A DNA stretch of 32,189 nt from an uncultured bacterium (GTDB lineage Bacteria > Margulisbacteria > CAYMKA01): positions 1 to 32,189 of the forward strand of contig CAYMKA010000002.1 in the NCBI GenBank assembly GCA_964390935.1, read 5' to 3'. Positions 1 to 32,189 of the stretch are shown in pieces. The notes under the pieces are model-generated. The model was not told where the DNA came from, ran no database searches, and saw nothing but the letters and a program-made list of their open reading frames with translations. The position numbers were made by a program, and so were the translations under genes. The first letter of the stretch is position 1, and the number at the start of each line of letters is the position of its first letter.

Positions 1-579
1 GTCGCCTCAGGGGACGGAGATGCGCTCAGCATTGGCGCAGGTCACTTACCACATGCGGTACGACGCAATATTGATATGACTTTAATTATTATGGATAACA
101 ACACTTACGGTTTAACCAAAGGCCAAATGTCTCCCACCACCCCGTTAAAAGACAAAACAGCTTCTACCATGTATGGAGTAATCGACACGCCCGTAAAACC
201 GATTCCCATGTTGCTAACTTACGGTGCGACCTTTGTGGCTCGCGCTTTTTCTGGTGATTTAAAAGCCACCACAGATTTGTTAACTAAAGCCATTCAACAC
301 AAAGGTTTTTCGGTGATTGAATGTTTGTCGCCTTGTCCAACATTTCGCGGCGATACTGAATTTGATCGCATTAAATCGACGATGAAACCCATGCCTGAAA
401 ATTATGACCCAACCGATTATCAAGCGGCGATTAAACTTGCTTCTGAAGATAACGAAATGCATATGGGTATTTTTTACCAAAGCAATAAGCCTTCTTATCA
501 TGATTATTTATCAGAAGTTCAAAAGAAAGCGTCAGCAAAAGCGATTCCTTTGAAAGAACTTGTGACCGAGTTCGAATAG
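1..579 (+). CDS. korB: 2-oxoacid (2-oxoglutarate):ferredoxin oxidoreductase beta subunit, 3' part; the 5' end lies outside the window
   Basis: Frame 1 is open from base 1 (VASGDGDALSIGAGHLPHAVRRNIDMTLIIMDNNTYGLTKGQMSPTTP). This is the GDGD...YGLTKGQ.SPT thiamine-diphosphate signature of OFOR beta subunits. The ATG at 76 is internal; the stop is TAG at 577-579. Confidence 0.85.
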   Translation, partial: VASGDGDALSIGAGHLPHAVRRNIDMTLIIMDNNTYGLTKGQMSPTTPLKDKTASTMYGVIDTPVKPIPMLLTYGATFVARAFSGDLKATTDLLTKAIQHKGFSVIECLSPCPTFRGDTEFDRIKSTMKPMPENYDPTDYQAAIKLASEDNEMHMGIFYQSNKPSYHDYLSEVQKKASAKAIPLKELVTEFE

Positions 580-590
580 AAAATTAGATA

Positions 591-899
591 GTGCCCAAAA
601 TTACTTTTCTGCCCAGCAATATTACTGGCGAATATAATTCAGGTGAATCAGTTTTAGAACGCGGTTGGCGTTTAAATGTCGAAATTCACTCGACTTGCGG
701 CGGTGTGGCGCGCTGCACAGACTGCAAAGTTAAAGTTTTAGACGGCATGAAAAATTTACCCCGTCCTGAATTTGAAGAAACCAATGTGATCGGCAACACC
801 TGGCACATCACGAAAGAACGGCTGGCCTGTCAGCTGCGTGATTTAAAAGGCGATATTACGGTTGAAGTGCTGGAACCGTTTGAAAAAAAAGCACGTTAG
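591..899 (+). CDS. 2Fe-2S ferredoxin-like protein, a plausible electron acceptor of the upstream oxidoreductase
   Basis: 102-aa ORF with a GTG start 11 nt after the korB stop. It carries the Cys cluster CGGVARCTDCKV plus a distal LACQ, typical of plant/adrenodoxin-type 2Fe-2S ferredoxin folds. Confidence 0.7.
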   Translation: MPKITFLPSNITGEYNSGESVLERGWRLNVEIHSTCGGVARCTDCKVKVLDGMKNLPRPEFEETNVIGNTWHITKERLACQLRDLKGDITVEVLEPFEKKAR

Positions 900-1627
900 A
901 AATTTTTTCTTCTAAAAGATACGGTATGCGAAAATTTTTTAGCCAGATTATTTAAAGGTTCATATTTAAAATTTTCAAAACATAATTGCCGTTGGTTCAA
1001 GTTTTCCAAATCTAATCTTTCGAAACCATCTATTTCATAGAGTTTGATATTTTTGCCTTGTCCCCAGGTCTCATAATAGGCCCCAGAAAAACCATTATCC
1101 TTGGGGCCTATTAAAATATATTCCATGACCGATATTGTTTTTCTAAAATCCTTTGTCCAATCAACACCCATTGGCATCCATGATGATAAAACAATTTGGG
1201 GCTTAAAACGCTCTAAAGCTTCCTGATAATCATAATTAATTATTCTATAAAGAGGTTTAATCCCTCGTTGTCCATTATCAATAGCAATCATTTTCACTTC
1301 TTTTTGAGAATATCTTTGGAGTTTTTGGTTAACAAAAAAAGTGAGTCGTCCATCTCCAGCACCAGCTTCCAAAATAGTGATTTGTTGATCAATTAGTTTA
1401 TTAATCCTATTTACTAGATAACATGTTAAATCTTCAATGTATTCGTTCGTTAAAATTTCAAATAATTTAATTTTTCCTACAAACATTTCTTTGGTTAATT
1501 GATTAAAACAGTCACGATCGGTAAAAAACCTTAAGGCACTATTGTAGGAAATCAGTTCCCTTCTGGGGGAAAGAATAATTTCTATATTTTCCAGGGGGAT
1601 ATTTTTAGTGTTTTGATAGAAGCCCAT
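896..1627 (-). CDS. Class I SAM-dependent methyltransferase (substrate unknown)
   Basis: 243-aa ORF with SAM-binding motif I, ILEAGAGDGRL. It is visibly more AT-rich than its neighbours. Its stop codon overlaps the ferredoxin stop (TTAG at 896-899). Confidence 0.6.
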   Translation of the reverse strand: MGFYQNTKNIPLENIEIILSPRRELISYNSALRFFTDRDCFNQLTKEMFVGKIKLFEILTNEYIEDLTCYLVNRINKLIDQQITILEAGAGDGRLTFFVNQKLQRYSQKEVKMIAIDNGQRGIKPLYRIINYDYQEALERFKPQIVLSSWMPMGVDWTKDFRKTISVMEYILIGPKDNGFSGAYYETWGQGKNIKLYEIDGFERLDLENLNQRQLCFENFKYEPLNNLAKKFSHTVSFRRKNF

Positions 1628-1863
1628 TACCTGAAATCGATTAATTTTGAGATATGTTTCAATTATTTAAAACCTGCAACTTTTAGGTTTTCATGACGAT
1701 AACCTTCATGAAAAACACAAACACCTTTATCAAAATCTTAATCATCGTCCAAATGGTCTTAACTTTAGGCCATGTCATTGAACCTTTGGTTTACGCTAAA
1801 GCTCAAGCTGACGGGGATAAAATGGCTGCTGCCTATATCTTGGTTGGAAAGCGCTTACGCACC

Positions 1864-2811
1864 TTACACGCCTAATGTTTCCAAATATCTTTCAACTTCA
1901 ATTGCTGCTTGGCAGCCTGAACCAGCTGCAGTAATCGCCTGACGGTAGTAGTGATCCTGTACGTCTCCTGCCGCAAATACACCAGGAATATTGGTTTCAG
2001 TTCTGCCTGGTTTTGTCTTGATATAGCCCTTTTCATCTAAATCAATTTGGCCTTTGACCAATTCTGTATTGGGCTGATGACCAATAGCAATAAATATTCC
2101 ATCGATGGGCATCTCTGTGATTTGATTCGTTTTCAAATTTTTAATTTTAACGCCTTTCACCACTTTACGAGGTTTTTCCTCTCCTAATACTTCTTCGACG
2201 GCTGAATCGAGCATAAAAGAAATTTTAGGATGATTTTTGGCACGATCGACCATAATTTTTGAAGCTCTAAAAGTATCTTTACGATGCACAATGGTGACAT
2301 GATCTGCAAAACGAGTTAAAAAATTTGCTTCTTCCATCGCAGAGTCCCCGCCGCCGACTACAATGACTTTTTTATTTTTAAAGAAAGCGCCGTCGCAAGT
2401 CGCACAAGCTGAAACGCCAAAACCAGAAAACTTTGTTTCACTGGGCAACCCTAAATATTTTGCAGTCGCGCCAGTCGCAATAATCACGGTCTGCGCTAAA
2501 TATTCTTTGTCTTCAAACCAAACTTTTTTAGGATTTGATTTCAAATCGAGTTTAGTGACATGCACGGTTTCAAAGCGGGTGCCAAAACGTTCAGCCTGCT
2601 TACGAAACAACGGCATCATTTCAGGTCCTTGAATGCCTTCTGGAAAACCGGGAAAGTTTTCAACTTCGGTGGTGAGCATTAACTGTCCGCCAAAAGCATA
2701 ACCTTCAAAACACAATGGATTTAAATTAGCACGAGAAGTGTAGATAGCGGCCGTGTAACCAGCAGGACCTGAGCCAACAATAATTACTTTTTCAACATTT
2801 TGATTTGTCAT
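1864..2811 (-). CDS. trxB: Thioredoxin-disulfide reductase
   Basis: Contains the FAD motif VIIVGSGPAGYTAAIY, the redox-active CATCDG, the NADPH motif VVGGGDSAMEEA and the C-terminal GVFAAGDV. The ATG at 2811 (MTNQNVEKVIIVGSG) fits homologue N-termini better than the upstream TTG at 2832. Confidence 0.93.
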   Translation of the reverse strand: MTNQNVEKVIIVGSGPAGYTAAIYTSRANLNPLCFEGYAFGGQLMLTTEVENFPGFPEGIQGPEMMPLFRKQAERFGTRFETVHVTKLDLKSNPKKVWFEDKEYLAQTVIIATGATAKYLGLPSETKFSGFGVSACATCDGAFFKNKKVIVVGGGDSAMEEANFLTRFADHVTIVHRKDTFRASKIMVDRAKNHPKISFMLDSAVEEVLGEEKPRKVVKGVKIKNLKTNQITEMPIDGIFIAIGHQPNTELVKGQIDLDEKGYIKTKPGRTETNIPGVFAAGDVQDHYYRQAITAAGSGCQAAIEVERYLETLGV

Positions 2812-2853
2812 AAGAGAAACATTTTGCCACAAAAAACCAGCGGCGTAAGGGGT

Positions 2854-3561
2854 TTAAATACTTAAGAGTGTTCTCGTGTCGTCGTAATCTAAATCCACTT
2901 TGGGCACCAAACTTTGTACTGTGAGATTTTTATCTAAATAGGGAAATTCTTTTTGTTTGCCACGCATATAAATTTGCAGCGACACCGAAAAGTCTGAGTC
3001 ACTGGCAATTTGATTGAGGCGATGAATTGCATTAATTTCGGAAGTTAAAAAAGTAGCCTGCCCCTCATGAAAAATCATTTCTCCAAAAGGTTTGGGTTCT
3101 ATTTTTTTTCTTGATTGATCATGGGTCTCAAGTTGAGTAAAAAATTCTATTAAAATTTTTCCGTATAGAATTTTAATCACACCAACTGAACCGCCATGAG
3201 CATGAATAGGTGAACGGTGAGCCAGCGGCCAAATTTCAATTAAGGCGCCAACACTGGGGTGCGGCACAATCGCTTCCAGTCTTAAATAGTTAGAAGCCAA
3301 ATCGCGCTTCCCTTGAAATAAGTTTTGTTTAGCCAAAAGTCGATCTTTTAAAATACCATGGCTTAAACTTTCTCTAATGCGATGAATTGTGTGAAGTTCC
3401 AATGAAAAACTTTCTATCGTTTCCCTGACTTTTAAAGCCAAATCAACATCGCTGATTTCACGATCAATAATCTTTTCTTCTAAAGCATGTAAGTCGATCG
3501 TTAACTGCTCTAAAGAAAATATTTTTTTAATCGTCCCTGAAGTGGTTAAGATCGTCGTCAT
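2854..3561 (-). CDS. Cysteine-dioxygenase-type cupin (thiol dioxygenase-like) protein
   Basis: IWPLAHRSPIHAHGGSVGVIKILYGKILIE ... AIHRL ... SVSLQIY matches the CDO-family layout, in which an H-x-H plus a distal H act as metal ligands in a cupin barrel. The ATG at 3561 lies 4 nt after the stop of the upstream gene. The longer ORF running to 3600 would overlap that gene. Confidence 0.55.
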   Translation of the reverse strand: MTTILTTSGTIKKIFSLEQLTIDLHALEEKIIDREISDVDLALKVRETIESFSLELHTIHRIRESLSHGILKDRLLAKQNLFQGKRDLASNYLRLEAIVPHPSVGALIEIWPLAHRSPIHAHGGSVGVIKILYGKILIEFFTQLETHDQSRKKIEPKPFGEMIFHEGQATFLTSEINAIHRLNQIASDSDFSVSLQIYMRGKQKEFPYLDKNLTVQSLVPKVDLDYDDTRTLLSI

Positions 3562-3565
3562 AAAC

Positions 3566-4486
3566 TTAGCTGACAAATTCCACTGGCGCCTGCTTCGCAA
3601 TAAAACCCCTGTCTTCTGCTTCTTTTAAAAACAATTTGATACTTTCTTGGCCTTTCGCGCCTAAATCGAGAGTCCAATTGTTGACGTACATTCCTACAAA
3701 TTGATCAGCTAAAGATTTAGGCATATCACCTGCATAACGCATCGCGTAATCCAACGCTTCGCTACGATGATTGAGTGCATATTCAATAGAACGTTTCATA
3801 ATGCGTGAAACTTTTCCCACCATTTCTGAACCCAAGTTTTTACGAATAACATTAACCCCCAAGGGCAGAGGTAAATTATTTGTTTTTTTCCACCACCAGA
3901 CTCCTAAATTGGCAATTTGAGTTAGGCCCAAACTTTCGTGGGTAAGTTGCCCTTCATGAATCAAAAGGCCCACATCGACCGTGCCCTTCACCACTTCATC
4001 CATAATTTGGTTAAAAGGAATAATTTTGTAGTTGGTTAAAGGAAAAGGTAAAAACAGTTTCAAAGCCAAAAAAGCGGAGGTCATTTCACCAGGAATTCCA
4101 AATTTTAAATTTTTGATTTGATCATAAAAGGCCTGATTATTTTGATCTTTTCCATATTGATAGGAAGGAATTTGAAATTTGTCTTTCATCACGACCAAAC
4201 TTGGGCCATAACTTTCGCCACCCATTGAAGCTCCGTGGGTCAAAACAGAATAATGTTGTCTCACATGCGCATACGCATGCACCGAAATGGCTGTTGTCTC
4301 TAACTTAGCGTCTTTAGCCCATTCATTAAGAGTTTGGATGTCGTGGAGTTCGTGAGCAAATTCAATTCCTTCTAAATCGATCTTGCCATTAGTCGTCGCA
4401 TGAAACATAAAAGCGTCATCTGAGTCAGGGCTATGACCGATGCGAATTTTGGTAAGGGTGGTTTGATTGCTAGTTATATTCTTCAT
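3566..4486 (-). CDS. MqnA/MqnD-family protein (futalosine-route menaquinone biosynthesis family, periplasmic-binding-protein fold)
   Basis: The N-terminal IRIGHSPDSDDAFMFHA resembles the G-x-SPCPND-x-F-x-F motif of 1,4-dihydroxy-6-naphthoate synthase (MqnD) relatives. The 306-aa length fits the family. Confidence 0.6.
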   Translation of the reverse strand: MKNITSNQTTLTKIRIGHSPDSDDAFMFHATTNGKIDLEGIEFAHELHDIQTLNEWAKDAKLETTAISVHAYAHVRQHYSVLTHGASMGGESYGPSLVVMKDKFQIPSYQYGKDQNNQAFYDQIKNLKFGIPGEMTSAFLALKLFLPFPLTNYKIIPFNQIMDEVVKGTVDVGLLIHEGQLTHESLGLTQIANLGVWWWKKTNNLPLPLGVNVIRKNLGSEMVGKVSRIMKRSIEYALNHRSEALDYAMRYAGDMPKSLADQFVGMYVNNWTLDLGAKGQESIKLFLKEAEDRGFIAKQAPVEFVS

Positions 4487-4582
4487 GGGGAGAGTATTGT
4501 AACGGCTTTAAAAAAGATGTCCATTATTTTAGTCACTCCCATAAACAAATGTGCATTTTGAAAAAAAGTACTCTTAAAAAAT

Positions 4583-4598
4583 TGGCAATCAGATTGCA
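4583..4598 (+). promoter_or_regulatory. Candidate sigma-54 (-24/-12) promoter
   Basis: TGGCAAtcagaTTGCA compared with the consensus TGGCAC-N5-TTGCA, with exact GG-N10-GC spacing (GG 4584-4585, GC 4596-4597). It lies in the intergenic region just upstream of the ATG at 4614. rpoN is encoded in this window. Confidence 0.4.
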
Positions 4599-4613
4599 GA
4601 AGCAATCCATCGG

Positions 4614-4922
4614 ATGGAAACAATAGAAAAATGGAGCATGGCCAATGGGATTCACGAACTCAGTGACTGGACAATTATTACTAACCGCGGGCTTGATCCT
4701 GTGTATATTAATCTTGCAGCTCAAAGAGCACTAAATGTAAAAAGCGTCATTGATTGGAAAGAGTCCGAGCTGTTAGTCAAAATTATCGAAAACATCAAAA
4801 AAAGCACAACACATTATCAAAGCTTTAAAAATGGAGGTCGTGAATATTTTTCTTATTACGAGCTCATTATTGATAGAAATTTAAAAAACTATTTTCGAGT
4901 GGTCATTTCTCCTATTGCCTAA
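4614..4922 (+). CDS. Small hypothetical protein, possibly a stand-alone PAS-like domain
   Basis: 102-aa ORF. Its layout (GIHELSDWTIITNRGLDPVYINLAAQRALNV ... FKNGGREYFSYYELIIDRNLKNYFRVVISPI) resembles a PAS fold. There is no convincing SD, and the start is uncertain (alternative ATG at 4638). Confidence 0.4.
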   Translation: METIEKWSMANGIHELSDWTIITNRGLDPVYINLAAQRALNVKSVIDWKESELLVKIIENIKKSTTHYQSFKNGGREYFSYYELIIDRNLKNYFRVVISPIA

Positions 4923-5206
4923 TGATGCTTTTTAAAAATCAAAACCGAGTTTTTGCCCCCAAATCCGCTGCTATTCACCAAGGCATATTCGATTTCTTTT
5001 TTGCGAGCGACGTTGGGGATGTAATCCAAATCGCAATCCGGGTCGGGAAATTCATAATTAATGGTCGGTGGTAAAACCCCCTGCTCCAAGGCCATGAGAG
5101 CGGCCACCGACTGCATGGCTCCTGCTGGCCCTAAAGGATGGCCGATCATCGATTTAATCGAACTGCCTGGTACTTGATAGGCTGCACTGCCAAAAGCTTT
5201 TTTAAG
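4919..5206 (-). pseudogene. Beta-ketoacyl-ACP synthase (FabF/FabB-like) C-terminal fragment of about 95 aa; the N-terminal three quarters are missing
   Basis: The frame reads LKKAFGSAAYQVPGSSIKSMIGHPLGPAGAMQSVAALMALEQGVLPPTINYEFPDPDCDLDYIPNVARKKEIEYALVNSSGFGGKNSVLIFKKHH. This is collinear with the FabF C-terminus (..FG...VSSTKSMTGHLLGAAG...NSFGFGGTNGSLIFKK). An in-frame TGA sits upstream at 5222-5224. The active-site Cys region is absent. The annotated ORF 4919-5149 is only the ATG-initiated tail. Confidence 0.8.
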
Positions 5207-5394
5207 ATATCGAGACCATCTTCATTGGGAAAATTCAAATCTAAAAAAATTAAATCTATTTCTTGTTGTTTAAGTAAAGCAAAAGCTTCGTCGCTGTTTT
5301 GAGCTTCAAAAAAGGGATATTGATCTTTAAAAATATAAAACAGCGATTTACGGACTGACACATCGTCATCGATCGACAAAATAGAGTAAGCCAT
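5146..5394 (-). pseudogene. Truncated response-regulator receiver (REC) domain, N-terminal half only
   Basis: MAYSILSIDDDVSVRKSLF...DLIFLDLNFPNEDGLDILKKL contains the acidic pocket DDD and the phospho-acceptor Asp context (LDLNFP..DGL). It lacks beta4/beta5 (conserved T/S and K). After LKKL it runs into 14 unrelated codons, and its stop overlaps the ATG of the KAS fragment (ATGA). Confidence 0.65.
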
Positions 5395-5454
5395 GAATTG
5401 AGTATAAAAGTGCACTGTCCTTTGTGCAAATTATAATCAGATACTTTAAAAACT

Positions 5455-5470
5455 TGGCAAAAAAAATGCA
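5455..5470 (+). promoter_or_regulatory. Weak candidate sigma-54 (-24/-12) promoter
   Basis: TGGCAAaaaaaATGCA has GG-N10-GC spacing (GG 5456-5457, GC 5468-5469). It lies about 105 nt upstream of the ankyrin gene ATG. The spacer is an A-run, so a chance match is quite possible. Confidence 0.25.
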
Positions 5471-5575
5471 TTTTTAGGTCCTCTGAAACTAAAAAAAATA
5501 ATTGCGATCAATGAGCCGTCACCGTTAGGCTTCTTTTCTACAAAAGATGTTGAAAATTTCACCATCGCGGCTTGG

Positions 5576-5938
5576 ATGAATAATTTACAAATCGTTTCCG
5601 ACTATCTGACTAGTGGCATCAATGTAAATGTCCAAAATGAGTTCGGCAATACTGCTATTCTGCTCGCTTCCTGTAATGGTAATTTTCAAATAGTGAAACA
5701 CTTATTTAAACATCGAGCCAATTTAAATCTTGCCAATAAACAAGGAGATACAGCTCTGATTTGGGCAGCAGACAAAGGACATAAGGAAATTGTTAAATTT
5801 CTCATCTTACATGGAGCAGATTTGCAAGCCGTCAATCAGATTGGTCGTTCGGCACTATTTTGGGCAGAACAAAACGGTCATGAAGAAGTCATCCAGATTA
5901 TTCGTGACGCTCAAAAAACTTTGTTTCTTATTGCCTGA
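5576..5938 (+). CDS. Ankyrin-repeat protein (about 3 repeats, 120 aa)
   Basis: Repeated G-TAL..AA..GH.EIVK.L...GA-type units: GNTAILLASCNGNFQIVKHLFKHRANLN, GDTALIWAADKGHKEIVKFLILHGADLQ and GRSALFWAEQNGHEEVIQII. Confidence 0.85.
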   Translation: MNNLQIVSDYLTSGINVNVQNEFGNTAILLASCNGNFQIVKHLFKHRANLNLANKQGDTALIWAADKGHKEIVKFLILHGADLQAVNQIGRSALFWAEQNGHEEVIQIIRDAQKTLFLIA

Positions 5939-5997
5939 GATTGTTTTTTTAGAATCAATTTCTGCGTTAAGAAACAGCGCGTTAAAATGTTTTAACA

Positions 5998-6582
5998 GTG
6001 AAAAAACTTATCGGGGGTATTATTCTTTTATTCTTAAGCACAACCGGGCTTTGGGCTGATCAATTTAATTTTTATGTTTCTCAGACTCCGGCCAGACAAA
6101 TTGTCGTTAAAGATCAATTTAATACCACGTTTCGCAGTGATCCTTTTTTAAGTTTTGGAATCGAACTTGAAACGACTCTGAATGAACAAATGCAGTGGTC
6201 GCTGGGAATTTTACATTCGCCCGATCAAAAATATGCTGTCAGCACAGGCCAGGCCACCTATAGCAGCACTTCTTATTACTACAAAATAAAATATAGCCTC
6301 ATCGATTTCAAAGATAGTGTGTTTTATATTGGAGCCAGAGCTAGTTTAGAGTTTGCGTCAGTTCAAGGCTTTCCTTTATTAGGCGGAGTTGACGTCGGGA
6401 CCGGGGCTGGAATTTTGACAGGCATCGAATCAAACAGCTGGTTTGGTGAATATGGATATTTTTTCTCTACCCCCACCCTGCGTTTTACTGCCGGCTTTAC
6501 GGACTCTTACCAAGAGCAAACCGAGTTAAAAATAGGGTACCGCATCCGATTTAACTTTATTGATTTATTTCCAGCGAGTTAA
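5998..6582 (+). CDS. Putative small outer-membrane beta-barrel protein
   Basis: GTG start and a signal-peptide-like N-terminus (MKKLIGGIILLFLSTTGLWA). The body has alternating aromatic/Gly-rich strand-like segments (e.g. GEYGYFFSTPTLRFTAGF, ELKIGYRIRF). I recognise no specific family. Confidence 0.5.
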   Translation: MKKLIGGIILLFLSTTGLWADQFNFYVSQTPARQIVVKDQFNTTFRSDPFLSFGIELETTLNEQMQWSLGILHSPDQKYAVSTGQATYSSTSYYYKIKYSLIDFKDSVFYIGARASLEFASVQGFPLLGGVDVGTGAGILTGIESNSWFGEYGYFFSTPTLRFTAGFTDSYQEQTELKIGYRIRFNFIDLFPAS

Positions 6583-6585
6583 AAA

Positions 6586-7581
6586 CTAGAACGCTTCGTT
6601 AAAAACAACATCTCCCGTGACGGAAACTTGATAAGCGGAAACGCGACGTTCAAAAAAGTTTGCTAGCTCTTGCACATCTTGTTGTTCCATAAAATCAAAC
6701 GGATTTTTAGAACCATAAACTTTTTCATAACCTAAACGCAAGAAACGTTGGTCGGCCACAAACTCTAAATATTTACGCATGCCTTCTTTTGACATCCCGA
6801 TAATTCCGTAATTTAAAGTATCGTTTGCAAATTGAGTTTCACATTCAACAGCTTCTGTGATCATTTCAGTGACTCGTTTTTTTAGATCTTCATCGAACAG
6901 CTCGGGACTTTCTTTTCTAACAGTATCAATCACTTCAAACGCAAAATTCATATGACATGACTCATCTCGAAATACCCAGTTTGTCCCAGAAGCCAAACCC
7001 TGCAATAACCCTTTAGAACGCATAAAGTAAACATAAGCAAACGCCCCAAAGAAAAATAAACCTTCGATGCAGCTGGCAAAACAAATCATGTTTAACAAAA
7101 AGCTTTTTTTATCTTGCGGGTTTTTAATATGATCGAGCTTTTGGATTGAATCAATCCATTTTAAAGCAAAATCTGCTTTCATTTTGATAGAAGGAATATT
7201 TTCGACTGCTGCAAATGCTTCGTGGCGTTCTTGCTCATCGGGCACATAGGTATCAAGCAAGGTCAAATAAAACTGCACATGCAATGCTTCTTCATAAAGT
7301 TGTCTTGATAAATACATCCGCGCTTCAGGAGAATTGACATGCTTGTAGTAATTTAAAACCAAATTATTAGAAACAATAGAGTCGCCCGTTGCAAAGAAAG
7401 CCACCAGGCGCTTAATCATATGATGTTCAGCGGGCGTCATTTTACGCAAATCATTTAAGTCAGTTGAAAAATCTACTTCCTCGACTGTCCATGTGTTTTT
7501 AATAGCATTACGATACATTTCATAAAACTGTGGATACTTCATTGGACGCAGCGTTAAGTCATATCCGGGATCAAGTAGCAT
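6586..7581 (-). CDS. nrdB: Ribonucleoside-diphosphate reductase, class I beta subunit
   Basis: 331 aa with di-iron/tyrosyl-radical family motifs (FFATGDSIV, EEALHVQFY, CFASCIEGLFFFGAFAY, FRDESCHMNF). It lies directly downstream of nrdA. Confidence 0.93.
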   Translation of the reverse strand: MLLDPGYDLTLRPMKYPQFYEMYRNAIKNTWTVEEVDFSTDLNDLRKMTPAEHHMIKRLVAFFATGDSIVSNNLVLNYYKHVNSPEARMYLSRQLYEEALHVQFYLTLLDTYVPDEQERHEAFAAVENIPSIKMKADFALKWIDSIQKLDHIKNPQDKKSFLLNMICFASCIEGLFFFGAFAYVYFMRSKGLLQGLASGTNWVFRDESCHMNFAFEVIDTVRKESPELFDEDLKKRVTEMITEAVECETQFANDTLNYGIIGMSKEGMRKYLEFVADQRFLRLGYEKVYGSKNPFDFMEQQDVQELANFFERRVSAYQVSVTGDVVFNEAF

Positions 7582-7622
7582 TTTATTTCCTTCTTTCTTT
7601 CTTTACCAAGGCCAAGTCAAAC

Positions 7623-10088
7623 CTAGGTGCAAGCCTCACAAGCTTCGGGGTTTTCTAAAGAACAAGCAATTGCTTCTGCGTCACTGTATTCTTTTTTTGG
7701 AGCCGCAGGTGCTGCTTGGACAGGGGTCACAGTAGTCACCACTCCCACTGTTGCTTTATTAATTTTAGTTGCAGGTCTAGAGCGTAAATAATAAGTTGTT
7801 TTTAAACCCATTTTCCAGGCATGTAAGTACATTGAAGACAATTTACCGATGGTCGGACTTTCGATAAATAAATTCAGCGACTGACTTTGATCAATAAAAG
7901 GCCCTCTAAGTGCCGCCATCTCAATTAAACTTTTTTGAGGAACTTCCCAAACCGTACGGTAAACATCGCGTACCTTTTGAGGAATTTCATGAACATCTTG
8001 AATAGAACCTTCGCCCATTTTAATTTTCGTGCGAATGTTTTCGTTCCACAGTCCTAATTGCTGTAATTCTTGAACAAGATAACGATTAATTTGGATGAAG
8101 TCACCCGAGAGAGTTTCGCGTTTAAATAAATTTGAAACCTGAGGCTCAATGCATTCGTAAGAACCCACAATAGACGCAATGGTCGCAGTGGGAGCAATCG
8201 CAATTAAAAGCGAGTTACGTAGACCGTGTTGTTTAATTTGATCGCGAAGTAAATCCCAGCGTTTTACATCTGTTGGAGTCACTCCCCAGAAATCAAATTG
8301 CAATTCACCTTTGGCCGCACGAGTCTGTGCAAAATTTTCATGTGCGCCATTTTGTTTGGCGAGCTCACATGATGTGCTAAGAGCATAAAAATAAATTTCT
8401 TCAGCGATTTTTTTATTTAAAATTTGAGCTTCTGCACTGTCAAAGGGCAGGCCTAATTGAAAAAAGACATCCTGCAAACCCATCATGCCCAGTCCCACAG
8501 GACGCCAGACACTGTTGCTGGAGGCGGCGCCTTTAATAGGATAAAAGTTGATATCGATCACGCGATCCAGATGAATGATCGCCGTGCGCACATTTTTAGC
8601 GAGCTTATCAAAATTAAAACTGCCGTTTTCAACATATTTCGCTAAATTAATTGAACCCAAATTACAAACTGCTGTTTCTTTTTTATTAGTAACTTCCAAG
8701 ATTTCAGTACACAAATTAGATAAGTGGATCACATTTTCAGGGTTAGCCGTTTGATTCGATTTAATATTTGAAGCGTCTTTATAAGTCATCCAGGGATGAC
8801 CTGTTTCAGCCATTGACTTCATGATGCGCGCATAAAGATCACGAGCTTTTATCTGCTTCTCAAATAACTGTTTTTGTTCCCCTTCAATATAAACTTTTTC
8901 AAATTCTTTACCGTAGAGATCAGGCAGTTTTGGCATGACCTTTGGGTCAAACAATGACCACATGCCATCTTCTTCGACACGTTTCATAAATAAATCTGGA
9001 ACCCAAAGCGCTGTATGTAAGTTGTGGGTACGACGAGCTTCATCTCCAGTATTTTTTAATAAATCAATAAAGTCCTCGATGTCAGCATGCCAAGGCTCTA
9101 AATAAACGGCACAAGCGCCTTTACGTTTGCCGCCTTGATTCACGGCTGCGACAGAAGAATCGAGTGTCTTGAGCCAAGGAACAATGCCATTTGAGTGACC
9201 GTTAGTTGCTTTAATTAAAGAGCCCCGAGAGCGAATACGGTGATAGGCCAGTCCAATGCCACCGGCAAATTTTGAAAGCAGCGCGACGTCAGTATATTTT
9301 TGGTAAATCGAAAGAAGACTGTCTTCAGGAGAATCTAATAAATAACATGAAGACATTTGCTGATGGTTAGTGCCGCTGTTAAACAAAGTCGGCGTGCTGG
9401 GCATATATTCGTGAGAAGAAATTAACTGATAGAAATTAACCGCTTCGCCGACGTTTTGAGAAAGACCACAAGCCACGCGCATAAAAAAGTATTGGGGAGT
9501 TTCAATGACATTTCGAGAAATAGGATCTTTTAATAAATAACGATCATAGACAACGCGCAATCCAAAATATTCAAACAGCTCGTCATTTTTTTTATCGATA
9601 CCCTGATTTAATTTACGGCCATTTTCTTGAACAAACTGGGTTAATTTTTCAGAAACGAGTCCTGCAGAAGCACCCGCAGCCATCGACTGGGTAAACGAGT
9701 GAATGTCTTGATTGATGACTTCTTTTTCAATGTACATCGCCAAAAGTCTGGCTGCTAATTTAGAGTATTGAGGTTCTTCTGAAATAAGCTGAGCAGCAGT
9801 TTGAATCGATAAGTTATCTAATTCGCGGGTAGTCGCTCCATCATAAAGACCGCTAATAGTTTTAGTCGCAACTTTTAAGGGATCAACGCGGTCCAGTCCT
9901 TCACAGCAACGGGCCACCGCTTTAACAATTTTATTAACATCAACGGGCTCACGTTCGCCGCTGCGTTTCACAACTTGCATCATGGTGGGAGAATTTCCTT
10001 GAGATTGAATTTCGATGGGTGAATAAACTTTTGTTTCGACACTTACTTCGATTTTTTGATCAACTTTTTGCTCCGCAACAGGATTCAT
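7623..10088 (-). CDS. nrdA: Ribonucleoside-diphosphate reductase, class I alpha subunit
   Basis: 821 aa with an ATP-cone (VVKRSGEREPVDVNKIVKAV), catalytic regions (SNLCTEI, PTATIASI) and a C-terminal Cys pair (CEACT). Confidence 0.95.
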   Translation of the reverse strand: MNPVAEQKVDQKIEVSVETKVYSPIEIQSQGNSPTMMQVVKRSGEREPVDVNKIVKAVARCCEGLDRVDPLKVATKTISGLYDGATTRELDNLSIQTAAQLISEEPQYSKLAARLLAMYIEKEVINQDIHSFTQSMAAGASAGLVSEKLTQFVQENGRKLNQGIDKKNDELFEYFGLRVVYDRYLLKDPISRNVIETPQYFFMRVACGLSQNVGEAVNFYQLISSHEYMPSTPTLFNSGTNHQQMSSCYLLDSPEDSLLSIYQKYTDVALLSKFAGGIGLAYHRIRSRGSLIKATNGHSNGIVPWLKTLDSSVAAVNQGGKRKGACAVYLEPWHADIEDFIDLLKNTGDEARRTHNLHTALWVPDLFMKRVEEDGMWSLFDPKVMPKLPDLYGKEFEKVYIEGEQKQLFEKQIKARDLYARIMKSMAETGHPWMTYKDASNIKSNQTANPENVIHLSNLCTEILEVTNKKETAVCNLGSINLAKYVENGSFNFDKLAKNVRTAIIHLDRVIDINFYPIKGAASSNSVWRPVGLGMMGLQDVFFQLGLPFDSAEAQILNKKIAEEIYFYALSTSCELAKQNGAHENFAQTRAAKGELQFDFWGVTPTDVKRWDLLRDQIKQHGLRNSLLIAIAPTATIASIVGSYECIEPQVSNLFKRETLSGDFIQINRYLVQELQQLGLWNENIRTKIKMGEGSIQDVHEIPQKVRDVYRTVWEVPQKSLIEMAALRGPFIDQSQSLNLFIESPTIGKLSSMYLHAWKMGLKTTYYLRSRPATKINKATVGVVTTVTPVQAAPAAPKKEYSDAEAIACSLENPEACEACT

Positions 10089-10197
10089 GATGTCCCCCTT
10101 ATTTCACTGTCTTTACTTAATATTCTGACTTTTGGCAGGAATGCAAATTGCGAGGCCCCCAAAAAATCTCATTTGTCCGCTCAACACTGTCTTATGG

Positions 10198-10243
10198 GCA
10201 CTACCCATAGTGTGTGGCGCATTATAGACACTATATATAGCAA
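10198..10243 (-). promoter_or_regulatory. Two NrdR-box-like palindromes upstream of nrdA
   Basis: Plus-strand GCACTACCCATAGTGT (10198-10213) and ACACTATATATAGCAA (10228-10243) resemble the NrdR box acaCwAtATaTwGtgt. The centres are 30 bp apart, about 3 helical turns. They lie 110-155 nt upstream of the nrdA ATG. Confidence 0.6.
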
Positions 10244-10248
10244 TGCAA
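10221..10248 (-). promoter_or_regulatory. Sigma-70-type promoter of nrdAB
   Basis: The minus strand reads TTGCAT-N16-TATAAT (-35 at 10243-10248, -10 at 10221-10226). One NrdR box fills the spacer and the other covers the predicted transcription start site (TSS). Confidence 0.55.
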
Positions 10249-10362
10249 GAAATTTTTTAAATTTCAGCTATTTCACTCTTTCTTCACACCATACGTCTGT
10301 CTGGGTCAAAAAAGAGGTCGGAGAGTACCAGATTCAAATCAAAAATCAATAGCGAAAAGACC

Positions 10363-11820
10363 TTATAAAACGCGTGCCACAGCCTGTTTCCAGGCATCCA
10401 TTAATAAACGTTGCTTTTGAAAAGTTATTTTTGACTTAAAAATTTTTTCGATTCGATGATATTTTTTTAATTCGTCTGAATTTTTCCAAAAACCGACTCC
10501 AAGTCCCGCTAAATAAGCAGCTCCTAGGCTTGTGGTTTCGGTATTCTCGGGTCTTAAAATTTTTCCGCCCAAAAGATCAGCCTGAAACTGCATCAAAAAA
10601 TTATTTGAGACCGCTCCGCCATCTACCTGTAAATTTTTAATAGAAAGACCTGTTTCTTTGCGCATTAAATCAATGACTTCAGCGCTTTGATAGGCAATGG
10701 ACTCAAGGCCGGCTCGAATAATTTCTTTCTGAGACGTGCCGCGTGTAATCCCCACAATGGCTCCGCGAGCAGTGGGGTTCCAATAAGGCGCACCCAGACC
10801 CACAAAAGCCGGCACTAAATAAACTCCGCCTGTATCTTTAATCGATTTTGAAATTTTCTCGCTTAGAGACGCTTTGGGTAAAATTTGCAGACCGTCTCTT
10901 ATCCACTGCATCACAGCGCCTCCAATAAAAACAGCCCCTTCCAGGGCATAACAAGGATTGCCTTTCATATCGCAAGCCAGTGTTGTGAGTAAACCATTTT
11001 TAGAAATCACAAAATCTTGGCCGGTATTCACCAGCAAAAAACATCCTGTGCCATAAGTATTCTTGCCGCTGCCTTTCGTGAAACAAGTTTGACCAAAAAG
11101 AGCAGCCTGCTGATCGCCTGCCATTCCCGAGATCGCAATGCCGTCAGGTAAAACGCTCAACTTTTTAGTCAGTCCTGCTACTCCGCTTGAATGCACCACC
11201 TGAGGCAAAATATTTTTAGGAACCTTAAATATTTTTAACAACTCTTCATCCCATTTTTTAGTACGGATATTAAAAAGCATGCTGCGTGACGCATTGGTGT
11301 AATCGGTGACATGACGTTCACGGCCTGTTAATTGATAAACAAGCCAACTATCAATCGTGCCAAAACAAATATCTGTTCTTTTAATTTTTTTTAATAACCA
11401 GGCGATTTTAGTAGCCGGAAAATAAGCATCGATGACCAATCCTGTTTTATTGCGCACCAGATTAACCAGCTTTTGATTGCGTTTTAATTTGTCACAAACA
11501 TCTGCCGTACGACGGCACTGCCACACAATGGCGCGGTGTAACGGCTTACCCGTTTTTTTATCCCAAATCACGGTCGTTTCACGTTGATTGGTAATGCCAA
11601 TGGCAGCAATTTCTTTTTTATTAATTTTAGCTGTGGCTTTTTTAATGGTACTTAAAACACTTTGCCAAATTTCGTCAGCATCATGCTCCACCCAGCCTGG
11701 CTTTGGAAAATATGGAGTAAATTCTTGATAAGCAGTTCCCACAATCTGACCCTGATGATTGTAAAGATTCGCACGTGTTCCGGTTGTTCCTTGATCAATG
11801 GCCAGTATATATTTCTTCAT
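10363..11820 (-). CDS. glpK: Glycerol kinase
   Basis: 485 aa with an N-terminal ILAIDQGTTGTRA (FGGY kinase phosphate-1 motif), GITNQRETTVIWDK, and the GGA/FGGY C-terminal motifs. Confidence 0.93.
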   Translation of the reverse strand: MKKYILAIDQGTTGTRANLYNHQGQIVGTAYQEFTPYFPKPGWVEHDADEIWQSVLSTIKKATAKINKKEIAAIGITNQRETTVIWDKKTGKPLHRAIVWQCRRTADVCDKLKRNQKLVNLVRNKTGLVIDAYFPATKIAWLLKKIKRTDICFGTIDSWLVYQLTGRERHVTDYTNASRSMLFNIRTKKWDEELLKIFKVPKNILPQVVHSSGVAGLTKKLSVLPDGIAISGMAGDQQAALFGQTCFTKGSGKNTYGTGCFLLVNTGQDFVISKNGLLTTLACDMKGNPCYALEGAVFIGGAVMQWIRDGLQILPKASLSEKISKSIKDTGGVYLVPAFVGLGAPYWNPTARGAIVGITRGTSQKEIIRAGLESIAYQSAEVIDLMRKETGLSIKNLQVDGGAVSNNFLMQFQADLLGGKILRPENTETTSLGAAYLAGLGVGFWKNSDELKKYHRIEKIFKSKITFQKQRLLMDAWKQAVARVL

Positions 11821-12636
11821 CTAGAGTGATTTTAACCATACCAGCACATCCTTAAAAACTTTTTCTCGATCTAAATCAATTGAAATTCCATGAAACATTT
11901 GCGGATAAAGCACATACTTTGTTCGTTTAGATTTTTTGGCGAAGTCTTCTGTGACCGACGCATTCATAAATAAATCTTGCCCGCCTTGAGCGATATAAAT
12001 AGGCACATTAAATTTTTCGGCATTTTTTCGAACTCTTACTCTCACTTGTAAGTTTTGAAGCAACGTTGAGGGACTGGCAACATGTTTTTCATTTACATCT
12101 TGGCGCATCATCTTAATCATGGCCTGATCACGTGTGGTCATTTCGGGGTTAAAAGGCATCTTAAAAGCAAACCAGGGACAAAGGGGCAGCATCAAAGCAA
12201 TTTGAGCTCGTCGCCAAAGTGAAAAAGGCAGTTTGTCTTGTAGGGCCGGCGCAAATAAAACAAGCCCTTTAAAAACGTCGGGATAATCAAGTTGCATGCC
12301 TAGCAAAATCAGGGCGCCCATACTTTCGCCTAATCCAAAAACCGGTAATTTTTTTTCAGAAAGTTTATGTTGAATCATTTTATTAATGTCTTTGTAATAA
12401 GTTTTAAAAGAATTAATGTGCCCTGGAGTTTTTCCCGCATTGCTGCCCCAGCCGCGCATTTGAATGGCGCTCACCTCAAAGCCATTTACCACAAAAAATT
12501 GAGCTAAATCTTCCCAGCGCGAAGTAGGTGCTCCCATGCCATGCACTAATATCAAATGGGCTTTAGCGTCCGGCGCAGACCAGTTTTGCCAAATGAGCCC
12601 TTTTTCTATTTCTTTCCATTGGGGTTGGATAGCCAT
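11821..12636 (-). CDS. Alpha/beta hydrolase, monoacylglycerol-lipase/lysophospholipase-like
   Basis: LILVHGMG, nucleophile elbow GLGESMGA, a later GGQDLF (Asp) and MFHGI (His). The layout resembles the Hydrolase_4/MGL family. Its stop TAG directly abuts the glpK ATG (TAGATG). Confidence 0.7.
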   Translation of the reverse strand: MAIQPQWKEIEKGLIWQNWSAPDAKAHLILVHGMGAPTSRWEDLAQFFVVNGFEVSAIQMRGWGSNAGKTPGHINSFKTYYKDINKMIQHKLSEKKLPVFGLGESMGALILLGMQLDYPDVFKGLVLFAPALQDKLPFSLWRRAQIALMLPLCPWFAFKMPFNPEMTTRDQAMIKMMRQDVNEKHVASPSTLLQNLQVRVRVRKNAEKFNVPIYIAQGGQDLFMNASVTEDFAKKSKRTKYVLYPQMFHGISIDLDREKVFKDVLVWLKSL

Positions 12637-13382
12637 TACATCATCCCCTTAAAAATACTTTTCCAATTGTATTGAGTCATCATAAAGCGTGGTAAATCAT
12701 AGCGATCAGAATTATTTTGCAGCGGCAAAATCACATTTTGAGCCCCTAACTGAAAAGCATATTCATAGCCCGCTTTTTTAACAGTTTGACGAGTTAATTC
12801 TCCTCTGGCCCCAAAGGGATAAACAAAAACAGTGATCGGAAAGCCTAATTCTCTAGCCATTTTTAATTTAGGCCGATAAATTTCTTTAAAAAATTGCTTA
12901 GGGTGTCTTCGATAAAAATAATCATCCAGTCGATAATGAGTGTAGCCATGCGCCGCAATCGTACAGCCTTCGCTGTGCATGGTTTTAAGTTGATCCCAAG
13001 ATAAAGCATAACGACTTCTAGAAATAATGCTGGGATACACCGCGATGAGCGGCTTTATCCCCATGGGTTTAAAAACTTCTTGATAGGCTTTCCAATGAGT
13101 GAAATGACCGTCATCCAGAGTAATCAGCACGTTTTTATTTCCTTTAAGAGGGTATAAAAAAAGTTCGTCATAAGAAACAAAACGATAACCACTTTCTTTT
13201 AAAATCTCCATTTGGGTACGTAGTTGTTCAATTGAAAAATCAATCGAAAATTTTCTAGTCCCTAAAAAACTGTGATAACACAAAACGGTCACCTGATTGG
13301 CAGCGCTTAAAGGAGCAATCAAAATAATGGAGATCACAATACCAAAAAGAGCTTTTTTAATCTTAGCGGGAGACATATTCAT
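12636..13382 (-). CDS. Secreted polysaccharide deacetylase (NodB-homology) family protein
   Basis: Has a signal peptide (KKALFGIVISIILIAPLSAA). NodB motifs are present: VLCYHSF, LITLDDGH, HGYTH. Its stop overlaps the next gene's ATG (TAATG). Confidence 0.75.
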   Translation of the reverse strand: MNMSPAKIKKALFGIVISIILIAPLSAANQVTVLCYHSFLGTRKFSIDFSIEQLRTQMEILKESGYRFVSYDELFLYPLKGNKNVLITLDDGHFTHWKAYQEVFKPMGIKPLIAVYPSIISRSRYALSWDQLKTMHSEGCTIAAHGYTHYRLDDYFYRRHPKQFFKEIYRPKLKMARELGFPITVFVYPFGARGELTRQTVKKAGYEYAFQLGAQNVILPLQNNSDRYDLPRFMMTQYNWKSIFKGMM

Positions 13383-13385
13383 CTT

Positions 13386-14954
13386 TTATTTTACCCAAAC
13401 CAACACCGAATATGGACCGGTAAATAATATTTCATGAATAGGCAGTTTTAGTAACTTCAGGCTTGAAGGATCTGTTAATAAAAAATAGTTTGTTTTCTTG
13501 TCTAAAAAATGAGCATCGGTTATGTACCTGTCAGCTGGACCGCTTACAAAATCTAAATAAGCTTGATCATGGCTCATGAAAAGAGGCCGACCTACAGGTC
13601 GGTAGATATAAAAATCTATCTTATTATAAAAACGGGTTTCTAGTTTTTTTTGCCAGGTCATATAAGGATTTGAATTTCGTACTATTGTTCCTGCTGAAAA
13701 TAAAAGGCCTATATACCCAGCGACCAGAGCTGCTAAAGCAGCGTATAAAAAATATTTTTTGGGATTAAAGCTATAAAAAGCAACAATTAAAAGAAAACCA
13801 ACCCAAAGCACAACTGGAATAAGGGCGGAGGAATTTAAAATTTGAGGGATTTGTGTCAAAAGTAAAAAACTAAAAAAAAGCGCTGCACAAGCCACGCCAA
13901 TTTTTTTTGTAGCAGGCTGTATCAATGATCCGCTCACTAAAATTGCAAGAGGGGGCATGAGTGATACAAAAGTTCTTAAATCATTTTGTCTGTAAAAGAA
14001 AAACAAAAATAAAATATTAGAAATAAACCAGATGAGAGAAAAAAACTCTAAAGAATTCTTTTTTTTAACTAAATTTTGAAATGAATACAGGTTTTTGTTA
14101 AACAAAAAAACAGTCCACGGGAAAAAAGCCAAGATCACGTAGCCTAAAATAGTTCCGTGCATGCCTAGCCCCAGATAACTGGTATTGTATTTACTTTGCC
14201 ACAACACACTCTTTAAATAACTTCCGTATTGAGTGGGAGCCGCAAAATAAGGCAGGCCCATCAGAATAACGACTGGCAGCAAAAAATAAGCAGCGCCGAC
14301 ATAAAATTCTTTTTGAAATAAAAATTTCAAAAACTTATCTCTAAAATCTCTGTCTATTAAAAATAAACTTAAAAAAGTCAGTCCACAAAAAATTAAAGCA
14401 AACCCGCTTTTAATCAAAAAACCAACCGCGACCCAAAAACATAAGAGCTTCCAATTTTTTTGGTCTTTCCAAAATCGATATAAATAAAATTGAGCCAAGG
14501 TTATTGCAAGTGTTAACAAGATATCTAGTTTAGGGGTTCGACTATAAACAAAAACGGCCAGTGTGGTTGCTAAAACAAAAGTTCCTACTAGAGCAAACTC
14601 ATCATCTTTTTGTTTTTTAAGAAAAAAATAAAAAACATATAGTAAAAGCAAATAATAAAGCACATTAGGAATGTGAACACTTATTTCACTGGCCGGAACA
14701 CGGATCCCTATCCATTTTAGGAACATTAGCGGAATAGCCTGCAGCCAAATTCCTAGAAGCGGTTTATCTAAAAAAGAAGCGGGGTCCCCTGGCTGCAAAA
14801 GTGGCATCAACCACTGGTTATGCAAAACCGTGTTTTTAATCGTTAGTGCATACATCGAGGCATCATCGGGTTGCAGGGCATTAAAAGACAGTGTGGCTAA
14901 AGAAAAAAAGGCCAGTATTCCCAACAGTCCGATTAAATATTTTTGATTGATCAT
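13386..14954 (-). CDS. Polytopic membrane glycosyltransferase, GT39/GT83 (PMT_2/ArnT-like) family, paralogue 2
   Basis: 522 aa with about 10 or more hydrophobic helices. It has the early periplasmic-loop acidic motif (QPDDASMYAL) typical of lipid-phosphate-sugar-dependent GT-C enzymes, and a soluble C-terminal domain. Confidence 0.6.
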   Translation of the reverse strand: MINQKYLIGLLGILAFFSLATLSFNALQPDDASMYALTIKNTVLHNQWLMPLLQPGDPASFLDKPLLGIWLQAIPLMFLKWIGIRVPASEISVHIPNVLYYLLLLYVFYFFLKKQKDDEFALVGTFVLATTLAVFVYSRTPKLDILLTLAITLAQFYLYRFWKDQKNWKLLCFWVAVGFLIKSGFALIFCGLTFLSLFLIDRDFRDKFLKFLFQKEFYVGAAYFLLPVVILMGLPYFAAPTQYGSYLKSVLWQSKYNTSYLGLGMHGTILGYVILAFFPWTVFLFNKNLYSFQNLVKKKNSLEFFSLIWFISNILFLFFFYRQNDLRTFVSLMPPLAILVSGSLIQPATKKIGVACAALFFSFLLLTQIPQILNSSALIPVVLWVGFLLIVAFYSFNPKKYFLYAALAALVAGYIGLLFSAGTIVRNSNPYMTWQKKLETRFYNKIDFYIYRPVGRPLFMSHDQAYLDFVSGPADRYITDAHFLDKKTNYFLLTDPSSLKLLKLPIHEILFTGPYSVLVWVK

Positions 14955-14969
14955 TTTTAACTTTTTATC

Positions 14970-16394
14970 TTAAATTTTTTGATGATCCAGTTTAAAACCT
15001 TTGGCTAAATAAAATTTTTTATTTAGAAGATGTTTTTCAATTCCGACAATGGCAGGCCATGACAATTCTTCAACTGATCCAAAATATTTTTTAAGATCGC
15101 TGGCTATTTTTGTTCCCGGGGCAATATAAAAAATTACATTGTCTCCCTTTTGTAAAAAGAAATTCCAACGAGCAAACTGCCCTCTTCCCCAGACTCCTTG
15201 ATCGACACTTAAAAGTTCTGTGGGCATTAAAACAGTTTTTTGTAGATAGTAGCTCAGTTGCCCGGCTGTTCCGTGAGAGTCGGTGTAAATTTGGCTAATT
15301 TTTGTTTGTTCATTTAATTTTTCAAAATAAGAAATAATTTTTTTATTTTCATGATATTGCTTTTGATACTTCAAAATTCCCGGGTCAGAAAACAAAAGAA
15401 CCGAAAGAAGCAAAACATTAAAAAGCACAGCGCTTATCAGCCAATAATTAATTTTTGTTTTTCTATCTATCTTATTATTTCTGTCCCATCTCTGCGCCAA
15501 AAGAATTAATAGAGGTGCATACGCCATCGCTGGCCAATGTGGCCATACCATAGCTTTAAAACTAAGCAGTCCAAAAAAAACAAAAGGCACGGCGCCCGAC
15601 CAAAACAGCAGCTTTTCTTGAAGAGAAAAATTATTTTTAAGGCGAAATAATCTAAACAAGGCGATTGTAAAAATGGGGGACAAATATAAAATTTGCTCTC
15701 CTAAATACTGACCCAAACCTGAAAATCCACGCCATTCATGAAGACGATTTAAATGAAATAAAAATGATTCCCCGCCCGAAAAGAAATTACTGATCAACAC
15801 TGGCAAAAAAATAAGTCCCGCAATGCCCGTGTAAATTAAAAATGATTTTAAATTTTGAATGGTTTTTAATTTTTTAGCAGAAGGCAGACAAGTCAAAATA
15901 AAAATAACTGGAAAAATAAGAATCATGGAATATTTAGAAACAAAACCAAGACCTGTAAAAATTCCTGCCCAAATCAAATTTGTTTGTTTTTGATTTTTTA
16001 ACCACTCTAATAAAAAATAAATCGTTAAAAGATAAAATAAAATAAACGGGATTTCGACCGTTAACACCAAGGCCATCACCAATGCATAGGGTGTTAACCA
16101 AAACATAAGCGCTGCCAGCCATGAATTTGAAATTTTATAAATCACAGCCGCAATGCCAAGACTTAATAAAACACAGCCTAAACGACTCGCGAGCAAAGGA
16201 TCAATCGGTAGTTTTGTAAAAATAAAATTTAAAAACGAAATCATCGGAGGGTGATCGACATAACTGAGACTTAAATGTTTAGCCCACAATAAATAGTAGG
16301 CTTCGTCAGCAGTGGGTGGAAATAAGAAAACTAAAAATAATCGCAAGACAAAAACAGCTGCCAACAGCCAAAAATAAACGGGAAGTTTTTTCAC
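14970..16394 (-). CDS. Polytopic membrane glycosyltransferase, GT39/GT83 (ArnT-like) family, paralogue 1
   Basis: 474 aa with a GTG start. TADEAYYLLWAKHLSLSYVDHPPM closely matches the DEAYY..W....L.Y.DHPP signature of ArnT/PMT_2 proteins. It has many TM helices. Confidence 0.7.
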   Translation of the reverse strand: MKKLPVYFWLLAAVFVLRLFLVFLFPPTADEAYYLLWAKHLSLSYVDHPPMISFLNFIFTKLPIDPLLASRLGCVLLSLGIAAVIYKISNSWLAALMFWLTPYALVMALVLTVEIPFILFYLLTIYFLLEWLKNQKQTNLIWAGIFTGLGFVSKYSMILIFPVIFILTCLPSAKKLKTIQNLKSFLIYTGIAGLIFLPVLISNFFSGGESFLFHLNRLHEWRGFSGLGQYLGEQILYLSPIFTIALFRLFRLKNNFSLQEKLLFWSGAVPFVFFGLLSFKAMVWPHWPAMAYAPLLILLAQRWDRNNKIDRKTKINYWLISAVLFNVLLLSVLLFSDPGILKYQKQYHENKKIISYFEKLNEQTKISQIYTDSHGTAGQLSYYLQKTVLMPTELLSVDQGVWGRGQFARWNFFLQKGDNVIFYIAPGTKIASDLKKYFGSVEELSWPAIVGIEKHLLNKKFYLAKGFKLDHQKI

Positions 16395-16420
16395 TCCCCT
16401 ATCTTAAACGCTAACGGGAT

Positions 16421-17104
16421 TTAGAAATATGGATTTTCGCCGGTTGAATGGTCTGTGGTATCGACCACTTCCACTATATCTGGATACACTTCTTTTACTC
16501 TGACTTCGATCCCTTGTTTCATGGTGGCAGGAACAGAGTGACAACCATGGCAACCGCCGCCCACTGTCACAAAGGCCACGAAATTATCTAAATTCACCAA
16601 AGTCACAAAACCGCCGTGAGAAGCTAGCATCGGATTAATCTCTTTTTCAAATAATTCAGTAATGCCTTCACTAAGCCTTTTTTTATCTTCATCACTCATT
16701 TTTTTGGGCGCAGGTAATTTCGCAAACTCCTCAGCTTCAACAATCAACTTAGCAGCTTTAATATGTTCGCGGATTGCATCAATCGCCACATTAGGAGCCG
16801 TCCAGCGATTTTCTTCATCTTTAATATCTAGGCCTAAAGTAATTTTTTTAGGAACAAAATGAACCGAACTTAAACCTTTGATATTTAAAATAGCTTTGGC
16901 TAAAGGAGAGCCTGCTGCTTGCTCTAAACTTTCATATTTAAATTGTCCGTAAGGCAAAATATCAGGAGAAATTCTAAGAGTAATTTGATCATCACGATCG
17001 GTCCACTCGGGCTGAATCATGAGCTGGGGGACAGCCGCCAACTTGGTCGCATATTCTTTAAGAGACTCTGCACTAACCTGTTTATCTAATTCTTGAGTGA
17101 CCAT
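16421..17104 (-). CDS. Nfu/NifU-like Fe-S cluster carrier (Nfu_N plus NifU C-terminal domains)
   Basis: C-terminal HGGFVTLVNLD..VTVGGGCHGCHSVPATMKQGIE carries the CxxC NifU motif. The upstream part has an Nfu_N-like SPLAKAILNIKGLSSVHFVPKKITL. AAGGAG lies 7 nt before the ATG at 17104, which favours it over the GTG at 17122. Confidence 0.8.
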   Translation of the reverse strand: MVTQELDKQVSAESLKEYATKLAAVPQLMIQPEWTDRDDQITLRISPDILPYGQFKYESLEQAAGSPLAKAILNIKGLSSVHFVPKKITLGLDIKDEENRWTAPNVAIDAIREHIKAAKLIVEAEEFAKLPAPKKMSDEDKKRLSEGITELFEKEINPMLASHGGFVTLVNLDNFVAFVTVGGGCHGCHSVPATMKQGIEVRVKEVYPDIVEVVDTTDHSTGENPYF

Positions 17105-17192
17105 AAATACTCCTTGGGACACCTATTCTATACCAAAATGGTCCGGATTCAATACCACCAATGTTCATATAGGAATTATTTCTATTTAATCT

Positions 17193-18695
17193 TTATTTAA
17201 TTTCTTTAGTCTTATATTGCAGCGCTTCAGCCAAATGGGCACATTCAATTTTTTCACTGCCTTCTAAATCAGCAATCGTTCTAGAGACTTTAAGAAGACG
17301 GTCATAACCTCGGGCACTGAGGCCAAACTCGGAGAGTTCTTTTTCAAAGTAATTAACTGCTTCTGAACTTAAAATACAAAACTGCCTGACCTGTCTGGGA
17401 GTTAAACGATGATTTAAAGAGCCGCGTTTATTTTGAACTTCGCGGGCAGCTAAAACTCTTTGGCGAATGGTTTCAGAATTTTCGACCACAGGAGCTGTTG
17501 TTAATTCACTGCGTTTTAAAGGGGCAACTTCTACAAGCAAATCAATACGATCTAAAACCGGTCCTGATAATTTTTTTTGATAACGTTCAATTTCGAGTTT
17601 ATTACATAAACATTTTTTCTCGGGGTGACCAATGTATCCGCATGGACAAGGGTTCATCGCTCCAATCAAAATAAAATCTGCAGGAAATTCAAAAGTCGCA
17701 TTTGCTCTGGCAATCGTAATGGTCGCCGCTTCTAAAGGCTGTCTTAAAGTATCTAAAATTTTAGAGGGGAACTCGGCCATCTCATCTAAAAATAAAACTC
17801 CTCGATGAGCGAGTGTGATTTCTCCAGGTCTAGGAATGGTTCCTCCGCCCACCAAACTGGCTTGGCTGGCTTGATGATGGGGCGAGCGAAACGGCCTAGC
17901 TGTTTGAATTTGATTTTTTTTCAAAATTTGCCCGGCCACCGAATAAATACGGCTCACTTCAAACATTTCATCGTGACTGAGTGGCGGCAGTAAAGTTGCA
18001 AAGCGCGTTGCCATAAGCGTTTTGCCACAACCTGGAGTTCCCATCAGTAAAACATTGTGTCCACCTGCCGCGGCAATTTCTAAGGCTCGTTTGGCATAGC
18101 TTTGCCCTTTGATTTCTGAAAAATCGCCGTCAAAACTGGGCATCAAATTTTGATCAGTCTCCGGAACATAAGCCGGATGCTGTCCTTTTAAAACCATCAC
18201 TGCTTCCGATAAATTCTTAACTAAAAAAATATTGAGTCCAGGAATGGCAACTACTTCTCCGATATTAGCTTGAGGCAAAATAATATTTTTAAAGCCTAAC
18301 TTCTGGGCGCTGGCCATCATGGCGAATACTCCTCTGACCGACTTTACTTTGCCTTCTAAGTTAAGTTCTCCAATGATGAGTGTTTCTTCTATATTAAGAG
18401 TCGCTTCTAAAAGTCTAAGGCTCATCAGACTGGCAATGGCAATTGGCAAATCAAAAACGGGACCTTCTTTTTTTAAATCGGCTGGCGCTAAATTAATAGT
18501 GAGTCGTTTATCCGGTAAAAAGTTAAATCCGGCATTTTTAATGGCCGATAAAATGCGCTGCTTACTTTCTTTCACTGCCGCATCAGGCAAACCCAAAATA
18601 ATATGTTGGGGAATTCCCAGCCTGGCTTCGACTTCGATTTCAATCGAGATGGTTTCAAGACCCACCAATGCCGCACTATAAACTTTTGATAACAT
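17193..18695 (-). CDS. comM: Mg-chelatase-like AAA+ protein YifB/ComM
   Basis: MLSKVYSAALVGLE is the N-terminus typical of the ComM/YifB family. It also has Walker A GTPGCGKT, VLFLDEM (Walker B) and a C-terminal Mg-chelatase domain. The upstream ATG at 18752 would overlap trmB and adds non-homologous residues. Confidence 0.88.
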   Translation of the reverse strand: MLSKVYSAALVGLETISIEIEVEARLGIPQHIILGLPDAAVKESKQRILSAIKNAGFNFLPDKRLTINLAPADLKKEGPVFDLPIAIASLMSLRLLEATLNIEETLIIGELNLEGKVKSVRGVFAMMASAQKLGFKNIILPQANIGEVVAIPGLNIFLVKNLSEAVMVLKGQHPAYVPETDQNLMPSFDGDFSEIKGQSYAKRALEIAAAGGHNVLLMGTPGCGKTLMATRFATLLPPLSHDEMFEVSRIYSVAGQILKKNQIQTARPFRSPHHQASQASLVGGGTIPRPGEITLAHRGVLFLDEMAEFPSKILDTLRQPLEAATITIARANATFEFPADFILIGAMNPCPCGYIGHPEKKCLCNKLEIERYQKKLSGPVLDRIDLLVEVAPLKRSELTTAPVVENSETIRQRVLAAREVQNKRGSLNHRLTPRQVRQFCILSSEAVNYFEKELSEFGLSARGYDRLLKVSRTIADLEGSEKIECAHLAEALQYKTKEIK

Positions 18696-18740
18696 GAAAA
18701 AAGAATATGCAAAATTAATGCCAAACTCGATAATCAGCCG

Positions 18741-19370
18741 ATGCGAGTCCACCGCTTAGTAAATCCGTTCTCTATTTTTAAGCCTACCCCTGAACCGGTC
18801 TGGTCTGAAATATTTTCTAACCTAGAATTACCCATAGAACTTGAAATTGGCACCGGACAAGGAAACTTTTTTTTAGAAAAAGCTAAAGCACGGCCCCAGT
18901 TTAATCATTTGGGATTTGAAATTCGTTATAAGTTAGTCCCACATGTCAACGAAATGGCAAAAAAAAGTCATTTAACTAACGCTCATATCCTTTTTGGTAA
19001 CGCCTGGCTGTGCCGTGAAACTGTTTTTAAAAACCAAAAAGTGGCTAATATTTATATTTTTTTTCCTGACCCCTGGGAAAAAGACAAACATCAAAAAAGA
19101 AGATTAATTCAAACCAACTTTATTCAAGTTTTATTCGACATTTTAAAACCCGGGGGTAAAATTTATGTTCAAACCGATGTCCTCGAATTAGCACAAGAAA
19201 TTAGAGGCCACTTTGAACTAAACCCACTCTTTCAAGCCCAACAAAAAGACTATTACCCTGAAGAACCTTGGCGCATCGAGTTTGGGGCCCTTATGAGTAA
19301 CCGCGAAAAAGAGGCCTATCAAAACAACCTACCTATATATAGGCTGGTTTATCAAAAGCCCGTGGTATAA
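18741..19370 (+). CDS. trmB: tRNA (guanine-N7)-methyltransferase
   Basis: ELEIGTGQGNFFLEKA (SAM motif) and IFFPDPWEKDKHQKRRL (the hallmark FPDPW.K..H.KRR of TrmB). Confidence 0.9.
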   Translation: MRVHRLVNPFSIFKPTPEPVWSEIFSNLELPIELEIGTGQGNFFLEKAKARPQFNHLGFEIRYKLVPHVNEMAKKSHLTNAHILFGNAWLCRETVFKNQKVANIYIFFPDPWEKDKHQKRRLIQTNFIQVLFDILKPGGKIYVQTDVLELAQEIRGHFELNPLFQAQQKDYYPEEPWRIEFGALMSNREKEAYQNNLPIYRLVYQKPVV

Positions 19371-19387
19371 TTTCGACAGCGTTTTTT

Positions 19388-20764
19388 ATGAAAAAAACTA
19401 AAAATGACTGGTTATTTCGGCAATATTCTTTAATTTTCCTTTCTTCCCATGGTCTTGGAAAAAAGCATAAATTTTTAATTACCGAGAATCACTTAAGAAA
19501 CTTACTTTGTGCATTTTTAATGATTTCAATATTTTCAGTAGGCTCGCTGCTCGTCAGTGGAAAATTAACCAAAGAACTTTCTTATTACCAAAAAGTGATC
19601 TCTTTAAATAACGATCAGAAACGAACCATCTATTCTCTCCTTCAAGAAAATAAACAATTGCAGGCTACGGCTGAACTGTTAAGAAACCAAGATTCTAGAC
19701 TTAGAAAAAAACTGTTTTTGGTTGAAAAAAACAACAAAGAAGTTCCTCGCCACGCCCCTCAAATTAAATTGACCACTCAAGATAATTTAAAGGGCCAGCT
19801 GGCCGAAGTTTATATTAACGGCGTAAGCGTATTTTCTTTTTTTGATAACAGCTTTAACCCTAATGCCATTAAGCGTGCGCAGTCTTTAGAGCAAAATATT
19901 TTTAAACTTTATCAAGATCAATCGCCTTTCACTCGTCTGACTTATCGTAATGATTCTCAAAATATTTATCGTGTGTTTTATGGCAAAGATGAAGTGTTTG
20001 CGGTAACACCCGAAGATGCCAGCTACTATGGCATGACGCCTCGTAAACTCGCTGGAAAATGGATTAATGATTTATCAAAAGTTTTAGGACTTGAGACTGA
20101 ACCTATTTTTATTTCACAAATGAAATCATTTTTTGATCGAGTGAAAACCAAAGATTTAAACTCGCCGCTTTTTACCAAAATTGAATTTGTCGAACCGCGC
20201 AAAGTAGGTGAAGAACTCACTCTTGAGCCTCAAGTTCATAAAGTTGATCAACTCGTTAGTTTTTTAACGGAAGAATTAACCAAACGCAAAGACAGCTATA
20301 ACTCGCTGCGCAATGTTATTAAAGAATATAAAGCGCGTTTTGCTCAGACCCCTTCAATTAAACCTGTTTCAACCGTTGTGATTTCAAACTTTGGCCGCAG
20401 ACGACACCCGATCACAGGCCTGATTAAATTTCATACCGGTATTGATTTGCCGGCCCCCATGGGAGCTCCGGTTCGCGCCACTGCAGACGGGGAAGTCGTG
20501 AGACTGGGATGGCTCGGCGGTTATGGTTTAGCGGTTGAGATTTATCACGGTTATGGCATTTCAACTCTCTACGCTCACAACTCAGCATTTGCTGTTTCAA
20601 ACATTGGTCAAAAAGTTAAAAAAGGTCAGATCATTTCTTATGTCGGCAGAACAGGATTATCTTTAGGGCCTCACTCTCATTACGAAGTGCGTGTTTGGAA
20701 TTACCCTCAAAATCCAGTGAACTATTTAGATTTAGATATTTTTACTGCTAGCCGTAATTGGTAA
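19388..20764 (+). CDS. M23/LytM-family metallopeptidase with an N-terminal membrane anchor and coiled coil
   Basis: HTGIDLPAPMGAPVRATADGEVV and GPHSHYEV (the HxxxD and HxH zinc motifs of M23). There is an N-terminal TM helix (LLCAFLMISIFSVGSLLV). Confidence 0.88.
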   Translation: MKKTKNDWLFRQYSLIFLSSHGLGKKHKFLITENHLRNLLCAFLMISIFSVGSLLVSGKLTKELSYYQKVISLNNDQKRTIYSLLQENKQLQATAELLRNQDSRLRKKLFLVEKNNKEVPRHAPQIKLTTQDNLKGQLAEVYINGVSVFSFFDNSFNPNAIKRAQSLEQNIFKLYQDQSPFTRLTYRNDSQNIYRVFYGKDEVFAVTPEDASYYGMTPRKLAGKWINDLSKVLGLETEPIFISQMKSFFDRVKTKDLNSPLFTKIEFVEPRKVGEELTLEPQVHKVDQLVSFLTEELTKRKDSYNSLRNVIKEYKARFAQTPSIKPVSTVVISNFGRRRHPITGLIKFHTGIDLPAPMGAPVRATADGEVVRLGWLGGYGLAVEIYHGYGISTLYAHNSAFAVSNIGQKVKKGQIISYVGRTGLSLGPHSHYEVRVWNYPQNPVNYLDLDIFTASRNW

Positions 20765-21945
20765 AACTAAAAGCTTTTTATTTTTTAGCGTTCGCTTTTT
20801 TTCTTTTTTCAAATTCTGTTTTCGCAACTGAGCCTTATAGCGGACTGCCTCAGGAACTACGGGATCAAAACTCTTTTTATTTAAAAGAAGTTTTTCGAAT
20901 TTCTTTAGAAAATAAAGTGAATGGAAAAATTAGTATTTCTAAAAATTCTGGCAAAGATTGGAAAGAAATTGGCACCGTCCTTCAGGCAGTGAATAAAACT
21001 AATTCGGCTGGTTTTACAGCCTCAGGCTGGGCTGAAATTTCTAAAGTGTGTGCCACGGCTGTTAATGCCATCCATATTAAAACCGACCAAGATTTAAAAA
21101 CTCAAAAAGGGGTGGTCTTTAGCATTTTGCCCAAAGAATTTAAAAAAACAGCGCAAGATCAATTTCAATCTTATTTAAATCCAGAAAGTTCTCTTATTAC
21201 CAACTTGCCTGCCGGTTCTGAAATTTTTGGCGGAGGTTATTCGCCTTGGGTTGGCAATTTAGTTTATGTTGAAAAAAATAACGAGTTGGAGCTCATCCCG
21301 CAGGGTTATGTGCCCAGTCTTGAAGATAAAATAGTCATTATTGCCTCACGTCCTGATCCTTATCCATCTGAAATTATTTTTGAAAATCGATTAGGGGGGA
21401 AAATTTATTTAAAATATTTAAACGGCAAAACTCAAATCATTGGCCAGGTTTTAAAACCCGTTTTAGGAATCGGTCGTTTTTTAGGAACCCAATTTGCCGG
21501 CATCGGCAGAGTTCGAGCCAATCATAGTGGCGTGATTGATATTTCAACGGCTAAACCCGGCATGGTAGGTGGATTTCAAATTATTCCCAGTAAACACGGG
21601 CACAGTCCTGAATTAAAAAAAGCTCTAACTCAAACTCAGTGGATGATCGTAGCGCCTGCGGACAGCAATTCTCCCAGCACAGAAGGGATTGCTCCCCTAT
21701 TTTCAAATTTTATTATGCCCAGTTACTTTGACAAAGATTTGAGCAGTTCGCCCAATTGGAAAAACAATTTAGCTTCGCGAACACTTGTGCAAGTAAAAAA
21801 ATTAAATGGCGAATGGGAGCCCATGCCTGAAATGAGTTTGGATCCTAATGAACCGCTCCCGGACAGTGCTGGCACAGCACTGAGCGATTTCACTTCGATT
21901 AGAATTTTACTGCCGCTTTTGGAAATAACAGAAAATCCTTCATAA
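20758..21945 (+). CDS. Secreted hypothetical protein (395 aa)
   Basis: TTG start overlapping the M23 gene stop (TTGGTAA). It has a clear signal peptide (KAFYFLAFAFFLFSNSVFA/TE). I recognise no domain. Confidence 0.6.
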   Translation: MVKLKAFYFLAFAFFLFSNSVFATEPYSGLPQELRDQNSFYLKEVFRISLENKVNGKISISKNSGKDWKEIGTVLQAVNKTNSAGFTASGWAEISKVCATAVNAIHIKTDQDLKTQKGVVFSILPKEFKKTAQDQFQSYLNPESSLITNLPAGSEIFGGGYSPWVGNLVYVEKNNELELIPQGYVPSLEDKIVIIASRPDPYPSEIIFENRLGGKIYLKYLNGKTQIIGQVLKPVLGIGRFLGTQFAGIGRVRANHSGVIDISTAKPGMVGGFQIIPSKHGHSPELKKALTQTQWMIVAPADSNSPSTEGIAPLFSNFIMPSYFDKDLSSSPNWKNNLASRTLVQVKKLNGEWEPMPEMSLDPNEPLPDSAGTALSDFTSIRILLPLLEITENPS

Positions 21946-21954
21946 TTAGATCTC

Positions 21955-23325
21955 ATGAAAATTAATTTACAAATGCAGCCGCGGCTGACGCTCTCGCAAA
22001 CGCTGACGCAAATTTTATCTCCCAAAACTTTGCAGCTGCTCAAAACAATTAATTTACCTTACCAAGAGCTGCTTGAAAAAATTGATCAAGAAAAAAATGA
22101 AAACCCGGTTCTTGAAGTCACTAAAAATGATGAATTAATGGAGTATGCCAAAGCGCTGAGTGCAACGATGCCGCTCTCTGGCAAAAAAGAATATAACCCT
22201 GATGATCCGTTAATGGATTTTCGCAGCAGCGAGATGACTCTTTTTGAACATTTGATGTCGCAATTACGTTTAGTGAATTTAAGTCCGCTAGAATATGAGA
22301 TCGGTGAGAAATTATTAGAAGCCATAGACGACCGTGGTTTTATTATTGGCTATCCCGAACTCAGACAAGAACTGATGGACAAACATCAAGTCAAAAGAAC
22401 TTACATTGATGCCTTACTTGAAATCATTCAAAGCTTTGAGCCGGACGGAGTCGGTGCCCGCAACGTTAAAGAATGTCTGATCATTCAAATTAATGAGTAT
22501 AACTTTGACAGTAAAGAACTTCAGGATGTGATCTACAAGGCCGTTAAATATCATTTTGAAGATTTAACGAAGAAAAAATTTGAACCTATTGCACAAGAAC
22601 TAGGAATTCCTGTCGAAGGCGTACAGCGCATTGCTGATTTTATTGAAAAAAATCTAAATCCTAATCCAGGCTCTGCTTTCACACGCAGCCATAGTCCTGA
22701 AATTGTAATTCCCTCATTTACTGTTTTTAAAACTGAGTCCGGACAATATAAAGGTATTAATCTGGAAGAAAAAAAGGGACCGCAACTCCGTATTAATGAG
22801 CAATATTTAAAAATGTTGGACGATCCCGGCGTGGATGCTGAAACCAAAAATTATGTTAAACAAAAACTAGAGGCGGCTAAAGATTTAATTTATAACCTGG
22901 AGCGTCGTATTGAGACAATTAATAAAATTTTAAACACGATTGTGGAGACTCAACAGGAATTTTTTGAACTGGGTTCTTTTTGGTTAAAACCCCTGCAACA
23001 AAGCACCTTGTCTGAAATGGTCGGGATTCATCCTTCGACGATTAGCAGAACTTGTTCGAGTAAATATATTCAAACCCCCAAAGGATTTTTTCCGCTCAAA
23101 TATTTATGTCCGCGCAATGTGCACGGTTATTCGCCTTACCAACTTAAAGCGATTATTAAAAGAATGGTCACAGAACACAAAGATTTGTCAGACCAAAAAT
23201 TAGCCAATTTGTTAGCAGAACGGGGCATTAATATAAAACGCAGAACCGTCACCAAATATCGCCACGAAGTCGGCGAAAAAAGTTCGTTCGAGAGAAAAAA
23301 GAATCCTAACCCAGCTTCAAACTAG
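21955..23325 (+). CDS. rpoN: RNA polymerase sigma-54 factor
   Basis: Gln/Leu-rich region I (MQPRLTLSQTLTQILSPKTLQLLKTINLPYQEL), an HTH (STLSEMVGIHPSTISR) and an RpoN box (RRTVTKYR). Confidence 0.93.
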   Translation: MKINLQMQPRLTLSQTLTQILSPKTLQLLKTINLPYQELLEKIDQEKNENPVLEVTKNDELMEYAKALSATMPLSGKKEYNPDDPLMDFRSSEMTLFEHLMSQLRLVNLSPLEYEIGEKLLEAIDDRGFIIGYPELRQELMDKHQVKRTYIDALLEIIQSFEPDGVGARNVKECLIIQINEYNFDSKELQDVIYKAVKYHFEDLTKKKFEPIAQELGIPVEGVQRIADFIEKNLNPNPGSAFTRSHSPEIVIPSFTVFKTESGQYKGINLEEKKGPQLRINEQYLKMLDDPGVDAETKNYVKQKLEAAKDLIYNLERRIETINKILNTIVETQQEFFELGSFWLKPLQQSTLSEMVGIHPSTISRTCSSKYIQTPKGFFPLKYLCPRNVHGYSPYQLKAIIKRMVTEHKDLSDQKLANLLAERGINIKRRTVTKYRHEVGEKSSFERKKNPNPASN

Positions 23326-24280
23326 GTTGAGCTGAAAAATCTAAGGGCGAAAAGTTTTTTTCATCTTTAGATTTGTAATAGGCCGCCACTCCAATCATTG
23401 ATGCGTTATCAGTGCAGTATTTCATGGGCGGAACATACACTTCGATATTATTTTGTTTAGCACGAGTGGTTAATTCAGTTCGCAAATACTGATTGGCCGA
23501 AACGCCACCTGCCACAAACAAATATTTTACCTTGCTTGTTAAGCAAGCTTCGATGGCTTTGTTTATCACTTGATCAAAAGCTGCTTTTTGAAACGAAGCC
23601 GCGATATCTGCCTTAGAAATTCCTGGATCTTTTTTAATCATCTGCAAAACAGCTGTTTTTAATCCCGAATAAGAGAAGTCAAATTGAGGCATTTGCACTT
23701 TAGGAAAATTTATTTTTTGAGAATCTCCGTTTTGAGCCAGTTTTTCAATCGCCGGTCCTCCCGGATAACCAAGGCCCAACATTCGCGCGGCTTTATCAAA
23801 TGCTTCTCCCACGGCATCATCTTTTGTTTTACCAATGAGTTCGTACTGGCTATGACCTTTCATTAAATAAAGATGGGTATGGCCTCCTGAAACAATTAAA
23901 ACCATCGCCGGAAATACAGGATCCTTTTCAATAAAGTTTGAATAAATATGGCCCTCCAAATGATTTACTTTAATGAGCGGCTTTTGCAACAAAAATGCCA
24001 GCGACTTGGCCATCATCTGTCCCAGCATGAGGCTGCCATGAAGACCCGGCCCTTCAGTCACCGCGATCGCATCAATTTGTTTCTCTTTTAGTGACATTTT
24101 TTGGAGTATCAACGGCAGCCACACTTCGTGGACACGGGCAGCAACCTCAGGCACCACCCCGCCATAAAGTTCATGCTCTTTAATTTGAGTCGAAGTAAAA
24201 GTTTCCACTATTTCTTTGCCGTTTTTAACCAGCGCAAGAGAAGTGTCATCACAAGAGGTTTCAATGGCCAAAATAAGCAT
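23306..24280 (-). CDS. tsaD: tRNA N6-adenosine threonylcarbamoyltransferase
   Basis: ILAIETSCDDTS, HLEGHI, VSGGHT and GGVSAN are Kae1/TsaD family motifs. The 3' end overlaps the rpoN 3' end by 20 nt (convergent). Confidence 0.92.
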   Translation of the reverse strand: MLILAIETSCDDTSLALVKNGKEIVETFTSTQIKEHELYGGVVPEVAARVHEVWLPLILQKMSLKEKQIDAIAVTEGPGLHGSLMLGQMMAKSLAFLLQKPLIKVNHLEGHIYSNFIEKDPVFPAMVLIVSGGHTHLYLMKGHSQYELIGKTKDDAVGEAFDKAARMLGLGYPGGPAIEKLAQNGDSQKINFPKVQMPQFDFSYSGLKTAVLQMIKKDPGISKADIAASFQKAAFDQVINKAIEACLTSKVKYLFVAGGVSANQYLRTELTTRAKQNNIEVYVPPMKYCTDNASMIGVAAYYKSKDEKNFSPLDFSAQPSLKLG

Positions 24281-24326
24281 GACGATAATTATGCAACAAA
24301 TTTACAGGATCTACGATAAATATTAG

Positions 24327-24815
24327 ATGTGGCTGCATTTGAAAATTGTATCCGAATTACCTGCTGCTCCCGGTAAAGAAGGGCGCATCCGATCAAAAAA
24401 CATTTCACTTAAAGATTTAAAAGCTGAAAAAGTTTACTTTGCTCAAAATGGTTTTCCCACCACACTTATCCATTTTTCTTTTCATCCGTGTATATTGAAA
24501 GAACTTAAAAATAATTTTTTCCGTGAAGAATTTCAAAAATTAATTAATATCGTTAATCGTAGTGGTTATGAAGGTAGTGACCATAAGAATAAAAAGGGCA
24601 TTGTTTTAATGAAAAATTCATCTGCAGATACAGATGATCTTCTCAAATATAAGATGAAAGCACCTGGAAATAATCTTGAAATTTATGGTTTTTTCGAACC
24701 TGTTTTAAAGAGGGTTATTTTTGAAGATTTTTATTTGAGAGATAAAAAAGCAGAAACCCCTAATAAAAAGCTACACTATCGCATCATGCGTCACATCAAC
24801 AGACAATCATTTTAA
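24327..24815 (+). CDS. Hypothetical protein (162 aa), no recognisable domain
   Basis: Long ORF in an AT-rich stretch between tsaD and the RNase III-like gene. It is Lys-rich with no signal peptide. Coding status rests on ORF length only. Confidence 0.4.
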   Translation: MWLHLKIVSELPAAPGKEGRIRSKNISLKDLKAEKVYFAQNGFPTTLIHFSFHPCILKELKNNFFREEFQKLINIVNRSGYEGSDHKNKKGIVLMKNSSADTDDLLKYKMKAPGNNLEIYGFFEPVLKRVIFEDFYLRDKKAETPNKKLHYRIMRHINRQSF

Positions 24816-24819
24816 TATA

Positions 24820-25728
24820 TTAATGGGCTGTCCCCATTGAAGATAAAGTATCGTTCATTAATTCATTCACCCGATCACTTGCAATTAACGGTTCTCCACG
24901 GTAATTTTTTAAAATATGGACCACATCCTGTCGCCGGGCATATAGTTTTTCCCAAACGTATTGAAAACCAAAGCGATATACCTTTTCAATTTGGGAAGCA
25001 TAACCATTCACTTTACGAATAATGACTGGCTCTATTTTTAAAATAAAATATTTACTGATTTTATCTGCATCCCAATAATCGACGGTGCCATCATTTCTCT
25101 GAAAAAAAAGTGGTTTTTCTTCAACGCTACGAAGCAGAAGTTTAAGAACCTGATTGTAATTTATACTCGCTTTGTCATTTTTCTTTGAAGCAAAATAATC
25201 ATCAACGCTGTTTCTTATCGTTTTAGGATTTTTATAAAACAATTTATCTGAACTAATAAAAAAATGAAGAGCACGTTGATAGCCTAATTTTAAAAAAATA
25301 ACCCCAATGATTGCTTCAAAAACATCTGCTAATCCCTTTTTAGAACGTTTGATATACCCACGACGATCTATTTGAAAAATCCAATCTGTCAGACCCATTT
25401 TAATCGCTATTTGTTTTAGACGGTCATTGGTTTTAAACGCTTCGATAGTGTCCCTATTGGACGGAAACCCATGGTATTGATTTGCAAATTTTAAATGATC
25501 GACTATCAGCTCCAGAACCCTGTCACCTAAAGAATCCATAAATACGTTTCGAGAATAAATTGTGAACGTCCCGGCCAAACTTTCTTCATCAATTAAATCT
25601 GAGGGAAGATAACGTTCTTTAAATTCTATTACGGGTTTAACAGTGACTGGCATGGCATTTCTCAAGGCTGTAAAAGAATCGTATGACAACATCTGGGGAT
25701 GTTGAATCATTTTAGATAATAAAATCAT
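24820..25728 (-). CDS. Divergent RNase III-domain protein with unusual N- and C-terminal extensions
   Basis: NVFMDSLGDRVLELIV aligns to the RNase III signature NERLEFLGDSIL (E38 to V, E41 to D, D45 kept). KGLADVFEAIIGVIFL aligns to ILADTVEALIGGVFL (D114 and E117 kept). The roughly 140-aa C-terminal part is not a clear dsRBD. The start could instead be an internal Met (25710). Confidence 0.6.
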   Translation of the reverse strand: MILLSKMIQHPQMLSYDSFTALRNAMPVTVKPVIEFKERYLPSDLIDEESLAGTFTIYSRNVFMDSLGDRVLELIVDHLKFANQYHGFPSNRDTIEAFKTNDRLKQIAIKMGLTDWIFQIDRRGYIKRSKKGLADVFEAIIGVIFLKLGYQRALHFFISSDKLFYKNPKTIRNSVDDYFASKKNDKASINYNQVLKLLLRSVEEKPLFFQRNDGTVDYWDADKISKYFILKIEPVIIRKVNGYASQIEKVYRFGFQYVWEKLYARRQDVVHILKNYRGEPLIASDRVNELMNDTLSSMGTAH

Positions 25729-25824
25729 GGTGATAGTTATCGTGATACCAAAAAATTTATTTCACTATTTTTATATGCTATTACGCTCTTAATTTACAGA
25801 AAAACCCTCAATGATTAAGATGAC

Positions 25825-27093
25825 GTGATGAGTGAACTACTTTTACTTTTTCCATTTGTGCTTCTGCTAACCCTCATTGCCGTCATGCCTTTTATCAACA
25901 AGCATTTTTGGGAAAAATATTATGCCCATACTTCCATCAGCTTAGGATTAATGGTCATTGCCTATTACGCCGTTGGCCTAAAAGATTTTCATGTTTTATC
26001 TCATACAGGGCTTGAATATCTTAGTTTTATCTTTTTAATTGGTTCTCTATTTATTGTGGCGGGAGGAATACATATCGATGTCAAAGGACTTGCCACCCCT
26101 AAAGAAAATATTTTTCTTTTAAGTATCGGGGCCATTCTTACCAATTTGATTGGGACCACTGGGGCTTCTATGCTACTCATTCGGCCTTTTATCCGGATGA
26201 ACAAAAACCGTATTAAACCCTTTCACATTGTTTTTTTTATTTTTATTGTCAGTAATTTAGGAGGTTCTTTGACTCCCATCGGCGACCCTCCGCTCTTTTT
26301 AGGATTTTTAAAAGGCATTCCATTTTTTTGGGTGTTTGAACATATTTGGGTCATCTGGGTCATTGCCATGATTTATTTATTAAGTTTTTTTTATTTTTTT
26401 GATTCGAGCAGTTTTCGTAAGCTTTCAAAAAAAGCTCAGGCCCGCATTAAAACCCCAGAACGAATTCATGTAACAGGCAAAAGAAATTTTTTATTGATTG
26501 GACTTATTTTAGTCGCAGTTTTTATTCCCAAACCCGTTTTTTTAAGAGAGTTACTGATGCTTCTTGCGGCCAGTCTTTCCTTAAAACTAACACCTAAAAT
26601 CATTCACAAACAAAATGAATTTAATTTTCATCCTATTCAAGAAGTCGCTTTTTTGTTTTTCGGAATTTTTGCCACAATGATTCCAGCATTAGAATACTTA
26701 AGTCACCATGCTCAACATTTGGGGATTAATAGTTATGGCCAATTTTATTGGGCTACCGGAATTTTATCTGCTGTTTTGGATAACGCTCCCACCTATTTAA
26801 GCTTTCTCACGACTGCCTTTGCTTTAAATGGTTTATCGATCGATCAATTTTCTGATGTCGCCTTAATGCTTTCTGATCCCGTCCGTAATCACTTTGTGAC
26901 TGGTGTCTCAGTCGCTGCTGTTTTTTTTGGAGCCATGACCTATATTGGAAATGGGCCAAATTTTATGGTTAAGGCAATTGCGGAGCACTCTAAAGTCAAA
27001 ACCCCTAGTTTTTTTGGTTATATTTTTAGATATGCCCTGCCTATTCTTTTGCCGCTTTTAATCTTTGTCTGGTTTATATTTTTTAGAGGCTAA
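25825..27093 (+). CDS. Ion transporter of the ArsB/NhaD (citrate-transporter-like) permease superfamily
   Basis: 422 aa and highly hydrophobic with 10 or more TM helices. Motifs GGSLTPIGDPP and VLDNAPTYL are typical of NhaD/ArsB-like permeases. The start is GTG 25825 or the adjacent ATG 25828. Confidence 0.65.
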   Translation: MMSELLLLFPFVLLLTLIAVMPFINKHFWEKYYAHTSISLGLMVIAYYAVGLKDFHVLSHTGLEYLSFIFLIGSLFIVAGGIHIDVKGLATPKENIFLLSIGAILTNLIGTTGASMLLIRPFIRMNKNRIKPFHIVFFIFIVSNLGGSLTPIGDPPLFLGFLKGIPFFWVFEHIWVIWVIAMIYLLSFFYFFDSSSFRKLSKKAQARIKTPERIHVTGKRNFLLIGLILVAVFIPKPVFLRELLMLLAASLSLKLTPKIIHKQNEFNFHPIQEVAFLFFGIFATMIPALEYLSHHAQHLGINSYGQFYWATGILSAVLDNAPTYLSFLTTAFALNGLSIDQFSDVALMLSDPVRNHFVTGVSVAAVFFGAMTYIGNGPNFMVKAIAEHSKVKTPSFFGYIFRYALPILLPLLIFVWFIFFRG

Positions 27094-27094
27094 T

Positions 27095-27148
27095 TGTCTA
27101 ATTCATAGACAGTCCAAAATTTATTTTGTTTAGTTTTTAGACAGTCTA
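27095..27148. promoter_or_regulatory. Paired palindromic motif (candidate operator) upstream of the hsp20 gene
   Basis: TGTCTA-N5-TAGACA (27095-27111) and the perfect palindrome TAGACAGTCTA (27138-27148). The 9-mer TAGACAGTC occurs twice (27106-27114 and 27138-27146), 32 bp apart. It does not match CIRCE or HAIR. Confidence 0.3.
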
Positions 27149-27237
27149 CGCCACTCCCTTCTATCTATTTGTTGACGGTTTCCGGCATTAAAAATGAACT
27201 TTCCTAACCGTTCTATAAAATTTAAAAGGAGGAGAAT

Positions 27238-27660
27238 ATGTTACCAGCACTTGTCAGATCAAATTTTGGAAATCTATTTAATTGGGAGGATGACGTTAAT
27301 AAGCTTCTTGATATCCAGTCGGGATGGGCTGTTAATTTTCCCAAACTTGATATCCATGAAGACAAAGATAATTATTACGTTGAAGCTGATTTAGCAGGTC
27401 TTGATAAAAAAGATGTCTCATTAAAATTCAAAGACGGCATTCTCACCATTAGCGGAGAACGCAAAAATGAAAAGGAAGTCAAAAGAGAAGACTACTATCG
27501 CCGCGAACGTTCTTTTGGAAAGTTTGAAAGAAGTGTTTCGTTGCCCAGCGACGTCAATGGTTCTGCCATTAAAGCTGACTTCAAAAACGGTGTTTTAGAA
27601 ATAAAACTACCTAAGCTCGAAGAAAAAAAAGAAAAAGAAATTACGATTAACGTCGCTTAA
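27238..27660 (+). CDS. Small heat-shock protein, Hsp20/alpha-crystallin family
   Basis: Alpha-crystallin domain (DIHEDKDNYYVEADLAGLDKKDVSLKFKDGILTISGER...FERSVSLP...NGVLEIKLPK). A strong SD, GGAGGAG, lies 3 nt upstream of the ATG. Confidence 0.92.
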   Translation: MLPALVRSNFGNLFNWEDDVNKLLDIQSGWAVNFPKLDIHEDKDNYYVEADLAGLDKKDVSLKFKDGILTISGERKNEKEVKREDYYRRERSFGKFERSVSLPSDVNGSAIKADFKNGVLEIKLPKLEEKKEKEITINVA

Positions 27661-29498
27661 GCCGTTACTTTAGATTTTCGTTTTCGTAAATTAGGGTCGA
27701 GCTCTGCCTTCCTCAGTCGAATAGACTCGGGAGTCACCTCGACCAATTCGTCATCGCCGATAAATTCAATCGCACGCTCTAAAGTCATTTTCATGGGAGT
27801 GGTTAAGACAACCGCTTCTTCTGCCCCTTTGTTACGAACGTTAGTTAATTTCTTTTCTTTGCAAGGATTGACTTCCATGTCGGCATCATCTTTTGCGGCA
27901 CGACCAATAATCATTCCGGCATAGCATTCCACACCAGAACCTAAAATCAATTGTCCGCGTTCTTGTAAGTTAAACAAAGCAAACGCTACGGTTTTGCCTG
28001 TTTCAGTAGAAACCATCACTGCAGTATTGCGAACTTCAATTTCACCTTTAAAAGGTTCATAGCCGTCGAACAAAGTGTTCATCGTTCCCGTTCCGCGAGT
28101 ATCGGTTAAAAATTCATTGCGGTAACCAATCAGCCCACGCGAAGGAACTTTGAATTCTAAATGAGTTCCGCTCGTGGTGGTTTCCATATTGGTCATTTCG
28201 CCTTTTCGTAAGCCCATTTTTTCAATCACCACACCAGAATATTCTTCATCCACATCAATCATGACCATTTCGATTGGCTCCATTTTTTGACCATTCTCCA
28301 TTTTAAAAATTACTTCTGGTTTTGAAACAGCCAGTTCATAACCTTCACGGCGCATACTTTCAATTAAAACAGTGAGATGCAATTCACCACGTCCTGAAAC
28401 TTTAAATTTATCTGCGGCACTGGTGTCTTCGACACGCAGCGAAACATTGCTTTTTAATTCTCGGTATAAACGGTCGCGCAAATGACGACTGGTAACAAAC
28501 TTGCCTTCCTTACCAGCGAACGGAGAATTGTTCACCATAAAAAACATCGAAACAGTCGGCTCATCAATAGCTACTGTTGGAATGAGTTGAGGATTTTCAG
28601 TCACGCCCGAAACGGTATCGCCAATTTCCACTTCATCCAGACCAGCCAACGAAATAATATCGCCTGTTCCGGCAGATTCAATTTCAGTTTGTTTTAAGCC
28701 CAGAAAAGTAAAAAGTTTAGTAATACGCGCTTGTTTATGGGCACCATTACTTTTTAATAACATCACCGAGTCGCCTACTTTGATTTGGCCATTAAAAATT
28801 TTTCCAATCACCAGACGGCCCACATAATCGTTGTAATCGAGAGTCGTCGCTAAAAATTGAAAGGTTTGGTTAATATCTCCTTTGGGAGAAGGGATATGTT
28901 TCACCATCGTGTTAAACAAAGGACGCATATCGGTATTTGGCTCGGTCAATTCTAATTTGGCATAGCCCTCTTTAGCAGATGCATACACCACTGGAAAATC
29001 GAGCTGATTGTCATTAGCGTGGAGCGCAACGAACAAATCAAAAACTTTATCTAACACCCAGCTCGGACGAGCATTGGGTCTGTCGATTTTATTGATACAA
29101 ACTATGGCTTTGTGCCCTAAAGACAAAGCCTTACGAAGTACGAATTTTGTTTGAGGCATTGGACCATCAACCGCATCCACGACAAGCACTACACCGTCAA
29201 CCATTTGAAGGACACGCTCTACTTCTCCGCCAAAGTCAGCGTGACCTGGAGTGTCTACAATATTAATTTTATAATCAATGTTTTCGTTTCGATAATGGAT
29301 CGCGGTGTTCTTAGCACGAATCGTGATTCCGCGTTCACGTTCTTGATCCATCGAGTCCATCATGCGTTCAGAAGTTTTTTCATTAGAACGAAACGTGCCA
29401 CTTTGTTTTAAAAGTTCATCAACCAGAGTGGTCTTTCCATGATCAACGTGGGCAATAATTGCCAGATTTCTAATTTTATCGCTCGTAACTTGTTCCAT
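27657..29498 (-). CDS. typA: Translational GTPase TypA/BipA
   Basis: IRNLAIIAHVDHGKTTLVD, DTPGHADFGGEV and NKID G-motifs, with 613-aa EF-G-like domain order. An AAGGAG SD lies upstream. Confidence 0.95.
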   Translation of the reverse strand: MEQVTSDKIRNLAIIAHVDHGKTTLVDELLKQSGTFRSNEKTSERMMDSMDQERERGITIRAKNTAIHYRNENIDYKINIVDTPGHADFGGEVERVLQMVDGVVLVVDAVDGPMPQTKFVLRKALSLGHKAIVCINKIDRPNARPSWVLDKVFDLFVALHANDNQLDFPVVYASAKEGYAKLELTEPNTDMRPLFNTMVKHIPSPKGDINQTFQFLATTLDYNDYVGRLVIGKIFNGQIKVGDSVMLLKSNGAHKQARITKLFTFLGLKQTEIESAGTGDIISLAGLDEVEIGDTVSGVTENPQLIPTVAIDEPTVSMFFMVNNSPFAGKEGKFVTSRHLRDRLYRELKSNVSLRVEDTSAADKFKVSGRGELHLTVLIESMRREGYELAVSKPEVIFKMENGQKMEPIEMVMIDVDEEYSGVVIEKMGLRKGEMTNMETTTSGTHLEFKVPSRGLIGYRNEFLTDTRGTGTMNTLFDGYEPFKGEIEVRNTAVMVSTETGKTVAFALFNLQERGQLILGSGVECYAGMIIGRAAKDDADMEVNPCKEKKLTNVRNKGAEEAVVLTTPMKMTLERAIEFIGDDELVEVTPESIRLRKAELDPNLRKRKSKVTA

Positions 29499-29585
29499 TA
29501 AATTGACTCCTTAAAATGATATTCCAAAAGGGGTCAATTATACCTGTAAGTGATTCTCTGAGCTATGGGCTGAACGCTATTTAGC

Positions 29586-29864
29586 TTACTGATTCCAGAA
29601 TTCCACGCCAATTTGGATATCGTTTTGGGGAATGTCATAAGGGGCTAAAACCATATAAATCGGCAGACGGTATTCTGCGAAAAAACGCATCCAATTAGCA
29701 TTTTGACCTTTGGGATCAAAGGCAAATTTGTAATGAAAGCCTAGGATGTTTACCCAGGTATTTTGAAAATAATATACCCCTCTTAAATTTTTAAATGTTT
29801 CAAAGCCATAATAAATCGACAAATCTGTTTGACCTGGTTTATTTTCATTAAAATTAAAACCCAT
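29586..29864 (-). pseudogene. C-terminal fragment of a split outer-membrane-type protein gene
   Basis: The 92-aa ORF starts MGFNFNENKP inside copy 1 of the 80-bp duplication. That peptide also ends the correct-frame part of the upstream fragment. The remainder is Tyr/Phe/Trp-rich and beta-strand-like, ending GVEFWNQ. Confidence 0.75.
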
Positions 29865-29995
29865 TTTCCCAGTCGATAAAATTAACCAGTCATCATAGTT
29901 GGTCGCTCTAAAATAGGTTTATTTTCATTAAAATTAAAACCCATTTTCCCAGTCGATAAAATTAACCAGTCATCATAGTTGGTCGCTCTAAAATC
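29836..29995. repeat. Perfect 2 x 80-bp tandem direct duplication (79/80 identical)
   Basis: 29836-29915 and 29916-29995 are identical base for base except the last position (A at 29915, C at 29995). GGTTT occurs at the start of each copy and immediately after copy 2 (29996-30000), giving 5-bp microhomology. Confidence 0.95.
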
Positions 29996-30757
29996 GGTTT
30001 GACGATGATCCATTCGAAAATACCAGTCTTGCCATAAGTTTTTTTGTTTTAATTCTTTGTAAAAACGAAAACCATAAACCGTGTCGTCATTGGGACCAGT
30101 CTTAGGAAAAGGCGCATAAGGCACAATCAAAGGATCAGGTCCTTTATCATTCAGAACACTGTACGTAGCCTGATAAACATACAATTCAAAATCGTCGATC
30201 AAAGATAACAAGCCGTCTTTAAAAGCATTGTTGCCCCGAAAAGGTTTGGTACGCAAACCAAGAGCAGGGGCGACATGGTTAAAATATTCTTCTTGATCGC
30301 CGCCATATAAAATTTCGCCACCCAAATAAGGCTCTAAAGTTAAGCTGTCACCCAAATAAAATCGATAGCCCAAACGGGGCTCTAGCCTTAAAGAAAATTT
30401 GTTATAACCTTTCGACTGACGAGGCTGCAACTTGGTGGTTGCATAATCTAATCGGCCGTAGCCAGGCTCAAAATAAAAACCATTGCGATTTAAATTTCCT
30501 TGAGGAGTCTGTGTCACCACTTCTTTTGTTGGCAGTGGTTTAAGGGGTTGAGTCTGAATTAAAGGCACGGATTTTGCGCCAGGATTAATCGACTGCTGTT
30601 CCATGTATTTTTTAAGAGGGATGACTTTGATGTTTTGATTTGCTGAAACTAACTTATTGCTTTTAATTAAATTAAGATCATCATAACCAGCCAAAACAAT
30701 TGAAAAATTAAAAAGCGAAAAACAAATAAGTGCCGCCCCAAAAATTTTTATTTGCAC
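29882..30757 (-). pseudogene. N-terminal fragment of the same split gene (signal peptide plus beta-rich body)
   Basis: Signal peptide MQIKIFGAALICFSLFNFSIVLA. The frame is correct through ...STGKMGFNFNENKP, then reads 10 junk codons (ILERPTMMTG) to a stop after crossing the duplication junction. Confidence 0.75.
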
Positions 30758-30801
30758 CGACCGATTATAACGTTAGGTCTTTTTCTTAAAAGGCCTCCAT
30801 T

Positions 30802-30840
30802 TGGCTTATAACTTGCGTAAAAGAGCTTCTCTGTTATACT
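30802..30840 (+). promoter_or_regulatory. Candidate promoter(s) of the histone-like gene
   Basis: Sigma-70-like TTGCGT-N16-TATACT (30813-30818 / 30835-30840). An overlapping sigma-54-like TGGCTTataacTTGCG (30802-30817) has GG-N10-GC spacing. I cannot tell which, if either, is used. Confidence 0.3.
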
Positions 30841-30869
30841 GCGCTATCTTATTTAAGAAAGGAGCTCTC

Positions 30870-31061
30870 ATGGCAAAAAAAGGCGGAAAAGAAGTTTTAG
30901 TAGTGACTTCAAAAGTAAAAGCGTTCAACAAAAGCAAAAAGTTTTTGACTTCAGCTGATTCAATTCAAGCTTTAAACGAAAAAATTTATACTCTTTTGGA
31001 AAATGCTCATACTCGTACAAAAGCAAATAAACGTTCTACTATTAAGCCTCAAGATTTCTAA
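30870..31061 (+). CDS. Bacterial histone-fold DNA-binding protein (HBb/Bd0055-like), 63 aa
   Basis: MAKKGGKEVLVVTSKVKAFNKSKKFLTSADSIQALNEKIYTLLENAHTRTKANKRSTIKPQDF is basic, with a short helix, a loop and a long helix. KRSTIKPQD corresponds to the GRKTIKAED motif of archaeal HMf histones. An AAGGAG SD lies 5 nt before the ATG at 30870, and an intrinsic terminator follows. The TTG at 30801 is an ORF-caller extension. Confidence 0.7.
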   Translation: MAKKGGKEVLVVTSKVKAFNKSKKFLTSADSIQALNEKIYTLLENAHTRTKANKRSTIKPQDF

Positions 31062-31086
31062 TAATCTTTTGATTTAGTATTAGAAG

Positions 31087-31121
31087 CCCCGTTAGATTTA
31101 AAAATTTAACGGGGTTTTTTT
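31087..31121 (+). terminator. Rho-independent terminator of the histone-like gene
   Basis: CCCCGTTAgattt / aaatTTAACGGGG inverted repeat (31087-31114) followed by T7 (31115-21), beginning 26 nt after the stop codon. Confidence 0.8.
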
Positions 31122-31138
31122 ATTTTAGAAGAAATTAA

Positions 31139-31891
31139 TTAAGATTCGTAATCAATACGCGCAGGCAATACAAAAAGTTTATTAATCCCGATGTAATAAA
31201 AAATAAACCACAGCGCCATCCACATTAAACTTAGATAATAAACTGAAACAGTTCTTAAATTAGCCCAAATTTCAGGAACATCTGTAAAAATAATCATCAG
31301 GCCCACAATTCCTAAAATGAGAAAACCCTTAAAACGTTCGGTCTTTCGGTAAGCGGGGGAGCTGGTGAATACTCTGGAGAAAAAAACAATAGAGAAGAAG
31401 CCAAAAATGACCAGCCAGATAAACCCCTGAATCGTTAACATCACATCTCGGCCAAAGGCATTGATTTGAGGATCTAAAATCAAATCAGTTTCAAAAGCCA
31501 GATTCCAGGAACCAAATTCATAAAATGAGCAAAAAATAGCAATAATGACCCCCATGCTGTTAATAAAGTATCGGCGCTGAGCCAAATCAACTTTTAAATA
31601 AGTGGCTAAAAACATCGTGATAAAAAAAACAAAACAAATGCTTGAGAACTGCCAGCCCATTTTAAAAATCATGCCTGAAATCATGGCATGTCCCGATAAG
31701 AAAAAGTAAATTTGCCCCAGCAGAAAAAATAAAGGTTTAGTGGTAATGGCCATTAAAGCCAGAGTTGCCCAAAACAATTCTTTTTTGTTTTTATTTATAA
31801 AATATTTGCCGAGCAATATCCCTGACAAAATGCCGCCAATAATTAAAACCACCAGTTCGGCAAAAATGACAAAAAGCATTTCAACGGTCAT
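31139..31891 (-). CDS. Polytopic integral membrane protein of unknown function (250 aa)
   Basis: About 7-8 hydrophobic helices. It starts 5 nt downstream of the GT2 gene stop, so it is probably co-transcribed. I recognise no family motif. Confidence 0.55.
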   Translation of the reverse strand: MTVEMLFVIFAELVVLIIGGILSGILLGKYFINKNKKELFWATLALMAITTKPLFFLLGQIYFFLSGHAMISGMIFKMGWQFSSICFVFFITMFLATYLKVDLAQRRYFINSMGVIIAIFCSFYEFGSWNLAFETDLILDPQINAFGRDVMLTIQGFIWLVIFGFFSIVFFSRVFTSSPAYRKTERFKGFLILGIVGLMIIFTDVPEIWANLRTVSVYYLSLMWMALWFIFYYIGINKLFVLPARIDYES

Positions 31892-31896
31892 GTTTT

Positions 31897-32189
31897 TTAC
31901 CTAAAGGGTTTGAAGTCAGCACTGGAATGGCCGCGAAAATACATATTGAGATAGTTTTTAAGATGATGCCAAAAAAACTTAGCGACTCCCATGCCCAGGA
32001 CACGCCTTGCAGAGGTAAAGACAACCAGTCTTGAATCATAAAGAATTTTGCCTTGAGAACGAATACGTAACCCCAAATCAACATCTTCAGCAGTAACAAG
32101 TTCAGTGCGGTATCCCCCGATCGCTTTATAAGCAGATTGGCGTACTGCAAAATTCATGCCTGATAAATGTGGTTGTCCTGATAAATGAT
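31897..32189 (-). CDS. Family-2 glycosyltransferase, C-terminal part; the 5' end lies outside the window
   Basis: The frame is open to the window edge (..HLSGQPHLSGMNFAVRQSAYKAIGGYRTELVTAEDVDLGLRIRSQGKILY). G.N.A.RR......GG......EDxDL..R is the typical GT2 C-terminal half. The ATG at 32157 is internal. Confidence 0.75.
   Translation of the reverse strand, partial: HLSGQPHLSGMNFAVRQSAYKAIGGYRTELVTAEDVDLGLRIRSQGKILYDSRLVVFTSARRVLGMGVAKFFWHHLKNYLNMYFRGHSSADFKPFR

Follow-up and report, generated by a model that had tools for sequence, protein, structure and literature searches.

Deletions between short direct repeats are well known in bacteria, where they arise by RecA-independent illegitimate recombination or replication slippage, and the classical deletion spectra of lacI in Escherichia coli are an example of such events. 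They are recognized by the same repeat at both ends of the lost segment, one retained copy and no inserted DNA at the joint. Likewise, the protein families concerned in this study have clear definitions. A complete PF00072 receiver comprises the full (beta-alpha)5 fold with an acidic pocket, a phospho-acceptor Asp, the Thr/Ser of beta4 and the Lys of beta5, and an NtrC-family activator joins a receiver (REC) to a Sigma54_activat AAA+ domain and an HTH_8 domain. Ketoacyl synthases (KAS) II of the FabF type (TIGR03150, NF005589) combine the Cys domain with two histidines.

Here, we analyzed 32,189 nucleotides of an uncultured bacterium of the Margulisbacteria (assembly GCA_964390935.1, contig CAYMKA010000002.1, positions 1 to 32,189), referred to as the window, in which an earlier note, made from the sequence alone, had proposed a deletion scar between a response regulator and a ketoacyl synthase. 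Comparison with relatives indicates that positions 4919–5394 very probably mark a single deletion, which would have removed the core of an accessory cluster; its size, about 8.6 kb, is taken from a more distant relative (relative B, about 80% DNA identity). The features of the locus are compiled in Table 1.

Table 1. Features of the scar region (window coordinates) and genes of the corresponding cluster in relatives.
Feature	Position	Strand	Basis or remark
Remainder of the variable island between the 194-aa gene and the MqnA-like gene	4502..5982	.	Comparison with relative C
Sigma-54-promoter-like site TGGCAATCAGATTGCA, with the 102-aa ORF (ATG) starting 15 nt downstream	4583..4598	+	Pattern match, 1 mismatch
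Intact 102-aa ORF, right-hand cluster neighbour, no family match	4614..4922	+	Converges with KAS
FabF-like KAS remnant, last 94 residues	4919..5196	-	Ketoacyl-synt_C, L170 alignment
76-aa ORF (gene-caller prediction) from an internal KAS Met (M of KSMIGH)	4919..5149	-	ATG overlaps TGA of the regulator ORF
16 out-of-frame codons LLAVQPIKYQAVRLNR plus TGA, KAS-derived DNA	5146..5196	-	Translations
Deletion junction, single kept copy of the 9-bp direct repeat TTAAAAAAG	5197..5205	-	Three-way alignment, BLAST breakpoints
NtrC-type response regulator remnant, codons 1–66	5197..5394	-	Pfam Response_reg, strain A alignment
Ankyrin-repeat gene, divergent from regulator, left-hand island gene	5576..5938	+	Pfam Ank families
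Lost-cluster gene 1: NtrC-type regulator, 461 aa (REC, Sigma54_activat, HTH_8)			
Lost-cluster gene 2: Methyltransf_2 O-methyltransferase, 349 aa			
Lost-cluster gene 3: sensor histidine kinase (HisKA + HATPase_c; 7TM N-terminus in relative B)			
Lost-cluster gene 4: PF04199 cyclase, 310–311 aa			
Lost-cluster gene 5: SRPBCC (Polyketide_cyc) protein			
Lost-cluster gene 6: ICMT/PEMT-like methyltransferase			
Lost-cluster gene 7: KS-beta-like protein, 435–443 aa; SRPBCC-like N-terminus and KS N-domain, Glu at Cys position			
Lost-cluster gene 8: KAS, 407 aa, Cys158/His298/His335; last gene of cluster			

Results

Profile searches of both reading frames matched each half-domain, as the earlier note had anticipated for Response_reg and Ketoacyl-synt_C. 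From ATG 5394 on the minus strand, the regulator ORF reads MAYSILSIDDDVSVRKSLFYIFKDQYPFFEAQNSDEAFALLKQQEIDLIFLDLNFPNEDGLDILKK, and its regulator half (MAYSILSIDDD...DGLDILKK, 5394–5197) agrees with the proposed receiver reading normally through the phospho-acceptor region to DGLDILKK; Response_reg matches with E = 2.4e-12 over profile positions 1–67 of 111 only. Past K66 the frame continues out of phase for 16 codons and stops at TGA 5148–5146, giving 82 codons in total, while an in-frame GTG at 5415, upstream of the ATG, accounts for the 89-aa version in the gene-caller output. The remnant keeps beta1 to the start of alpha3, including the acidic residues D9–D11 and the phospho-acceptor D52, and is devoid of beta4 and beta5 (with T80 and K102 in the intact protein), of the sigma-54 AAA+ domain and of HTH_8. 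With its 82 codons, the ORF is thus neither a complete receiver nor an NtrC-family activator.

The KAS half lies in the –1 frame relative to the regulator ORF. It reads (L)KKAFGSAAYQVPGSSIKSMIGHPLG...GFGGKNSVLIFKKHH over 5196–4919, or with a longer stretch of its start (L)KKAFGSAAYQVPGSSIKSMIGHPLGPAG...GFGGKNSVLIFKKHH, ends with the stop at 4921–4919 and matches Ketoacyl-synt_C (E = 4.2e-12) over profile positions 66–119 of 119 only. Together with the two lysine codons in the retained repeat (5203–5198), it corresponds to residues 314–407 plus the stop, i.e., to the last 94 residues, where about 95 had been predicted. Only His335 of the Cys158/His298/His335 triad is kept, and the fragment does not qualify as a KAS II. 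Alignment to intact orthologues thereby bears out that the receiver is missing beta4–beta5 and the KAS its Cys nucleophile. The ATGA overlap between the stop of the regulator ORF and the start of the 76-aa ORF is indeed present at 5149–5146; this ORF clusters with fragments of full-length KAS, and we read it as a by-product of the scar rather than a gene. A paralogue search revealed no full-length copy of either fragment elsewhere in the window, and a metagenome contig search with the KAS fragment gave a best identity of 62% among the matches listed.

Both parental genes were recovered from relatives. A population 98–99% identical in DNA to the window (strain A) was reached by cluster look-ups on neighbouring genes; a protein search with the receiver half itself matched only the scar ORF and one fragment of relative B, and the intact strain A regulator was reached indirectly via members of the protein clusters of neighbouring genes. 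To the left, the strain A contig L186 (JGI 3300028898) matches the 10.2 kb of the window that lead to the junction at 98.2% identity, with the gene order PMT_2 glycosyltransferases, glycerol kinase, ribonucleotide reductase (RNR) alpha and beta, 194-aa gene, ankyrin gene and regulator. Past the junction, its regulator continues as DILKKILALN... for 187 more codons into the sigma-54 AAA+ domain, codon 253 being the last one on the contig. To the right, L169 and L170 are 98.7–98.8% identical to the window from MqnA via the 102-aa ORF and the KAS tail to 5205, and beyond this position they hold the full 407-aa KAS with Cys158, His298 and His335, followed by the cluster. The strain A cluster genes are known on separate contigs, none of which spans the regulator to the kinase, the stretch from codon 253 to the kinase being uncovered. 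Contig L179 extends L170 by 307 bp and is discordant with it at the other end; it may be chimeric, and its 142 nt upstream of the kinase bear no resemblance to relative B.

Up to the junction, the receiver remnant is identical to L186 at 196 of 198 nt, both differences being synonymous and the protein identical, and it shares 85% amino acid identity with the intact 461-aa NtrC of contig L187 (relative B). From repeat to stop, the KAS remnant is identical at 275 of 287 nt to the intact L170 gene, with two amino acid differences. At both of these the window agrees with lineage D (L001, 83–85% identical), so that the changes most likely arose in strain A, and the remnant proteins contain no change private to the window. 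With 98–99% DNA identity between the scar and the corresponding parts of the full-length genes that a close relative has intact, the match is far beyond chance.

When the window is aligned with both strain A parents, the regulator of L186 and the KAS of L170, the breakpoints fall within nine bases. The regulator reads ...GGTCTCGATATC TTAAAAAAG A TTTTGGC TTTAAAT..., the KAS ...ACCAATGCAG TTAAAAAAG C TTTTGGC AGTGCAGCC... and the window ...GGTCTCGATATC TTAAAAAAG C TTTTGGC AGTGCAGCC.... The two parents thus share a perfect 9-bp repeat (at 10190–10198 of L186 and in the KAS of L170), or 16 of 17 bases over TTAAAAAAG[A/C]TTTTGGC, of which the window holds one copy, in keeping with the microhomology-mediated deletion that had been suggested. 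Homology to the regulator ends at window position 5197 and homology to the KAS begins at 5205. Since base 5206 (C) is of the regulator type and base 5196 (C) of the KAS type, the crossover lies within the nine bases 5205–5197, and the alignment contains no filler DNA. This configuration, with the same repeat at both ends, one copy kept and no insert, is that of a short-direct-repeat deletion.

The repeat lies in codons 64–66 of the regulator and 313–316 of the KAS and is one base out of phase between them, being read as (I)-L-K-K-(I) in the former and (A)-V-K-K-(A) in the latter. The different codon phases render the fusion out of frame, and the one-base offset also explains why L-K-K had been seen twice. 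The idea that both parents natively encode L-K-K at this site consequently holds for the regulator and fails for the KAS, whose intact form reads A-V-K-K-A-F-G; the “L” in the window is a hybrid codon of the last base (C) of the regulator ATC and the first TT of the repeat, and what the parents have in common is the nucleotide repeat. Shared 9-mers are not rare in these AT-rich genes (13 pairs in 761 x 1233 nt), and the repeat fits a short-homology mechanism without being proof of one.

In the relatives, six further genes lie between regulator and KAS, in the same order in contigs of strain A (L170, L179) and relative B (L187/L188, L180, L193). The earlier note had proposed a loss of the regulator 3' part, the KAS 5' part and anything between, and the latter corresponds to these six genes. 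The repeat positions are about 8,630 bp apart in relative B (overlapping contigs L187, L180 and L193), and strain A directly shows at least 6.3 kb of what is missing. With about 8.6 kb missing, no single-base sequencing error could restore full-length genes. In relative B (L187/L188), the regulator is intact with REC, Sigma54_activat and HTH_8 in one protein. Frameshifts in contig L002 were considered as signs of pseudogenization and dismissed, as the 99.9%-identical L187 and L188 carry the intact 461-aa regulator; sited in A-runs, they look like homopolymer miscalls. For the L001 frameshifts, which have no near-identical contig for comparison, we infer the same from their position in A-runs.

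The intact KAS of L170 scores 406.4 bits against the TIGR03150 FabF equivalog (cut-off 493.75) and 397 bits against the broader KAS II subfamily NF005589 (cut-off 387), so that it falls below the former and passes only the latter. Its best solved matches are FabF of Bacillus subtilis (4ls5, E = 3.5e-96) and the actinorhodin KS (1tqy, 8e-84). The designation as FabF type therefore needs qualification: the enzyme is FabF-like, with thiolase fold and Cys-His-His triad, yet it is not the FabF equivalog (406 vs 494 bits), and it stands in an accessory cluster beside a KS-beta-like partner. It is probably an enzyme of this cluster and not the housekeeping FabF.

A type II polyketide synthase cluster would comprise a KS-alpha, a KS-beta or chain-length-factor partner without the Cys, a dedicated ACP and aromatase/cyclase genes; the relatives have the Cys-His-His KS, a KS-like partner with Glu for Cys, a Polyketide_cyc SRPBCC protein and a PF04199 cyclase. 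The intact KAS resembles a KS-alpha in being paired with this chain-length-factor-like partner and in adjoining cyclase and SRPBCC genes; the partner differs from a chain length factor in that it is devoid of most of the KS C-terminal domain and has an N-terminal SRPBCC-like region. The Cys-less KS partner and the genes of cyclase type give the cluster the look of a small pathway for a polyketide or fatty-acid-derived product, as opposed to housekeeping fatty-acid synthesis. An ACP gene was not seen in it on L170 or L193, and upstream of the cyclase in L170 the sigma-54 promoter pattern gave only a match with 2 mismatches, which is not significant.

On its right-hand side, the scar is followed by the 102-aa ORF, whose stop overlaps that of the KAS by a few bases. 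The ORF is conserved in strain A with one amino acid difference, and in lineage D (L001) a 167-aa CheY-like gene takes its place. The sigma-54-like pattern matches four times in the window, where 1.1 matches are expected, and the site at 4583..4598 also occurs in L170. The site may be a promoter left without its activator. The genome of the window encodes sigma-54 (21955–23325). Scans for sigma-70 promoters and terminators gave counts at background level, and Rfam and tRNA scans of the window returned nothing. To the left, the ankyrin gene adjoins the regulator in strain A (L186) and relative B (L187) as well. A search of genome contigs with the MqnA-like neighbour, in which a conserved motif was matched, yielded identities of at most 54% among the matches listed.

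A further relative about 80% identical in DNA (relative C; a 366-kb contig, L181/L184, plus L182/L185 and L183) is without window positions 4502–5982 entirely, and 26 bp separate its MqnA from its 217-aa gene, which is homologous to the 194-aa gene. Four states of the same site are hence known: relative B has the cluster intact, strain A has an intact cluster with a TAG in the regulator, the window has lost the core and relative C has no island. This resembles flexible genomic islands with strain-level accessory clusters. It differs from a classical mobile island, as no tRNA gene, integrase or IS element was found flanking it.

Discussion

We propose that the ancestor of the window carried, next to the divergent ankyrin gene and on the minus strand, the NtrC-type sigma-54 activator, the O-methyltransferase, the sensor histidine kinase, the PF04199 cyclase, the SRPBCC protein, the ICMT-like methyltransferase, the SRPBCC/KS-beta-like protein and the FabF-like KAS, followed by the 102-aa ORF in convergent orientation and by the MqnA-like gene. 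The two copies of TTAAAAAAG would then have served as short homology for an event that removed all DNA between them and left one copy behind, likely replication slippage or another form of RecA-independent illegitimate recombination. Such an event would match the classical short-repeat deletions in the repeat at both ends, the single copy left, the absence of filler and the size of several kilobases; it differs from them in that the spacing of about 8.6 kb exceeds typical slippage within one replication fork. At this distance, strand annealing after a break would be equally possible. Afterwards, the promoter and start codon of the regulator could still give an 82-aa peptide of 66 receiver and 16 nonsense residues, and the KAS tail would be read, if at all, from the internal Met only.

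A similar picture would result if the assembly had fused unrelated loci into a chimeric contig at an A-run of low complexity. The junction site is in fact homopolymer-rich, and some related contigs have faults at their ends: L187 closes with 55 nt that repeat the start of L193 in reverse complement, L179 and L170 are discordant, and L178 stops 7–14 nt beyond the junction. However, the identical junction occurs in at least eight other assemblies (L003–L008, L176 and L178, the latter two found via the ankyrin neighbour gene), which stem from different samples (ENA, Logan) and were made with either MEGAHIT (k141) or SPAdes (NODE). Across the junction, these contigs and the window are 99.95–100% identical, and collinear flanks extend for up to several kb per side; six of the contigs (L003–L008) show the 89-aa ORF directly followed by the 76-aa ORF. 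In relatives A, B and C, the RNR...MqnA neighbourhood is moreover collinear with both flanks. Reproduced in different samples by two assemblers, the junction is not a chimeric assembly, and we consider an artefact extremely improbable. The reverse direction of change, with the cluster gained by insertion in the relatives and the window in the ancestral state, has practically no probability left. Relative C, without an island between its closely spaced flanking genes, speaks for it to the extent that the whole island could have been either gained or lost at deeper nodes. Still, an insertion cannot make two complete, conserved genes from truncated half-domains in different frames. The fragments are also 96–99% identical to the matching parts of full-length genes, and the cluster is alike to the genome in G+C content (35.7 vs 38.3%). 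A stepwise loss, in which the regulator was inactivated first, say, and successive deletions followed, the junction recording only the last of them, is unlikely. In its favour, the strain A regulator contains an in-frame TAG at codon 74 (...DGLDILKKILALNLE-TAG-EVVMLTANSDLGKAVECIRTGAVDFLVKP...), which suggests that the cluster was already decaying in the species, and more structural variants occur in the cluster, within the kinase in L179 and upstream of the cyclase in L194. This TAG is known from one contig of one sample, however, and one event would be enough, since both flanks match the intact parents up to the repeat without filler.

Accepting a single short-repeat deletion as the most plausible origin, the fate of the remnants is to be considered. 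We judge both leftover ORFs to be pseudogene fragments that have presumably lost their function, since what is left is half a receiver without beta4 and beta5, the kinase gene is gone and the KAS tail is without Cys158 and His298. The genome thereby shares with NtrC-family systems the sigma-54 gene and, in its relatives, an intact three-domain orthologue; it departs from them in keeping receiver residues 1–66 only, as a pseudogene fragment. Alternatively, the scar might yield a functional product, either a small truncated-receiver protein or a receiver–KAS chimera made by –1 ribosomal frameshifting of the dnaX type, for which the heptamer A_AAA_AAG is efficient in E. coli. From the promoter region through the start codon to codon 66, the regulator remnant is intact and as in strain A. 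Furthermore, the junction TT-A-AAA-AAG contains a slippery heptamer of the X_XXY_YYZ type (A_AAA_AAG) in phase in the regulator frame, and the –1 frame is that of the KAS, open for 94 codons to the native KAS stop; a –1 peptide across the junction would span ...DILKKAFGSAAY.... The heptamer, however, is already present in the intact strain A regulator and so predates the fusion, and neither a downstream stimulatory structure (the following 87 nt fold no better than shuffled sequences, z = 0.06) nor a conserved product was found. In addition, the cognate kinase was deleted too, in general no folding unit is formed by half of a (beta-alpha)5 receiver or by the final 23% of a thiolase-fold enzyme, and other scar-bearing contigs have N54T and a stop-loss (TGA to TGG) in the 82-aa ORF, which, in very small numbers, looks like drift. 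A functional scar product is therefore highly improbable.

More speculatively, the scar could be other than inert and, as a separate matter, the lost cluster could represent an undescribed polyketide-like pathway, an extended reading to which we assign a very small chance. A few percent of ribosomes slipping at A_AAA_AAG could give a chimera of about 160 aa (66 + 94), or the truncated receiver of 82 aa could be retained as a small protein. The pathway could stand under two-component and sigma-54 control and would then consist of the KS, its SRPBCC-fused Cys-to-Glu KS partner, two cyclase-type proteins and two methyltransferases. For this polyketide-like cluster in an uncultured lineage, every stage from intact to absent is visible.

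The type of event is a textbook one, a short-direct-repeat deletion that leaves fused gene fragments, and as such ordinary gene loss; knowledge of deletion mechanisms and of both protein families is unchanged by the scar. In annotations of the locus, the gene-caller ORFs for a “response regulator” (89/82 aa) and a “ketoacyl synthase” (76 aa) should be marked as fragments of pseudogenes. The locus presents the loss of an accessory cluster resolved to the base, with both parental ends, the 9-bp repeat and the product all found in natural populations.

A variable island beside a conserved gene pair

The interval from 4502 to 5982 of the window, which holds the ankyrin-repeat gene, the deletion scar and the 102-aa ORF, is wholly absent from relative C, which is about 80% identical in DNA. 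Here, only 26 bp (L181:9975-10000) separate the 217-aa gene from MqnA, and the site is therefore a variable island. The adjoining ankyrin-repeat gene is itself variable in length, with a predicted 120 aa in the window against 151 aa in the closely related strain A (L186:9457-9912) and 115 aa in relative B, in which the cluster is intact. The MqnA/MqnD-type gene of the futalosine pathway overlaps by 35 nt with a 248-aa ORF showing a weak cupin/cysteine-dioxygenase-like match, and this pair is conserved in strain A and relative C.

Features of the window (nt)
Feature	Position	Strand	Remark
248-aa ORF and overlapping MqnA/MqnD-type gene	2854-3600 and 3566-4486	both -	
A_AAA_AAG heptamer	5197-5203	-	dnaX-type -1 slippery site
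Ankyrin-repeat gene	5576-5938	+	
Sigma-54-promoter-like TGGCAATCAGATTGCA	4583-4598	+	1 mismatch; 15 nt 5' of 102-aa ORF
Sigma-54-promoter-like	2569-2584	-	1 mismatch
Sigma-54-promoter-like	18708-18723	-	1 mismatch
Sigma-54-promoter-like	23985-24000	-	1 mismatch

Reading frames of the regulator

The slippery heptamer at the junction is in the zero frame of the regulator ORF, from which a shift of -1 leads into the frame of the ketoacyl synthase (KAS) remnant. The intact regulator natively carries the same heptamer, and a search for structure downstream of it in the window found none.

In strain A, which is 98% identical to the window and retains the full cluster, one contig shows an in-frame TAG at codon 74 of the regulator (L186:10220-10222; …LNLE*EVVMLTAN…), where relative B encodes Gln. 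Because of this stop, the regulator may already have been inactivated in the strain A lineage. Gene-splitting frameshifts were also found in the JGI contigs L002 (966-980, 1446-1458) and L001 (370-389), all of them within A-runs. Since L187 and L188, which are 99.9% identical to L002, encode an intact regulator of 461 aa, these frameshifts are most likely homopolymer miscalls and not real pseudogenes, a reading for which the comparison with near-identical contigs covers L002.

Architecture of the lost cluster

The KS partner encoded beside KAS (L170:3566-4897, minus strand; L193:2951-4258) has an unusual architecture, in which an SRPBCC-like N-terminal region of about 140 aa is fused to a KS N-domain with Glu in place of the active-site Cys, while most of the KS C-terminal domain is missing; JGI annotates it as “RatA toxin.” Several joins within the cluster are discordant: in L179:1109-4062, Wzy_C and radical-SAM genes adjoin the kinase, with the join at position 7274 of L170, L194:1-258 places a different gene upstream of the cyclase, and the first 100 nt of L180 (1-100) differ from L187. 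These represent either further structural variants or chimeric contig ends.

Possible sigma-54 control

Strain A shares the sigma-54-promoter-like TGGCAATCAGATTGCA with the window. If this promoter is real, the deletion took the presumed activator of the 102-aa ORF.

Follow-up and report, generated by a model that had tools for sequence, protein, structure and literature searches.

The contig analysed here carries a tandem duplication of 80 nt within a single gene, predicted to encode an outer-membrane beta-barrel protein, and both the extra copy and the base A at its junction are private to this contig, derived and disruptive. The duplication is of an ordinary kind, being either a young slippage mutation or an artefact of joining, and involves no new biology. 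The coordinates of the features concerned are compiled in Table 1; they refer to the window, i.e., the whole stretch of 32,189 nt that was analysed.

Table 1. Position of the repeat copies, the disrupted gene and its neighbours in the window.
Feature	Position	Strand	Remarks
typA/bipA, conserved downstream neighbour	27657–29498	-	TIGR01394, 921 bits vs cutoff 757
Disrupted signal-peptide-bearing gene of a predicted outer-membrane beta-barrel	29586–30757	-	Wild type 1092 nt, 363 aa
Downstream half-ORF, 92 aa	29586–29864	-	Last predicted beta-strands and conserved C-terminus ...EFWNQ; without signal peptide
Copy 1 of the 80-nt unit	29836–29915		Ends in the duplication junction (29915, A), a base private to this contig
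Upstream half-ORF, 291 aa	29882–30757	-	Signal peptide, linker and predicted strands to residue 281, then 10 out-of-frame codons
Copy 2 of the 80-nt unit	29916–29995		First in gene orientation; with the right flank it matches the wild type throughout, C at 29995 included
GGTTT pentamer	29996–30000		Also at 29836–29840 and 29916–29920; AAACC in gene orientation
Predicted Sec signal peptide	30689–30757	-	MQIKIFGAALICFSLFNFSIVLA, then GYDD; read from sequence
Divergent 63-aa gene, upstream neighbour	30870–31061	+	Conserved; no assigned function

Structure of the tandem repeat

In a base-by-base comparison, the two copies of the unit agree at 79 of 80 positions; the lone mismatch is situated at unit position 80, where copy 1 has A (29915) and copy 2 has C (29995). 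An earlier reading of this DNA, made from the letters only (the sequence-only reading), had described an exact 80-bp tandem duplication with a differing final base, and the coordinates that it gave are precise to the nucleotide. At a per-base match probability of 0.264, an agreement of 79 in 80 bases cannot arise by chance. TRF finds one strong array, at 29836–30000, with a period of 80, 2.1 copies, 98% matches and a score of 323, and between 29586 and 30900 it reports this period-80 array alone, with no contingency tract of simple sequence repeats with units of 1–9 nt. The best among the other direct repeats recovered by a search of the whole 32-kb window measure 25–29 nt and exhibit 72–80% identity. 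N characters occur nowhere in the window, and no join marker lies at the site.

The 80-nt periodicity runs on for five bases past copy 2, and GGTTT, which the sequence-only reading had noticed at the copy boundaries, is indeed present at all three of them (Table 1). The chance of such a 5-nt match at the boundary is around 0.0013; the pentamer represents either a microhomology of 5 nt at the boundaries of the duplication or a piece of an 80-nt overlap between contigs. In gene orientation, the wild-type sequence reads ...CAAACC/GATTTT...(unit)...AATAAACC/AGGTCA... (slashes at the borders of the unit), such that the unit is bounded by two AAACC pentamers lying 80 nt apart. The single-copy arrangement consists of the left flank TTTGACCT, the 80 nt and the right flank GGTTTGACGATG, around 100 nt altogether, and the duplication creates the junction sequence CTCTAAAATAGGTTTATTTTC, or 5'-GGTCGCTCTAAAATAGGTTTATTTTCATT-3'. 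The base preceding copy 1 (29835) is a T, and the A at 29915 fits neither of the neighbouring contexts.

Effect on the reading frame

As 80 is not divisible by 3, the intragenic duplication shifts the frame, and the product is abolished by a stop 10 codons further on. The split into two ORFs put forward in the sequence-only reading is borne out: the first ORF (291 aa, including the 10 extra codons) starts with GTG and ends ...GKMGFNFNENKP, followed by ILERPTMMTG and the stop, and the second (92 aa) begins MGFNFNENKPGQTD and has its ATG 17 nt past the stop of the first. Equally correct is the proposal that removal of one copy yields a continuous frame of 1092 nt, since deletion of either copy results in 363 codons and a stop, with residue 255 being D if copy 1 is deleted and Y if copy 2 is deleted.

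The unit corresponds to nucleotides 763–842 of the gene, i.e., codons 255–281, and begins in phase 0. In the AF2 model these codons span one predicted strand (around residues 263–275) and its flanks, and according to the strand map of this model the 291-aa product is without the last four predicted strands and without the conserved C-terminal end. Neither the 291-aa nor the 92-aa product would thus be able to form a barrel, from which we infer that the allele is null. Concerning annotation, the two 'hypothetical proteins' should be taken as one disrupted gene, or corrected to the intact 363-aa form.

The single-copy allele in other assemblies

A search of 5.8 billion protein clusters revealed a protein of 363 aa (P0001) that is 100% identical to the reconstructed protein over 100% of its length. 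Its source are ENA and Logan metagenome assemblies, in which it is encoded by six contigs from six samples (ERZ27282978, ERZ27282971, ERZ3756520, SRR6837566, ERZ27282891, and ERZ27286469). In a cluster look-up, the 291-aa and 92-aa products are known from a single NCBI contig, namely the window itself (32189 nt), and the remaining four members of that protein cluster all possess 363 aa.

These six contigs encoding P0001 (L001–L006) align with the window minus copy 1 from end to end over 1.3–3.9 kb, with 100.000% identity and 0 gaps. With the window left unmodified, BLAST splits each alignment into two pieces overlapping in the unit, with one mismatch at 29915: from the right flank the alignments are free of mismatches through 29916, and those entering copy 1 from the left flank contain one mismatch each. 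Besides the extra copy, the junction base is the sole difference between this contig and L001–L006. Seven further contigs of the same species (L007, L093–L096, L097, and L098), which encode the four remaining cluster members and are 98.97–99.5% identical to the window, possess a single copy and are without the junction, and the alignment of L007 with the window minus the extra copy is gap-free over 9.4 kb. The intact single-copy gene is hence found in 13 of 13 other same-species contigs from 13 samples, every one of which encodes D255 (C on the plus strand), and no other duplication, short or long, turned up in the barrel gene of these contigs. Assemblies give the majority allele only, such that minor alleles are invisible in this comparison of 13 contigs. 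Because six samples of the same strain were assembled with a single copy, the duplication, if real, is not fixed in that strain; the allele would be very young and private, and may be a population variant in the sample that was assembled.

Orthologues and gene order

In contigs of related species, which exhibit 80–84% nucleotide identity, the gene order is kept; the shared order comprises a GT2 glycosyltransferase, a membrane protein of 250 aa, the 63-aa gene (on the opposite strand), the barrel gene, typA, and HSP20. The barrel genes of these species are uninterrupted, with 371 aa in L089 and L091 and 396 aa in L092, and all of them end ...EFWNQ. The more divergent proteins P0018, P0020, and P0021 (20–37% identity) align continuously through the duplicated segment. 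An uninterrupted ORF of about 363 aa, which the sequence-only reading had expected in orthologues, is therefore what was encountered, namely in the identical protein and as a single gene in 13 same-species and three related-species contigs; an arrangement of two separate genes was found in none of the contigs compared.

The typA/bipA gene neighbouring the barrel gene served as the synteny anchor, and its synteny is kept in L007, L089, L091, L092, and L097. The 63-aa gene keeps its relative position in L001, L002, L004, L005, L007, L089, L092, L093, L096, and L098. As a separate observation on the anchor gene, an exact 8-mer pattern scan gave best matches of typA/bipA among GTDB species representatives with 54–59% identity, in unrelated phyla; a pattern scan for the barrel in the genome collection, which does not extend to the source genome or its relatives, yielded no related gene.

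Upstream of the barrel gene, positions 30870–32189 of the window contain the 63-aa gene, the 250-aa protein and the GT2 glycosyltransferase, the last being cut by the end of the window. This block is conserved in all related contigs (L007, 4845–6570; L089, 2996–4738; L092, 2892–4605; L098, 1163–2888). The 250-aa protein (31139–31891, minus strand) is a multi-pass membrane protein and yields no Pfam match. One may speculate that the block is a module for synthesis and export of a surface polysaccharide that makes use of the barrel.

The intact 363-aa protein

The predicted signal peptide (Table 1), as judged by eye, combines a hydrophobic core with a basic n-region, and a small-x-small motif precedes GYDD; a hydrophobic N-terminal segment is present in all aligned homologues, and AF2 places an N-terminal helix at residues 3–26. 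The following linker (around residues 24–90, about 65 residues) contains many Pro, Lys, Thr, and Gln residues; its length is variable and differs among the orthologues of 363, 371, and 396 aa. In the longest of them (L092, 4724–5914, 396 aa), the N-terminal linker holds a (PKET)n tetrapeptide run.

With an alignment of 8 sequences, AF2 gave a pTM of 0.62 and a mean pLDDT of 65, with values mostly above 70 across residues 91–363, and predicted 12–14 beta-strands within residues 93–362. Foldseek comparison of the model with the PDB resulted in 38 matches at E <= 1e-3, and 50 of the 50 matches listed are outer-membrane barrels, including general porins, the COG4313 channel, KdgM/NanC, OmpG, CymA, FapF, and autotransporter translocators. 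Among these barrels, the ten that rank highest have Foldseek probabilities of 0.97–1.00; the matches show TM-scores of 0.2–0.54 and sequence identities of 7–14%. The last strand ends ...IQIGVEFWNQ, with aromatic residues at -4 and -3 and a non-aromatic terminus. The C-terminal motif [FL]W[NI][QR] is found in five of six aligned homologues, the most distant one, P0021, ending ...DFTSGR.

Pfam contains no family that matches the protein at cutoff (the best being the Autotransporter beta-domain with 16.3 bits versus 26, and OMP_b-brl reaching E = 0.36), NCBIfam yields no match, and a profile search of PDB sequences returned nothing at E <= 10. The description of the protein as secreted, beta-rich and of outer-membrane type, given in the sequence-only reading, agrees with the signal peptide and with the AF2 and Foldseek results; these predictions support it at the level of the fold class, and placement in a named family fails.

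Related proteins are few: six were recovered when 1.84 billion cluster representatives were searched exhaustively with HMMER, and four by a profile search of an index of 5.8 billion clusters. The protein belongs to a very small, lineage-restricted orphan family of predicted outer-membrane barrels (P0001, P0002, and P0017–P0021). In this species and in the related-species contigs examined, the gene lies next to typA/bipA. The tiny family is of mild interest to surveys of how diverse outer-membrane proteins are.

Genomic context

The window represents an ordinary chromosomal stretch of a bacterium of Gram-negative type with around 38% GC. Its genes include those for the beta subunit of a 2-oxoacid:ferredoxin oxidoreductase, thioredoxin reductase, class I ribonucleotide reductase, glycerol kinase, NfuA, YifB, TrmB, an M23 peptidase, RpoN, and TypA; TsaD, a CitMHS transporter and HSP20 were recognized by Pfam matches on the syntenic contig L007. 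Scans of the window for tRNA genes and Rfam families found none.

Two other regions of the window may be mentioned. An ORF of 120 aa with ankyrin repeats (5576–5938, plus strand) shows a sub-cutoff match to models of the Legionella Dot/Icm ankyrin effectors AnkH, AnkY, and AnkX, a similarity that hints at a possible host- or amoeba-associated lifestyle. On the minus strand, 12636–16394 comprises a PgaB/IcaB-like polysaccharide deacetylase (12636–13382), an unannotated ORF of 522 aa and a putative glycosyltransferase (14970–16394), and may constitute a surface-polysaccharide cluster; GC content is lower around this stretch (0.34 at 14001–16000).

Origin of the duplication

A real and young slipped-strand mutation, with no programmed switch involved, has about an even chance of being the correct explanation. 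Two short direct repeats are the classic substrate for slipped-strand, microhomology-mediated duplication, and RecA-independent misalignment between short direct repeats is reportedly, from the work of Lovett and colleagues, an established route of bacterial mutagenesis. The two AAACC pentamers would here allow slipped-strand, microhomology-mediated template switching during replication, in the course of which the nascent end would unpair at the second pentamer, re-pair at the first and recopy the interval, and a single wrong base (A at 29915) would have been incorporated at the switch point or beside it. The resulting N-terminal product of 291 aa would be exported, and, without the last strands and the C-terminal end, would be unable to close a barrel. 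In favour of slippage are the absence of Ns and of any other suspicious repeat in the window. The misincorporation has to be added to this explanation because clean slippage predicts C at 29915, whereas an A is found there that occurs in no other contig; one would not expect a point change precisely at the junction in an allele otherwise free of mutations, and an error near a contig end explains it better. Assistance of slippage by a hairpin is unsupported by the DNA fold (z = -0.58).

Such a contig-end error is part of the main alternative, a serious possibility if somewhat short of even, according to which two pieces overlapping by 80 nt (around 1–29920 and 29921–32189) were placed end to end, while the organism possesses an intact gene. 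An A-for-C error at 29915, within 1–6 nt of the left piece's end, would have blocked recognition of the overlap, which scaffolding, gap closing or contig merging would then have duplicated, the right piece measuring just 2.3 kb. Besides the extra copy, it is the junction base alone that differs from six independent contigs, and the private A sits exactly at the junction, where a sequence error at an overlap boundary would lie; it fits a contig-end error with an unmerged overlap at least as well as slippage in vivo. Furthermore, GGTTT needs no coincidence if it is simply part of the overlap, such that a single assumption accounts for the private A, for the second copy and for the periodicity running on through GGTTT, and all 13 of the other same-species assemblies have the single copy. 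Against an artefact stand the lack of Ns or of a join marker at the site, the lack of a second such event in 32 kb, and the otherwise gap-free alignment with L007 over 9.4 kb, which indicates a clean assembly. Pure de Bruijn assemblers emit only junction k-mers that are contained in reads; a junction k-mer absent from the reads is therefore impossible in their output, and a step of overlap merging or gap closing would be needed. A branch artefact of the de Bruijn type, in which a contig X+A is joined to X+C (X = 79 = k-1), was set aside in favour of the general 80-nt overlap with an error close to the contig end, as the GGTTT match would then be a coincidence of around 0.0013. False duplications are documented in other assemblies, where sequencing errors, gaps and wrongly filled gaps were implicated (PMC9516828). 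The duplication site constitutes a simple and decisive spot check of assembly quality. If real, the duplication is a loss-of-function mutation caught soon after it arose, in an uncultured lineage and affecting a surface protein; it would agree with selection against a receptor used by phages or predators, such selection being only a possibility.

The sequence-only reading had left three options, i.e., a very recent event, a reversible one or an artefact; the private allele agrees with youth or artefact, whereas an evolved switch is disfavoured, the duplication being present in one of 14 contigs and showing no recurrence. That gain and loss of the 80-nt copy toggles a surface barrel as an evolved on/off switch, e.g., for escape from phages or predators, appears improbable. 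The protein does belong to a surface-exposed class that is often phase-variable, and slippage or recombination that removes one copy, at whatever point of the 79 identical bases, would keep the C beside the right flank and thereby regenerate the exact wild type. A precedent is known from pneumococci, in which spontaneous duplications within cap3A, cap8E, and tts reportedly lead to phase variation (Waite 2001, 2003, cited in PMC4022640). However, the OFF allele is found in a single one of the 14 same-species contigs, and the gene is without any other duplication; the AAACC pair is present in L007 of the same species but absent in L089 and L092; and the site is not special, with 254 pairs of direct repeats of at least 5 nt, spaced 20–200 nt apart, in the gene. 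DNA structure favouring slippage is likewise lacking (z = -0.58), and every tandem duplication is intrinsically revertible, so that revertibility is no evidence of design. Nothing points to an evolved switch or to selection for switching. Were it a switch after all, duplication-mediated phase variation of the pneumococcal type would be extended to a Gram-negative outer-membrane protein in nature, with an uncultured and possibly host-associated bacterium toggling a lineage-specific barrel. Hardly worth considering is the notion that the two ORFs are genuine adjacent genes, which were split long ago or form a functional barrel in two parts and happen to share a repeat. Both frames are open, and the second has its ATG 17 nt beyond the first stop, but all homologues found are single polypeptides across the site, the copies differ at one of 80 bases, which leaves no time for an independent history, and the 92-aa ORF is without a signal peptide. 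As far as the sequences compared can tell, two genes are contradicted by the 363-aa match, the uninterrupted orthologues and the single-copy contigs.

Comparison with known systems

The arrangement resembles slipped-strand duplications in that the copies lie head to tail, are bounded by a 5-nt direct repeat, measure tens of bases, produce a frameshift null and are precisely revertible. Unlike textbook slippage, the junction contains one non-templated base (A at 29915), and the case is known from an assembled contig alone. The false duplications reported in PMC9516828 are similar as well, in that two nearly identical copies lie side by side, their boundary holds a sequence error, and a gene is falsely split; those cases are far larger, however, and usually have a gap (in the assembly or in read depth) between the copies, whereas the assembled sequence here has none.

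With the pneumococcal capsule genes, the gene shares an intragenic tandem duplication that inactivates a cell-surface gene and whose precise excision would restore it. In the pneumococcus, many independent duplications and high-frequency switching have reportedly been demonstrated in culture (Waite et al. 2001, 2003, cited in PMC4022640), whereas here one event is found in one contig, with no recurrence.

Concerning the protein itself, the outer-membrane channels (the COG4313 channel, OmpG, KdgM/NanC, CymA, and the autotransporter translocators) have in common with the 363-aa protein a signal peptide and an all-beta barrel with an even number of strands, which for the latter is a prediction. 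The likeness is one of fold only, and the 363-aa protein differs from these channels in that it ends FWNQ instead of in a terminal aromatic residue and possesses a variable linker of around 65 residues before the barrel.

Follow-up and report, generated by a model that had tools for sequence, protein, structure and literature searches.

A stand-alone bacterial gene for a probable face-to-face histone with a truncated third helix, related to HLp of Leptospira

Described histones closest to the locus

In the histones with a truncated third helix (alpha3), as the family is defined, alpha3 has 3-4 residues and alpha2 is shortened (Schwab et al., Nat Commun 2024, PMC11390915). This family's face-to-face (FtF) members form a closed torus tetramer. 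Conservation in these is strongest at R48, N52, R54, T56 and D61 together with K16 (numbered as in the profile); the dimers contact each other through R48 and N52, and the RxTxxxxD motif carries no conserved lysine after the first arginine (PMC11390915). In the 'bacterial dimer' histones of the HBb type, R48 and N52 are missing and the motif reads RKT (PMC11390915). FtF histones of bacteria usually bear positively charged tails, whereas those of archaea do not (PMC11390915).

HLp of Leptospira perolatii (9QT0, 9QT1 and 9QT2; Hu et al., Nat Commun 2025, PMC12701072) is a bacterial histone of known structure, and LA_2458 of L. interrogans is a related orthologue. In the HLp crystal, R49, S52 and N53 from one chain meet R55, T61 and F63 from the chain opposite at the tetramer interface, while DNA is contacted by A13, S14, K15, K17, K21, T27, G29, T56 and T57 (PMC12701072). 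The L. interrogans orthologue ranks with the cell's most abundant proteins, and its deletion was not achieved (PMC12701072).

HBb (Bd0055) of Bdellovibrio bacteriovorus is a 'bacterial dimer' alpha3 histone (8CMP, 8FVX, 9EZZ; PMC10627809, PMC11317129). It is strictly dimeric and bends DNA (in vitro, end-on coating) instead of wrapping it. Archaeal members of the FtF subfamily include HTkC of Thermococcus kodakarensis (9F2C), which crystallized as a torus tetramer, and the histones of DPANN archaea and haloarchaea (PMC11390915). Two further groups share the histone fold. HMfA and HMfB (CBFD_NFYB_HMF, PF00808) have an alpha3 of about 10 residues and an alpha2 that is 4-5 residues longer than in the protein reported here; their tetramers have a single four-helix-bundle interface and build open-ended hypernucleosomes. 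The DUF1931 proteins (PF09123; Aquifex Aq_328, 1R4V; Thermus, 1WWI) carry two folds per chain as pseudodimers without the DNA-binding residues (PMC12701072) or the assembly residues. DUF1931 was also the depositor's automatic name for HLp.

A stand-alone gene and its surroundings

The window, by which we mean the whole stretch of 32,189 nucleotides analysed, has a G+C content of 38.3%. The gene studied here is an ORF on the plus strand at 30870..31061, with an ATG at 30870, a TAA ending at 31061 and 63 codons before the stop. Its 63-residue product, MAKKGGKEVLVVTSKVKAFNKSKKFLTSADSIQALNEKIYTLLENAHTRTKANKRSTIKPQDF, is rich in lysine (12 Lys and 2 Arg versus 5 Asp/Glu), with a pI of 10.2, a mass of 7.05 kDa and a net charge of about +9. 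The neighbouring genes, at 29586-30757 upstream and 31139-31891 downstream, are both on the minus strand, so that the histone gene stands alone. No second histone copy was found within the window.

A Shine-Dalgarno site, GAAAGGAG, was read from the sequence at 30857..30864 (+), 5 nt upstream of the ATG, and its AAAGGAG core is invariant in all six orthologous loci, including the 65%-identical locus L001. An intrinsic terminator lies at about 31082..31126 (+), where a hairpin with a CCCCG/CGGGG core is followed by a run of seven T. The hairpin occupies 31082-31119, begins 20 nt after the stop codon and folds with -21.4 kcal/mol (z = -6.8); none of 200 shuffled sequences folded as well. A hairpin and a T-run follow the stop codon at every orthologous locus. 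In locus L036 the stem sequence is wholly different and hairpin and T-run are nevertheless present, which indicates that termination has been kept as a function and not as a sequence. The histone gene is its own transcription unit. A sequence-only reading of the window had described a stand-alone histone-fold gene with a Shine-Dalgarno site and its own terminator, and all of these parts were confirmed. Rfam at its gathering score gave nothing in the window. In permissive mode, sub-threshold Rfam matches fell on the terminator hairpin only and were treated as chance. A tRNA scan found no tRNA.

The ORF is conserved as a protein-coding gene. Gene calls on 22 public metagenome contigs give exactly this protein, and those on another 15 give one that is 90% identical. 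Between the window and locus L026, all eight nucleotide differences in the gene are at third codon positions (dN = 0, dS = 0.20), and comparison with loci L032, L036 and L037 gave dN/dS ratios of 0.08-0.15 at dS values of 0.4-0.75. With the Shine-Dalgarno site, the leader and the terminator also kept, the ORF is a real gene under purifying selection. A longer in-frame reading from a TTG at 30801 was rejected since this codon is TGG in L036 and L037; the Shine-Dalgarno site serves the ATG at 30870, relatives start with M-A-K-K, and HLp aligns over 1-63 without a gap.

When the window is compared with L032, L036 and L037, the loci from which the gene itself is separated by the dS values given above, the 69-nt leader (30801..30869) shows just 3-4 differences, whereas 11 of 43 positions differ in the distal part of the same intergenic region. 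A strict sigma-70 promoter scan upstream of the histone gene gave no site. Within the leader, a candidate extended -10 element, TGTTATACT, was found by pattern search at 30832..30840 (+), with a weak -35 (TTGCGT) 16 nt upstream; this pattern has two matches, which is the chance level. As a weak lead, a candidate sigma-54-type -24/-12 element, TGGCTTATAACTTGC, fits the pattern TGGC-N7-TTGC at 30802..30816 (+). The window holds four matches to this pattern versus 1.44 expected, the GG and GC of the element are retained in all close relatives, and rpoN lies at 21955-23325, about 8 kb from the histone gene. Both the sigma-54-like element and the extended -10 were picked out by eye and pattern search, occur at near-chance frequencies and are kept in close relatives only; neither was found upstream of the distant orthologues L001 and L038. 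If the sigma-54-type element works, histone dosage in this lineage would be switched on by an enhancer-binding protein, which we consider quite improbable; chromatin compaction would then be regulated, possibly in a life-cycle-dependent manner, rather than constitutive. Another match to the pattern, at 4583..4597, stands immediately before the ORF at 4614..4922. Folding of the 5' leader paired the Shine-Dalgarno site with an upstream stretch, without significance (z = -0.97).

The window genes are an ordinary bacterial chromosomal set. They encode a pyruvate:ferredoxin oxidoreductase fragment, a thioredoxin-reductase-like protein, an MqnA-like protein, a class I ribonucleotide reductase, glycerol kinase, two PMT_2 glycosyltransferases, NifU, ComM, TrmB, an M23 peptidase, RpoN, TsaD, an RNase III-like protein, a CitMHS transporter, HSP20 and BipA. 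No mobile-element or phage genes were found in the window. The order BipA, a 363-396-residue protein, the histone, a 250-residue membrane protein, a GT2 glycosyltransferase and Mrp-Nuo-type antiporter subunits is kept in relatives with about 80-99% DNA identity. Synteny was absent between the histone locus of the window and those of L001, the 71%-identical P0002 and Leptospira hlp. The Leptospira gene has SMC, MAP and DUF350 genes as neighbours (PMC12701072), whereas the histone gene of the window is divergent from a gene for a secreted or membrane protein and convergent with that for the 250-residue membrane protein. A GTDB scan with the histone gave, as the nearest match, one bacterial MAG, 'Deltaproteobacteria bacterium RIFCSPHIGHO2_02_FULL_40_28' from groundwater (65% identity, no synteny), and 24 other loci, almost all of them in DPANN or unclassified archaeal MAGs. 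The distribution published for bacterial FtF histones (PMC11390915) would be compatible with a source in the Bdellovibrionota, class Bacteriovoracia.

Several observations were made on other genes of the window. The upstream gene (29586..30757) encodes a protein that belongs to no Pfam family and carries a signal-like hydrophobic stretch at its N-terminus. Inside this minus-strand gene, an 80-bp tandem duplication (2.1 copies, 98% match; 29836..30000) splits the reading frame into ORFs of 291 and 92 residues, both of which contain MGFNFNENKP; on the 99.5%-identical contig L027, the same gene is a single ORF of 363 residues with one 80-bp copy. The duplication is either a genuine frameshifting one, which would make the gene a pseudogene, or an assembly artefact. 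Around its GTG start (30757..30775, minus strand), this divergent gene has a perfect TATAAT about 6 nt before the start codon and no Shine-Dalgarno sequence, and the string GATTATA is invariant in six of six aligned loci, L001 included. Either a leaderless mRNA or a miscalled start may explain this. On the other side, the gene at 31139..31891 (-) encodes the 250-residue multi-pass membrane protein, which has no Pfam family, is 90-100% conserved in close relatives, and in these is always convergent with the histone gene and adjoins the GT2 glycosyltransferase gene; a partial ORF lies at 31897..32157 (-).

Farther away, two short back-to-back ORFs at 4919..5415 (-) resemble gene fragments by eye. 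The one of 76 residues looks like the C-terminal end of a beta-ketoacyl-ACP synthase (…NSSGFGGKNSVLIFKK), and the one of 89 residues looks like the N-terminal half of a response-regulator receiver domain. The gene at 5576..5938 (+) encodes a protein of 120 residues that consists of ankyrin repeats only (Pfam Ank_2 and Ank_4; E about 1e-23). Such ankyrin-only proteins are uncommon in free-living bacteria.

Fold and subfamily of the product

The sequence-only reading had named profile similarity to histones and a predicted histone fold as tests of its claim, and the product passed both. In a sequence search of the PDB, the best match was HLp (9QT0, with 9QT1 and 9QT2; E=9.9e-18, 66.1 bits), aligned without a gap over residues 1-63 with 52% identity and 78% positives by BLASTP. 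Bd0055/HBb (8CMP, 8FVX) followed with E=3.6e-4 and 23.9 bits (43% identity over 56 residues, one gap), and HTkC (9F2C) with E=0.28. A profile built from 60 relatives gave E-values of 2.4e-28 for HLp, 4e-16 for HBb and 8.4e-15 for HTkC, with weaker matches to archaeal histones (HTkA-type, HmvA, HMk, HMfA/B), NF-YB and H4. No Pfam family scored above its curated threshold: DUF1931 reached 17.7 bits (cut-off 21.8) with a match that spans only profile positions 23-52 of 138, Histone reached 15.9 (26.4) and CBFD_NFYB_HMF reached 13.0 (21.4). NCBIfam likewise gave nothing relevant above threshold. The family assignment thus rests on the PDB sequence search, the profile searches and structure.

An AlphaFold2 single-chain model, built on the alignment of 60 relatives, has a mean pLDDT of 87.3. 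It predicts helices at residues 13-22, 29-52 (24 residues) and 60-62 (3 residues), which divides the chain into a basic N-terminal tail (1-8), alpha1 (13-22), L1 (23-28), alpha2 (29-52), L2 (53-59) and alpha3 (60-62). The top Foldseek match of the model in the PDB was HLp (TMq/TMt 0.85/0.95, rmsd 0.8 A), and HBb (TM 0.84/0.85) and HTkC (TM 0.82/0.88) came next. The remainder were eukaryotic core histones and other histone-fold proteins, and all of the top 50 matches were histones or histone-fold proteins. By these searches and the model, the window gene encodes a histone-fold protein.

The predicted protein belongs by the length of its third helix to the alpha3-truncated family, as the modelled alpha3 takes up residues 60-62 and F63, which comes directly after D62, closes the chain. 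The sequence-only reading had remarked on a very short alpha3; the three residues bear this out, although the shortness is not peculiar to this copy and defines the whole alpha3-histone family. K17, R49, N53, R55, T57 and D62 correspond to residues 16, 48, 52, 54, 56 and 61 of the published FtF profile, shifted by one. The motif reads R55-S56-T57-I-K-P-Q-D62, within KRSTIKPQD at residues 54-62, and is thus RST and not RKT. In the alignment of 60 sequences (A1), R55 and D62 never vary, and conservation is at least 90% for R49, N53 and T57. An exhaustive HMMER scan of 1.84 billion cluster representatives gave 157 clusters at E<=1e-3. Among 158 compared sequences (retrieved relatives together with HLp and the entry of the query itself), R49 and N53 occur together in 137, the full R-N-R-T-D set in 129, and the chain ends one residue after D62 in 115. 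On alignment, all published sequence features diagnostic for FtF histones are present in the window protein. The basic N-terminal tail (MAKKGGKE) is also consistent with a bacterial FtF histone, whereas the archaeal FtF proteins, at 56 residues and 32-49% identity, have no tail, the DPANN homologues among them. The DPANN homologues have the string RAKANKRSTI...D in common with the window protein and stop at the same point.

Many of the retrieved relatives are longer. P0011, P0016, P0022, P0026 and others (118-160 residues) match the query twice and are natural two-fold (doublet) versions of the FtF type, and other relatives have N-terminal extensions of up to about 150 residues.

The comparison with HLp can be carried to single residues. 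Both proteins have 63 residues and an N-terminal tail (in the HLp crystal the first seven residues are not resolved), and both are encoded by single stand-alone genes; the tail is more basic in the window protein (KKGGK versus QNAEK in HLp), whose host is uncultured. At the tetramer interface, R49, N53, R55 and F63 are identical, while S52 is replaced by alanine and T61 by glutamine. The identical residues include all three that have been termed conserved in tetrameric bacterial FtF histones (PMC12701072). The positions that contact DNA in HLp are here T13, S14, K15, K17, K21, T27, A29, S56 and T57, so that A13T, G29A and T56S are conservative changes and the other six are the same. In the hydrophobic stretch of alpha2, one residue differs (L47H).

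On these grounds we conclude that the window gene very probably encodes a singlet FtF alpha3-truncated histone, an orthologue-like relative of HLp of L. perolatii. The sequence-only reading had instead called the product HBb/Bd0055-like. A histone of that type would stay dimeric, either bending DNA locally in the manner of HU/IHF or coating straight DNA end-on. Several features speak for that assignment. HBb is a singlet with the same alpha3-truncated fold and the R-x-T...D clamp, it is 43% identical to the window protein over 56 residues, the model fits it with TM 0.84-0.85, and the stretch EVLVVTSKVK (residues 8-17 here), which had been likened to the N-terminus of Bd0055, is indeed identical to residues 3-12 of 8fvx_A. 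S52A and T61Q could furthermore weaken a tetramer of the HLp kind. However, HLp is far closer (E=1e-17 versus 4e-4; 66.1 versus 23.9 bits) and is the nearest solved relative, and the same order holds in the profile comparison (2.4e-28 versus 4e-16). The window protein carries R49 and N53 where HBb, as read from the alignment, has S and D, and the RKT of HBb is RST here. HBb also has one extra residue in L1, so its alignment needs a one-residue gap there, and its chain (64 residues, aligned to 58) runs on where that of the window protein stops one residue after D62. We therefore regard an HBb-type dimer as unlikely, and the unconventional DNA-binding mode of Bd0055, which had been invoked for this protein, is not the best model given the affinity to HLp and the FtF histones. 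The suspicion that the oligomer geometry may differ pointed in the right direction.

The product could also be a histone fold that does not organize DNA, either a scaffold between proteins or a DUF1931-like protein no longer able to bind DNA. It has been pointed out that prokaryotic histone-fold proteins need not all organize genomes (Schwab et al., PMC11390915), and DUF1931 was the best Pfam match, albeit below threshold. This is highly improbable, since the window protein is a singlet with a charge of about +9 and not a pseudodimer, and the Lys, Ser and Thr residues that contact DNA in the HLp-DNA crystals are conserved. The window protein likewise falls outside the archaeal nucleosomal histones (PF00808), given the sub-threshold score and an alpha3 of three residues instead of about 10; HMfA and HMfB share the fold and the RxTxxxxD loop clamp with it. 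Last, the ORF is short and lies in an AT-rich genome, and the alpha3 family includes phage histones (PMC11390915), so that a chance ORF or a recent acquisition via a mobile element or phage might be considered. The results effectively refute this: dN/dS is 0-0.15, the identical protein recurs on 22 contigs, synteny with housekeeping genes is kept in relatives at roughly 80-99% DNA identity, the window is without mobile-element genes, and a tblastn search of 50,697 phage records gave no homologue of the histone.

Proposed assembly and place in the histone family

Most likely, the predicted FtF histone functions in the nucleoid as a homotetramer that binds DNA without sequence specificity and wraps about 60 bp. 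By analogy with HLp (PMC12701072) and HTkC (PMC11390915), two chains would pair through alpha2 into an antiparallel histone-fold dimer. Two dimers would then close face to face into a rigid torus homotetramer through the C-terminal part of alpha2, L2 and the alpha3 stub, with R49, N53, R55 and the C-terminal F63 as the contacts. We infer the homotetramer from the four of six HLp interface residues that are kept, including R49, N53 and R55. As a weaker possibility, S52A, T61Q and L47H leave room for a weaker oligomer than the HLp tetramer, or for another one.

In the tetramer, S14, K15, K17 and K21 of alpha1, T27 of L1 and S56 and T57 of L2 would form a continuous basic band that binds the DNA backbone without sequence specificity, and roughly 60 bp of DNA would be wrapped around it. 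The protein would thereby act as an abundant nucleoid-compacting protein of the source bacterium. Such a major nucleoid role with high expression is plausible because the L. interrogans orthologue is highly abundant and resisted deletion.

The family, its signature residues, the fold, a crystal structure at 52% identity and the mechanism have already been published, and the automatic annotation of JGI labels 90%-identical relatives 'histone H3/H4'. The current understanding of these proteins is unchanged by this gene, and the window histone is a rare, neat but unsurprising addition to a known family. To our knowledge, in-depth experiments exist for only two bacterial histones, the dimer HBb, which bends DNA, and the tetramer HLp, which wraps it. 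The window gene provides a clean and compact example of the FtF type from outside Leptospira, in an uncultured bacterium of low G+C content, with its leader and terminator well defined. It could offer a second case among bacteria in which to ask whether DNA wrapping by tetramers holds throughout the FtF family.
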